Positions 1-64,000 of a stretch of 64,000 nt of DNA are shown here, piece after piece. The translations under genes and the position numbers were made by a program. Origin of the DNA: Sphagnum compactum (Eukaryota); NCBI GenBank assembly GCA_965153455.1, contig OZ234493.1, positions 8,112,213 to 8,176,212 of the forward strand. The letters run 5' to 3'. The notes beneath the pieces were generated by a model. It saw nothing but the letters and a program-made list of their open reading frames with translations, did no database searches and was not told the origin of the DNA. Position 1 is the first letter of the stretch. Each line of letters begins with the position of its first letter.

Positions 1-530
1 TGGAGAGTCCAAATCAAATCTCAAATTTTGCATAATTCCACATTTTAGGGAAGGACTGTTTACAGCAAGTTCTATTACATTACAACTACCATGCTTCACA
101 GCACATCCACGGTGACATATACATTCCTCTAAACTATGGTAGCCACTTGAACTGCCAAGTGCTTGCCAAGCAACTATTACAGACAATGCAGAGAGATTAC
201 AAATCATGCTTCAAGAAGATACAATGCATCAGCAAGTTGTATGCGTTGATTGGAGGACATTACCAGCTCATCAGCTATACAGCAAAGTGCTAGTAGCTTT
301 GCTCAATATAGGACAACTAATGCTTGCACCTTAGATCTTTCTCCTCAAGAATCCAGGGCTCACATTTCCACTTCAAACTCACAAGAACTGAAGCATATAC
401 TCATCACTAACTCATGGTAAAGGTGTGTGCAGATACCACCTCTTACAGTAACCATGATTGAGGCATATGTGTAGATGGAACAATGAACAGGAAGAGGTCA
501 CCCAATTGTTCTCACAGCAGGAGCTGAAAG

Positions 531-2669
531 TCAGAATGTTGAGTGTGAACGTGGTAAGCCTGAAACCTTGGCAGGTAGGACAGCTGTAAATGCAACATCC
601 ATAAGGTCCTGCTTATGGTCTGTCTCTCGTTTCCGTTTTGGTGAAGATGGTGGAGAAAGGTCACTAGTTGATGCCCCATTGGCATTCCTTTCTGCACGCA
701 CTTTGATTGGTGATGGCACTTTATCCAAAGCATATCTCTGCACACAATGACAGTATACTTAGTGTCCTCCACACAGATATGAACCATATACAAGACAGTG
801 ATCAAAGCAGCAAATAGTGTTCTCCACAAAACTCTCCAAAGCCAAATGCACCTTCTGTAACTGCTTTCTAAAAGACTGGCATGTGGACATACAAGACAGC
901 ATGGATCCTTCCAGTGTAATGTTTGGTGACACCAATCCAAAATATCCTCAAATATCTCTCAAGAGAATCAAGAAATCTCCAGTAACATGTAGCAACTTCT
1001 CTATCATAACTTCCCCACTGACTTTATCAGCTCCCTACAGTGGGTAATAGGCCAGCGTAATCACTAACCTGCATACTGACTTTCTGTTGCAAGTCCAGAA
1101 GCAACAGAAAGACTCAGCCATGATACTGGCTAGCAACAAACAACAACACAAGGAGAAACACAAAAAGAAAAGAAGAGGGAAAAAACAAAAGATGCACAGA
1201 AGCGGAAAACAAAACATAGAAAAACAGACTACAGAGAAAAAACATAGACCAAGTGAGCTTACAGGAAGTTCCCCACTTGCAAGACTCTATACAAAGTCAT
1301 CTGGAATAATTTATTGAGCAATCCTCTAGTCCTCTTTAACAGAATCTTTAGATGCAAGCCTTTATTCTTCAGATGGATGATAAGACTGACCATCTGAGAA
1401 AAAAAGAAAAGGGACATCAGAAGACAGACTTGAATAAAGAAGGCAAAGTGCAGAAAGACAAGCAGAATGATTTTGGATCACCCACCTGGAAGAACAATCT
1501 TTCCCCACATACATGATGTATAATTGTGGTTATACTGCAGTTTATTTGTACAGGGTGATTTTCTCACAACTTTCACCCAGTCAAGGACAGACATCTCCAC
1601 CTGACCTAGAAGTTACTTGGTGTGACCCACAAGCAGTGCACTATGCAGATCTCATGTTATTTGTCAACTCAAGGCAAGTAATTTATTCACCTCCATCCTT
1701 GGAAGCTGTAGTCGACCAAGAGGTTGTTTAGAGAAATGCATAGCAGGCATATCATCTAAAGAGAATTGCATAGCAGGAATATCATCTGAACCCTTGCTGC
1801 TCCCTTCAAACACCTGCCACCCACAATGTGTGAGTCCACAATTCGTTCAAAGCCAGAACAATGTCTGCAATCCTTGACAGTTTGAGGATCATCATTCTAA
1901 ACTCTTGAACATGGGGTTGAATATCATCTGAACATAGAGCCTGCATATCAGTGGAAGGTTCTCCTAAGGTAACAGGGGAAGTTTGTGCAGTAACACACTC
2001 ATAGCACTCAGTTTTTGCTGCTGGAGCGGTGGCAGAACTAGACTGTAAAGATGAAATGTAAGGAAGATGGGTAAGAAGAAGAGCTCCATAGTCCCCCTCA
2101 CAAGAAATTCAAAGACACCCATGGTAAAGCTATCTTAATTGTGTTTCCTAAGGAGGAGAGTAAGCCAGTTTTGCAAGTGGAGCTATCTTGATTGTGTTTC
2201 CTCTGGAAAGAAGTAGTAAACCAATTTTGCAAAGTGGAAAAAGATGATATGAAAGTCCAGAGTTCTGTTGGGCATTTGTGAGGCGACTTACAGAACTCTC
2301 ATGTACAATCTCCAGTGGACATTTAGGGTTGCTGGAAATGAAGTCCATGGTTTTCACATTTGGCAATTCTTCCTCACCTCCAGACCCTGGCTCTGCAGAG
2401 TCACTTCCAACAAATTGCTGAGGTTTTGCTCAAACCAATTACTGTTATTGTCATGCGCTGATGAACTACTGCAAACCCTAAACCTTACTAAAGACAAGAA
2501 CAGACACTCCTTACTACAGTGGACTAGCACCTTATAAGCTCAGCAAACTAGCACAAAAACCTCTTTATTTCCTTCATGCCTCATGGCTACCTGAATCATT
2601 TTGTGTGCTTGCCCTTCTGTCCTCCACATTCAGGAGATTGGATCCTGGAAGCTCGTGCCCGGTGCTCAT
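531..2669 (-). CDS. Putative multi-exon gene of unknown function; exon structure only partly resolved and may continue off the left edge
   Basis: Upstream (CT)n tract (GA repeat ~3705-3729) and telo-box. ATG at 2669 (MSTGHELPGSNLLNVEDRRASTQNDS) is followed by a GT donor, then exon-like segments with AG/GT borders: AKPQQFVGSDSAEPGSGGEEELP (~2430-2292), SSSATAPAAKTECYEC (~2043-1900), VFEGSSKGSDDIPAMQF (~1813-1690), RYALDKVPSPIKVRAER (~740-555). No domain recognised. Confidence 0.35.
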
Positions 2670-3704
2670 GGATAGAGTATGCAGAGGAAAAGACCACTTG
2701 CAAGAGAAGACAACCAAAGTGCCTAAGATAATGTTATGATGTGTCACCCGTTAGAGCTCCAATGCAGATAGTATCGAATTGCAAAATTTTGGAGCATGAG
2801 ATGCGCTTGAGCATTGAACAGAAATTTGTTGCTGTCTCGAAATCAGGGTTAGAGCAGTTCTAGGGTTTCAACTGATATCTAATCTGTTGTCAGAACGGTA
2901 TGATCACTCTTCAAGAGTCTGAACCTCTGAGAGCACATAAGAAAGGTTTCCGAGGATGTTATCTACGTGAGAACAACGAGGAAAAGAAACAAATGACAAG
3001 ATCCAGAAGACTGGTTCAGAAGCATAAGCTTGGTAGACGAAGATGGAACCCAAAATCAGCCGGGGATGCAAGCAACAGGACCTGGGGGACTACTCTACAA
3101 ACAAGGATAAAGTTCCGAAGGCGCAGACAATACAGACTCGCAACTTACAATGTCGTTACACATACGAGACATGAAGTCGATGACACGACTGCAGCAGAGA
3201 ATGTCGGGGTACAAAGCAGAAGCAAGTTCAACTAGAGGAGAAAAAAGAACACCAACACGTAACCTACTGGGGGGAGCGAGATTCTCCTTGGAAAGAACAC
3301 AGAAGAGAAACGAAGAGAGCAGGCAAGGAAAGGAGGCATGAGATAATTTCGCTGGGAGATGATTTGCAAACTCTCGTCTCGAAAAAATTGCAAACTCAAA
3401 ACATCAAGAACGCCACAAAAACGATAGTCACGTAGCAAAGATACTCACAAGCAAGCACACGTGACTGACTTGCGGCGACAATCGGTTGAGAGACCCGGCT
3501 GGTGCGAAATTGCAGCGCAGCAGACCCCCCAGAAAAAGGCAACTTCTTCAAAAGCTTCTCAGAAGTTAAGTACAAATGATGTGTTTGCAGGCGAAAGCCA
3601 AACCAAAAAAATTACAAAGAATTAAGCAGGAAGATGGCGCAAATTCCGCAAGCGGGAGCAAAGAGTACGACGCAGCTTGGCAGGAACAAAGCGCACAGAA
3701 ACAA

Positions 3705-3845
3705 GGAGAGAGAGAGAGAGAGAGAGAGATCCCTAAACCCTAAAAAAAAAAACCCAGAAAAATTTTCTGCCCGTTACTGCCCGTGATCTAAATGACAAGT
3801 CGAATGACACATGGCTGTCACGTGTCGTCCACATCACGTGACATG
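3705..3845 (-). promoter_or_regulatory. Promoter/5'UTR-like motifs: (GA)n, telo-box AAACCCTA, two G-box/ABRE CACGTG
   Basis: (GA)n ~3705-3729; ccctaaaccctaaa at 3731; CACGTG at 3819-3824 (ACGTGTC) and 3835-3840. The G-boxes may instead belong to the Helitron 5' end. Confidence 0.3.
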
Positions 3846-6800
3846 GGGCTTTGAAATCTAAGACGTTGTATATGTGCATTTATGTATGTATACAAATACA
3901 TATATTATTGTGTGATTTATTTGTACATGTTTGTGTGTATGTGCATGTATGTGTTTATGCATGTGTAATAATGTTAAGGTTATTATGTTTTCAACGTTTT
4001 TTTTCAGGTATTTGTAAACTCAAAGTAAGTGCGACTTTTTATTTTCAAAATTATACTACAACTTTTATAATATTAATCTTGGTATCGAAAAACACATTAT
4101 ATGTTTTTTGGTCTATGAATTTTTGTCTATCAAAAGAGAATTTTTGTACTTATTGCAAATGTTTTTTAAAAATTCTGACCTAGAGTTTTTTTCTTGTGAC
4201 TGAAAATATTTTAAAGCTAATATAAATTTGTCGTTTTGAATTAATGTTTTGAATTAAAATTTATCTTCTAAATTTAAATTTGGGTTAAACAATAAAAATG
4301 AATAATATAATCATTTTTTCAATCGCAATGTCAATGATTAACTTTTATGATATGAGGTTTTTGAGAGTTAATTTAATAGTTCTTTGTGTTAGAGTTATGT
4401 AAATAAAAACTTGCTTATAATTTTAAGCATTTAGTTAATCACAAAAAATAAAAATGTATAAACAATTATAAAAAGAAATTAATAATTCAAACCCTGAAAA
4501 CCCCTCAATTCATCATTGGCCAAAAACATTCCCATTATTCCTTGCAAAATTCAAAAATCCAATATCCAAAATCCAAAATCCAAAAATTCCAAAAATCCAA
4601 AATTCATATATCCAATATATCAAAGTCCAAAATCTAGTTCCAAAATTTTAATATAACACCTAAGATGTGTAAAACTAAGATAAATTATAGGGTTGCTAAG
4701 AGCATGCCAAAAACAAAGTTTTTTGAAAAGCTCAAACCTTCAATAGCAATTAGGACTTGCTCAACATCATCATCATCATGTACAGATTTGGCAATCCATC
4801 CCCGGTATTAGAGTAAGAGCTCAATCATAACCCCCATCCTAAGTATTATTTCTTGCGATAAGACTAGAATTGCCAAGAAGGAACTGATTATTTGTAGCCT
4901 CTAGGCACTCATAATGCGATTCATTGTGCAATGCTAACCTCTAAGCTATACACAAAATGATGAAAATCAAACTATCAATCAAAGTCAAATCCTATGCATG
5001 GAAGCAAGTTCATTTTAATGTGAGGGATAGAGAATTACACCTTTGATAAAACATGTTGCAAAAAAATTCAGTTGTTATAATCAAGATAAGTGCCTCCCTA
5101 ATTGAGAATTGCATCACTTATAAGAAGGCCTACATTTTCCTCTCCAAACAACACCTTGCATGCCACAAATGTCCAATCCCTATTATGACAAAAAAAAATA
5201 GGAACAAAAAAACTAATGACCTTATCACTGGATAAATTCTGAAGCTTTAAACACACATTCCACAAAGTCAGGTGATTTCAAACTCATGAAGGGCATGGCA
5301 TTCCACAAAGCTATTTGGTGAAAACTTATCTTTGATGAAACTACAATATTTCAACCCCTTTATCCAAACCCAAAAATTTGGTTTCCCAATTTACCCACAT
5401 AAAGAGTCAATAAGTGTTTTTTCCATGAATGAATTCTACATAATCTCCATCAAAGGAAACTCTTTCACCCACCATAAGTCTCAAAGTTTTTGGTTTGACA
5501 AGGCTTTGAGGGGAGTTGCGTAGAACAACCGCTTGCCCCTGGCTAGGGTTGCAATAGTTGTAACCTTTGAAACTAGAGTTTCCCACCACTTGTAGGTGCA
5601 TAAACCACCAATGATGACCCCTACAGAAACCCATTAATTGTTATTTGTTGCCATCACCAGAAGAAAAAAAATGTCATACAAATCAAGGATGAAATCTTGT
5701 AATCATTTTCACAAGTGTAGGTTTATAACTAGTTTTTTGTTGGAAAAGGCTCAATTTTTAGCTGGTTGACTTGCAAGTCAATGATTGTCCAGATTAAAAC
5801 TTATTGCAATGACATTAAGGTTTAGGTCAAGAATGTTTTGAGGTTTAGGGATTGAAGAGGGTAGTTTTGCATTAGGTAGAGAGGAATTATGGTAGTTAGG
5901 GGATGGCATTATAAGGTTTTGTTCATGGAGAGGGATAAGAAAAGGAAAAAAAATTCATTTGAAACTTATTAAGTGGGTAGTCGTATAATTCGACAATATT
6001 TTTTGTTGTAATAGTGTGTCCATCATTTGCTTGAACTCGGTTGCAAAGTTGTTTTAGTCATTCCCTCTTATCCTTGTTAATTGAATTTTGTTCTACAAGC
6101 AATTTGTTTCTAATTTCATTTTGCTCAACCAATAACTTGTCTCTGTTAATTGATGTTGTAACTTCAACAAAATCCACATCACTAGCAACGGATTCATAGC
6201 TAGCAGAATCATTAGCTCCTAATCTTCACTGAAATTATTGTCCTCCTCCTCTTCCTCCTCCTTGTTATCTAAATAATCATCTATGTATCGTTAAAAAAAG
6301 AAATTATAGAAGAAATTCCTCCAAAAATTTGGACTACTTGGGGCTCCTCCATCACCCTCCACTCCAGGAAACAAATAAAAAAGGACTTCATCTTATTCTA
6401 TTTTTCGAATTTTTTTTCTTGTTAGTAGCAAAAGATTCTGCAATCAAATTCCCCACAGCTTGCAATAGTAGTTTGGGAAAGATAATGGAATCCCTACAAC
6501 AACAATTAGTAATTGAGAATAAAAGAAAGTGGAATCTCTACAACAACAACTATAGTTGCCATAACTTCTTTTCTCGAATCCTAAACCTCATTGTCCCCCA
6601 AACCTAAACCTCATTGTCCAATTCCACTATTTTATTCACATTCTAAACACCAAAATATTTTTTTTGATTTAAACAATCTCGACATTTTTATCAAATAAAC
6701 TTGTTCACCTAATGTGAAACCGGTTCTAATAAGGTAAAAGTTACAAAACTTGGATGCGATGCGATAATCCATGTCCCTTTGGGGGCAAGGCCCAATCAAA

Positions 6801-8099
6801 TGGAAAAAGAGATCTCAATTGAGACTTCAAACTAGGATGCATCACTTCGTTGTTGTGAATTCATCCATCAACTCTAGTTTTTTTGTCATCCATGTGTGGT
6901 GTCTTTAACCCTAACCCAAAAAAAAAAAAGGAAAATGAAAAAAAAAATTGACCTCTGTTGATAATTCAAATTGTGGGGAATAACAAATGCTCATTTATTT
7001 TGTCAAGTTGTCATTTCTTATTTGTCAAGTTCACTATGCCAAAATGTTAAATTGCCAGCTCCACATTGCCAAATCATCAAGTCCACATTGCTCAATATTA
7101 ACTTCACATTGCTCAATCATCCACATTACTCAATCACCAACCTAACTAGATTAAGTACCACATTAGGGTAGGTATGTAGGTGGATAGGTAGATTAAACAA
7201 GTAGGTACTTAGGTGTGTAAATGCCCTAAACCCTATTTAGTTAACTCCTAATTATTTATATTCACATTGCCAAGTTTTTTCACTTTACAAGTGCGTAGTG
7301 CCAAAATTTCAAATCCACGTGTTTCCAACATAATCACGTGATGTCACATGGTAAGTAAGTGCACATGGCAACCAAACCTTAAGAGCTTAACCTAGGTCAC
7401 TTATCTTAAAAATAAACTTAAAATAAATTAGTTAAACTAGTCAATTGCAAATGTGAGCAGTCGAATTTCTCATCTTCATTTTGAAGGTTCAAGTTCTTTA
7501 GATTTATCCAAAATCTATGGTTTAAACCATGTATATTTATGTGTTGTAATGTTTTTAGATATGAAAAGACACATCTTTGATTAAATTATGTATGAAAAGA
7601 CACATTGTTTGATTTTTTTCTCCAAAATGTCTTCGATTGTTGCATGTTCCTCTTCTTTGCATTGGTGAGGAAGAGGAGGAGACAAAAATTTAAACTTTCA
7701 AAGATTTGAGGTTGTCCATGATCAGTTTGAATGGATATTAAGTAAAATTTTGTTTTCCTCTAGCTTCTCCCATTGTTTCATATTCCATTGCAGAATCTAC
7801 TTTTTCATCTTCAAATCCATTTGACCGATTATTTTTTGACCTTCTTTTTTTTAGGTTTCTTTTCATGCTTTGTTGGTATGGCAATAATGATCCTTAATGA
7901 TGTTTTTTTTAAAAAAATCCTTGGCTCATCAAGAACAAGCAATAACAAAGCCATGATGCATGCACATTTAATGAATAGCACATGTTAACTCTCATGGCCG
8001 AATCAGAACACCCCATCAACAATAAAAGACCTCTTAGCTTAGTGTATAAGGCATATGTCATTTACCACCTAAAATCTTCCTGAATGTTCAACACAGAAA

Positions 8100-11000
8100 A
8101 ACAATAAAATTGCACTAGGCAATTCATTTTAAAATTGATGGCGAATGGTCATTTAATTAGTTCAAAATTTAGTTGGTGTAGTGTTTTGACCAAGGTGCAT
8201 AATTTGGTGCTTATGAAAGGAAGCCGATAATTCAACATATTTGGGGCAACCGTCCCATTTTTTCATTATCACTCCAAATAGTGCAAATAATCATTCACAC
8301 TTAATATGATCTTTACCAACTCAAAATTGTAATATCAAATAAAGCAATTAACGAATAGCAATTCCTCATAGGATAATTCATATAGGTGTATGGCACATCA
8401 CCAATTATGTCAGGGTGATTTATAATGACCAATTTTGCCATATGGACACCACCATCCTACAGAGTTCATATGAAAAAACAATTATATTAGCCAATGATCT
8501 TGTTGTTTGTGCTCAATATTTCGACCGGATCATGAATATTGTCATCAACGTATTAATGGGGTGGGATAGAAAATTACAATGTCCTACTCCAAGCGGTGGA
8601 CTATTTGGCTTTTGTAAAAGGTTTACATCCACAAAGTCCCAAAGAATTGGGAACCTCCACGCCCATTGGTTGGTGTATACCCATGGCATGCGAACCACTA
8701 CCACTAGGTTTTTACAACTTGTTAATTAAAGATCCAAACTCCTTGTTTATGAACTGCCTCATTGCACATCAAATAACACTTTTCCAAATGGAAAATACTC
8801 ATTTCAAAAAGGGCTATTTTTGTTGATTGTGATGGTCCTCTCCAAGTGCTGATGTTTTTGTTTTCAAAAGGCCTAAGTAGAACGCATGTGCTTTTATTGT
8901 GACAAATTGTCCAACATGTAAAATTTGTTTCATTAATGAACATCTCTTGAAGCAAACAACTATCAAATTGGCAACTTCCATAAGTATTCAACCTATAATT
9001 TTCAACCCCATTGAGATTGAAAACCTCATTAACGCATCGAATCTATTACCTTTTCCAGATGCAAAGTCCAACACCTTCAAAGTGGATTCAACTATATTAT
9101 CCTTAACAATATCAAGGTACCAAAGCCATTTTTGAGCTCATTCAAAATCTTGTTTCAAGAAATCTACACGCACATTTTTTGGAATAATGTGCCACTTTGC
9201 TTTCCCCCAATCAACCACTTTGATGACAATGGTCAATGTTAATTTCAAGATCATTTTGTAGCTTCAAATCAACAATGAATACATCAATTGGTATTTTCCA
9301 ATAGTCACTACCACATTCAAATGTAACCATGACATACATTGCCTTATTGGTGGAGATGGACCTGACTTAACATATTACATTATAAAATATATAACCAAAA
9401 ACCAAAATGAATTTGGGAATTTAGCTACCTTCCATTTATGTGCATTTGACAAATGGGTTGGTCAATAGTTTAACCTTCAAAATGATGTAATTATTATATA
9501 AAAAGATGCTAAGGGATATCAAACATGATATGTTCTCTTTCCTTGAAGCAACATATTGTGATTTTGATGGCATCCCTATGTTTACTTTGAGGTGGGCCCT
9601 TTTACGAGTTTCATGAATTTGCCATGTTATTCATTAGGCACCTTTTAGATATTTTGATGAATATTGTGGAGGCTTCACTTATAAGATCAAAAAATGGAGA
9701 TGTGGTTATTTACACACCTACAAATTATTCATGTCATCTAGACTCATTAGAACACTTGTCCCTTTATGAGTTCACCTAAACTTACAAAAAAATTGTTTCC
9801 ATCAAACAACTCCTATTCAAAGAGACCCCACCTTCAACAGGTTTCCCATTCACTAAAGGCTTAAACCTTTAAACACATTGTCAATGTTTGATGGAATTCA
9901 ATTGCCGAATATATCACAAAAGGATTTGGCATCTAAAAAACACATGTCCTACTTCTAGATAGTACTTATATTGCGCAAACCCTTTTGCTACCTCAATGAC
10001 CTCTTGGATGATCATTTTTCATAGGAACACGTATTTCAATCACACAACCAATTTGTTGCCATGCAAGCCTACATAAAGCATTGTGAGGATTATTATGTGG
10101 GCAAGTGAAGAGCAAATGAGATGCATGGCATCGATCACAAATCTAAAATTTTATTGGACCACCTAGATGACACCAATTCTTTTGCACCAAATTCACCTTG
10201 TTGTAACAATGATGAATATTATGAAGATGATCCAAATGATAATCATGAATTTGACTTTAACAATGACATGGAAAACATGACCTTTCATAGTCTATATATG
10301 ATGACCTCAACGCCATACCTAATTCATTTGTAATGTTGAAAATCTAATCGTTTCACTTCCGCATGTTACTCCCATCATATTTTGCCATGTGGATCCAACA
10401 ACGTTTCAAACTACAATGAAGGATTTTTGTGATGTTGCACATGCCAATTCAATCCTCCAACATTTTACAACTACATTTATTGAATTCAATATGCATCTAG
10501 TCCCAATGGAAATGATTGCAACAACGTTTATATGGATTAGACACCCCTTCTTTCTATTTCATCTCCTTGTATAATGTACCCTTCTTTGAAAGATGTTTCA
10601 ATTGTTTGTAATCTTAACCAAAAGCAACATGCCATGTTCATGTTGGTGGGGCACATGTTGCTAAACTCATATGATAATCTTACACCTACAAAGCCTTTTT
10701 CGCTTGGCCCTTGGTGAAGATCCATGAATGGGTCATGTTATTGGCTACTAATTGCCATAAATTGCAACTACACATCACCAATTCATTGATGAAACTTATG
10801 GATATATAATGCTTGTTTCATCCATGTAATTACCTAAAATAATCTTCATAAAAGTGTTTGGCCATGACCAAGTTTTAGATCCTAAATTTTTGCCAACATT
10901 ATTGGCATCCACCCAATATTGGAATGAGATATATTCATCAAACTTTCAATTTAAAGTTTCATTATTTCTATTGAACAGATTCCCATTGTCCCTGCCTTTG

Positions 11001-11870
11001 TTCTCACAATTAACAAATGCCAAGGACTAACTTTTTCAAGAACTATCCTTGGACCACTCTTACCTCCATCTTAATGAAACTAGAAGAAAAATGGCACATT
11101 ATGTGTAGCTCTATCATGAGAAATTTTTGATAGACTTCCAAGTTCTTGAACCCCTTTCCCATACCGTTTTAAAATATTTCCAATGAGGAAATTTTCACTT
11201 CATAGAATACACATGTTTACAAGTTCTAGAGCACATTGTTTGATGCACATATTTGAATCATGCATTATGGGAAAATAACCAAAATAATAATAATATGAAT
11301 TTATTTATAACAACCAAATAATCTTAATAGAATTTGAATTTGCAAACAACTGTATATATATTTGTGTATAACTTATGAACTTTGATGAGTTATCCCCATA
11401 TTTTTTAAAAATCGTTTTGATGTAACTTTCACATAAAAACTTAAGGATACCTAGGTTAATAGCCTCCTAAAATATGATTATTCTAGCTACTTAAGTTAAA
11501 CCTACCTTGATCTTCAACTTCCACCAAACATTGTTGGCATTCACATGATTTTGGAATGAGGTGTTTCCATCCAACTTCCAAATCAAAGGTTTAATGTTTG
11601 TATTGAGCAAATTCCGGTCATCCCCACCTATGCTTTGACTATTGACAAATGCCAAGGATTGATTCTTTTAGGAGCTATTCTTGGCCCACTCCTACATTGC
11701 TCACTATTGTCTCCTTAAAAAAATGGCACATTATATTTAGTTCTGTCATGTGTGAAATGTTTGATTCACTTGCAAGTTCTTGAACCTCTTTCCCAAATTA
11801 TTTTACAATATTTCCAACCTGGAATTGTTCATATTGTAGAAGAAACCCGTTTACAATTATTTATATGATG
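8100..11870 (+). pseudogene. Helitron Rep-helicase pseudogene with many stops and frameshifts
   Basis: Rep: NDLVVCAQYFDRIM...GGLFG...KSQRIGNLHAHWLVY (HUH motif, 8490-8690); QSH..HSKSCFKK...CHFAFP (~9120-9210); FKCNHDIHCLIGGDGPDLTYYIIKYITKNQ (Y2 motif, ~9317-9405). PIF1-type helicase: LNQKQHAMF (~10613), QIPIVPAFVLTINKCQGLT (~10976) and QIPVIPTYALTIDKCQGL (~11608). Confidence 0.85.
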
Positions 11871-13132
11871 AATGAAAACAAAACAAAAAACACAAGAAAA
11901 TGATAAATTGATTTATAAATCTTATGATGAAACACCATATATTATTTTAGATATCCAATTCTATGACAATATAATCTAAAACACCACATTACATAATAAA
12001 CAAAAAGAAATCAAAACATACATATTCATAAATATTTATTTATTAATCATAGTCCAATGATTCATCAAGTGCAAGTCATCAAACCTTATTTTGTAAATCA
12101 TTATCCTATGATTCGTTGCTCTTCAATCAACATAATTTACCAAATCAGCATATATTAAATTAAATATATTTGATTTTTAGAAATGAAATAAATGTTTAAA
12201 TATTTTTTATAGTCAAAATTTCAACCCAATTTCAAATACAAGTTACAAACTCAATAATGATGATAACCCGCACATTCAAAACATCTTTAAAACAAACATC
12301 AAATCATTTTTAAAAAATCAAATATGACAAAAAAATTCACTTTTTTTATAATAAAAACAACCTCATTCAACCTTTTTAAAACCATTGTCATAAATGCAAA
12401 CACCAATTGTTAATGTGACAATTAAATATACAAAAACATCGATGAGGTTGGAATGGATATACTTGAAATTGCTCCCAACAATTAGCCCGATCAAATGAAA
12501 CTCCAAGTTCTATTGTTGTGTATTTGTGATAAACATGACAATATAAAAGCACAAAACTTTGCCAAACAAAACATTGAACTTTGACACATAGAATTCAAAC
12601 AGGGACTAAAACCTATTTAATAAATACAACAATAAAGTGAACAAATATTCAACCTTACCATCTAAATTCCCAAAAGAGAAAGAGCAAAATATTTACATGT
12701 CAAACACCCCTTCTTCTCCCCCGAATTTCAAACGAATCCAATATCGAAAACCTAATCACGACTATCCAAAACATGTTAAAACCTCTAACACATTACAGAG
12801 GTTTTTGTCAAGCCATAGAAATCATTGCTGCAAACCTCTAGCAAAAGCATCACAATGGTTGTTCATTACAAGCTACAGGTGTTGGAGGATGAATCCACAA
12901 AACATTTTTCACACAACTACAAAGGTCCAAAGAGGATCACAAATGCCCAAGGAATAGTTACAGAGATTGAAAGAGGATCACAAACATATCGAATCCTAGT
13001 TATAAAGGTTCAAGTTATACCACAAAGATCCAAAGAAAACAAAGCATCGGTCTGAAAAGGATCACTGTATCATCATTGTAGAGGTGCAAAACAATTTTCA
13101 AATGTCTACAAAATGGCTACATAGGTTTAAAT

Positions 13133-13232
13133 TATATCACAAAGCTTCAAGTCATAACTATAGAGATCCAAATTTGCAAGTTTGGTTGCTTATTTGGATC
13201 TGTATAGTTATGACTTGAAGCTTTGTGATATA
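13133..13232. repeat. Near-perfect inverted repeat: 41-bp arms, 1 mismatch, 18-nt spacer
   Basis: tatatcacaaagcttcaagtcataactatagagatccaaat (13133-13173) pairs with atttggatctgtatagttatgacttgaagctttgtgatata (13192-13232). Confidence 0.9.
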
Positions 13233-15176
13233 GAAACCTCTAATATTTTAAATTCCAAATTTTAAGTTTTTGTATTTGCAAATATAAAAACCTTCTTAAA
13301 TTTGCAAACTACCACAAACTTGCAACAAACCCCACCAAAACACCAACAAGACCTCTCCTGTCTCCAAACAATACCAACACAAAAACAACAAAACTCCTGC
13401 AATCTCCAAACTAGTACAAAACCCACAAAAACTTCTACAACTTGCAAGGTGCCACAACAACAAAACAACAACATATCAAAAACAAGAACCAAAAGAACTC
13501 TAACCACTCTTGCAGAAAGCTCCACCACCCTCATCACAAAACAAGGAACATCCAGTAGCATACAAACTTTTTTCATTACCAAACCTCAAATTGTATACAA
13601 CTACACTCTAAAACCCTACTCTGTAAACTCTAAAAACTCAATCCAATTCCTCAGGATTATAAACTAACAAGCCAAAACAACATGAGAAGACACACAACAA
13701 GATTGCAACAACACACACATCGCAAACCTTTGAAATGCACCGCCACTGGTCCATGACTCCAACCTAACCCTAAAATGCCACAAACAACCCACCCAATGTA
13801 AATGCAAAACAAAAACAAAATATCCCAAACTAGCCATCTGAACAGGGCAATTTAGTGCCAAATCCAGACCCAGTGACCTGAATGTGATAGTCTGTCCCTC
13901 TTAGGGGGGGCAAGGCCTAACAAACTCACATATGAAAAATTGATAGCGCAACATATTTGTTAGAGTAGATCCACCCACAGTCCGTGCCGAATTTGGGCCT
14001 ATCACATCACACCCAAAATCATGTGCAAATTATCTGCCTATCCCTAGAATAAACATGAAATAACGAGACAATGTAAAGCGAGGGTCCACTAAATGCCATC
14101 ATAGGAATCAATCATTGTGACTGACCAATCAAAGTCATCATATTTCTTTATCGACCTTTGTGCTAATTTACAAGTCCAAACTCAATTTCATGCTATTTAA
14201 AGGCTGAACTTCATCCAAAGTACAGTTTACAAGCCATTATACTATACTGCTACTAGTGGAGCTGCTCTTAACATCTTAACAAACAAAAGTAAAATGCACA
14301 ACAAAACATTTGAAAAGACTTAGTACAATCATCCAAAGGAAATTAAGGTTTGGCATAGTAATCAGAAGGATGTTAGCAGCCTTTGGATAATGATGATGAC
14401 TTAAATGTGTGCTACTACTACTTGCTAATCAAAGCATGAGTCACACAAACCACAACCCATTGAAAAAGTACCCACCTCAGTTGTTGCAGTTGTTGATGAT
14501 GATGAAAACCGCAACATGTCAGTTTGTTGTTCAAAATGTTAGTTTGTGTTCTAAGTAGAGCCTCTAATTTGAGGAGTCATCAGATTCAGTCGGTGAGCAT
14601 GATGATGATGACAACAACTCCCACAAATGAGTCCCCACCACCATGGGGAATCAAACCCATCAACACGTTTATGAAATTGCAGAGAAATCTAAGGACAGCA
14701 ACAATTTGAAAGCAACATGACAGTGAGTGCTCTCTTAACCATGTGAGAGTCCCTCACAAAGTGTCAAACCATTGCCTTGATCACAAATAGCAGTGCTGTG
14801 CCACAATGACCACCTACTGACTTCATCAGCTCGCTACAATGGGTATAGATAAGTATATAATCAACACACCTCATAAATTCACTCCGTGTACATATATATG
14901 CCAGGCACAACCTTTTACTGATGCCTCTGTGAATCACACCTGCATTTGTTGCAATCAGACCGCATTTCTTCAGGGAGCTTTGACTACTGCTACAAGATGA
15001 CAAAAGCCTCTTCTAAGGAACTTGAAGTGTGGACAGAAGGACGTGAAAAAGACACACAATGGCTCAAGAAGGCTATGTCGCACCCCATGGGTTTTGCAGC
15101 AAAATACAAGGGCCACCAAGTTTTTGGGTGGTGGAAAATATCAGCCCACAGTTTGGCTGACATTATTAAATGACTC

Positions 15177-18100
15177 TCAGTACCCATAGCTAGTGTTGTA
15201 ATGTGAAGTATAGGCAGCTGTGGTAGGGCCAGTGGCAGGATTGGTTGGGTACATGGATGCCTGTGTAGGATATGAGCTGTAGCTTGTGTCCACTGCATTA
15301 CTGTAAGCAGCTTGTGGTGCCCCTGTGGCTCCAGACATGAAATTCTGCATCCACCCCGGTAACATATTTAAAAAACAATTTAAGCTACCATATAATTTAG
15401 TACCCATGAATTTTTCAGAAATGCATTGCTCTCACCATACCCAAGCTATCTCCTGAACACAAGGTAAATTAATGTCCTCTCATTAGTATATATGTAATCA
15501 GGGAAGTTGTTCACCATCCAATTGCAAAACAGCCAACAAACAGTAGCTTCATAGAACCTGTTGAAGCTTTCAGTTTCTAGCAGTCCACATGCATTGATTA
15601 CTCTTCATGGACTGAAATTTCAAGTTTCCTAAAAGGTATGTTAGAGATGAAGTGACTGTCTGCACATGAGGGAGGTCTGGTATACAAGGCATTCCTTGCA
15701 GAAATGGCTTGAGATAAATATAACAATGCAGCTGAGTAAAGAATAGTCTGAAGACAGCAGCCTCAGTGGATTATATCCCTTTCCTATATTGAGTGCAAAA
15801 CTAGATAATTGAATCCCCTTGAGAACCCTGACATCTGTGAGCAGTTCCAGACTAGAGACTCTGCATCAACTCTTACTTCTGACACTATCCTGTGATGTCA
15901 TAGTGTGGCAAAAATGCATTGAAGGGGTCAAATCGAAGCACAATCAACACATGCTGTTTAATTCACAGCAAAGTGACTAAAAGTCAGGACTGCCAAGTAA
16001 ATCATCTACCTAAGTAAGCATCAAAAATTAGATCACAGCAATTCTCAGCTCATAAATTCAATTCTGATGTCACTGTGGGATATCATCCAGACTGAGAAAA
16101 CATGTATTGATAAGCAAACTGGCCAGGAGGATATTGAGATGAAAAGAGATGGGCTGAACCATACCTGGACAAGCTGCTGTGCTGTCTGAACTTGAGAGGC
16201 ACTACCATGGATTTCAACTGTCATCTCACCAGGGACACCTCGAGTCTCCTGTATAGTTATAGTTGCACCACTAGTGTGTCGCATGTAACTGATGTTAGTC
16301 CCTGCAGTCCCAATCACAGCATCTGCATATGACAATGGGATCTGCATATGCTGTGTCACCTGCCATTGCACAGTCCTCCACTTATTTGGGTGTGTCCAAC
16401 TATATGCTCCCCTCTTTGGTGCTCTTTCAAAATACAGTGCAACTGAGACTTTCAGATGATGCACAGAATCATGGTGAACATTGGAGATCATTCAAACTCT
16501 TTTGACATGTCTGCAACTGAATCTCTGGACACTTGAAGTGACCATAGAACCTCCTCGGTCACACTTCAATCTTGAAGGAGAGAGAGGATGAGTCACTACC
16601 ACTCTTCTACAGTCCTATGAACCTGCTATTCAGAGCATCCCATACAGCAATTGTGCAAGAAATTGTTTAAAAACATTACAGTAGGGAGGGAGGGATCAGA
16701 ACCTGAGTTATGACAGGGGTGGGGGGAGGGGCAGCAACAGAGGTCATGCTGGGATCACGGCCATACATGGACACACCATGGTGATGGTGCTGATGCAGAT
16801 GATCCTGCTGCTGTTGTTGATGGTGTTGTGACAGATCAGCTGCCGGTTGGGGGTAGTAAGCTGTGTCATTGGTACTTGCATAGCTGGGTGCCTGCTGTTG
16901 CTGCTGATGCTGCATTCCTGTATTGCTGGGCTGCCAAGCTGATGGTGCACTTTGTTGTTGTTGACTTGTCATGGCTCGCTGCACAAAATTGACACTATCA
17001 AGATCCAACCTCACACACCTGACCAACTAGAGGTTTTCAACACAATGCTGTGTAGTTCACAGGACTGGAGATGTAAGACTAGACCTATTGGTCACAAACA
17101 ACACATTTGACAGCAGATGAAATCTTTCTGGCCTCATAAACATTAAAGCATGATGGAATGAGTGGGGGTAGCATCAACATAGACATTAGACCTACATTGA
17201 GTTCAAAGAGGGTGAGCACACTGCGGTCCACAAGAAACTTCCGGAGATGAGAGACCACCATTTCCATGGCACGCTGCACAAGCCGTGCTTCACCCTGTAT
17301 CTCCACTACTCTGTCATCAGACAATGCACACAGAGGCAAGTCCTCTGCACCCCATCACCCCTCCTCCTGTCACACCTTCTCTTCATCTCCCTCAAAATTT
17401 ACATCTTTAATTCCCCATTTGGTCACAGACAAGATACACCTCCTGATGATAAAGCAGTCCTCAAAGTTTGACTCCACCTTAACTCTCACTACAGGACTCT
17501 CCCTTCACCAATATCGTATAACTTCTATGCTGCATCTGTCTGAGTAGATGAAAGTCCAGCAAGAACTGCTTTCTCAGTAGCCATAAGGACGTGAAGGAAA
17601 AAAAATTCCTTTGTGTGCATTCGGGTTATTGATTTTGTTGATTGAACAGAGATCAAACTGATTCAAGACATATCTTGGAACTCTTGATTTTCTACCAAGA
17701 GCCTGCAACCCTCATGTATATACAAAGGTGGAGTTTGCACAAAAACATCAGAGAAACAAAAAAAGTGTCACCCATTAGAGATGCTGAAAATGCAGCTACT
17801 CAAAGAGGATGAAAATTTTACCTGGAGGAAGAACCCTGACAGTTGCTCCTGATGCATCTTGGATGGACTTAATGGTTGCACCCTGACGTCCAATAAGACT
17901 GCCAGCCTGCGTAGCTGCTACCAAGAGACGGGATGCAACAGGACCTCCTCCGCCAGCAATCTCACCATCAGTTGTCGTTTCTGGTTCAGAGCCTTCAATT
18001 ACCCGTCTGTGCACTCGCAGAAGACCCTCCATTGCTGGTGATATAATGGCATCTGGCTCCTCTCTAGCTGATACCAAAACCTGCAAAATTGTATACACAT

Positions 18101-19221
18101 TCCAATCAATCCTCCCCACCAGTCAGGGTGAAATGCAACCCCGTAAAACAAACAAGAGCAACCGATGTACTGCACAGAACAATACAACAAGAGCAACTGA
18201 TGCAATTCACAGGACAATAAAAACAAGAGCAACCATTGCACTTCACAGAACAATACCAACAAGCAAGAGCAACCATGCCCACTCACAAAAAAATACCAAC
18301 AGCACATATACCCTCCGTGGCTGTAAAGAGCACCAAACCCTAAACCTTGTCAACTGAGCAGTGCCATAGTAAGTGCTGCTCCTGCAAAGCAAAAATCTAC
18401 GAAGTAGGTACCAATGCACAAGAAAGTGGCCTATGTGTGCATCAACTCTTTCTGCCTCGAGTTTTCTGTTGCTGTCTGTTTCAATTTCTCATTCTTCTTC
18501 CTCTCCCCATGTGTGTGCATGCAATTTTTCTCAAGACTGATTGCGAGTTTATGCAAGAGAAGGAAGAGGAGGAGGAGCATACAATACGCTCGGGAGTTCC
18601 TGGAACGCCTTCCAGTATTTTGATTCGCGATCGTGTGTCCTCGCACATCTTCTTCACAAACTCTCCCTTGCGTCCTATGATACCTCCCACCTTCTGCACA
18701 GGCACCATCAAACGGAACGCATTGTCCCCTGGCCATCCTGACCACTTCTTGTCTGCCTCTTTCTCCTGCTCATCCCTATCCCTCTTCTGCGAAACCGATA
18801 TTCCTCCATCCTTCTGCTGCACCTCTTCTTCTTGCTGCTGCTGCTCTTGCTCCTGCTCTTGCGATAATAATGCCGCAGGAGCTATAACTCCCTCAGGCTG
18901 CTCCTCAGGTTGTTGCACTTCCAGTCCCGTTCCTTCTTCTTCATGATGAACTTCTTCCACCACCGTCTGTACCACCACCTGCTGTTGCACACCATCTCCT
19001 TGCAAAAACTCCTCAACTTTCTCCTGAAAAGAAACTCCCGACTGAATGCTTTCTGGCTCATCTACCACCAACTCTGGCTGCTGCTGCTCCTGCTGGAACT
19101 GGAGCTCTTGAAGTTGCAATTCCTCAGCACCTTGATGAAACTCGACATCTTGCTGTTGCTCCTCTTCTGCTGGTACTGCATCAGCAGCAGATCCTGCCGC
19201 TGGTACGGCCACCTCCTCCAT
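15177..19221 (-). CDS. Triple KH-domain RNA-binding protein, FLOWERING LOCUS K / PEPPER-like
   Basis: Six exons with GT-AG borders: 19221-18583, 18080-17822, 17344-17196, 16978-16703, 16359-16165, 15344-15177. KH1 [16 protein letters not shown]...[25 protein letters not shown]2 [31 protein letters not shown]3 [34 protein letters not shown]. Acidic/Gln-rich N-terminus. Confidence 0.93.
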
Positions 19222-19520
19222 CGTCGAGAGAAGAGAGACACACAAAATGCTCTCTCTCTCTCGCTCGCTCTCTCTCTCTACCTACCCTACGCAAGTACGG
19301 TTCTCAAGAAATTGCAAAACTGCGCAAAAAACAAGAAATGTGCAAACCGAAGAAGCCAGTGTTACTCACAATCGCAACGACGACGACGACGATCCCGTCG
19401 CGCTTTCTTTGTTCTTCATCTACGACGCCTTCGTCGTCCACCATTAAGCGTCCAAAGCCCAACGGCTACGCCAGGATGAGAGGAGGTGGAAAAAACAGTT
19501 GTTCATCCACGCGCGAGTGC
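19222..19520. promoter_or_regulatory. Probable compact bidirectional promoter region between the KH gene and the COMMD gene
   Basis: Head-to-head gene arrangement, (CT)n/(GA)n tracts, site-II-like AGCCCA at ~19456, and GC-rich UTR-like sequence on both sides. Confidence 0.35.
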
Positions 19521-20516
19521 GGGGACGAGGAGGAGGAAGAACAGGAGCCGGGGAAGGAGGAGAAGAAGAGGAGGCGAAGGAGAGCTCCGATTCAGCTTGT
19601 TGTGTGCGGGGTGTTCGCTGTTGTTGTAGTAACGAGGCGCGTGGAAGTTGGAAGTAGCAATGGCTTCTCTGGAGGAGGAGCTTTGCATTCCTGGCTTCCT
19701 TGCTACTGCAGATGCGCGAGGTTCGTCGGGGTTTTCATCTTTTTCTCTCTCTATTCCAGCTCTCTAGCTTTCCAGGTTTTCTTGTGAACTCTGTCTGTCT
19801 CTGTCTCGGGGCCTGGACTGGCGTTCGTATAGCACGAGGAGCTTCGGTTTCTCTGGAAGAAATTGTTGGGTTTTGGTGCACATGTTTTGTTTTGCGACTT
19901 AGGCAATTCTGCTTGTCAGGAAGCAAGGTGCTTTGGGATGTTACCAGGATGTGCAGCAGCAGCAGCAGCAGCAGCAGGCCTGAGATGGTAATCCAGTTGG
20001 AATGGCAACAGTTTCTTCTCTAGCAAGGGGGGAGGAGGAGGAGGAGGAGGGGGGAGGGGTTGAGAATTGCATGATCCTTCTGATGATGATGATGAGGAGG
20101 AGCCGAAATTTGTGTTTTTGTGTGTGTTTCTGGCTTGATTTCCTGATCCAGAAAACCACGAACCGTCCTCATGTCAAGCTTGTGCCTCTGTGATGTCTTT
20201 GATATCCAGGAAACCCGTGTTTTGTTTTTCTGATTGGCTATTGTCCCTTTCTTGAATGCTCATCAACCCTCGTGACTCTGAGTCTTCTCTGTTGCTTCCA
20301 CGAGTGCAACAGAAATGCAGATTTCTGTACAAGTATTTGAAGAAAATTTTGCACAGATATTTGTATACTACATCTGTACACCCTGCCCATCAGTAAACTG
20401 ATGAAGTTACTTGGGAGTCATGGCATCTACTTGCTGCTATTCTTGATTATATTGATGATGATGATGGTTTGATGACGCTCGTGAAGGTGTGGTTATGACA
20501 GCACTGATTCTTTGTC

Positions 20517-21396
20517 ATGTTAGTTGTGGTATTTCTGGAACTGACACAAGAGTTACATGCCCTTTTAAAAAGTGTTGTTGTGGAGGTTTTTACTCTCTGC
20601 AATCTCACAGATTTGGATCTGAAGGCGTGTAGTATCTATGGGTGTATGTACTCCTGCAGTTGCACAAGAGTTTGGGGTGATAGCGCTAGAGCGGGTTGTG
20701 ACTGGGAAGACAGGGATGCGAGGGTTTGGTAAGGCAGCCAAAGTGTTGCAAATTAGTGTGGAGGAAGTGGAGCAGGGAGTTGCATCCCTGACAACTGTGC
20801 TTGCTCGTTGTGTGCGCTACTACTTGCCACGATCACAGCAGCTGCTGCTGCTGGCTGATGCAGGCCTGCAAGAGGTTGCGAGAGAAGCTTTGGCAGACCT
20901 ATTGACTGAGCGCCAAGAGGAGCTCTATGGTGAGATTCCGTCAAGTGTGGCCTCATATCGCAACCTAAATTGGCGCCTCGACATTCAGGTATCACCACAA
21001 CCACCTCAAATGAAGGGGAAGGAGGTACTCATATCAGTATTTTAGTCTGATCAGACAGGAAGAAGAGAACTTGGTTTCTGATGTTTGAGAACAAGGTTGA
21101 GGAGAGTGCTCATCCCACTGCACAGGGAGTTCCATCATCTTGCTAACTGAAAACTCTCTCTCTCTTGAAGACAGTATTATCAAGACTTCGAAAGGATGTT
21201 CATTTTGCAGGTAGCAAGCAGAAGTCTCCAGCAGCAGTCCAGGCCATCTTATCTGTTGGCACTTGCAACAAGTAATGGGGTGAAGCATATGGAAGCAGAT
21301 TTTAGTGTGCTTAAGGAGGTCTGTGCACAATTAGAAGCTGCACTTGCAGAATCACGGAGTGCCTACAGCCGGCGTTTCCAACGCTTTAACAAGTGA
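20517..21396 (+). CDS. COMMD2: COMM domain-containing protein, COMMD2-like (Commander/CCC complex subunit)
   Basis: Exons 20660-20988 and 21211-21396 (GT-AG). First exon uncertain (MLVVVFLELTQELHALL from 20517). VAQEFGVIALE...GFGKAAKVLQISVEEVEQGVASLTTVL...SYRNLNWRLDIQVASRSLQQQSRP...LEAALAESRSAYSRRFQRFNK matches the COMMD2 pattern as recalled (EFGRIAVE...YHNLEWRLDVQLASRSLRQQ...LEQALEE). Confidence 0.8.
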
Positions 21397-22329
21397 TGGC
21401 TTCAGCTCTGTATTGTTCATGTGCATACTCTACCTCAAGTTAGGTAATTCCAAACCTGTGAATCAGCATTAAGTGCCCTGATGGAGAATGGATGGTGCTT
21501 AACAGTCGTACTCCAGGCAGGCTGGTATTTTTTGACAATTGATTCAAGTAGCCCAGAAACCTGAATGGGCATTTATGGTCACTGTTGCAGAATAGGTTTA
21601 TTTAGGCAGATGGAAAATGGACATTCTCCATGTTGTGAAGGTCATAGCCAAAAATAATGGGCCTCACCCTTGCCCATTATGTTGGGTGTGTTTCCTAGCT
21701 CACCCTAATGGGCTTGACTTGCACCTTACCCAGCATAATGGGCAGGTACAGAAACACCACCCATAAGAGACCCTACAGTTTAAACACTGTGCCAGCTCTA
21801 AAATGTGTACATGAACTTCAGTTTGCTGTTTTCCAAGGAATCAGTCAGTGGACAAGTTGTGATCCTTGGGTAGTATATGTTATAACAAGTTCTTCGAGGG
21901 TGAAAGTATGTTTTTTGTAGGGTAAAATCCCAGGCCGCAAGATTTACTGTAATAAGGGCTCGTGAGAGGCAAGCTGAGTGCAGGCCTGTTTCTGGTGAAG
22001 CCAAGGACTTCACTGAGTGTAAAGACCTGCTCCGATGTGGTTTTTGGTATGATACCCGGGCGGGTACCACAGAAATACATGCCATTTTGAAAAGTGGAAT
22101 GCCTGCCAGATAATTAAGGTGTGCTCTAATTACAAAAGCAGGTCTTTATGCACTCTAGGGTATGGCAAGGCTGCATGGAATTTTCATTTATCCCACAATA
22201 GTTCCTATAAGGACCAAAACATACAATTGTCCTTTTTAATTTAATGGAAATTTTTTATTCAAAAACATTTGTTGTAACGTTTGTTTAATATAATATATTT
22301 ATAAGAGGAGTTGAAGTTTGTGATAGGAG

Positions 22330-24450
22330 TTGGCAAAGAGTTCCACATCTCCAACATGTGTGTAAAGGATTTTTTGAATCATCTTCATCACATCTCCTTG
22401 AACTTTATTCTTGATGTGAGCCTCCTATTGTTGGAATCATTCTTGTTGTGTCTTATCATTGTCCTCTCTTACAAGATCAAGTCTTACCCTATCATGAATT
22501 GAATGATTCTAAAGTAGATGGACCTTCCAAGTCACCAAAGGGGAACTTATCTTCCTCTCCTTCCCATTGGACGCCTAAATGCTTTAGCACGGAGAAAAAA
22601 ATGAGGTTCTTCATGAGGTTCCTCATGACAAATCAGCAAATTTGGTAATTTCATGATGTAGTATCAAGATTGAGTTCTTGTAGACCCACCCAAGATGTGA
22701 GATCCTCAATTACCTTAAGATTGGCTTGAACAAACACAATCCTTTTCATTTGTTGCATTAATGACCTCTTCATTTTCTTTGTTTGAACCATGTAAAATGT
22801 GCTCCAATTTTGTTCACAAATAGATACACTACAATCTTGTGACATTCTAAGTGTTGAATTCTGGACGCATGTTTGCCATATTTCTCCCACCATATAATTG
22901 GTTGAAACATGTGATCCAAGATGCCTCACTTTGATCACAAAATTTGGAAAAGCAATTTTGGTGTAGGCAATGAGCATTTGTCTTTTGTAGCATTTTGTTC
23001 CACAACATTTGGCGGAAAAGAAATCTTGATGTAAGCAAGCAACCCTTCAACAACTTTGGTGGAATAAAATTATTCTTTTGTTTTCACAAAGGATTTAAAA
23101 GGATTGTAATTACATGGATAGGTTTGTGTAAACTTTCCCCATGCAAAGCTCATATTTGTCTCATGTCAAAAAAATCGATAAGAAGGTTCCCCTAATTTGG
23201 TCATGAATATATACAAAAGTTCAATTATACAACTTTTTTTGTTAATGAGGTGTAAAACAAAATGGAAAGGTTGTAAATCTAGCACCATAGCTTAAGTGAC
23301 CTTTGAGTAATTATTAGATAATACATCTAGCTCAAAAGATCATGCCTCTAAACTTTCATGTTTGCCAAACATCAAATATCACCACTTGCCTTAAAGTCTT
23401 ATGCGCATTCACCAAATGTTCAAGGACAATGAACATATAATCATATTTGAATACAAATTTCACCAACTTTCTCATCATGGTGATTATTTTTTTAACCCAA
23501 GGAAACTTCTCAATGTCTTGCATTATCAAATATAAATAATGAGTCACACATGTTGTTGTGTAAACAATGTGCAAGTATTCCATCATGACCATTGCACCCA
23601 TGGCCTTACAATGATAACCATTATCAATGACAATTTGTCTAACATTCATTAGTCCTATATCAAAGATGGCTTACTCATGTGACCATAAATATAAACTACA
23701 ATTGTAAGTGTCATAGCCAATTTTGTAGAATCATAAATTGTTCACCAAAAAATAATGCTCACACACAAGTTGAAAAAATCATGTTAATAATGTTGTTTTC
23801 TTAATGACAAACCAACCATTTGTCACAATCAAACATCCATACTTTGCTCAAGTTGATCTTATGCACTTCAATTTTTTGCTTCACATCTACAACCTCTTCT
23901 TGTAAATCACAAGTTCAAACTTTTTCCTTTTGTGATTAAAATAATCATCATTGGTTAATGCAACAATTATTATCATGGACTTCCAAACACGGGTGTCAAT
24001 TAGATGAAAAACAATGTTCCATTTATAATAATTTTTATTTATTTTTGCCTTTTATTTCAATGCATAAGTGTCACGTTGCACCACTTGAAACCAAGTTTGT
24101 TTTACCTTGTTTAAAAGTTGAACCTCTTCATGTAACTTGAATCGATGTGCCATGTCCCAAACCTTCATTAGTTCCTATCACATTAAAATGATTGAATTAT
24201 CAATAAATGTTCATTTCTCCTTTTAATGATGTAAATATCCCAAATATACATGCAACATTTTGAAGGATATTTGAACAATATATAATTGTATACCTCACCA
24301 AATGAATTGTAATCTTTGTCCCACTCGTTGTGAATTCACCTTAATGATTTTAATGCCCTATGCCTAATGGACTTACATATCCATTGAGCTTGATGACGTG
24401 TTTATGGTAAACATCCTTTGGTTAGTCGAACTTATTTAAATGAATATTAT
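22330..24450 (-). mobile_element. Degenerate hAT transposase remnant (DUF659 plus hAT C-terminal dimerisation domain)
   Basis: NVRQIVIDNG...TTCVTHYLYLIMQDIEKFPWVKKII (23356-23649); RMSQDCSVSICEQNWSTFYMVQTKKM...IVFVQANLK (22700-22850). Many stops; TIRs not identified. Confidence 0.8.
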
Positions 24451-27264
24451 AAAAAGAGATGGTTGAATCAAAACATGTTAATAAAAGCTAATGGAGTACC
24501 TCTTAAAAGGACTACATGTTTTTTTTTAAAGTCCTTTCAACTTTTTCATATAAAGGAATTTTTGAATGAAATCTTTTGCAACTTGTTATTAAAAATATTG
24601 ATAGTTGTCTTAATACATCACATGATTTTATTTATTTTTATCTTTGTTGAATAACTATGAATATTTTAAATGTGCGCAAATTTTGTTAGATTTTGCATTT
24701 TGCTTTGAAAAATGATCATGATTTCAAATCATTCCAATATATGCTAATTAACTTAGGCTTTCGTTTTTGTATCATAAGCTACAAATTTCTTTTATATGTC
24801 ACATACATTACATCACATTTACATGTGGTAAAAGGCCTTTTGAAAATTTGAATACATTGAAGTTTTGAATTTTCAAATTTCATAAATTTTTAATTATGAA
24901 TGTTTTATGAATGTGCGTAATAGGTTACAATCATCTTTATTTTTTACCATCAAAATTATTTTATTAAGATGGTTTTAAACATAATCCTTTAAATTTTTTG
25001 ATTGCTTATAATGTAATTATTGTTTAAGTTCAAATTCTTTTTACTATAATCAAAACCGAACACTAAATTGAATGAATTTTTAACTTGAATTTCAAAACAC
25101 TCATATTAATCATTTAACACAATTTGGAATGATTATCATAATTTTAAAATTCAAAATAAAAACACATCTATTATAGTTTGCAATTTTCAATGACTCTTGA
25201 CACCTTTTTGGCTCATGTTAACAAGTTTGACCCAATTCATTTCAAGTATCATCCAACCTTCATAAAAATTTCAAATCAACTCAATCATTGAAATGAAAAA
25301 AAAAAACAAAACACTTTACACCTCGTAAAAATTCAGTCCTTGAAAATTAACATCATATAATATATCACACTTCATAAAAAATATTCAGCCTTTGAACAAA
25401 ACAAAACCACTCTAAACTAATCCATACCTAAAGTTTCAATTTTATGATACTCATTTTACATATCATGTATTATCAACATGAATCATGGGTTCAATACAGT
25501 GGTATTTAGAGGTTTTTCTTGAACTATGTCAAATGGTAAGGAGTAAATGGGGGTTCAACTTGCCTTTTGATTCTTAATTTTGGGGTAGCCCTACTATTGA
25601 ATTTGCTTCAATTAGCACAAGAATGAAGCTTGAAAATGAGAAAAAAGGTATTACCAGAAGATGTTCTTCCTAAAGTTTTGCCTTGACTTGATGGTAGGTA
25701 ATCACAAGTTGTCTTTCCCTTGTAAAGGTCAAAGTGAAAAACAACTCATTTCAATCAGTTATGAACTTTGATTGGTTAGGAGAAAATGGGTTTGTAAACC
25801 AGAGAGTTAAAATCATTTAAGTCGTGACCATGGCTTTAAGAATGGTATTTTTGATAACAATAGGCATAGTACTATTGCACAACGGAGTCAGCTCAAGGAG
25901 CTCAGTGCAGATGCCAAATGGCAATTCAATCTAACATGTGGGAAACTGAAAGGTATCTCATTACATGGGCTGACAACGCTGTCTTTTGCAAATTGGCATG
26001 TTGGGACAAATTGAGGTGGTAAATGGATTCTTTTGGTTCATATTATCTCTCTTAATTCGACAAATGGACTTGTTGTATTCGGTTGAACTCAGTTGAACGA
26101 TCTTCAATAAAATTGGGATTGACATTGAGAGACTTAGGGCAACAATTTAAATTAGGTTTCACCTTGCACCTGATCTCCTATCCTTGAGTTTCTGGTTCAT
26201 CGTGTGGGAATACCAATAAAAAGGTGTGTGCATGCAGCAATGTCATCAAGAAAGGGTGCCATCTTGGACAATGGGCCTTTGTTTTGCCAAGGTAAAGGTC
26301 TTGTGGCTGGTCATCATTGGCAGAGAAAGCCCTTCTTAGGAGTGCTGAGACATTGATGGACTCTGGCTGCAAACACAAACAATAAGCACATCCTTCAGTG
26401 AAAATGCCAACAAGTTGCATTGCCTCCATGATAAGATCACCTCTGCAGTAACATAACACAACTCTCTTTAACACTCAGTCTAAGTCCTCATCCAGATATT
26501 AAGAAAAGGTCATAACCTAAAAACAAGATTCTTAAAAATGCAAAGCAGGAATAATAACAGTGGGAGACATTGAAAACAGGATTTCAGAAGATTAACTTCA
26601 CCATCAGCAGTTTGATTTGTGGTTGCACCAATGTTGAATATACACTGACGCAGAATATGGAATAACTACTAAGGAATTACAAACCAGATTATTTTCTTTT
26701 CTTTTATTCATGAAATAAAAGGATTTCATAAAAGCCTTATCCTCTCATGAAAGGATAGCCTGTGAACATGTGGATACCTACCTTCCTGTATCTGGTCTCT
26801 CTCTAGTCTCAACAATGAGGGAACCATGAATGTGCCACCCCAGCAAAGCACACAGTTAGTACAAAATTGCAATAAAACGCACTAAATGGTCATCATAATC
26901 TCTTTCCATGTTGTATCTTCCTGCCTATATCCCTTGAGCTTTTGCAGTTACAAAAGGCCCAAGGATCTCATGACTACAGTGGAAAACTGGGGTTAACTTC
27001 ATAAACACCTGGTGGACCTCCTGTGCAGGGTCTGGCTGTATTCACAACTCTCATCACTTGAAGGCATTCTCGTATCTAACTGCTGCTGTCCATCTGCACA
27101 ACACAAGTACATCAAGTCATGGTTAGGAGCTTATGAAGGATCTCACCTGAAACTTCCAAACAAAATGAAAATGATGTAAGTCTCCAACAAGAATAGATCA
27201 GAATCCTGATTACAAAGTAGGATAAATGAGTCTTGAGTCAATGCAAAGAAACTGAGCCAAGTAT

Positions 27265-28489
27265 TCAACAATACTTTGCACCCATGGAGATCTGACCTTG
27301 TTCCCTTTCATGGGGGTCTTTGGAGCTTGTCCGAGAGGCATCTATGAGCACAAAATCTTCTGATGATGCATACTTTGCATACTTTCTAATGCGCCATGTG
27401 ATCAATATGCTGGACACAATGCCGATAGCAGGAAGAATGTAGGTCAATATTCCAGATTTGCTGGCAGTAGTCTTATCAGCACCCGCTTCCATTGTGGCAG
27501 CACTAGTAAGACTTCCAATTGAAGTGTTCTGTATAATCATGGGCAGGCCACCAGCAATGGTTGGCAGCAAATAATGCACAGGAAATGAGACATTTGTGGC
27601 TGCCAGACCATAGTTTATGACATATGATGGGACAGGGGAAAAGCGTGCTAACAATACGAATTTCCAACCATCTCGCACAACTCCTTTGTTGATAATGTCG
27701 AAGTACTTGTTCTTTCTCACCAAATCACTTGCCCAGGTGGAGCTCCGAAACAATGCCCTGCAATTTCCTCGGGTTCAGGTTATATCAACTCCATGCAGCT
27801 GTCACCAACCCTGGTTCCAACGCTATCAACAACACTATCAACATTCCTAGTGCTGAAGCCTTATCACATGATTCTTTTTTGGTCTTACTGTGTCACTGCT
27901 GTGAAAATCCATAAGAATTTCACTTCATCAAACTTGGTGGACAGAAAAAACAAGCACACTGGAAACCCTAACCAAAACAGGACCTTCAGTGCTTCTATCT
28001 TGCTCTTTGTATCTGCCCTTCAGATTGAAAGTCTCTTCCCTGCCAAATTCAGAAGATAGTGAACCAAAAATGGGATACCTTCTCACATGAGAGAATCAAA
28101 GAGCACATCAAGCAGAGATGATGGGACGAAGACCCGGGGGGGGGGGGGGGGGGGGGAAGAAGAATGCATTAAACTGACCTTCCAAGCCAGAAGGCGAGCG
28201 AAGCTCCCATGACTTTGGCAGCAAACACACACATGACGCCATTGAGGAAACCGAAGAGAAAAGATGCTGCTGCCTCGAAGACAATAGCATAAGGAAAGCA
28301 CAAAGCAATGGCAACAGTGTGCACCAGCACGAACACCGGCATGGCCCAGGGTCCGAGCCTCTCTGCAGAATAGCGAAATCCCTCCACCATCGCCTTCCGA
28401 TCTCCACCATACGCCTTCGTGATGACGAAGTAAACAGCTGCTGTCAGTATTAGCAAAGACAGCAAACCGATCCGGCCAGCTCCTCCCAT
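27265..28489 (-). CDS. SNARE-associated Golgi protein / TVP38-TMEM64 (DedA/VTT family) membrane protein
   Basis: Two exons, 28489-28179 and 27757-27265 (phase-2 GT-AG intron). LGPWAMPVFVLVHTVAIALCFPYAIVFEAAASFLFGF...GASLAFWLGR-ALFR...DGWKFVLLARFSPVPSYVINYGLAAT. Confidence 0.92.
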
Positions 28490-30565
28490 TTTAGGCACCC
28501 GTCCTCTTGCTCCCTTCTGTCTCCCCTTCTTTCAGCATCAGGCTGTTTTGTTGTCTGCCTTCTTCCCTCGTCTTCCTTATTCCACGCCGCTTATTAGTTC
28601 AACAAGCTTTTCTCCCTTTCCTGCAATTTCCTGTATCGCAGCCGCTTCCGCATAGAAGCCCCCTTGAGATCTTGCCGCCCAAAGCCTTCGACAATCGATC
28701 GATCTTGCCAAACCTGGACTAAGCAGAGAAGGAAAAAAGCATGTCCCATTCACAACGACGGAATTGAGGTTTTACAACTGCCACCGTCTGCCTCTCTGGT
28801 TTCTTTCAGGGTTCGAGAGCGAGTCGAAAGCCCGAACAAAAAACCAAAAATAAATAAAAATTCAGAGAATATCAATCTACCAAAAGAACCAAACACAAAA
28901 CTCGCTCAAATGCAGATGTGAAAGACATCAAACGTATGCGCTTGAACTGCATTCGGTGTCGTGTACAGAGTACAAACAAAGCATGACAAATTCTGGCCGT
29001 CACAGCGCGCAACGCGAGTAGCGTACAGCAGTGCGAGGAGAGGAAGAAGAGCGCCACACTAACTAGCATACTAATTACTCACTAACTGCAAGTCCATCAC
29101 TGTCAGTAAGTTGTTAATAAACGGACCAGAAGAAGTCGGTTAACTTCAGCGTTAAAGTAAGGTTGTTAGTATTAACTTTGGTGACTAGGGGAAATAAATT
29201 AGGCAATAATTTTTTTTGAAATGTTTTAGACATTTTTGAAAAAATACATAATAATTATTTTTAATTTTTTCATGGCAAAGACTTTCTTTGTGCATTTTCT
29301 TAGGGTTAGGTTTCTTTGTTCATTTTATGAATGCATTACATGTGAATTTCAACCCGAGCAAGTGCTAGGCTATATAAGAACCAATCTCAATTTGACGAAT
29401 TCATACATTTTATTTCATTTGACCATTTATGAAGAAAATACACGGATTATTCATAATTCATGATTTTTTTCCTTGTTATAAGTAGAATTACATAATTTAT
29501 CATTTAAAATTTTAACCATAAATTTATCAATAAATAACATTGATGTTGACTATAATTTCAATTGAAAACAAATAAGAAAATAATAACCTCCCAATGCAAG
29601 AGGTATGGAACAAATACTAAAATGAACTTCCTCAAAATTATAATTCTAACTTGATGTAAGGTAAAGCCCTAAGATGAAGGCATTACCAAAATTAAGGGCA
29701 AGAGTTAATGCCTTACATGCAATAACTAAATGAAAACCCAATTCTAGTAATATTCTCGTCTAAAGGCCTTATTAGTTAAAAAGATAGAGGCCGATCAAAT
29801 AGTGGCTAACATAAACATGTATGGTTTTATGAACCCACCTTGCAAATAACAATAAATAAATAAATAAATAGCAACTTTAAAATGCATAATAAAGTCTTGA
29901 AATGAAATATACCTTCTCAATTGTGCATGTAACTTACACAAGATAGATGTGCCATGTAAATAACTAGCGAGCATTAAAGAAAGGTGTCATGTAAATAACT
30001 AGTGAGCAAAAGCTTTTGCACTCATGAGGATGAGATTGATTAATTAGCTTTCCCGTCAACCATAATTCTCTTACTTTGCATGGGTGATTTCAAATGTCAC
30101 ACAATTGAACCCAATTGTTGCCTAGCAAATGTGCACTAATTTTGGAATCAAATTAAGTTAGTTTAACTTAACATTTGGACTCAACTTGGAACAATCTATT
30201 TATAATTTGTCACAAATGTGATTGCATTTGCACAACAATCTAAACAATAAAAATATGTCTTTATTCCCCAAACACTCACCACAACATTCCACCATTCTTC
30301 CAATCCATCTAACACATTTTTAGTGCATCTATCCAAATCTTACTCAAAACTAAATAGTTGATTGTCATTGGTAATGTGAAACAACACAAAGCCCAAGTGG
30401 GTTGTTGTGTATTAACGATTAAATATGCAAAGATTTTTTTAGCTGTGGGCTATTATTATCCCCTCCATCACCAAAGGCGGATTGAACCAACTCTAAGAAT
30501 GTACAAGTTGTTGTAGGGATCAAATTCTCATCCCCAAATAGAAGGTATAATATTTTTCATTCTAA

Positions 30566-30960
30566 TTTTTTGAAAATGAACCAAAAGGTAACCCATTACC
30601 AAACAAAAGTAAGGACCTTTTATGTTCATTTTTTATTTTAGTTTTTACACCCCACACCCATTACCAAATTTGTGGGTGGGACATATGTGGATAGGGTTTT
30701 TTGAAAATGAACACAAAAAAACCCATCACCAAACATAGGCCCAAACCTTTTATATTCAAATTTTATTTCATTTTTACACCTTACACCCATTACCAAAATG
30801 TGATCATATGTGGACAATGTTTTTGAAAATGAACACCAAAACACCCATCACCAAACAAGGGCAACTTGACCCTCAATGTTCACTTTTGTTTCAATTTTTA
30901 TGCCCCACACCTATGACCAAATTGTTTGGGGGACAAATGTCAACAACCTTTTTTTTAATG
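30566..30960 (+). repeat. Diverged tandem repeat, ~125-130 bp unit, about 3 copies
   Basis: tttttgaaaatgaac...acccatcaccaaac...cacccattaccaaa recurs at ~30566, ~30697 and ~30820. Confidence 0.7.
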
Positions 30961-32149
30961 TGTAGAAAAAAAACCCTTAGGGCAAACAGGCTAGTGATTG
31001 AACACTTAAACATTCAGTGTAGGCCGAATCCAAGGGGAGGGATCAGTTGTTTCTAGTGTCTAAACAAAACTTGAATTCCTCCTCTTGATGCATTTGAAAC
31101 ACTAACAATCGTAAAAAATGGATTAAAAATGAGAAAGTTACAGCCCCGTTAAATAAAGGGGGTCAAGAACTTTAAAAAACAAAACATTGAACATTTCAAA
31201 GTTTGGTTCCCAAACACCCAAAAAAATCTTTGAATGTTGTTCAATTGTTATTAAAGTTGAAAGATGATTTGTAGAACTTTAGGTGTTGCCCCTATAGCAT
31301 TTTAAATTGTTTAAAATGAAAAAAAAAAGAAAATGTTATGAGATTTGAAAGTAAGAGGGGTCCAAAGAAAAAAAAAAACGTGTTTTGTAAGTTGGAAAGT
31401 TTTTTTTTTTTCTTGTTATTTTTTCATTACTGTTTTTCCTTTACACTTCAAAGATGATTTTTAGAGCTTGACGTAACACTCCCATAACATTTTAAATCAC
31501 TCAAAATGAAGCACATATGATGAAGATATAAATAAGTGTTCAATCATAAGCAAGTGATCGATGATGGGCCGATCTATCCTAAGGGTGCTAGTGAAATGTT
31601 CATCCCCTTTCTTACTTTTGATATCCCATTTATGCTAAACAATCTAACAATAAGAAAGGTGAACTTTCATTACTAAGAGGTTCACCACAAAACTTCCATC
31701 ACTAAATTGTGAGGGTGAAAAAGGTTGTCCATTAATTTTTTGAACCAAACATTTTGATTTTAAAATGAATTTGAACAATGACCCACTAGGTGATTATTTG
31801 TCATAGGTGTTTTTTGGGTGGTTTTGGTGTTCACCCATCAATTTGTAATTAGTAATAAGTGGTTTTATCCTAATACCCTACAAGTTAATTTAAGTAAAAA
31901 AATTGTCATTAATAAATTGTTAAGTGGCACTAATAACCTACAAATGAACATGAACAAAAGTTTAATGTTGTTAAAGGTTGTTCACACATGCAGATAATAT
32001 CGTCAATAATGATGAAAATAACTACATTTGTTCAAATTGCATCATGTCTTAATGGCATGCCTACATGGCAAGTTATCAATCTAACTATTAGTTAATGGTA
32101 ACTTATTAGTAATCTATTACTACAAATTGATAAATCTTCCAAATTCAAA

Positions 32150-34025
32150 GATTTGGATGCTTATCACTAAGGATAAGTTATCACCACAAAATCTAGGCAA
32201 GTAAGTAATCATCATGGAACCTATCTTCAAACTTCGGCTTGGAACTTCAACACCAAAACACCTCGAATTATAACAAGTTTCACATTCTTCGACTATGTCT
32301 TTAGGAGTTTCTCCAAATGCTACAGAGGTTCTTCTAGAATGGAGATGCATAACTCTTCATCAATTCCTACGGCAAACAATGCAACAATGCCATTAATAGG
32401 AGGGAGAGGTGTAAGTGGTGAAGGCATAGGAGGGAGAAGTGCAAATAGCAAAGGCATTGGATCAGCAAAAGTAAGATGAGAGCCAATGCAACATAGGCAT
32501 GTTGTAATGTGGTGGAACAAAATAGCCAAATAATTTTAGAAACTAATCAAAACAAAATGCCAAGGAATGGGACGATGTGTAAGGACAAGTGGAATGGAAT
32601 CAATTCGGATTTCAAAAAGTTTTTTGACTACCATAAAGGTACCGAACACCACACATTGTATTGGGAATTGATTACAAAAGAGGGTGACAATTATCATTTA
32701 ACTTGATCCTTCAATAGAAAGTATTAAAATGTAATTGAAGCATTTCAAGGAGAGCGCATCATCAACAAACCACTAAATGTGAAAGATTTATAGTCTGAAG
32801 GTTCATTCAATTTTCATTCACACAAGAGTTTTTTAATGAGGATGATGTGTTAGAAAAAAGAATTCCAATTAAATAACCTTGGGTGAATGTCATCAATTTG
32901 TCACATGATTATGCCGACAATCTGTCAGGACCTAAATGTCGTGCATTTATTTTCAACCTCATTAATGCTCCAAGCACATGTGTTATACCACCACAAGGTC
33001 CTTCGATAACTCCAATTACCCCTGCAAACACAAGAATCAAATGAAAGCAGTCAAACATTTTTTCACATGTAATTGATGCAACTACGAAAAATAGCAAAAA
33101 ACTTGTGGAAGTAATGGATTGTGTCAACTAGACATAATTGGAGATTGAAGACTATCGCACCATTGTCCAAGAGCATACCATGAAAGACCAATTGAAATAT
33201 TTCAAATAGAGAAACAAACAAGAACATGGTGAGTGTTTTATTTCAACTCATCACAGCAATGTGTCATGCCTTCATCTAGGACAAGTTGTTCCTGCTTACA
33301 CCTTTGCAACTAGCTTCAAACTTGTCAGAAGAAGAAATGGACATTCAACCAACGGAAGAAGTGCAACCTGCAAAAGAGGTGATTCCAAAAACCAATTAAA
33401 TTCCTGCAACAATAACAATTCACTTTAGTAAATTTGGTTCCATATTACAATACATGAATTACATTTGATTGTAGAAGATCATCATTGTTGAATTCACAAG
33501 TTCACAAGTTTAGTTTCCAATTCATCGACAAATTTCATGCTACATTTGTAAACGATCATTTTGAAATGTCAATGCATTCAGCAGGGCCTATTTCTCAAGT
33601 ACTATTTTAAAATTAACCTTTGATTTGTTCTTGAATTTTTTGTATCTTCCAATTCAACTTCAATGTCATTGTCTTCTATAGTAGTCCTCTCTCTCTCACT
33701 CAAATCATCTATACCAAACCTTTATATTTGCCCCAAATCAGTTTGATGCACATAGTTAAGAGAACTTTCCATATTTAATTGAACCATCAAAGCTTCCATT
33801 TCAAGGTTCTTCCCATCCAAGATCATGTTATAAAAGATACATTAGTAAAGAACTACATCAAGTAAAAACAAAATATGTAGATTGGTTTTTAGAAGTAGTT
33901 ATTTAAAGTTTTTTTTCAAAATACCAAATGAATTCTCAATAATACTTCTACCTTGAGAGAGATGTTTATTGTACACTGCTGCTAGGATAGTATGTTGAAT
34001 GTTGTTGATACTAGGTTTAAGGATT
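32150..34025. mobile_element. PIF/Harbinger remnant: Myb/SANT-like ORF (+) convergent with a transposase C-terminus (-)
   Basis: + strand 32470-32706: ...PRNGTMCKDKWNGINSDFKKFFDYHKGTEHHTLYWEL (trihelix/MADF-like). - strand ~34020-33820: QHTILAAVYNKHLSQGRSIIENSFGILKK (DDE_Tnp_4-type N..R..IE..FG.LK motif). Confidence 0.75.
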
Positions 34026-36395
34026 ATGTTGGTTGGTTATTATTTTTTTAATAACTATTGGGTAGGGATTTTTTCAAATTTTTTGGGGACCGCACATGTT
34101 ATCAATATCAATATTTGAGTTATGCATTGTTGTCCACACTATTAGTTTGATGAATTGACTTTGTGAAAATTAAATATTATTTGAATGGAAATGTTGAATT
34201 ACATTACATGCAACTTGAATTGTTTAAAGAATTCATGATTATTGTCATTTTATTTAACATATCTAAATATTTTTGAAGATTTTTTTAAAAAAATTATTGC
34301 AAATTATGCCTCTTTGAATAATATGTCATATTTGATTTTTTTTCATTTTTCATTTTAATTAGATTTATTATCTCTCTTTTTTCAAACAATAAATTGTGCA
34401 TATTTCATTATACAACGTTTTTTTCACACACATATAATTTTTACATTATTTATTTGCTAGGCCATTTAGATGTGTTTTTTATTTTTTCGTGCATTGTTGA
34501 TGATTCTCAAATTGAGTAATTCATTCAGCTTGGTTTTTTTTTAATTGACTTTGATATTGTTGAATTTAACATCTCATAATATTTTGGGAAATATAAAATT
34601 GGTTACAATTTTGTTTGAGAGGATTGTGATGAAAGATTATGTCATTGATTTTAGTATGAAATGAACCAAAAAAAACTACTAATGTAAATTTGATAATTGT
34701 TGGGAACCCAAAGTCATAAAATATTGTGCAATATTTGCTTTGGATCCATCATAGGTATGGTGTGCTTTGTAGAAGGGGTATCAGCCTTGTATTGGTCCCA
34801 AGGTTAAAAAAGGATACAAATGGGCAGACTGGAGAAAAAAATCGCACCAGGGCTTTTGTACTGACTGCATTCATTTCATTCGGCCGATTTGCCCACAGAT
34901 GCAAGTTCTGCAAATTTGCCCACAGTTGCAAAAGGAGTGTAATTCTTTTTCAAAATCTGCTTCATATTGACAACCTCCATGAATGCAGTATCTGAATGTG
35001 ATGAGGTCCAACAGTTTTCCATCAAAATATGTCGCATTTTGCAAAACTAAAACCCCAGAAAAACCCTTTGGAACATTCACAATTGACTTTCCATTTGTTG
35101 CCAGAGTAAAAATTGACTGACATGATTTTTTTTTTTTGGGAGAATCACTAATGATTCTACTTCAGAAAACCCCCAAAAAAAACACTCCATATAATGTTAA
35201 GGTATAACATACATACTTGAACTCCACACCAAAAAAACAGGTGTACAACAACTTTACCATCATCTTCAAGAGTTTCAAATGTTACCCAAATTGCAACGAT
35301 CGAAAGTCAATCCTCAATCTAAGTTTAAAAATGAAGAATTCTGTTACCAGGAAATAAAATTGACAGACGCAATATTGTCAGTAGATGCAACAAAAACAGT
35401 ATACACAACCTAGGGAGAATTGCTGCAAAAGTTAGACTCAGAACAGATAGTTATCTTTATGGTTGCAGAGAACTGCCCTGCACACAGTTACACAAATAGT
35501 CCTGAGAATACCAACAAAGTTCAATTATCCATACAACTTTTGTCAGGCATAATGCACAGCACAGTAACTCCACAACAGGAATCTGTGTTGCAAAAACTGC
35601 AATTCAATTTGAAGAAAACCCAAGTAACTTGCTGTTGCTCCATAATTGACATACCTCATTTCCTAGTTTTCTCACATCTCCTGCCTGCACAATACAGGTT
35701 CAGACTTATAACCATGGCTCCTGTCTATAAGTCCGAACAGCCACACAGCCTCTATAAACTGAAAAACTAACCCTTTCTGCTCACAAGCTTTTCAAGTGTT
35801 GAGAGTCTCTGGGTCAATACTGGTCACCAGTTAGCTCTCATGTCTTTCCACTTGTCTAACGGAACCAATGGCCACCCAATTTCCAACCTGCATTACAAAA
35901 GCAGATTCACTTATTTATTTTACTGTAGGGCAACAATGTGCATGAGTTGGAGACATGTGCTCCATTCTGTTTCAAGGATGGATTCATTAGCAATTGCTAT
36001 TTCTCACTATCCCTCATAAAAAGTATTGTGTCCCACAAAACTGTGCTAGCTAATGCATTAGCAGTTTACGCTTATGAATGGAAGGAATCAATATTTAGTG
36101 AATAGTTAGATAATCATAATCAATATCTGAACATGTGCCTAAGCAGCATATTTGCCCCCTGTTGAAATATGCTTCAATAGCTTTTGTGAACTATTGCATT
36201 CTATATCTGGTGTGGTGAGTTTCTCCTGTTAACTCCTCAACTCCTACATCTTCTAAAACTCAAGAATGTCACAACTTCTAAACAAAACTTGGGAGGAGAG
36301 CGAACTGTGGGACATACACAATCATTCATTTTGCATTCTCAACTGATGAGATTCTTGTTTAAATTTGATAGCAAGGAATGGACATAATACCACGG

Positions 36396-39300
36396 TCAAG
36401 AATCATCATCTTGGTCCCAGGGCTGCTGCTGGTCATACCACCATGTCTTCACAGTGCAGTCATGGGAACAGCTGTTCACAGAATTTCCAGTTAACATTCT
36501 TAGAACTCATAATCATAAGATACCCATATGATGTGAAAATTAGCCAGAAATAAGATTTTCCTTGTACATGAACTTTTCAGATGTGTAGATTGTCAGAGAG
36601 CATCTAATCCCAATTTTCCCAAATTGCCAGAGGTAGAACAAATTAATTGTGATCCGTAACCGTAGACACAGGAGAAACAAAGAAGAGAGAACTAGAAAAA
36701 AGTACCTTACAAGAAGGCTCTGGTGGGGATTCCAAATAGCACGATAAGCAATGTCACTGTGGCTATCATTACTATGGGCACCCAAACGCTGCAGCACCTC
36801 CCCTGTTGCTGCATCCCAAATGTAGATCAAGCCATCCTGCAGCCACACAAGTTGACAAGTCTCAGAAAGAACAAGAGGATGTCAACTACTACCACAGATG
36901 TATTGGAACTACAAACAGATTGAAGTTCATGTCTCATATGCTACATACTGAGAGATTCATCCCAAGTTCTGCTGCAATATCCCAATTCACTTACTACCAA
37001 AAATACACAACTTCACATTACTCCTGACCGCCCAATCATGGGATTTCTTTTTTCATGGAGCAATGACAACATCAATGATGAAAACCTCAATGAGCAGTAC
37101 TACCTCAGATCCACCAACTACAAGAGAATCATCAGGTCCAAAGCTTGCTCTGACAAAGTTTTTACTGGTGTTTTGATGACCCTTGAATCTCCTTATTGGG
37201 CGTGCCTGCATCAGCACAACATTCATTTGACATTGAAAAAGTGCAATACATGGAAGAAGCAACAAGCTCCAATAACTATGCTGCAAAATCTCAACAAGAC
37301 AAAGCACTAGTAGCCACCAGAATTCCTAATCGTTCCAAACTGTAATACTAAAGAGCTGTTGTAAAAAGTAAAGCACTGACCAATCGCACATCCCAGAGTC
37401 GATTGGAGTTGTCCTTAGACCCACTTAACAAAAGACTACCAGCCTTGTTCATCTCCACGGACGTTACCTCTGCACACAAGTTACCATGTAAGAGAGCATG
37501 ACAATTGACAGCCCCATGGCTCATACCAGCTTCACCAGCAATGTTCACAATGACAGATTGTGCATGCAAAGCCAAATCATAGTTATATTTGGCTTTGCTG
37601 TTCCAAGAGACATGACAGCTGATTTGGGTTGCGATAACAATTCTACTCCTTAAATCTGCTGTCAACACCACCAAGAATAGTATCCATAGAAACTCATGTA
37701 TTGATATCCATCACTGGGTGTCAGCTGAAAGTTGAAGAAAATGACAGCACCTCCAAAATGAGAGCTGTAGGTCTTCACACAAACCCCACTGACCAAGTCC
37801 CAGAACTTGATTGTGTAATCCTTTGACCTGCCATTTACAACAGTTATGAGAACTGATCTTCGGAAGAAATTTGTAATCCTTGCAAATACCAAACCCTGCT
37901 TCCTTGGAGTACTCTCCCCCCTAAGTTGAGCCTTCCTTGCAAAAGAGATGATATCTGACTACATCACTAATCTTCTTTACTCAGTAGGGCCACAGGGTCA
38001 ACAAATCATGATTTCACTCCTCCCTCCTAAACCTATTGAGAGACCAGGTTGAGCAATCACGCACCCACTAATGACAAGGTTGCCCAAAGGATTGAAAATG
38101 ACACGTGAGACAGCAGAGTTATGACCGATGAATGTGCGTAACAGTGCACCTGTGCGTGCATCCCAGAGTCTTACAGTTTTATCATATCCCCCTGTCACCA
38201 CATAATTCTGCATCATCCTTAGAGTACTTAGTTTCTGTTCACACATCAATTCCAGCATTCCTGAAAGAGATTGCATCACAACCTAGGGATACAAATACAA
38301 CACTGAACTTCCTTATAGGAGAATGCACTATCCTCAAATGCATGCATCAAGCACAAGAAAGCAGGGGAGTGAGTGTACATTTGATTGGTGGAATTTGACA
38401 CTATATACATCGCCCTCATGGCCAGAAAGTGTTGCTGAACATGCTGACTTTGTTGTTCCCCGCAAGTTCCAAAACTGTTAAGGGTGACCATGATTTGCAA
38501 ATTAGCGACATGGATAGTTCACATTTGCTTCAAAACTTATAAGAATCCTGAAAACATAACCAGTGCTTTGCACAATAATGAATTTATTCTACAAAAACCA
38601 TGAATTGGATAGTCAACAAGTCCAACCAGGTTATATAACTCTCCAGAGGAAAAAATCCCTCAGTTTCCTCACATTCATCTGGTGTGATTATCTATACCTT
38701 GACAGTTGAATCCCCAGAAGCACTGGCCACAACATCCCCACTGCTGCTGGAAGTGACATCCCATATTCGGGAAGTATGGCCTCCACCACTTCCCAGGTCT
38801 CCATCTCCTAGCACTCGCACACATTGCCCGTCCTCAACATCCCAGACTCGCAACATGTTGTCACTGCAGCACATCCATTTCCAAGGGAGAGAAAAATCCT
38901 CTTAGCAATTGTAGTTCCCAATCAACCATAATACATGCAACACGTTAGGCTTTCTCCATCTTATGCTGGCATCCTGTCATGCTGATGGTGTGACAGAAAT
39001 TCCATGGAAGACCTCTCTCAATTTCCATAAGGAGAGTGTATATGAATATGATTACACCATTCTTGAAAGGAAACCAAGATAAAAGTGACATACACCTAGG
39101 TATGCATGGTAGTGTTTGTTTAGCATATGGGTGGGCATTGTGGCTTATGTACCTGGAACCAGAAACAAGGAGAGTGCCCTCTTCTCCAACAAAGTCTACA
39201 CACCTGCCCACACAAAATCACTTCAGAAACATGAAGGTGCATCCACCCCAAAATGATGATCATGGAAATAATTTAGAAAATGAGCATCTCCAAAGGGACA

Positions 39301-41919
39301 CTGTGGAGAGGGAAAAGCTGGAAACAAGCACAAGGAAAAAAAATCATACTGTCCACCTAGAAAACTAGTGGGAGGGCAGCATAACTGAGAGAAGCAGTAA
39401 GGACATACTTCACATTGCTGCGATGGCCTCGAAAGGTGGTCTTGTGCGCATTGGGAAGAACAAAGCATGAGTAGTCCTCCAGCAATCTGTGCACACGGCA
39501 GCCAGCACCAGTGCACCCTTATGAATGCTGCGCTCACCCCCCTCATTTCCCCTGCCCCTGCCAAAGACCCCATTCTCATCAACATCCCTGGGGGTTCTGG
39601 GAAGGCAGTGGATGATGCACCATGCAAGAAAACCTCAGAAAAGGATCCCACAAATGACGAAAGAAGAGACATGTCAATATGCTCATACAACACTTCCTCT
39701 GAATATTGGGCGTAACATACCCTTGCACTTGTAGTCCTCCTCTTGGAAACTCCTACAGTGGTAAACATTTCATCCCATAACACTCTCATGCAGTCAATGA
39801 GAAACAAGAACCAGGAATAAAGAGTTTCACCCACAGGGCATAAGAACATGTACCCTTAATCCCAGATCCTCCTAGCACTTAGAAGTACACAGCTGGAGGT
39901 ACAGAGATGCAAGAAGGAAAGAGAATTTGCAAGCAGACGACAGAATTGGCAGAAAAAGAGTACAGGAAACTTACGTGGGAATGCTGGGGACAACCTTAGG
40001 ATGATATCTACTGAACTCAATTTGGTAGCGAACAGCCTGCTTCAACAGATGCAAAAGACGCTGTGGCTGCACCTCCTGCCTTGTAACTGTTCCCATGCAA
40101 ACAAACACAGATAATGCTTGGCTTTTGCTACCAAGAACCCTAAACCCTTCCAGAACTACTCAGAACATTTTGGCAGATTTCTAGATAGCCAAGAGAGACC
40201 ATGAAGCTACTCGATTTGTCCACATATGAGAAGCTAGTGTGGCAGACATTACTCAACCATTTCTCAATCTGTTTTTAACATCAGTTTATGAGTCTGAAAT
40301 CTACCTGCAAGGTCATTATTCTCTATCTCCATCATCGATGAGAACTGCTCCACAAGCTTCTCCCTGTGCACCCCCCAAATTGCATTCATTTTCTGAAATT
40401 GAGAACAGTCACAATATCTCCCTATGGATTATCTCCTCCAGTCTGCATCAGATGCTGGGAGAGCTACAGAACCTAACAAATAGGCAGTACTCAATTGCAA
40501 TGACCTTTCAGGTGTTCCTCATAAGTACCTGGAACTAGCTACGCCTTCCCAATTTTTGAAAAAGGGGGCATCCTGTATACACTTGCACGTCAAGAGGTAG
40601 CACAAATCCTTGAACTCATTGTGTAGGCTCCCCATTTGTTCCAATGGCTTCAACCTTTTGGTGAGCAGCACAAATGCCTGGATGAAATCCAAGGAGCAGC
40701 AGTAAACTCAAACCATCAGTTAGGAAACACTCAACCCATCAGGCATGTTTGCAGCATGCCCCCAAAGATGTCTGCTCTGGAATGCAGAGGGGAGGAAAAG
40801 AACCTTCTGGTGCTCATGTTGCTCAATAAGCTCCAGGTATTGCTGCTTATAAACTGTGTAGAGAAAATGCTTGTGATCCTTCAATGGCGTTTTCTGCACC
40901 AGCTTCTCTGTGGTAGCCCAATCTCCATCTGTACACCATTGTCAATGGGGGGAACTCAATTCTCAAGGAAAGGTTATTAAGGCAGATAAGAGACAAACAG
41001 AAGAGGAAAAAAAAAGATGCTCTTACCAAGAATTGCAGTCTTGATGCCCTTAAAGTGGGAACGGTTTTTGAGATGTTCTGTGAAGCGCACATTGGCTTCA
41101 TCCTGGATTGTCATAATTGATGCAACATAGCCTTCATCTTGCAAATACTGCACTATCATACGGACAACATCCTGCAAACCAGTGCCCACAGACCCAAATT
41201 CAAAAACCTAGTATACAAACAAACCCTGTTCCTGCTCATCACAGCACAGAACCCCAGTTCAGGGTAGAAAAATAAAAACATAGCCTCCATCTTGCAGATA
41301 CCGGATTATCATGCGAATCACATCCTGCAAACTAGCACTCAAAGACCCAATTTCAAAAGCCCTAGTATACAACCAAAAGCACAGAACCCCAGCTCAGGAA
41401 AAAAAGAAAAGAAAAATAGATAGCCTTCATAGCTTTCATCTTGCAGATAGCACATGATCATGCAAATCACATCATGTAAACTAGTGCCTCAAAGACCCAA
41501 ATTCGAAACCTAATAAAGAAACAAACCCAGATCCTGCTCTTCACAGCACAGAAAACCTAATTCAGAAAGGAAAATTCAGCACGAACCCTAATTACTTATC
41601 TGGTTTAAGATGCACAATTCAGATCCTGCTCTCTCACACAACGAATCTAGATGATTTCTCTGATACAAAACTGCTGGAAATCAGAAGAAGAAGAAAAACC
41701 GGAAGCGAGATTCATCTGGTGGGTGCAGAATTAGGGTTAGGGTTTGAGAACCTCTTTGATCTTGGGATTCTCATGGTCGAAGATGGCATCATCGTTGCCG
41801 ATGGTTCTACGAGGCGGTCCGGCATAGACAGCGCCACGAGCACGCTCCGTGAGCTCACCAGGACCACTGCCGCTGCTGCCGCCACCACCACCACCAGAGC
41901 CTCCGCCGCCGCCATTCAT
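36396..41919 (-). CDS. LisH-CTLH(-CRA) plus WD40-repeat protein (TOPLESS/SMU1/WDR26/WDR47-type architecture)
   Basis: About 15 exons. Exon 1 41919-41752 (MNGGGGG...RRTIGNDDAIFDHENPKIKE). LisH DVVRMIVQYLQDEGYVASIMTIQDEANV (from 41171). CTLH-like FLYTVYKQQYLELIE...FKDLCYLLT; QRLLHLLKQAVRYQ. WD40 repeats such as GHTSRIWDV..ASASGDSTVK, VTGGYDKTVRLWD, LSGSKDNSNRLWD. Last exon SCSHDCTVKTWWYD...DDDS, stop at 36396-36398. Confidence 0.88.
41126..41570 (-). repeat. Tandem triplication (~150 bp unit) of the intron 1 3' end plus the LisH exon start
   Basis: catagcc(t/c)tcatcttgca.ata...atcat.c.....acatc.tg.aaac.ag...c.ca.agacccaa recurs at ~41126, ~41279 and ~41428. Confidence 0.85.
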
Positions 41920-42568
41920 GTCGTGGCTGCAATGTGCGATCCACCACAACCCACCACGGCAACAAAACAACGAACAAACCACAAGAGCTTGAAGATCTCC
42001 TGTTCTTAATGGGATCTTCGTTGCCAATAAAACACCAACAAAATGAACTCTTGTAAGGTAAATGGCATTTTAAAGGTAACCTTCACCTTCTTGAGTGATG
42101 CTTTTTGCTTTAGTGGTCACTTATTTGGTAGAGCCAGCCTACATGCTAAATTTGCACTCTGAAGTCTTCTAATATTATTGGAATCACCCTTCTTTTTTTT
42201 AATGCAAAAAATAGAAAAATGAAAATGAGATTATTCTGTAAGATATTCCCCTTTGATTTGGGGAAACAAGTCAACAGATTTCCCCCCAATAAAATTGAAA
42301 TTTTTTCATCACATTATTATTATTATTATTATTGTGATTTTGGTTTGGTAGCTCAATTTTGTTCCCATTTCTTGAATGTTTAGAGCATCTCCACCTGTTC
42401 TCAGTATGTGACCCTGCAAAATTATTTTTCACATCCAAGTTTAGTTATACACTTTTTTGGAACCCCCACCTGTAAAACTGAAACTGGTACAGCAAATAGG
42501 TGCGGGACTACCAGTAGCAAACCACCTGGACCAATCATTATGATGGGCGAATCAGGAACACCCAGCAG

Positions 42569-42857
42569 CAGCGTTTTTTTCTTTGGCGAAATTTCGTCAA
42601 AATGAGAAAAATAAAAATTTTAAACGACTATTTTGTTGCAGATTCCTTGAATTGTTTTTTTAAATCGTAAAAAATGTAGAGGTTTTGAGCTGGTTTCGCC
42701 AGATTTACAAGCCCTCCTCCTGTGGGTCGTAAAATAAAAGCAGGAATACAAAAAAATTCTACTGCTTTGCATGTCCTGTTCTCATTTAATGTTAAATCTT
42801 TCTTGGGATGCTAGCCAATGGTGCTGCTACACGAGAGAATTGAAAAAAAAATCACTG
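42569..42857. mobile_element. Small non-autonomous element (hAT-like MITE) nested in the Tourist-like MITE
   Basis: Ends CAGCGTTTTTTT and AAAAAAAATCACTG; degenerate 8-bp flanks cccagcag/ctcaacac; absent from the intact MITE copy. Related sequence at ~52140-52250 and ~56900-57140. Confidence 0.55.
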
Positions 42858-43148
42858 CTCAACACCAGTCAGATCCTATTTATTACACTCGTTTCTGTAG
42901 GTGCACAGAGTTGCTGAGCCTTTTACCAGGGCCAGAGTGAATTAACAGCCACCAATGCACCAGTTGGCCGTTCTGTCCACTGGATGGGTTGCGTTTTTTC
43001 ATTCGGCGCCGGATGGGGCTCATCACAGTCGATTTCTTTTTGCTGCTGACCACTGTACTTTTCTTTTTTTTTTCTTGCTCGTTTTTCCCTGGACCTGACC
43101 TCACACATAGCTACCCTGCTCACTTTTCTACCCTGTTCACTTTTCTAC

Positions 43149-43290
43149 CTAGCTACTGTACTCACCACCTACCCTACTAACCTGGCTACTGTACTCACCA
43201 CCTACCCTACTAACCTGGCTACTGTACTCATCACCTACCCTACTAACCTAGCTACTGTACTTACCACCTACCCTACTAACCTAGCTACCC
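43149..43290 (+). repeat. 33-bp tandem repeat, about 4.3 copies
   Basis: ct(a/g)gctactgtactcaccacctaccctactaac starts at 43149, 43182, 43215, 43248 and 43281; another copy near 43515-43590. Confidence 0.9.
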
Positions 43291-43321
43291 TATTAATTAC
43301 ATACCCTACCCTAAAAACCTT

Positions 43322-46300
43322 ACCCTAAATGCAATACCTGCATTTTGGGCCATTTCGAAAGTACACATGTGGGGTTCAAGCTTTCTTTATACAAAGATCC
43401 TACCCTAAATGCAATACCTGCATTTTGGGCCATTTCGAAAGTACGCATGTGGGCTTTTAGCATATTTATATGAAGATCATACCCTAAATGCAATACTTGC
43501 ATTTTGGGTCACATCACTAACCAAGCTACTATACTAACCACCTACCCTACTAACCTAGCTACTCTATTAATTACATACCCTACTAACTTAATCATTAGGT
43601 TTAGGGTTGAGACACATAAATTAATTGATAAGTTTTTCATAAATGTATAATAATTAATTTAAAGTAAGCTAAATTTGGGGGGAAAATTTTAGGGTTTACA
43701 CACATGTGAAGTAATACAATTGCATTTTATACCTTCTTCAAAAAGAATGGAAAAATTAGGTTGAAAAATCACACAAAGGTAAAAGACATATCTTCTTTTT
43801 TGGTTTTGTACGAAATTTATTTGATTATTTCTAAAGATTAACATATTTTATTTCAGTTAATAAATATTTATAATTAAAAACCTTTGAATCTTGGTTTCTA
43901 AATTTTTTCCTATGTTCTTTTAAATTTGGTTATTTTGCATTATATGATTTGTATAGTTCATATAGTTTTTTGGGTTTAGGGCATATATCATTAATTCTTC
44001 TTTTTGTTAGGGTTTGTATAGTTAGGGTTTATATGAAGATCCCACCCTAAATGCAATACCTGCATTTTGGGGCACACAAAAAATACACATGTGGGGTTTA
44101 AGCATCTTTATACGAAGATCCTACCCTAAATGCAATACCTGCAATTTGGGCCACTCCGAAAGGACGCATATAGGGTTTAAGCTTCTTTATATGAAGATCC
44201 TACCCTAAATGCAATACCTACATTTTGGGGCACACAAAAATAATTAATTAATTTCAAATTAATATGTTAATAAAGGTGTGTATAGAGGTTAGCGTTATTG
44301 ATTAGGAGTTCCATGATTCTTACTTCGTTTCATGAATTTGAAAAGAGGTTATATTGTTTATGGATCAAATAATACGATGACAATTGTGATCAAACTTATC
44401 TTGGTGTAGGAATTTTTCATGAAAAAGCTGAACTTACAATCTATAACATGGAATAATTATCTTAAATAGTGATTTCAATAACTTATTAAAACAAAAATAT
44501 ACTTCAGTTAATTAATCAAATATCAAATTAATCAATCTGATTTTTGATAATTATTCATCTAAATTATTTGATAATAAATTAATTATCAGAAATATTTTAT
44601 ATTAAATTGGGGGGAAATTTTTGGGTTTAGATATATGTGACACAATACAATCTCGTTCTATATTTTCTTCAAAGAGATTGAGAAAATGAGGTTGGAGTTA
44701 TCACACAAATGTAATTAACAAAGTTTATGTGAAAACCCAACCCTGAATGCGATACAAAGTTTGTTGAGATCAAAAATAAACCAGCAACTATTATGAGACC
44801 TATATGCGAGTATTACAAGAGATGCCAAAAAAAACCAGCAGCTATTATGGGAACTATATGCGGGTATTGCAACGAATGTTATAAAAACCCAACGAATACC
44901 ATGGATCGATATGCGGGTATTGCAACGAATGAAGAATGTCAACAACTATTCAGTTGGTAAAAGTAAGTACGGGTGTAGGTTTTGCAACGAAACCCCAAAA
45001 TTCTAGTTGGTAAAGGTAAGTATAAGTCTGAAGTTGAAATGAAAAAACAAACCTAAATGTAATACCCACGTTTGAAAAAACCCCATCTAAATGGTTTGGA
45101 TACCCTTAAGTGAAGACCTAGCCCTAAACACAATATGCATATGCAAAGTCACTTTGAAATAACCCAACCCTAAATGCAATACCTGCAATTTGGGTCACTC
45201 CTAAAGGACGCATGTAAGGTTTAAGCTTTCTTTATACGAAGATCTTACCCTAAATGCAATACCTGCATTTTGGGTCACGTCGAAAGTACGCATGTGGGAT
45301 TTAGGCTTATCTATTATTTATTTAATTATATGACAAATTTTATTGATAATTCATTAATTATCATAAATATTTTATATTAAATTGGGGGGGAAATTTTAGG
45401 GTTTAGACATATGTGAAACAATACAATTGCATTCTATATCTTCCTGAAAGAGATTGGGAAAATTAGGTTGGAGTTATCACACAAAGGTAAAAAACAAACC
45501 TTATGTGAAAACCCAACCTTAAATGCAATACAAAGTTTGTGAAGATCAAAAAATAAAAAGTTCAAGCTTAAATATTTTTCAAAGATGTTCATATTTTTTT
45601 TCCCCTTTTAAAGTTGTATATTCATACTAAAAACATAAATATAAAGTCTTTAATTTAATGAGATTTTAAATTGTGTTAAAAAAAAATCAAAACACATAAT
45701 AGTGGTTTAAATATTGGTCCAAATATATTGTTATTTATAAAACCTAATACATAAATAATGATATTATGGAATTATACTGTTGATCCATTTTCAATACATA
45801 TAATATTTTAGGGGTTTAGGGTTTAGGGTTGGGTTTTCACAGGTTAAGGTTGGGTAAACCCTAAAACCCTAAACCCTACAAATATTAATAGTAAATAAAA
45901 TAAATCTACAGTGCATTATAGAGGGTTTAGGTTTAAGTATAGGGTTTAGATTTAGGGTTTAAGGTTAAGGTTTAGGTTTAAATTTAGGGTTTAGGTTTAA
46001 GTTTAGGGTTTAGGGTTAGATTTAGGGTTTAGGGGTTTTGGGTATAAGTTAGGGTTTAGATTTAGGGTTTAAGGTTAAGGTTTAGGTTTAAGTTTAGGGT
46101 TTAGGTTTAGATTTAGGGTTTAGGTTTAAGGTTTAGGGTTTAGGTTTAGATTTAGGGTTTAGGTTTAAGGTTTAGGGTTTAAGTTAGGGTTTAGATTTAG
46201 GGTTTAAGGTTTAGGGTTTAGGTTCAGGTTTTGGGTTTAGGGTTTAGGTTTAGGGTTTAGGTTTAGGATACTGATAATGATGCTGCAAAAGCTGCTGTTG

Positions 46301-47250
46301 TGGCTACAAAGAAAAGTGATTGGTCTTAAGTGCGCACCTACCGGCTAAGTACGCACACTCCTCCCAAGTTCAAGTTGCATACTTAGGCGGGAGGCTATTG
46401 TACGCATGTGGGTTTAAGCATCTTTATACGAAAATCCTACCCTAAATGCAATACCTGCACTTTGGGTCACACAAAAAATACGCATGTGGGGTTTAAGCCT
46501 TTTTTAAATGAAGATCTTACCCTAAATGCAATACCTGCATTTAGGGTCACTCTAAAATAACTAGTTAATTTCAAAATCATATGCTAACAAAGGTGTGTAT
46601 GGAGGTTGGGGTTGTTGATTGGGAATCCATGATTGAAATTTAGAGTTTGGGAAACCCTAAATTAATTAACAGTTTTTTTACAAATTAATAGTAAATGAAA
46701 TAAATCTATGGTGCATTATAAGGGGAATTTTATATGCAAAAAAATGCAATACATATTTGCAAGATCATACTGAAATAATACATAGGTGATTGGAGGAAAG
46801 CATATGTGAAAACCCTAAACCCTAAATGCAATACTCGCATGTAATGTCATTTCAAAAATGGTCAGGGTACCAAAATTATGTCTTTTTATATACCTAAATT
46901 AAATATTATTCTAAATTAATTTTATGACAAAATGTAAGTTTTACAATGAATGAAAAAACCAGCAACTATTATGGGACCTATATGCGGGTATTGCAAGAGA
47001 ACCCAAAAAAATCAGTCGCTATTTTGGAGACTATATGCGAGTATTGCAACGAATGAAGAATGTCAACGATTATTTGTGCCCTTTATGTGGGTATTGCAAG
47101 GAATGTAAAATGCCAACGACTATTATGGGACTCATATGAGGGTATTGCAATGAATGAAAAAGGCCATTGCCTATTATGGGACTTATATGCGGGTATTGCA
47201 TTTAATGCAAAATGTATGTGGCTATTTTTTGAGGTTATATGCAGGTATTG
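43322..47250. repeat. ~80-bp repeat family (accctaaatgcaatacctgcattttggg...) and an inverted ~60-bp family (tatgcgggtattgca...) inside the MULE
   Basis: 80-bp units at ~43322, 43402, 43481, 44045, 44123, 44202, 45168, 45247, 46439, 46519. Opposite-orientation GGTATTGCA units at ~44800-44930 and ~46980-47250. Confidence 0.85.
45805..46266 (+). repeat. Interstitial degenerate plant telomeric repeat array (TTTAGGG with TTTAGG/TTTAGA/TTTAAG variants)
   Basis: Continuous tract of ~345 bp at 45922-46266, plus a short head-to-head cluster at 45805-45878. Confidence 0.9.
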
Positions 47251-47874
47251 CATATTAGAAAATGGTCTTATGGAGTTCATAATAGAAAATGATGTGGGTA
47301 TTATATGTTTAAAATGTGTGGATTATTTTAAAAGTCTTCAAGTGATGTGAGTTCTATTAACTTAGATGTAAGTATTGTATAATGTTTATTTTGATCTTTG
47401 ATTTGATTCTTACATCTCAAGTACAAACAAAATTATGACAAAGAAGACATATAGGATTAACCAAATACACATCAAACAAGTGTGAGTAGCCGATATTATT
47501 ATATTAATAAAAGATGTACAAAAATGGGTGCATGGAAAATTACTAGAGAACCCAATGAAGAAAAAACATTGGATCACTATAACATATCAAAGGATCAAAG
47601 TTCAAAATTGGGTAGTCCAAAAAAGAAAAGGGCTACAAAACCTTACTAATTATATAAAATGAAACCCTAACCCATATCAGTATCTACAATCCCATGTTTA
47701 GCTCGATATGCAGCTGCTGCATTTGCAACCTTTGCTGCATGATGAGCAGTGTAAAGATGGCGGCGTTGCATCTCAATCTGAACTGCATTTGCAACAAACT
47801 GGGCCTTTGTTTGGTCCTGAACCCTACAAACACCCAAAAATCACCAAATTAAACCGTAACACACCTTGGATCAA

Positions 47875-50643
47875 AACATATCCATCTGTGTGTAATTCTC
47901 ATGGTACCATGAAAGAGCTAATCGGCCTCCTATAACATCACACCAATCAAAACATCCACAACCTGTGAGCAAAAAGGTTCATTTCAATCACAACACTTAA
48001 CGTGTCTTATAGCATATGGCTGTCATCATAACAGAATAGTTAACCTCCATATGCAGGAGATAGAACACCCATCGTGCCAGTTCTCATTTGTTACATCCTG
48101 GAGCTAGCCATCCAGTAATTGAGACCTGACAATTATTATGAAACAGAACCCCACCCTCAAATATTCTTCCCCTAGAACCTGCACCAGAGGTTTCACTCAT
48201 TAAACCAAATCAGAGACCAAGTCATTGCATTTAACAAGGCACCTAAATTACCTAGATTCACATCACCAAAGATGATTTCTGCTATTGCTTGACCACCAGC
48301 CTGTCCAGGATAGCCTGCCCATAGAATACCTCCAACTCGCTCATCGTCATTTGCAAATGAGACATCAACAGGCCCACCTGACAATATTACGAGCACAACT
48401 GGGCGCCCGTTAACAGCATCTAGTACAGTTGAAATTAATTCCTCCTGCTTGCCTGGAAGACGTAGACTTTCACGGTCCCGTCCTTCTGATTCTTGGGCCT
48501 GGCTTAATCCAACAAATAAGACAACTGCATTTGCTTCTGAGGCAGCAGTCACTACAGATGGAAAGAGATTTCCATCTCTGCAAGTTGCATCGGCACATCC
48601 AGGTGCGTAAATCACACTTTGCCCATTGCCCCCAAAAAGTGCTTTTATTCCATCCAAAGGACTTGTAAATTTACAGGGAATGCCTGCAGAAACCCAAAGA
48701 ATTTTTTTATGACAAGTCTCTTTCTAATTCTCACTCTTCTGATAAGACTAGGCTTTGGCAAAACCTTGGAAGCAAACAGATTTTTCCTTATGTGCCTAAG
48801 GGGACCAATCTTACAAACCTTAGGCATGTTGGGGTTAAACTCACAACTTTGCCATGACAATTAGTTTGACAACATGTGACATTTCAAAAATACTGACTAA
48901 GCACAGAAAGCTTCAGAGTTGGTAGGCCAGAATAGTTGCACTTGTACTGGCAACCCACATTACTGTAAGATGTCAAGAGGAATCACTTTGAGGAATCAAT
49001 AGGATGGCCCAATTATACCTTCATAATTACCAAGCATCTCTTGAGTTGCATTCCCATGAGGGCCAATCACAGCCACCTTGAACTTTTTTGTTTTGTTCCA
49101 TGGAAGTGCACTTCTATCATTTTTCAACAGAACAATGCTTTGTTGAGCCTCAAGAGCAAGATTTTGGTGACCAGTGGTGCAAACATCAAATGGTCCCAGT
49201 GAGCCGAACGGAAGAGTTTCAGGATCTCCGTCAAACATCCCCAATCGCATCCGCACAGAGAACAGGTTGCGCAGGTGCATGTTTATAAGTTCCTCCCAAA
49301 TTAATCCCTTGTCTAGTGCAGCCTGAGCATGATATAAAACTGTCGTTCCACAATTAAGATCCATACCTGAAAAATTCATCTCAAGTTTCAGTTCATTTTC
49401 TGGGGCATGTCTCTCATGGGTGACCTACCTTTCAGAGTTCCCACAAATCAAAGTGATTAAAGATCACAACAAAAGTATCAAATTGTCCAACACCAAGAGG
49501 AGCACCTGCCAACAAAACATAAGAGACTGCGTCCTTTGGAGTAGGTGCATAATGGATGTATTCATGTATTAGTGCAACCGCATCACAATCTGACACAATG
49601 TACCTACAGCCAACTACAAGTTTCTGTCAATCAAAACCCTTTTGCAATTGCCCTGCAACAAAAAAACTGATATAGAATCTGTTGCCAAATGGCATCTTAA
49701 GATTTCATAACAGCTCATCTTCAACTTCAAGCACAGAACCTAAAACACAAACAATTGAAGGTCGTGACATACCCATTAAAGCCCCAAATATTGCGGACAG
49801 TGAGAGTGAGAAGCTCATAGTGACTGCACATAGGAATTCCATTGAGACGATTGTAGGAGCACATTAGGCTACTGGACTGCCCTTCTTTCACACAGCTCTT
49901 GAAAGGTGGGTTATAAGTGTCCTCCAAGTCTTGCAGACTCACCTGACCACATTCTTGAGATCATTAAGCTACCATCCGTAGGAAGGTCTGAGTTCCAATC
50001 AAAAGAAGGTTTCAATCAGGATTTGATTCTGGAAATGTACTTTTGAACCCATAGGTTCTTAAATCAGAATTCTACAATTCTTCCTGATTCTTGACTTTCA
50101 AAATTCAAACTGCATTTGGACATCTCCCTCACTTGGTGAATATGCTCATCTAAAACAAACAATGCTTTACATTTGTCTACCCATCCAGGTAAGCAAATAT
50201 AAGAAAAGGACAAGTCAGTCCATAGAAAGACACAAACCAGCAGTAAAATGAACTGGGCTTGAGACAAAATCACAGCTGAAAAGGAGCAGGTAAAGCATTG
50301 AACTTTAGAGGAAAGCAAAATGCTGAGGAGCAGAGGGATATGGAACTTACTTTCGCATCAAAATAGTTGCGATCATAGCCTTTCCAGCTGTCCAAGTCAT
50401 GAGCTGTAAAATGCTTACAACACGCAGAAACCTTTAACCGCTTTGGCCCCCCAGCAGTGTGGATCTGGGAACCATCATAATGTCCCTCTTGCAGACCCTT
50501 TACGAAGTAGACTGCATATGTACTCGTAAGCTTTGGATCCTCCCCTGGTGTTTCCTGTGTCCTTCCCCATCGAGGATCTCTGACTATGTTTATGTTTGGT
50601 GACCAATAGCTCAATCCTGACCTTCCTTGATTATACATGGCAC
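47875..50643 (-). pseudogene. 5'- and 3'-truncated glycoside hydrolase family 3 beta-D-xylosidase/arabinofuranosidase (BXL-like) gene fragment with introns
   Basis: Exons ~50641-50351 ([36 protein letters not shown]...[14 protein letters not shown]), 49942-49773 (DLEDTYNPPFKSCV...MCSYNRLNGIP), ~49603-49506 (YIVSDCDAV), ~49366-49019 (MDLNCG...SIVLLKN...GNYE), ~48684-48253 (GIPCKF...ESEGRDRESL...WAGYPGQAGGQAIAEIIFG), ~47930-47875 (GGRLALSWYHENY). No signal peptide/N-terminus and no C-terminal Fn3-like part. Confidence 0.88.
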
Positions 50644-51274
50644 CGCGATGGTGCTCCCGTTCTCGCTGTGGTGCTCCCGCTGTGGTGCTCTGGCGATGGC
50701 GATTGGAGGTAAGACGTTGGAGGTAGGTAGGAGGGGGGAGGTAGGAGGGGGTAGGTAGGAGGTAGGAGGGGGGAGGAAGGTAGGTAGGGGAGAAATGTTT
50801 TGGGGCAGAGTAGAGGTGGGAGAAAAAAAAAATATTTGGGCAGTCCGGATGTGGTTTTGGTTCATCCCCAAAACGGGTTGAACGGGCTCATCCTCAACTG
50901 GTGCATTGGTGGCTGCTAATTCACTCAAGCCATTTACCAGCAACGGCAAACTGTGCAATTACGCTGAGCCAAAACCATTTTCTGGAACCAAACAGGAAGA
51001 TTTTCTTCATCTAATTTTACAGTGCAGGATCACATACTCATCAAAGCTGGAGATTCTCCTAGTATGTGACCCTGCACTGGAAATCTTAGATGAGATTCAT
51101 TAGTCGAATCAAGTCAATCCAGGGGAAACCCTGAAAACTCCCTCCCCCGGCTTTCAAAGCCCTTGAGCAATGAGGACCACTGCAACAGTCTCTGAAACAC
51201 AGTCAAATAGTATTTATTGACTGTTCCCTGTTTCTAATTGGGTAGATAGTTTGATTGGTCCAAGTGGGTTGGTA

Positions 51275-51735
51275 CAGTAAACTCTCTCTAATCTAATACT
51301 GTGTAAACTAATATTCTCTCTAAACTAATATGCGGGCATAGGCCCGTGGCGGGCCTCATACTTAATTTAATAATTCTCCATAAATTGATATTCAATATTT
51401 TTTTCCGATCTCATAGCATTTTACAAACTAATACATCATACATATGGCACCAAAAAAGCGATGAAATCAAAGAAAACACATTCTGCTAAGATTTCTACCA
51501 CTCATGTCATATGATTTTCTACGTGCTTCTTTGATCTTCCATCAAGCTCCACAAGGTTCTGTTATTTTCCCTAATGATCCATGACCTTCTACTAACCTCC
51601 ATGACCTTCCATGCTGCTCTGACAGGTTCCGGAATGATTTTTGTTATCCCCATATAATTTGTGTAAACTAATATCCTCCATAAACTAATATCTTCCGACC
51701 GGTCCCAAAGATATTAGTTTAGAGAGAGTTTACTC
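51275..51735. mobile_element. Tc1/mariner (pogo/Stowaway-like) MITE with TA target duplication
   Basis: TA|CAGTAAACTCTCTCTAATCTAATA ... TATTAGTTTAGAGAGAGTTTACTC|TA, with internal AAACTAATAT repeats. Absent at the paralogous site (~57380). Confidence 0.85.
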
Positions 51736-53884
51736 TATTGAGTAGTAATCTCCCACCTACTTACTTGCAGTCCCAGTTTCATATGTGTGGGTTGGAAACC
51801 AGTTAGTAACGAAAACTTGGATGTGAGAAATATTTTAGCGTACTGACCGTTGGTGAAGATACTCTTATAGGCAGGTTCCTAAAACTTAACATGTCCCCAT
51901 TTAAATGTGAGATCTTTGTTGGGATACTAGCAAATGACACCATATCAAAAAAGGAAGAAAAAAAAACACATTACATGAAATTAGTGGTTTTTTTGTGAGA
52001 GCTTTTGCCAAAATGTGACAAATGAATTGGGGCTGCGATTCTTTCAAAGGCTATTTATTATTTTTGAAATTTTTGAAAAACAATTCACCAACAAACCAAG
52101 GGTTTTGTTGTTGGGTTCACTGGATTTAGATCGCCAAACAGCTGTAGGATTTTATTTTATTATTTATTATCCTACCTGTTCTATAGCCATTTAATGCTAA
52201 ATCCTTCTTTGGATGCTAGTCAATGACGCAACACCCAGAATTTGAAAAATAAAACAATAACCCCGCTTGGAATGGTTTTGTTTTTCATAATGTTCAAAAA
52301 AAAAATTTCAAGAATTTTTTTTTTGTAGCCAAACTGTTGATCTTCCATTGGAAGGTTAGAAAACTAAATATGTGAATCTGCAAACTTTTACTTTTTCTTT
52401 CACTTTAGGCAACTGAAAACCTCCAAAATCACTTTTTTAATTGTTTATTTCACTTTTTTGGCGAGAAATTTCATCAGTAGAAGAAATGCTCATTATTATT
52501 AACCAAACCTTGGACTCAGATTCTTGTTCTTAACTCACTCCATGTGACTTCCTTTCAAAAGGAAAACCAACTTTGTTCCAAACCATTTTGCAAAAGGACA
52601 AAAAGGAGTATTGAGAAATTAAAATAATTTATTTGGAACAAAAAAATTCCCAAAAATATGCCCATTGCGGGAATGATGTTGCTGAAAAAATGGGAGTTGA
52701 AACCTTTTTCCCCAAAATCAATTCAATTTTCAGGTTTTTAAACTTATAAAACCATAAATATATGAAGATCAATAAGAGTGCATTACAAACTTTTAGATCT
52801 ATATATTTCCCATACTTTTTTTAAAAAGGGAAAATGAGAGTTTTTTTTTTTTTGGTAATGAAGCAGAAGAACTCTTTTCAAGAACATGTTGCCTTTGGAA
52901 AAACAATTACATTCAACCCTTGATTTTACGATAGTACTTTGGCGGGTTCAGCACAAATTATATTACTTTTACAAGTGCTGAAATTTTCCCCCAAAAGAAA
53001 GAAAGCTTTTCTACTGAACAATTTTTTCATAAGGAAAATGAAGAATCCTTTGATGCCATTCAGGAATATTCGGTCTTTCGTAATGGAATCTTCAATTTTT
53101 GATTATTTAATTACTTAATTAATTCATTTTTTTTATTGACTAGTGTTTTTTTATTGGCAACAAAAGCTAGTAGTATCCATGGCTTTCTAAAATGGAAGGG
53201 AGTTGTTGGCATAGTCCAACAAGAAGTGCACTCGTCTAGCTTTCTATCTATCTATCTAGGTACACACACTTGCACATGGGACTAGTGATTGACCACCGCC
53301 CACTTCATTGCAAACACTTTAAAAGAAAGAAAACAAAAACCTTTCACGTTTTGTTGGCATGTATGATGGTGTCTCTAGCATGCAAAGCTTTTTTGTCCAT
53401 TTGTGTGATGAGTTCAGAATAGACTCATTCCAGTTCTTAAGAGAATCCATCATCTGTTCCTTCCTATGACCCATTTGTACTTTGTGCACTTATTTCCACC
53501 CACATTGGTGTTTTTTGGTATGCAGTTGAAATGGATGGCGAAAGCAAGCAAGCAAGCTGGGTCCAAATTACTTTCTTTTGGTTGGGTTTTTGGCTTTTGC
53601 ACAAGGACGGCTGAATCTTTGAGACTTGAGATCCATGGGGAGATTCATCAACTCATGAAGTACTTTGTACAATTCAGAGGGATCTTTCTTGGCGTCTCTT
53701 GAACCTCTTCCTTCCTCCCTTTTTAGTATCTATTTCAGTCTATCTTCAACTTTTTGCAACAACAGAAAAGTACAAGATACATGTTGTGCTAAGAGGAGCT
53801 CCACCCATTATTCCTCCTCCTATTTGAGCTTCTTTAAAATGTTTATCACATACAAGATGGTGTATAGTCATTTCCCAATCCACA

Positions 53885-54239
53885 CGGAATCTCCAGCGGT
53901 GCTCAGTAAGTGGATCCTGCACTCTAAAATTGGATGGAAAAAAAGTCAAAACAGGAAAATGGTTTTAGTTCAGTATGATTGCACAGCTTGCCGTGGCTGG
54001 TAAAAGTCGCAACAACCCTGTGCACATGCAGAAAAGTACATATGATTCGACTGCTGCTCAGTGTTTCTCATTGGCCCATCATAATGATTGGTCCAGGTGG
54101 TTTGCTATTAGTAATCCCCAATCTATTAGCTGTCCCAGGTTCAATTTGATAGGTGGGGTTGCAAAAACAGTAAACAACTCAACTTGGATATGAAAAATAT
54201 TTTTGCAGGTTCACATACTGAGCACCACTGGAGATTCTC
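53885..54239 (-). mobile_element. Intact Tourist/PIF-like MITE, same family as the split copy
   Basis: TIRs gaatctccagcggtgctcagta and tactgagcaccactggagattctc, followed by taa. Confidence 0.8.
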
Positions 54240-57200
54240 TAAGTTTTATGCACAATGGTACACTATAAGATATGAGAGAGAGACTATTTCAATTCAACCA
54301 CTTGGGCCCGATCTTTATAATTAGCCAATGAAAAGCAATCATTTAACTATGAATTGCTTTTTTACAAGCATTGAATCCGATGTAAATTTACTAGCCTAAG
54401 TAAACATGTAAATAATATGTACTTTGTTTGAAACACACTTGGCATTGATGGAGTTACTTTAAGATGACATGCATTGATCACCCGTAAAATGGCCTATTCA
54501 TTGTACTTTGAATGAACTACAACCTTTGAAAAGCAAGTTTGGACCTATAAAGACGTGAATAATATAGTGGTCTTGACGAAAAAAGATTGCTTCTTATTGT
54601 CTAGCCATAATGATTGGTCGAGGTGATGGCGTTTAAATAGTCTCTCACCTTATATTATAGTACCTTTTCAAGTTGGGCAATAATTAAATTATTTTTGAAA
54701 ATATTAAAATTTCTAAAAATTATTTATTTGAAATGTCGAAACTTATGGAAATTACAAGGGAGGGCAAGATTTCTTTTTTAAAATTGGTGTAAACTCATAA
54801 GGTTCTTGCTTCATGCTAGTTCATCATTGGAGAGCTTATATCCAATAATTGACAGCATTTATCTATCCTATAATTCAGTGGAATATTTTCTTTATTTGCC
54901 CCAAGGTTTCAATGACTAGTCAATTTTTTGTTAGAAAATGATGAGTTAGAAAGGATTTAGATCCCCTTTGGAGGATAATAAGGCTTTGATTTTAAGCACC
55001 CAAAAACTTTATTGTTCAAGGTGACTTTCGCTTTGGTCTCAAAATGTTGGGTTCAACTCAAGTGTCTTTTTAAAAACAATTCTCTGATGTAGTCGATGCA
55101 CATTGTCCAATATTTGTATGTTTATGGGAAAGGGGGGTGAGGAAAAATAACTTAAAACATGATTTTGGATGTGGTAGAGAGTGATAGAGGCTTATATAGT
55201 GGGTGGGTGTTTGTGGATTTGCTCTCAACATGGTTATTTGACTCCAAAATGAAATTGATCAAACTTGCAACCTACCTCTCGAGAGTTCAGCTGCCATTTA
55301 CACATTGTTTTCAAGTTCAATAAAAAACTTTACCTCAAATTCTCGCACTGATGAGAAGACTGTTCCCAGTGGGCAAAAGGCAACAAAAGGGTCTTGATTC
55401 TTCACCATGACTAGGTAGATAGATAGATAGAACCAGCACACTTCTTGTGGTCTATGCCAACAACTCCTTTCCATTGGATTTCAGAAGCCATGGATTCAAT
55501 CCCGCAGAATCAAATCCTTTTTTGCAAGAAACCATGGATACCAACTTTTGTTGCCAAGTCAATAAAAAAAAAATTAATTAATTAAAATTTGAAGATTCCA
55601 TTTCAAAAGACTGAATATTCCTGAATGTGTCAAAAAGATTCTTCATTTTCCTTATGAAAAAATTGTTTAGTAGAAAAGCTTTCTTTTGGGGAAGATTTCA
55701 GCACTTCTAAAAGTAATATATTTTGTTCTGAACCCGCCAAGGTAACTATGGTAAAATCAGGGTTGAATGTCATTGTTTTTCCAAAGCAAAATGTTCTCAA
55801 AAAGAGTTCTGCTTCACTAAAGAAGATAATGCCTCATTTTCCCTAAAAAAACATTATGGGAAATATATAGATCTAAAAGTTTGTAGTGCACTCTTATTCA
55901 TATTCATATATTTACGATTTTATAAGTTTTAACACCTGAAAAGTGAAATTATTTGGGGGAAAAAAGGTGTGAACTCCCATTTTTTGAGCATCATTCCTGC
56001 AATGGCATATTTTTGGAATTTTATTTTTCCAAATAAATTATTTTAATTTCTCAAATACTCCTTTTTCATCATCTGGTCCTTTTGTGAGATGGTTTGGAAC
56101 AAAGTTGGTTTTCCTTTGAAAGAAAGTCGTGTGCAGTTAAGATTAAAAAAAGATCTCTTTCTTGAGTCCCTCCTTTCAATTTTCAAGATTCCCATGGTCT
56201 ACCAAATATGGCCAGGGTGAACCAACACCTACTATTGGTACCTCACCTTTCTTTGAGTTTTTAAGGCCTCTTAACTGGATATATTTAACCCACTAAGTGT
56301 TAAAACTTGGCCTTAGAAACCATTGTTTAGTCTTAGGAAGGGATATTCATAATTTAAAATGCAACCACAAGGTTTTTGGGGATTTTTGCTAGTGTTGGGT
56401 GCAGCTTTTTATTTTATTTTTCGGGGGAATTTATTTGTCTCTTGGCAACACTAAAAAGGGGGCTGTGAAAATCCTACAAAGGGTTTTCTTTTGGCGGGGG
56501 AAAAAGAAAGTGGCACAAAGTCGCCATATTTTCCAAGGAAAAAATAGAGGTTGAAATTGTCATATTTAGACCATAGCTTTAGGATGTCATGGGGATATAG
56601 CAGGGTTCCCCAAAAAAATTTACTTTGCTCAATAAATTTGGCTGGGTTTAGGGTTTAGGGTTTAAACCCTAAACCGTAAGTCCTCTTTCGGAGGATCATC
56701 ACTCCACCTACATCACTAATTGGAAACCAAAAAACCGTGGTTGGGTGGCCGGGTATTATATATGACACCAGCCCTTGGGTGGTTATCAAGGAGGTTCTTC
56801 AAGATATGTAATCAGGCTTCTTAAAACAAATCAACGAACCTGCTCTGATAGGTAATCGTGGGTTTAAAACAAAATTCAAAGAACTGATTTAGATATATAA
56901 GGATTAGCATCCCAAGAAGGATTTAGCATTAAATGGCCATAGAATAGGAAGGATAGTAAAATAATAATAATTTGTAATAATAATAATAATAATAATAATG
57001 TTCGACAATCTAAATGTAGTGAACCCATTAAAAAAGCCATTTCTTTTTTTGCGATTTTTTTCAATTTTTTCATTAGAAAAAAGGCCTTTCTAAAGGTAGC
57101 AGCCCCAAAACATTTTTCACATTTTGGCGAAAGTTCTCACAAAACAAAAAGGCTGATTTCAAGCAATGTTTTTTTTTTCCCTTCCTTTTTTGACATGGGG

Positions 57201-58399
57201 TCATTTGCAAGTATCCCAAGTAAGATCTCACAGTTAAATTTTAGGAACCTGCCTAAGAGCATCTCCACCAACGAGCAGTAGGTATTTCTCATGTCCAAGT
57301 TTTCTTTACTAACTTTTTTCCAACCCCACCCATAAAACTGAAACTGGGATTGTGAGTAAGTAAGTAGGTGGGAGACTGCTACTACCAACCCACTTGGACC
57401 AATCAAACTATTTACCCAATTAGAAACAGGGAACAGTCAATAAATACGATTTGACTGTGTTTACTAGACTGTTCCAGTGCTCCTGCAGGGCTTTGAAAGC
57501 CGAGGGCGATTTTCAGGGTTTCGTGTGGATTCACTGGGATTCGATTGATGATGAATCCAGAACAGCTGAAGAAGTCAAGACGCGCTTGAGATCAACACTT
57601 CCTAAGCTGAAGAAGAAGGTGCAGCCTTTCTGATTGGAAAGATGCTCTTGATTGCTCTGACATCTAAATGAATTGCAGTGGATTTGATGCTGATTAGGTT
57701 CAATTTCAATTTCACGAAATGTGTCTGTTTTTGAAACTTTACTTACTCTTCTCTTCTCTTTTTTAAGGTCTGCCTTCTTTTTCTGTTCTTTCGTCACTTT
57801 CGTCCCATGGTGGCAGAGCCAGCATCAGCGTGTGCATGACGTGCTACAAATGCATCAGCGAGGAGTGCACAAACAACTGCTAAGCTACTGCCACAATGGA
57901 AATTGTTCACATTGTCACTCTCGTGGGTACAATGTAACGATTAACGACTTTTTTGGAATCGTGCTCCCTATGAAAGAAGGTGCTAGGTAGATGGGTAGGT
58001 AGGTAGGTATCAGTGTGGCCCCCACTGCCCTGGCTTTGGTGCTCAAGTGGCTAGTAGCTTACAATTACAGGAGTCTTGTTTGGCCCCACTCAGAGTTTTT
58101 TTTTTAAAATGTGGCTGCTAGTTTAGTTGGTGCGGTGAAGTTTGTGGCCTCTCCTCTAAGAAAGTATTTGGTTATAAAGGGGTTGCACTTGTGATTTTTT
58201 AAGCAATTATGAGATTGCACATGTGTGATTTTTGACAATTGTTATATTTTTGTTTTCTAACTTTAGCCCCTACATTTGTTTTGTAACAAAGGTCATTGAG
58301 ATTCACAACCTAAAGGAATGCAGCAATTGAGTGTGAATTGAGCCCTTGAAATTGGCCTTTCCAGCTCAATTGACTTGCAATGTCACACCAAGTTAGCTT

Positions 58400-61300
58400 A
58401 TAAATTTACAATAATGTAATACAAAATCTAAAATCATGATACGAAATAAGAAAAAAATTGTGAATCGACAAAAAGAACATGCAGAACATGTCAGAATCAT
58501 GGAAACAAAAGGGGTTGCCATCTTGGCACTTAGGCATTGGGATTCACCAAAGCTTAGATTTCATAAACACCAAAGTAGAGGAACATCTATCATCTTCCAT
58601 GCTACCAACCACTTGCACCATAGCCAACTCAGCCAATTTGACATACTCATGGAAGCTAATAATCAAAATGTTAGATGTTGTTGTAAGTCACCACATCTTG
58701 GTGAAAGGACTAATGTCAAATGGGGGGGGGGGGGGGGGGGGGGGGCATGCATGCCACTACATTAAACTTCAATGTCAACTTGAATAGTCCATGTTGGCAT
58801 TCAAGGTCCTTCGCATTAAGGAGCTCGAGGATTTGAACCTCTTGTTTAATCAAAGTGGAAATCTTGCCACAACAAAATGTAGCTTTAAGAACCTCCACGT
58901 GCTTCCAAAATGACACATCAACATATGGTTAGAGCTAGTATTGGGGATACACAATCCTTAAATTATCCATGATGGCATGAGCTAGGAATCTGGTTTCTAG
59001 CTCACAAATGGGCCCTTCCGCAACCCCTACCAAAATAAAAACATATTTAATCATTAAAAAAAACAAAAGAAAACCCAAACCTTAAAACAAGAACCTTGAA
59101 TTGGAACCTTAAAAAAACCCTACAAACCTAAACCAAAATGTTGAAACTAGATACCTAAAAACAACACCTTAAAAATAAAATCCCAAAAAAACCTAGTGAT
59201 TAAAACCAAAATTGAAAAAAAAATAGACAAACCTAAACAATTAGAACCCCCAAAAGATTAGGGTTTCAAATCACAAATGATACCTAAAAACAACTGGAAC
59301 TCCAAAAAAAACCCTAATGACGTAAACCAAAACTGAAAGAAAAATTGGAGAAACCTTAAAATAATTGGAACTTTTAAAAAACCATGTGCTAACCTAGACC
59401 ATACTTGAAAAAAATTAGACTTGAACATAATTGGAACTCCAAAAAAAACCTATTGACTTAAACCAAAACTACAAAAAAAAATTGGACAAACCTAAACTTA
59501 AATGGAACCCTAAAAAAACCCTATTGACTTGAACTAGAACTAAAATTAATTGAAATTCAAAAAAAAACTTTAATGACCTTAACCATAATTGAAAAACACA
59601 GATAGACTTGAATTTAATCAAAGCCCTACTAACCCTACTAACTTAAACTTTATTAACTTAAACCAGAAATTAAAAAACCTTGGACAAACTTGAACCTAAT
59701 TAGAACCTTAAAAAACCTTAATGACTTAAACCAAAATTGATAAAAACCTTGGATATATTTAAAATTTTACCATAACTTGAAACCTAAACCAACATTTGAA
59801 AAAAAATTAAAGAAACCTTAAAATAATTGGAACCCTACAAAGATCCCACATGCACCCTAAATTAGAACCCTAAAAAAAATGTCAAACCTAAACTAAAACC
59901 CTAAAATTTTTTATTCATACCTTAAATTAGAACCTTAAAAAACATGCAAAACAAAATGATGAACCGAGACATATTTATTCATCGGTTTTCACCAAAGACT
60001 TAGCAACAACAAAAAGATCTTGAGTCACAAAATAAGCCTCCATTGTCTCCAAATCCCAATGCACTGCCCAAATGTGTTGGCCAAAAACCTTAAAGGCCAA
60101 GTGGCAAATTCCTATATTAACATCCAGTATCCACCTCATGTGGATAAATTTATGTTTATAGTCAAACAAAAATTTGAAAGACTAGAAGCTATCAACAGCA
60201 AACTTTGAAGTCTAATCACAATACATGTTATATAAGTCACCCTGGTAGACCTTCACAGTTGCCACCAAGTCAAACAAATATGTCCCACATTTGAGCAAAC
60301 TTGATTAAAACATGCACATATTTTAGCAAGGGCAAAATGCATGCAAACACAAGTACATTTTGGAGCTCACAAAGGTGCTTGTTGGTTTGAATTGTTGTCC
60401 ATAACCATTTTCAATAATAAAATTTTGTACTCTACAATGTCTCTTTTCACATGACTCAACATGGAAATCCATCGAGTCTTCACATTACGAAAGATTTATT
60501 CCCCATTATTTCCATGATATTGGTGAGTTTTGTAAATTCCAAATGTCGCTTGGGAGAATGTGCAAAGTATGCATGCAAGATTTGCAAGAAACTTTCAATG
60601 CGCTTCACCAAAGGTATAGCATATAAGATTTGCATTGCTTTTTGTATGATGTGCCATGGAAAAGGCTACATAATCATCATGGATTTGCTTGGTGACATTA
60701 GACTTGGTGCTTTGAAGCACATTCACACAATCTATTCCAAAACTCATAAGCTTGCTAACAACTTGATCTCTAGGCATACCTCCCCTTATGGTCAATGCCT
60801 CCATGGTCACTTTGGTCAATTTCTCGAAACTAGATCCTTCCAAAAGCCCATCAATGGAAATAAAAGTAGGGATCCTTAACCCAATATTCCACAACATAGC
60901 AATGGACCAATAACCAAGATTTATTGTCCAAAGTGGAGACTTCATCATAGTTGATAAAAACATATCATGTACCTGTCATTGTTGCTCTAGTTGTGACCAT
61001 CACTTGTTGGTGCATAAACTCCGCCATTTGCGAACTAAAAATGTCGGTCAAATGTTTCTTGTTGTTTCTTGGAACTGCCAAAAATTCAAACAACACCTTC
61101 ATGGACTCATATTCGAACATAAGACAACCATACTGTAACAAATGTAAAACAATGGTCAACTGCACTACCATCCTTGCTTTCTTTCTAGTTATACCATTTG
61201 CTACTTGCTAAGTAATTGTTTAATGGATGTGACTAACAAGCTCTACATGATTCTTTACATGCTTAAAAGACTTCATGTAGTACCACTCCCCCTCCTTCAT

Positions 61301-61600
61301 TGAACCAATATTTTTCTTTGCTTTCTTACAACCTATGTGCTTTCAAAGTGTGTCCCACTTAAGAGCAAGTAGCTTGTCTTTCCCTTCCACTCGACTACAT
61401 ATTTTACACTTAACATTATGTAACAACCCATTTAACCCTAAACACATTTTTGCCCAAGGTAACATAGTAGCCCACGAATCTTGAAATTTCCTAGTGTGAT
61501 CAAAATTTTGTTTCTTTGATATTGGATTAGGAGGGATGGAAAACTCTACAACATCATCAACAACTAGTTTTTTCCCCTTTTGATCAAAAACGATTGTCGA
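58400..61600 (-). mobile_element. Degenerate hAT-superfamily (ZNF862-like) transposase remnant
   Basis: RKFQDSWATMLPWA...VKCKICSRVEGKDKLL (Zn-finger-like N-terminus); FGIDCVNVLQSTKSNV; HAYFAHSPKRHLEF...NVKTRWISML; EYVKLAELAMVQVVGSMEDDRCSSTLVFMKSKL (hAT dimerisation-like). Many stops, with a repeat-filled interruption at 59040-59970. Confidence 0.8.
59040..59970. repeat. A-rich degenerate tandem repeats with telomere-like AAACCCTA/AAACCTAAA and TTGGAACC units
   Basis: Recurrent aattggaac(c/t)..aaaaaaaccc(t)a...cttaaaccaaaa units of ~55-60 bp. Confidence 0.6.
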
Positions 61601-64000
61601 AAACACAACAAACACTTGGATCAACATAGTTAGATAATGCAAGATGAGTAGGACCGACACAACTAGAAAATGCAACATGAACAAGATCAACATAGCTAGA
61701 AGAAGATGCAACATGAGTAGGATTGATGCAACCAAAATGGGGTGAAAATTTTGGATTATAATCAAGGCACACAAGAGGACTGCCAATACTAAGGTTTCTA
61801 CTAGAACAAAAATATCAGAATTTATATGATGGCAGAGGTTCAAGAAGCATTGTGTAGGAGGGAAAGTGGGAAAAAATAACAAGACTCAAACAAAGCCAAA
61901 GCCTCCTCAAACAACAAAAAACCAAAATTGAAAAAGACAACTCAAAAGCTTTTCAAATTCAAACTTTAGACTCTCAAACTTGATAATATTTTATAAAATA
62001 CAAAGGTTGTGTAACATTTGAAATTACCTAAAGAATCAAGATGTTCATTGTTCATTATCACTCACAAATTGAATCATGCATTAAGTGATTAATACCTTTT
62101 CCAACATAAATCACACAAAAGATCTAAACATCAAAGCTATTTTGAAAACTAGGGTTGTTCACTTGGAGGCTGGGCAAGAAATTAAACACAATGGAAGTTG
62201 GATGCTCATAACTTTTACAGCCTCCATCTCCCACCAGATCACAATAGAACGAAAACAATCCTCCATTGATGTTGGAATAACCCCTTTTCTTTTGTTGAAG
62301 CCTAAAACCAGCAACAAGTTGAACACAACGAAACTACAAACAATAGTTGACAAGCAAGAGGCATGGAGTATGATGAAGTTGGCAAAATTCAAAGGTAGTT
62401 CATAATCTTATAGTAACAATAAAGCATAGAAAGGAACGAAAAGCTGGCAAGCTTAGCAATGAATTAAGAGAATGGGGGCAGTAAATCGTGGGAGATGTCA
62501 ATTGCAAATAGGCTCTTTTGATGGCCCAAATTTGGCCGTTCAACAATATTAATGGCTTGGGATTGCACTATCTAGCAATGTCCCATCATTAACCTTATAG
62601 TTGGGGTTGGCGATCCCAACACAAATTCATGATGTTATTAGGCACATCCATATGTAGAGCCTAGATTTTCTAGCAAATTTTTATGAAAATTTAAACTTGA
62701 ATCCCTTAATACAAGTGACCATGGCCCTTTTCATGTCAAAAATTGGCAATAATTCGCCCAAAAAAACACTAGTAGGTATCTTCGAAGCTGGGATGTGAGT
62801 ATTTTCATGTGAAAATGAATCTCTAGAGAGGAGAAGACCTTTCGTTCTTTTGGAGTTGGGAACAAAGAACATGGTCATTTAAACCTATGTTCCCTTTCAT
62901 TTCCAAGGTTTTTTTTGGGGTGTGTAAGGTTAATCCCCAAGGCCAAAGGGCTTGCATGCCTAGATGCATGAGATGGAGCCAAAGTGGGTCTTCATTTAGA
63001 TAATGCCCACAATCGAGGGTGTTCCAAAAAATAAAAAATCGATGATTTAAATCTTTTTTTAAAAATTCTTGTGATACTCAATGGGTATCCTTTTTGTATC
63101 CATCAATATTGTGGGAAGAAACAAAAGCCAAGGGTGTTGTTACAAAACATAAAAATTCAATGATTTTAATTTTTTTCTTGTGATACTCAATGGGTGTTTG
63201 GTTTAGTACCCATCAATATTGTGGGAAGAAAAATGACACATGGCATTTCATAATAAAAACAAAATGCCTATAGATGGTGCACTTGGTTTCATTTTTTGAA
63301 ATGCCTCCATGGTTTCTTTTTATACGTTTTCCTCCAAATCCACTAAGTATTTGGGTGGAGGTATTTACATAACACTAAGGTATTGTGAGCCTATTCTAAA
63401 CATTAATTAACCAATTCTACAATGGCATATGGACATTTTTGTGAGGTTAGTTCTATCAAGTAAGCCTACCAAGGTGAGCTATTAGCCACACCTTGGGCCT
63501 AACCTCGAGCAAATGGAAAATACTTGATTGTGTGTTCATCTACCTGTTTCAAAATGGATAGCCAAAATTGTGATCATCCGTGAAAAGATTTAGCCAAATT
63601 TGGTTATAAAAAAATATGAAAATAAAAAAGTAATCGTCTTTCTATATTGTTGACTACCTATTGGAACCTACATTTTTTAAATGAATCAATCTCTAATATT
63701 TGTTACTTTTTAAAATACAATGATTTCATTAAACCCTTAAAATCTTGTATTTTTGTTTCAATTTTTAGATGTGATCATTGGTTAACCTTCCAAGAAGGAT
63801 GTAACATTCAATGGTAATCAAAACATGTAATAAAATAAAAATAATTTGTAATACTAATGTTCTTAGTGACTTACAAAACAACATTTGTAAAGGTTGCAAC
63901 CTCAAAAAATTCACATTTAATGTGAAAGTTTGCACCTTTAAAAAAAGTTGTTAAAACCCATTTAATTTTCACATTTTCAATTTTCTAATCCACCAAGAAA

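Follow-up and report, generated by a model that had tools for sequence, protein, structure and literature searches.

Does the 8-kb segment that interrupts a host repeat in this DNA represent a single transposon that has taken up part of a host gene, and, if so, to which group of transposons does it belong? Pack-MULEs, the Mutator-like elements (MULEs) with captured host gene fragments, are a main route of gene-fragment duplication and shuffling in plant genomes. In flowering plants they are known from rice, maize and Arabidopsis, and the name reportedly goes back to Jiang and co-workers (2004); to our knowledge, their descriptions nearly all concern flowering plants, aside from one lycophyte report. 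In the window, i.e., the whole 64-kb stretch of DNA analysed, positions 42930-50931 very probably represent a Sphagnum Pack-MULE, a Mutator-like element that is non-autonomous and carries a piece captured from a host gene.

The segment is a single insertion of 8,002 bp, and its borders are organised as follows.
42380..42929, unstranded: host MITE-like repeat, left part; an extra ~320 bp (42572-42891) is absent from the intact copy
42921..42929, unstranded: left target-site duplication copy TTTTACCAG, the same as the only copy at 53997-54005 (minus strand) in the paralogous repeat that lacks the insertion
42930..42966, plus strand: terminal inverted repeat, A end
50895..50931, minus strand: terminal inverted repeat, B end, paired with the A end
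50932..50940, unstranded: right target-site duplication copy ATTTACCAG, with one mismatch
50941..51075, unstranded: host repeat, right part
53887..54237, minus strand: host repeat, uninterrupted paralogous copy with the empty site

The 37-bp inverted termini described in the first-pass annotation were confirmed: they are complementary at 34/37 positions (92%), enclose 7,928 nt and are unique in the window, where a 32-nt version of the end (up to 3 mismatches) was found only at these two sites, and in 0 of 100 shuffles. The annotation had also claimed a single insertion with its empty site nearby. Using local alignment, we found that the left flank (with one 9-mer) and the right flank, placed end to end, match 53887-54034 on the reverse strand with no break where they meet, and this uninterrupted copy of the host repeat contains only one TTTTACCAG, so that this claim holds as well. 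The 9-mers beside the element, ttttaccag on the left and atttaccag on the right, are identical at 8/9 positions; because of this one mismatch, an 8-bp duplication could be read from the window alone. The host repeat itself is 351 bp long, with 35-nt inverted ends matching at 32/35 positions. Tourist-like MITEs, the class to which the first-pass annotation assigned this repeat, are recognised by a 3-bp TWA duplication and PIF/Harbinger-type ends; the trinucleotides flanking the interrupted copy are TTA/CTA, and no clear TWA duplication was seen at the interrupted or the intact copy, the flanks of the latter being ambiguous.

The ends define a large transposon family. A 19-mer of the end was scanned over metagenome contigs, which probably derive from several Sphagnum species and are distinct from the window's own genome, and at least 122 contig stretches matched. 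Among the matches listed, at least 119 continued with the rest of the end and 3 were due to chance; in these at least 119 family ends the similarity begins sharply at the predicted first base, corresponding to 42930, and about 40 of them carry the 37-mer of the window A end unchanged. The ends with flanks, among the matches listed, numbered 118 (74 A-type and 44 B-type, at 115 distinct sites). The A and B ends diverge immediately behind the 37-nt strong inverted repeat. The inverted ends of MULEs are typically long (at least 100 bp), so that 37 nt is short for a MULE; MULE families with short ends exist. Odd end arrangements were seen in the family at L050/L051, L033 and L070.

The standard target duplication of MULEs is 9-11 bp. 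Exact 9-bp duplications were found at three insertions of the family, versus ~0.03 exact pairs expected by chance according to our own estimate: at L075, between L016/L061 and L090 (where the duplication joins the B end of L016 to the A end of L090), and between L055 and L063. Two older elements showed partial matches (8/9 at L008 and 7/9 at L076). Duplications of this length in other copies, which the first-pass annotation had proposed as a check, are therefore present, and its ~9-bp duplication is upheld by the flanks and by the exact 9 bp in the family, except that the window copy is an 8/9 and not a 9/9 match. Two A/A pairs whose 9-mers differ by one mismatch, L002/L091 and L015/L020, were taken as chance.

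Inside the ends, most of the element is a non-coding backbone shared with the family.
42930..47876, plus strand: non-coding A-side family backbone, colinear with L075, L066, L016, L046 and others
45701..46432, unstranded: copy-specific stretch in the backbone, with a degenerate plant-telomere-like array at 45922-46267
50642..50931, minus strand: B-end backbone, with a GC-rich 14-bp repeat (50664-50690), GGTAGG repeats (50725-50788) and the inverted end

The A-side backbone contains 33-bp subterminal repeats (43147-43309) and arrays of ~80-bp and ~51-bp units with the core TGCAATACC(T/C)GCAT; within it, the ORFs tested gave no Pfam match and tblastn for transposase was negative. L075, a complete member of the family, is colinear with the backbone of the window element over its whole length, and the one-ended copies L016, L046 and L066 are each colinear with a part of it. 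On the B side, the match to the B ends of the family extends as far as ~50650 (84% over 282 nt in L027), and the sole long stretch unmatched among the 121 family loci is 47877-50649. Within the copy-specific stretch, 45810-45947 and 46261-46399 had no family match, and the stretch may be a second acquired piece.

The unmatched stretch contains the captured gene fragment.
47877..50641, minus strand: captured GH3/beta-xylosidase gene fragment, ~2.77 kb, with both breakpoints within exons
50351..50641, minus strand: cargo exon 1, which is truncated relative to the parental exon; homology from the Ala codon at 50641-50639, Met at 50638
49773..49942, minus strand: cargo exon 2
49506..49603, minus strand: cargo exon 3
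49019..49366, minus strand: cargo exon 4
48252..48683, minus strand: cargo exon 5
47877..47929, minus strand: cargo exon 6, cut mid-exon past ...YTQMDM

The six exons are separated by five GT-AG introns (408, 169, 139, 335 and 322 nt) and give 463 stop-free codons, in which Pfam detects the N- and C-terminal GH3 domains (PF00933 and PF01915). The cargo protein is 97% identical to a Sphagnum protein or gene model; the best protein matches are Sphagnum, in agreement with the first reading of the DNA as probably bryophyte. Pfam, the exon map and tblastn also agree with the six-exon, intron-bearing GH3 fragment without transposase that had been described. Parent-type ORFs cross both breakpoints: P0134 extends exon 1 upstream, and past the exon-6 breakpoint P0123, P0127, P0129 and P0132 read on as SNMQMRPDL.... 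No further GH3 exons, including the missing 5' exons that might have lain collinearly outside the element, were found elsewhere in the 64-kb window with four query proteins (E ≤ 1e-3). Judging from its sequence, the cargo is a DNA-level capture, since the five introns are retained. It occupies the place of 1.3-3 kb of subterminal repeats present in other copies. The GH3 cargo was found in 0 of the 121 other family loci, and captured coding sequence was recognisable in 0 of 25 family copies with an interior of at least 1.2 kb (Pfam on ORFs of at least 130 aa only). A search for other copies of the joint with the chimeric ORF of backbone and exon 1 gave no high-identity match covering more than 60% of the query, as would be expected if gene callers start at Met.

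In sequencing runs of two other organisms (X11 and X12), contigs match the cargo and its introns at about 96-97% and at flank, i.e., single, depth; the match ends exactly at 47876 and 50641, and the contigs extend 96-594 nt further. The parental GH3 locus was not seen in the window's own genome. In run X2, from the window's organism, the unitig at 47846-48384 has a depth of 176 versus 33-37 for the unique flanks. The joint between cargo and backbone is thus at ~5x flank depth, which argues that the loaded unit has been copied; from unitig depth in this one run, the cargo-bearing element would be present at roughly five copies. The joint 42929>50941, expected for an orthologous empty site in other accessions, was not among the joints listed (368 more lie beyond these). 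The sole contig ending near 50938 (X11 record 8) is ~9% diverged and probably represents a paralogous repeat.

Spliced sense transcripts of a GH3 sequence of the cargo type are present, derived from either the element or the parent gene. Expression of the window copy itself was unsupported, as the RNA reads carry the other base at five sites (48254, 11/11; 48554, 11/11; 49189, 18/18; 49536, 22/22; 50504, 24/25).

Could the two ends stem from separate events? Two elements may have inserted on either side of a GH3 pseudogene already in place, or a single element may have undergone rearrangement or recombination afterwards; in either case the 8 kb would not have moved as one unit together with its cargo. 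The ends would fit such a chimera, in that the A end belongs to a young, abundant subtype (at least 97% identity to the window's in 11 of 70 sampled A ends) and the B end has just 84.6-86% identity to the best sampled B ends, and the odd arrangements noted above occur in the family. Nevertheless, we regard separate origins as very unlikely: without the element the flanks form a continuous host repeat that contains the 9-mer once, 42930-47876 and 50650-50931 are family backbone in family order, and the cargo-backbone joint has the elevated depth in X2. The possibility of independent ends, raised in the first-pass annotation, is thus answered by the paralogous empty site and by the backbone colinear with its relatives, from which we conclude that the two ends belong to one insertion.

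It is equally improbable that the GH3 piece was carried in by another mobile element, e.g., by a Helitron or by a nested transposon that escaped recognition, rather than captured by the MULE. Nesting is frequent in the family, with L075 containing a 2.2-kb MULE and L047 a hAT, and Helitron-type PIF1 helicase sequence adjoins locus L044. The cargo, however, replaces 1.3-3 kb of the backbone and does not split it. In addition, neither 47877 nor 50641 shows an inverted repeat or a Helitron-like end, and no target duplication or backbone overlap is visible at these joints, whereas nested insertions in the family do show 8-11-bp backbone overlaps. Finally, the gene homology begins and ends within exons. 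A hAT ORF in L047 was considered as a second cargo at the cargo position and rejected, since it lies in a nested hAT with an 8-bp backbone overlap.

The window element contains no transposase: Pfam was negative on the tested ORFs, and tblastn with two Mutator-type transposases, P0170 and P0171, gave no match (E ≤ 1e-5). Autonomous MULEs encode a MURA-type DDE transposase. A Mutator-type transposase gene, of the MULE-type DDE class with a SWIM-like CxC...CxH motif, was found within the family backbone of four insertions (L066, L030, L016 and L076), the longer members of the family. L066 and L030 have 5 kb in common at 85% identity, of which ~3.9 kb is absent from the window element, and no inverted repeat was found at the borders of this extra segment. 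Because the ORFs of L066 and L030 score under the cut-off of Pfam MULE (PF10551; E 2.2e-4 and 3.5e-4, 22 and 21.4 bits versus 27.6), the MULE link was made through homologues. With the L030 ORF as query, phmmer returned 163 proteins at E ≤ 1e-10; among the 16 long matches tested in Pfam, 5 scored above the MULE cut-off and 6 had no Pfam family. P0171, one of the five, aligned over residues 54-681 of 730 in L066, and also matched L030, L016 and the complete element L076. When longer proteins were searched by word index with the 258-aa ORF of L066, no match was obtained. No intact autonomous copy was seen among the family loci, and the two copies checked are decayed, with in-frame stops (6 in L030 and 4 in L066). 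Since relatives with the same ends and the same backbone hold a Mutator-type transposase, the family is a MULE family, and the original Mutator assignment stands.

Among the loci, a MULE domain was directly significant only in L075 (E 2.9e-22). We rejected it as the family transposase: it belongs to a different 2.2-kb element nested at 782-2997, which is bounded by 116-bp inverted ends of its own and by a T-rich duplication, and BLASTP of this nested MULE against the family ORFs was not significant (E 1.8 and 0.49).

Another cut-and-paste superfamily, most likely a hAT relative that also captured the gene and left an 8-bp duplication TTTACCAG with an additional base on the right, would be allowed by the window 9-mers, which differ at their first base and leave a perfect 8-mer, and hAT elements do occur in these genomes, as nested in L047, but this reading is scarcely credible against three family insertions with exactly 9 bp, neither longer nor shorter, an empty site whose single copy is TTTTACCAG, a MULE-type internal gene and an L047 hAT that is nested with its own 8-bp overlap.

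For the captured-fragment MULE, an autonomous relative would provide the transposase in trans; this enzyme would bind the shared ends and excise the element, which would then be reinserted with a 9-bp staggered cut. The GH3 piece would have been copied in at the DNA level prior to the present insertion, most likely by template switching while an excision gap was repaired, a route that we favour because the cargo replaces element sequence and is not added to it. Once loaded, the element would have amplified to about five copies in the organism of the window. A broader scenario, which we offer as speculative and rather unlikely, is that MULEs of peat mosses have captured genes recently and still do so, that GH3 was taken up in one Sphagnum lineage only, with the loaded element rising to ~5 copies, and that the loaded copies, and not the parent gene alone, are transcribed and spliced in sense, with ~500 nt of read-through into the element. 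The uptake and spread in one lineage would be suggested by the contigs of two other organisms, which resemble the gene and have single depth, versus the ~5x joint depth here. If so, the loaded copies would encode a shortened GH3 protein exposed to selection, its 463 codons still being open, or, alternatively, would be a source of small RNAs acting on the cell-wall xylosidase gene.

The element shares with the Pack-MULEs of flowering plants the 9-bp duplication, the G-starting inverted ends, an intron-bearing gene fragment, the lack of transposase and a location near the 5' end of a gene (here, a WD40 gene starts ~0.9 kb off). It differs from them in its moss host, its size of 8 kb, a strong inverted repeat of 37 nt with ends that differ behind it, a mostly non-coding repeat backbone, and a cargo that is one long 2.77-kb fragment with 42% G+C instead of short and GC-rich. 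Pack-CACTA and other Pack-TYPE elements are likewise non-autonomous cut-and-paste elements with chromosomal gene fragments; the ends of CACTA elements read CACTA and their target duplications are 3 bp long, and the window element shows neither feature. Helitrons, e.g., in maize, also take exon-intron fragments at the DNA level and then multiply them, but they have no inverted ends and no target duplication, both of which are present here.

According to PMC6839031, rice Pack-MULEs average ~2 kb (as quoted there), and Pack-MULEs are present in the lycophyte Selaginella lepidophylla, where those with cargo have a mean size of 8.81 kb and 93-99% identity to their parent genes, and 20 of the 57 elements of one family carry fragments. 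The Selaginella and Sphagnum cases have in common a non-seed plant host, large elements and recent acquisition (here ~96-97% to the gene, in two other organisms), and differ in lineage, in the unrelated family and in loading, with 20/57 there versus 0/25 for captures and 0/121 for GH3 here. Because Pack-MULEs have thus already been reported in a lycophyte (PMC6839031), the novelty is below the estimate of the first-pass annotation.

We found no published report of gene capture of the Pack-MULE kind in a moss. The present case leaves the known working of Pack-MULEs unchanged and extends their gene capture to a bryophyte, in which the dominant life stage is haploid. It documents together an empty site, more than 100 ends, 9-bp duplications, relatives with transposase, exon-internal breakpoints and a hint of spread after capture. 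The family ends can be used as a probe for masking and counting such cases in Sphagnum assemblies. A 651-aa Sphagnum 'hypothetical protein' model starts one codon inside the 5' breakpoint of the cargo, and gene models like this one may be transposon cargo or truncated models.

The 8,002-bp element is bounded by imperfect inverted ends with a spacing of 7,928 nt. The features of the region are as follows:

42930-42966 (A end) and 50895-50931 (B end): inverted ends of 37 nt each, 34/37 complementary (92%)
47877-50641, minus strand: the cargo, a GH3 beta-xylosidase fragment with Pfam GH3 N- and C-terminal domains
about 36540-42070, minus strand: gene with WD40 repeats; a weak LisH-like match close to the N-terminus scores below the Pfam cut-off

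A 32-nt version of the end, allowing up to 3 mismatches, matched just the two element termini within 64 kb, and matched in none of 100 shuffles in a shuffled-sequence control. Regarding the target-site duplication of about 9 bp claimed in the first-pass annotation, 9-mers do flank both ends, but they (ttttaccag and atttaccag) are alike at 8/9 positions, not 9/9. We then fused the two flanks by script, keeping only the left 9-mer, and aligned the product. It matched the reverse strand of 53887-54034 with no break at the joint. This stretch lies in another copy of the host repeat (351 bp, inverted ends of 35 nt), uninterrupted and about 3 kb from the element; this copy bears a single TTTTACCAG at 53997-54005. 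Since the flanks close on an intact repeat with a single 9-mer, the entire 8,002 bp is one insertion into a short repeat, as originally proposed. The interrupted host repeat also has about 320 bp extra (42572-42891) relative to the intact copy at 53887-54237. Contigs of three public runs jump over 305-321 bp here (42544 to 42866, 42561 to 42867), indicating an additional indel or small insertion in the host-repeat family.

In JGI metagenome contigs, a 19-mer taken from the end matched at least 122 stretches. The rest of the end was present in 119 of the 122 matches listed; the remaining three loci (L045, L072 and L093), where it is absent, are chance 19-mer matches. In these 119, the family similarity begins at exactly the base that had earlier been called as the element's first, and the DNA beyond it is unrelated. 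The ends fall into two types, A and B, which have the 37 nt in common and diverge directly behind them, and the window element has one of each. Among the matches listed, 118 ends with flanks (74 A and 44 B) lie at 115 distinct sites. The first-pass annotation had proposed tabulating duplication lengths in other copies of the ends. Exact 9-bp duplications were found in L075, a complete family element of 7,542 bp (CTAATTTGT), and in two contig-broken insertions whose halves, one A-type and one B-type in each case, were matched via exact 9-mers (L016/L061 with L090, and L055 with L063); by our own estimate, about 0.03 exact A/B pairs are expected by chance. In older complete elements the duplication is 8/9 (L008) or 7/9 (L076). 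The duplicated 9-mers tend to have an AT-rich interior, C/G at the outer position and G/C adjoining the element. The window A end is at least 97% alike in 11 of the 70 A ends sampled among the loci listed, and is a young, common subtype; the window B end matched none of the 36 sampled B ends among these loci at above 90%. In all three DNA runs, the depth of the non-coding family backbone is hundreds to thousands of times the flank depth, which fits a very abundant family.

Some loci have unusual layouts. At two of them, L033 (end at about 147) and L070 (at 5615), exactly 9 bp separate a family end from the end of an older related element lying head to head with it, which is what a new insertion into the older element's own target duplication would leave. 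In L050, which shares its contig with L051, a B end (L050:845) and an A end (L050:8832) lie 8 kb apart in the same orientation; their outer flanks are mutual reverse complements with a one-base offset, suggesting an inversion or aberrant transposition between two ends.

Over 42930-47876 and about 50650-50931 the window element is colinear with the family, and the only long stretch without a match in any of the 121 family loci listed is 47877-50649. Other copies hold 1.3-3 kb of family-specific tandem repeats at this position, indicating that the cargo replaces element sequence. The cargo consists of six exons and five GT-AG introns (408, 169, 139, 335 and 322 nt), and its spliced frame runs through 463 codons with no stop. 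Its best protein match is P0001, a Sphagnum magellanicum gene model (97% identity; 11 substitutions and one missing codon relative to residues 1-464); next best were metagenome ORFs (about 80%), then proteins from further Sphagnum species (about 59%). These matches identify the window as DNA of a peat moss. P0134, a metagenome ORF of the same gene, continues upstream of ...GRAMYNQG with a normal GH3 N-terminus, and four other metagenome ORFs (P0123, P0127, P0129 and P0132) continue beyond ...QMDM; both cargo breakpoints thus lie inside exons. No further GH3 exon was found elsewhere in the 64-kb window, where missing collinear exons had been a concern, and Pfam searches of ORFs and tblastn found no transposase in it. 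The Pfam matches, exon map and tblastn thus bear out the initial description of a six-exon internal GH3/BXL fragment with introns and no transposase. P0001 itself (651 aa) has its initial Met within the cargo, one codon past the 5' breakpoint, and is without about 130 N-terminal residues of GH3 xylosidases; 187 of its C-terminal residues are absent from the window. It may be the parent gene in a truncated model, or else the longer cargo of a sister element, annotated as a gene.

The stretch 45701-46432 was found in this copy alone among the family copies examined. It contains a degenerate array of plant-telomere-like repeats, 345 bp long (16 exact copies of TTTAGGG in 45900-46270), absent from the other copies examined, flanked by two pieces of 138 and 139 nt without a family match, and may be a second acquired piece. 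A 2.7-kb insert in L047, at 3776-6481 counted inward from the A end, contains an ORF (L047:4245-5678, minus strand) that encodes a hAT dimerisation domain (E 6.7e-13). We rejected the insert as captured cargo because it interrupts the family backbone and the two backbone parts overlap by 8 bp, a hallmark of hAT elements; it is a nested hAT element.

A 367-aa ORF in L075 has a Pfam MULE domain (E 2.9e-22). However, it lies inside a 2.2-kb nested element (L075:782-2997) that is bounded by separate inverted ends of 116 bp (93% alike; they start GGGGGCTGATCC) and has a T-rich duplication, about 9 bp long. The ORF was therefore rejected as the transposase of the window element's family; the nested element represents another, compact family of MULEs in Sphagnum. 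L066 and L030 both begin with the family A end and backbone, and have 5 kb in common at 85% identity. Between points matching window 44029 and about 44950, they contain an extra segment of about 3.9 kb that is absent from the window; an inverted repeat bounding this segment was looked for and none was found. Its ORFs have MULE-transposase motifs and a CxC...CxH motif, and score below the curated cut-off for Pfam MULE (E 2.2e-4 and 3.5e-4), since different frames carry parts of the domain; SWIM was matched only at E 0.33. With the 150-aa ORF of L030 as query, a full HMMER search retrieved 600 proteins at E<=1e-3, 163 of them at E<=1e-10. Among 16 long matches, five passed the MULE cut-off, seven had MULE at E<=1e-3, ten had MULE or the related ZSWIM RNaseH-like family, and six had no Pfam family. 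One homologue that passes the cut-off, P0171 (730 residues), aligned by tblastn in L066 (residues 54-681) and L030 (67-615), and also matched L016, whose B end is paired with L090 by the exact 9-bp duplication, and L076, which is complete at 7,990 bp; P0171 had no match in the window. Judging from the transposase-type segment of L066 and L030 and its homologues, we classify the family as Mutator-like, in agreement with the first-pass assignment, with a MULE-type gene inside the backbone of L066, L030, L016 and L076. The transposase copies in L030 and L066, the two checked, are decayed, with six and four in-frame stops, respectively, and no intact autonomous copy was seen among the family loci listed.

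Taken together, the window element is a well-supported Pack-MULE. In the literature searched, "pack-mule" and Sphagnum never occurred together, and "pack-mule" was also absent from the papers listed for Pack-MULEs and bryophytes; for Mutator-type transposable elements in Sphagnum genomes, nothing relevant came up. The moss and bryophyte terms looked for are absent from the main texts of a Pack-TYPE survey (PMC8903248) and a 2026 gene-capture review (PMC13317346). In the lycophyte Selaginella lepidophylla, Pack-MULEs are reported with a mean length of 8.81 kb and 93-99% identity to parent genes, with fragments in 20 of 57 elements of one family (PMC6839031). The Pack-MULE here belongs to a lineage for which we found no earlier description in the literature searched, while the kind itself is already known.

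Four public runs were compared with window 41500-52500 at >=90% likeness. In X2, a DNA run that shares the organism label of the best-matching runs, unitig depth was 33-37 on unique flanks and 161-176 on the cargo, and one unitig (47846-48384) joins 31 nt of backbone to the cargo. From the depth in this single run, we infer that the loaded element was copied about five times in the window's organism. Contigs of X11 and X12, DNA runs with two other organism labels, match the cargo including its introns with about 3-4% differences, at the same depth as the flanks. The match ends exactly at 47876 and 50641, although the contigs extend a further 96 and 292 nt on one side and 594 and 186 nt on the other; we read them as the ordinary GH3 gene of those two organisms.

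About 12% of X22, a poly(A) RNA run with the same organism label as X2, was read. Reads on the cargo exons came from one strand only, with first mates on the + strand, which by the convention of most stranded libraries corresponds to minus-strand RNA, the cargo sense. Coverage was 1.0 in the bin wholly within intron 1 as compared with 16.6 and 18 in the neighbouring bins, indicating that the cargo-type RNA is spliced. A non-window base was present in every read at 48254, 48554, 49189 and 49536, and in 24/25 at 50504, so the window copy is not the main RNA source. Past the cargo's 3' breakpoint, coverage of about 7 on the same strand persists for about 500 nt of backbone before dropping to 0. 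As the backbone is highly repeated, this only hints at transcripts of loaded elements.

MULEs favour positions near gene 5' ends. About 0.9 kb separates the 5' end of the WD40 gene from the A end of the element, and the poly(A) RNA reads in 41500-42600 lie on the strand of this gene.
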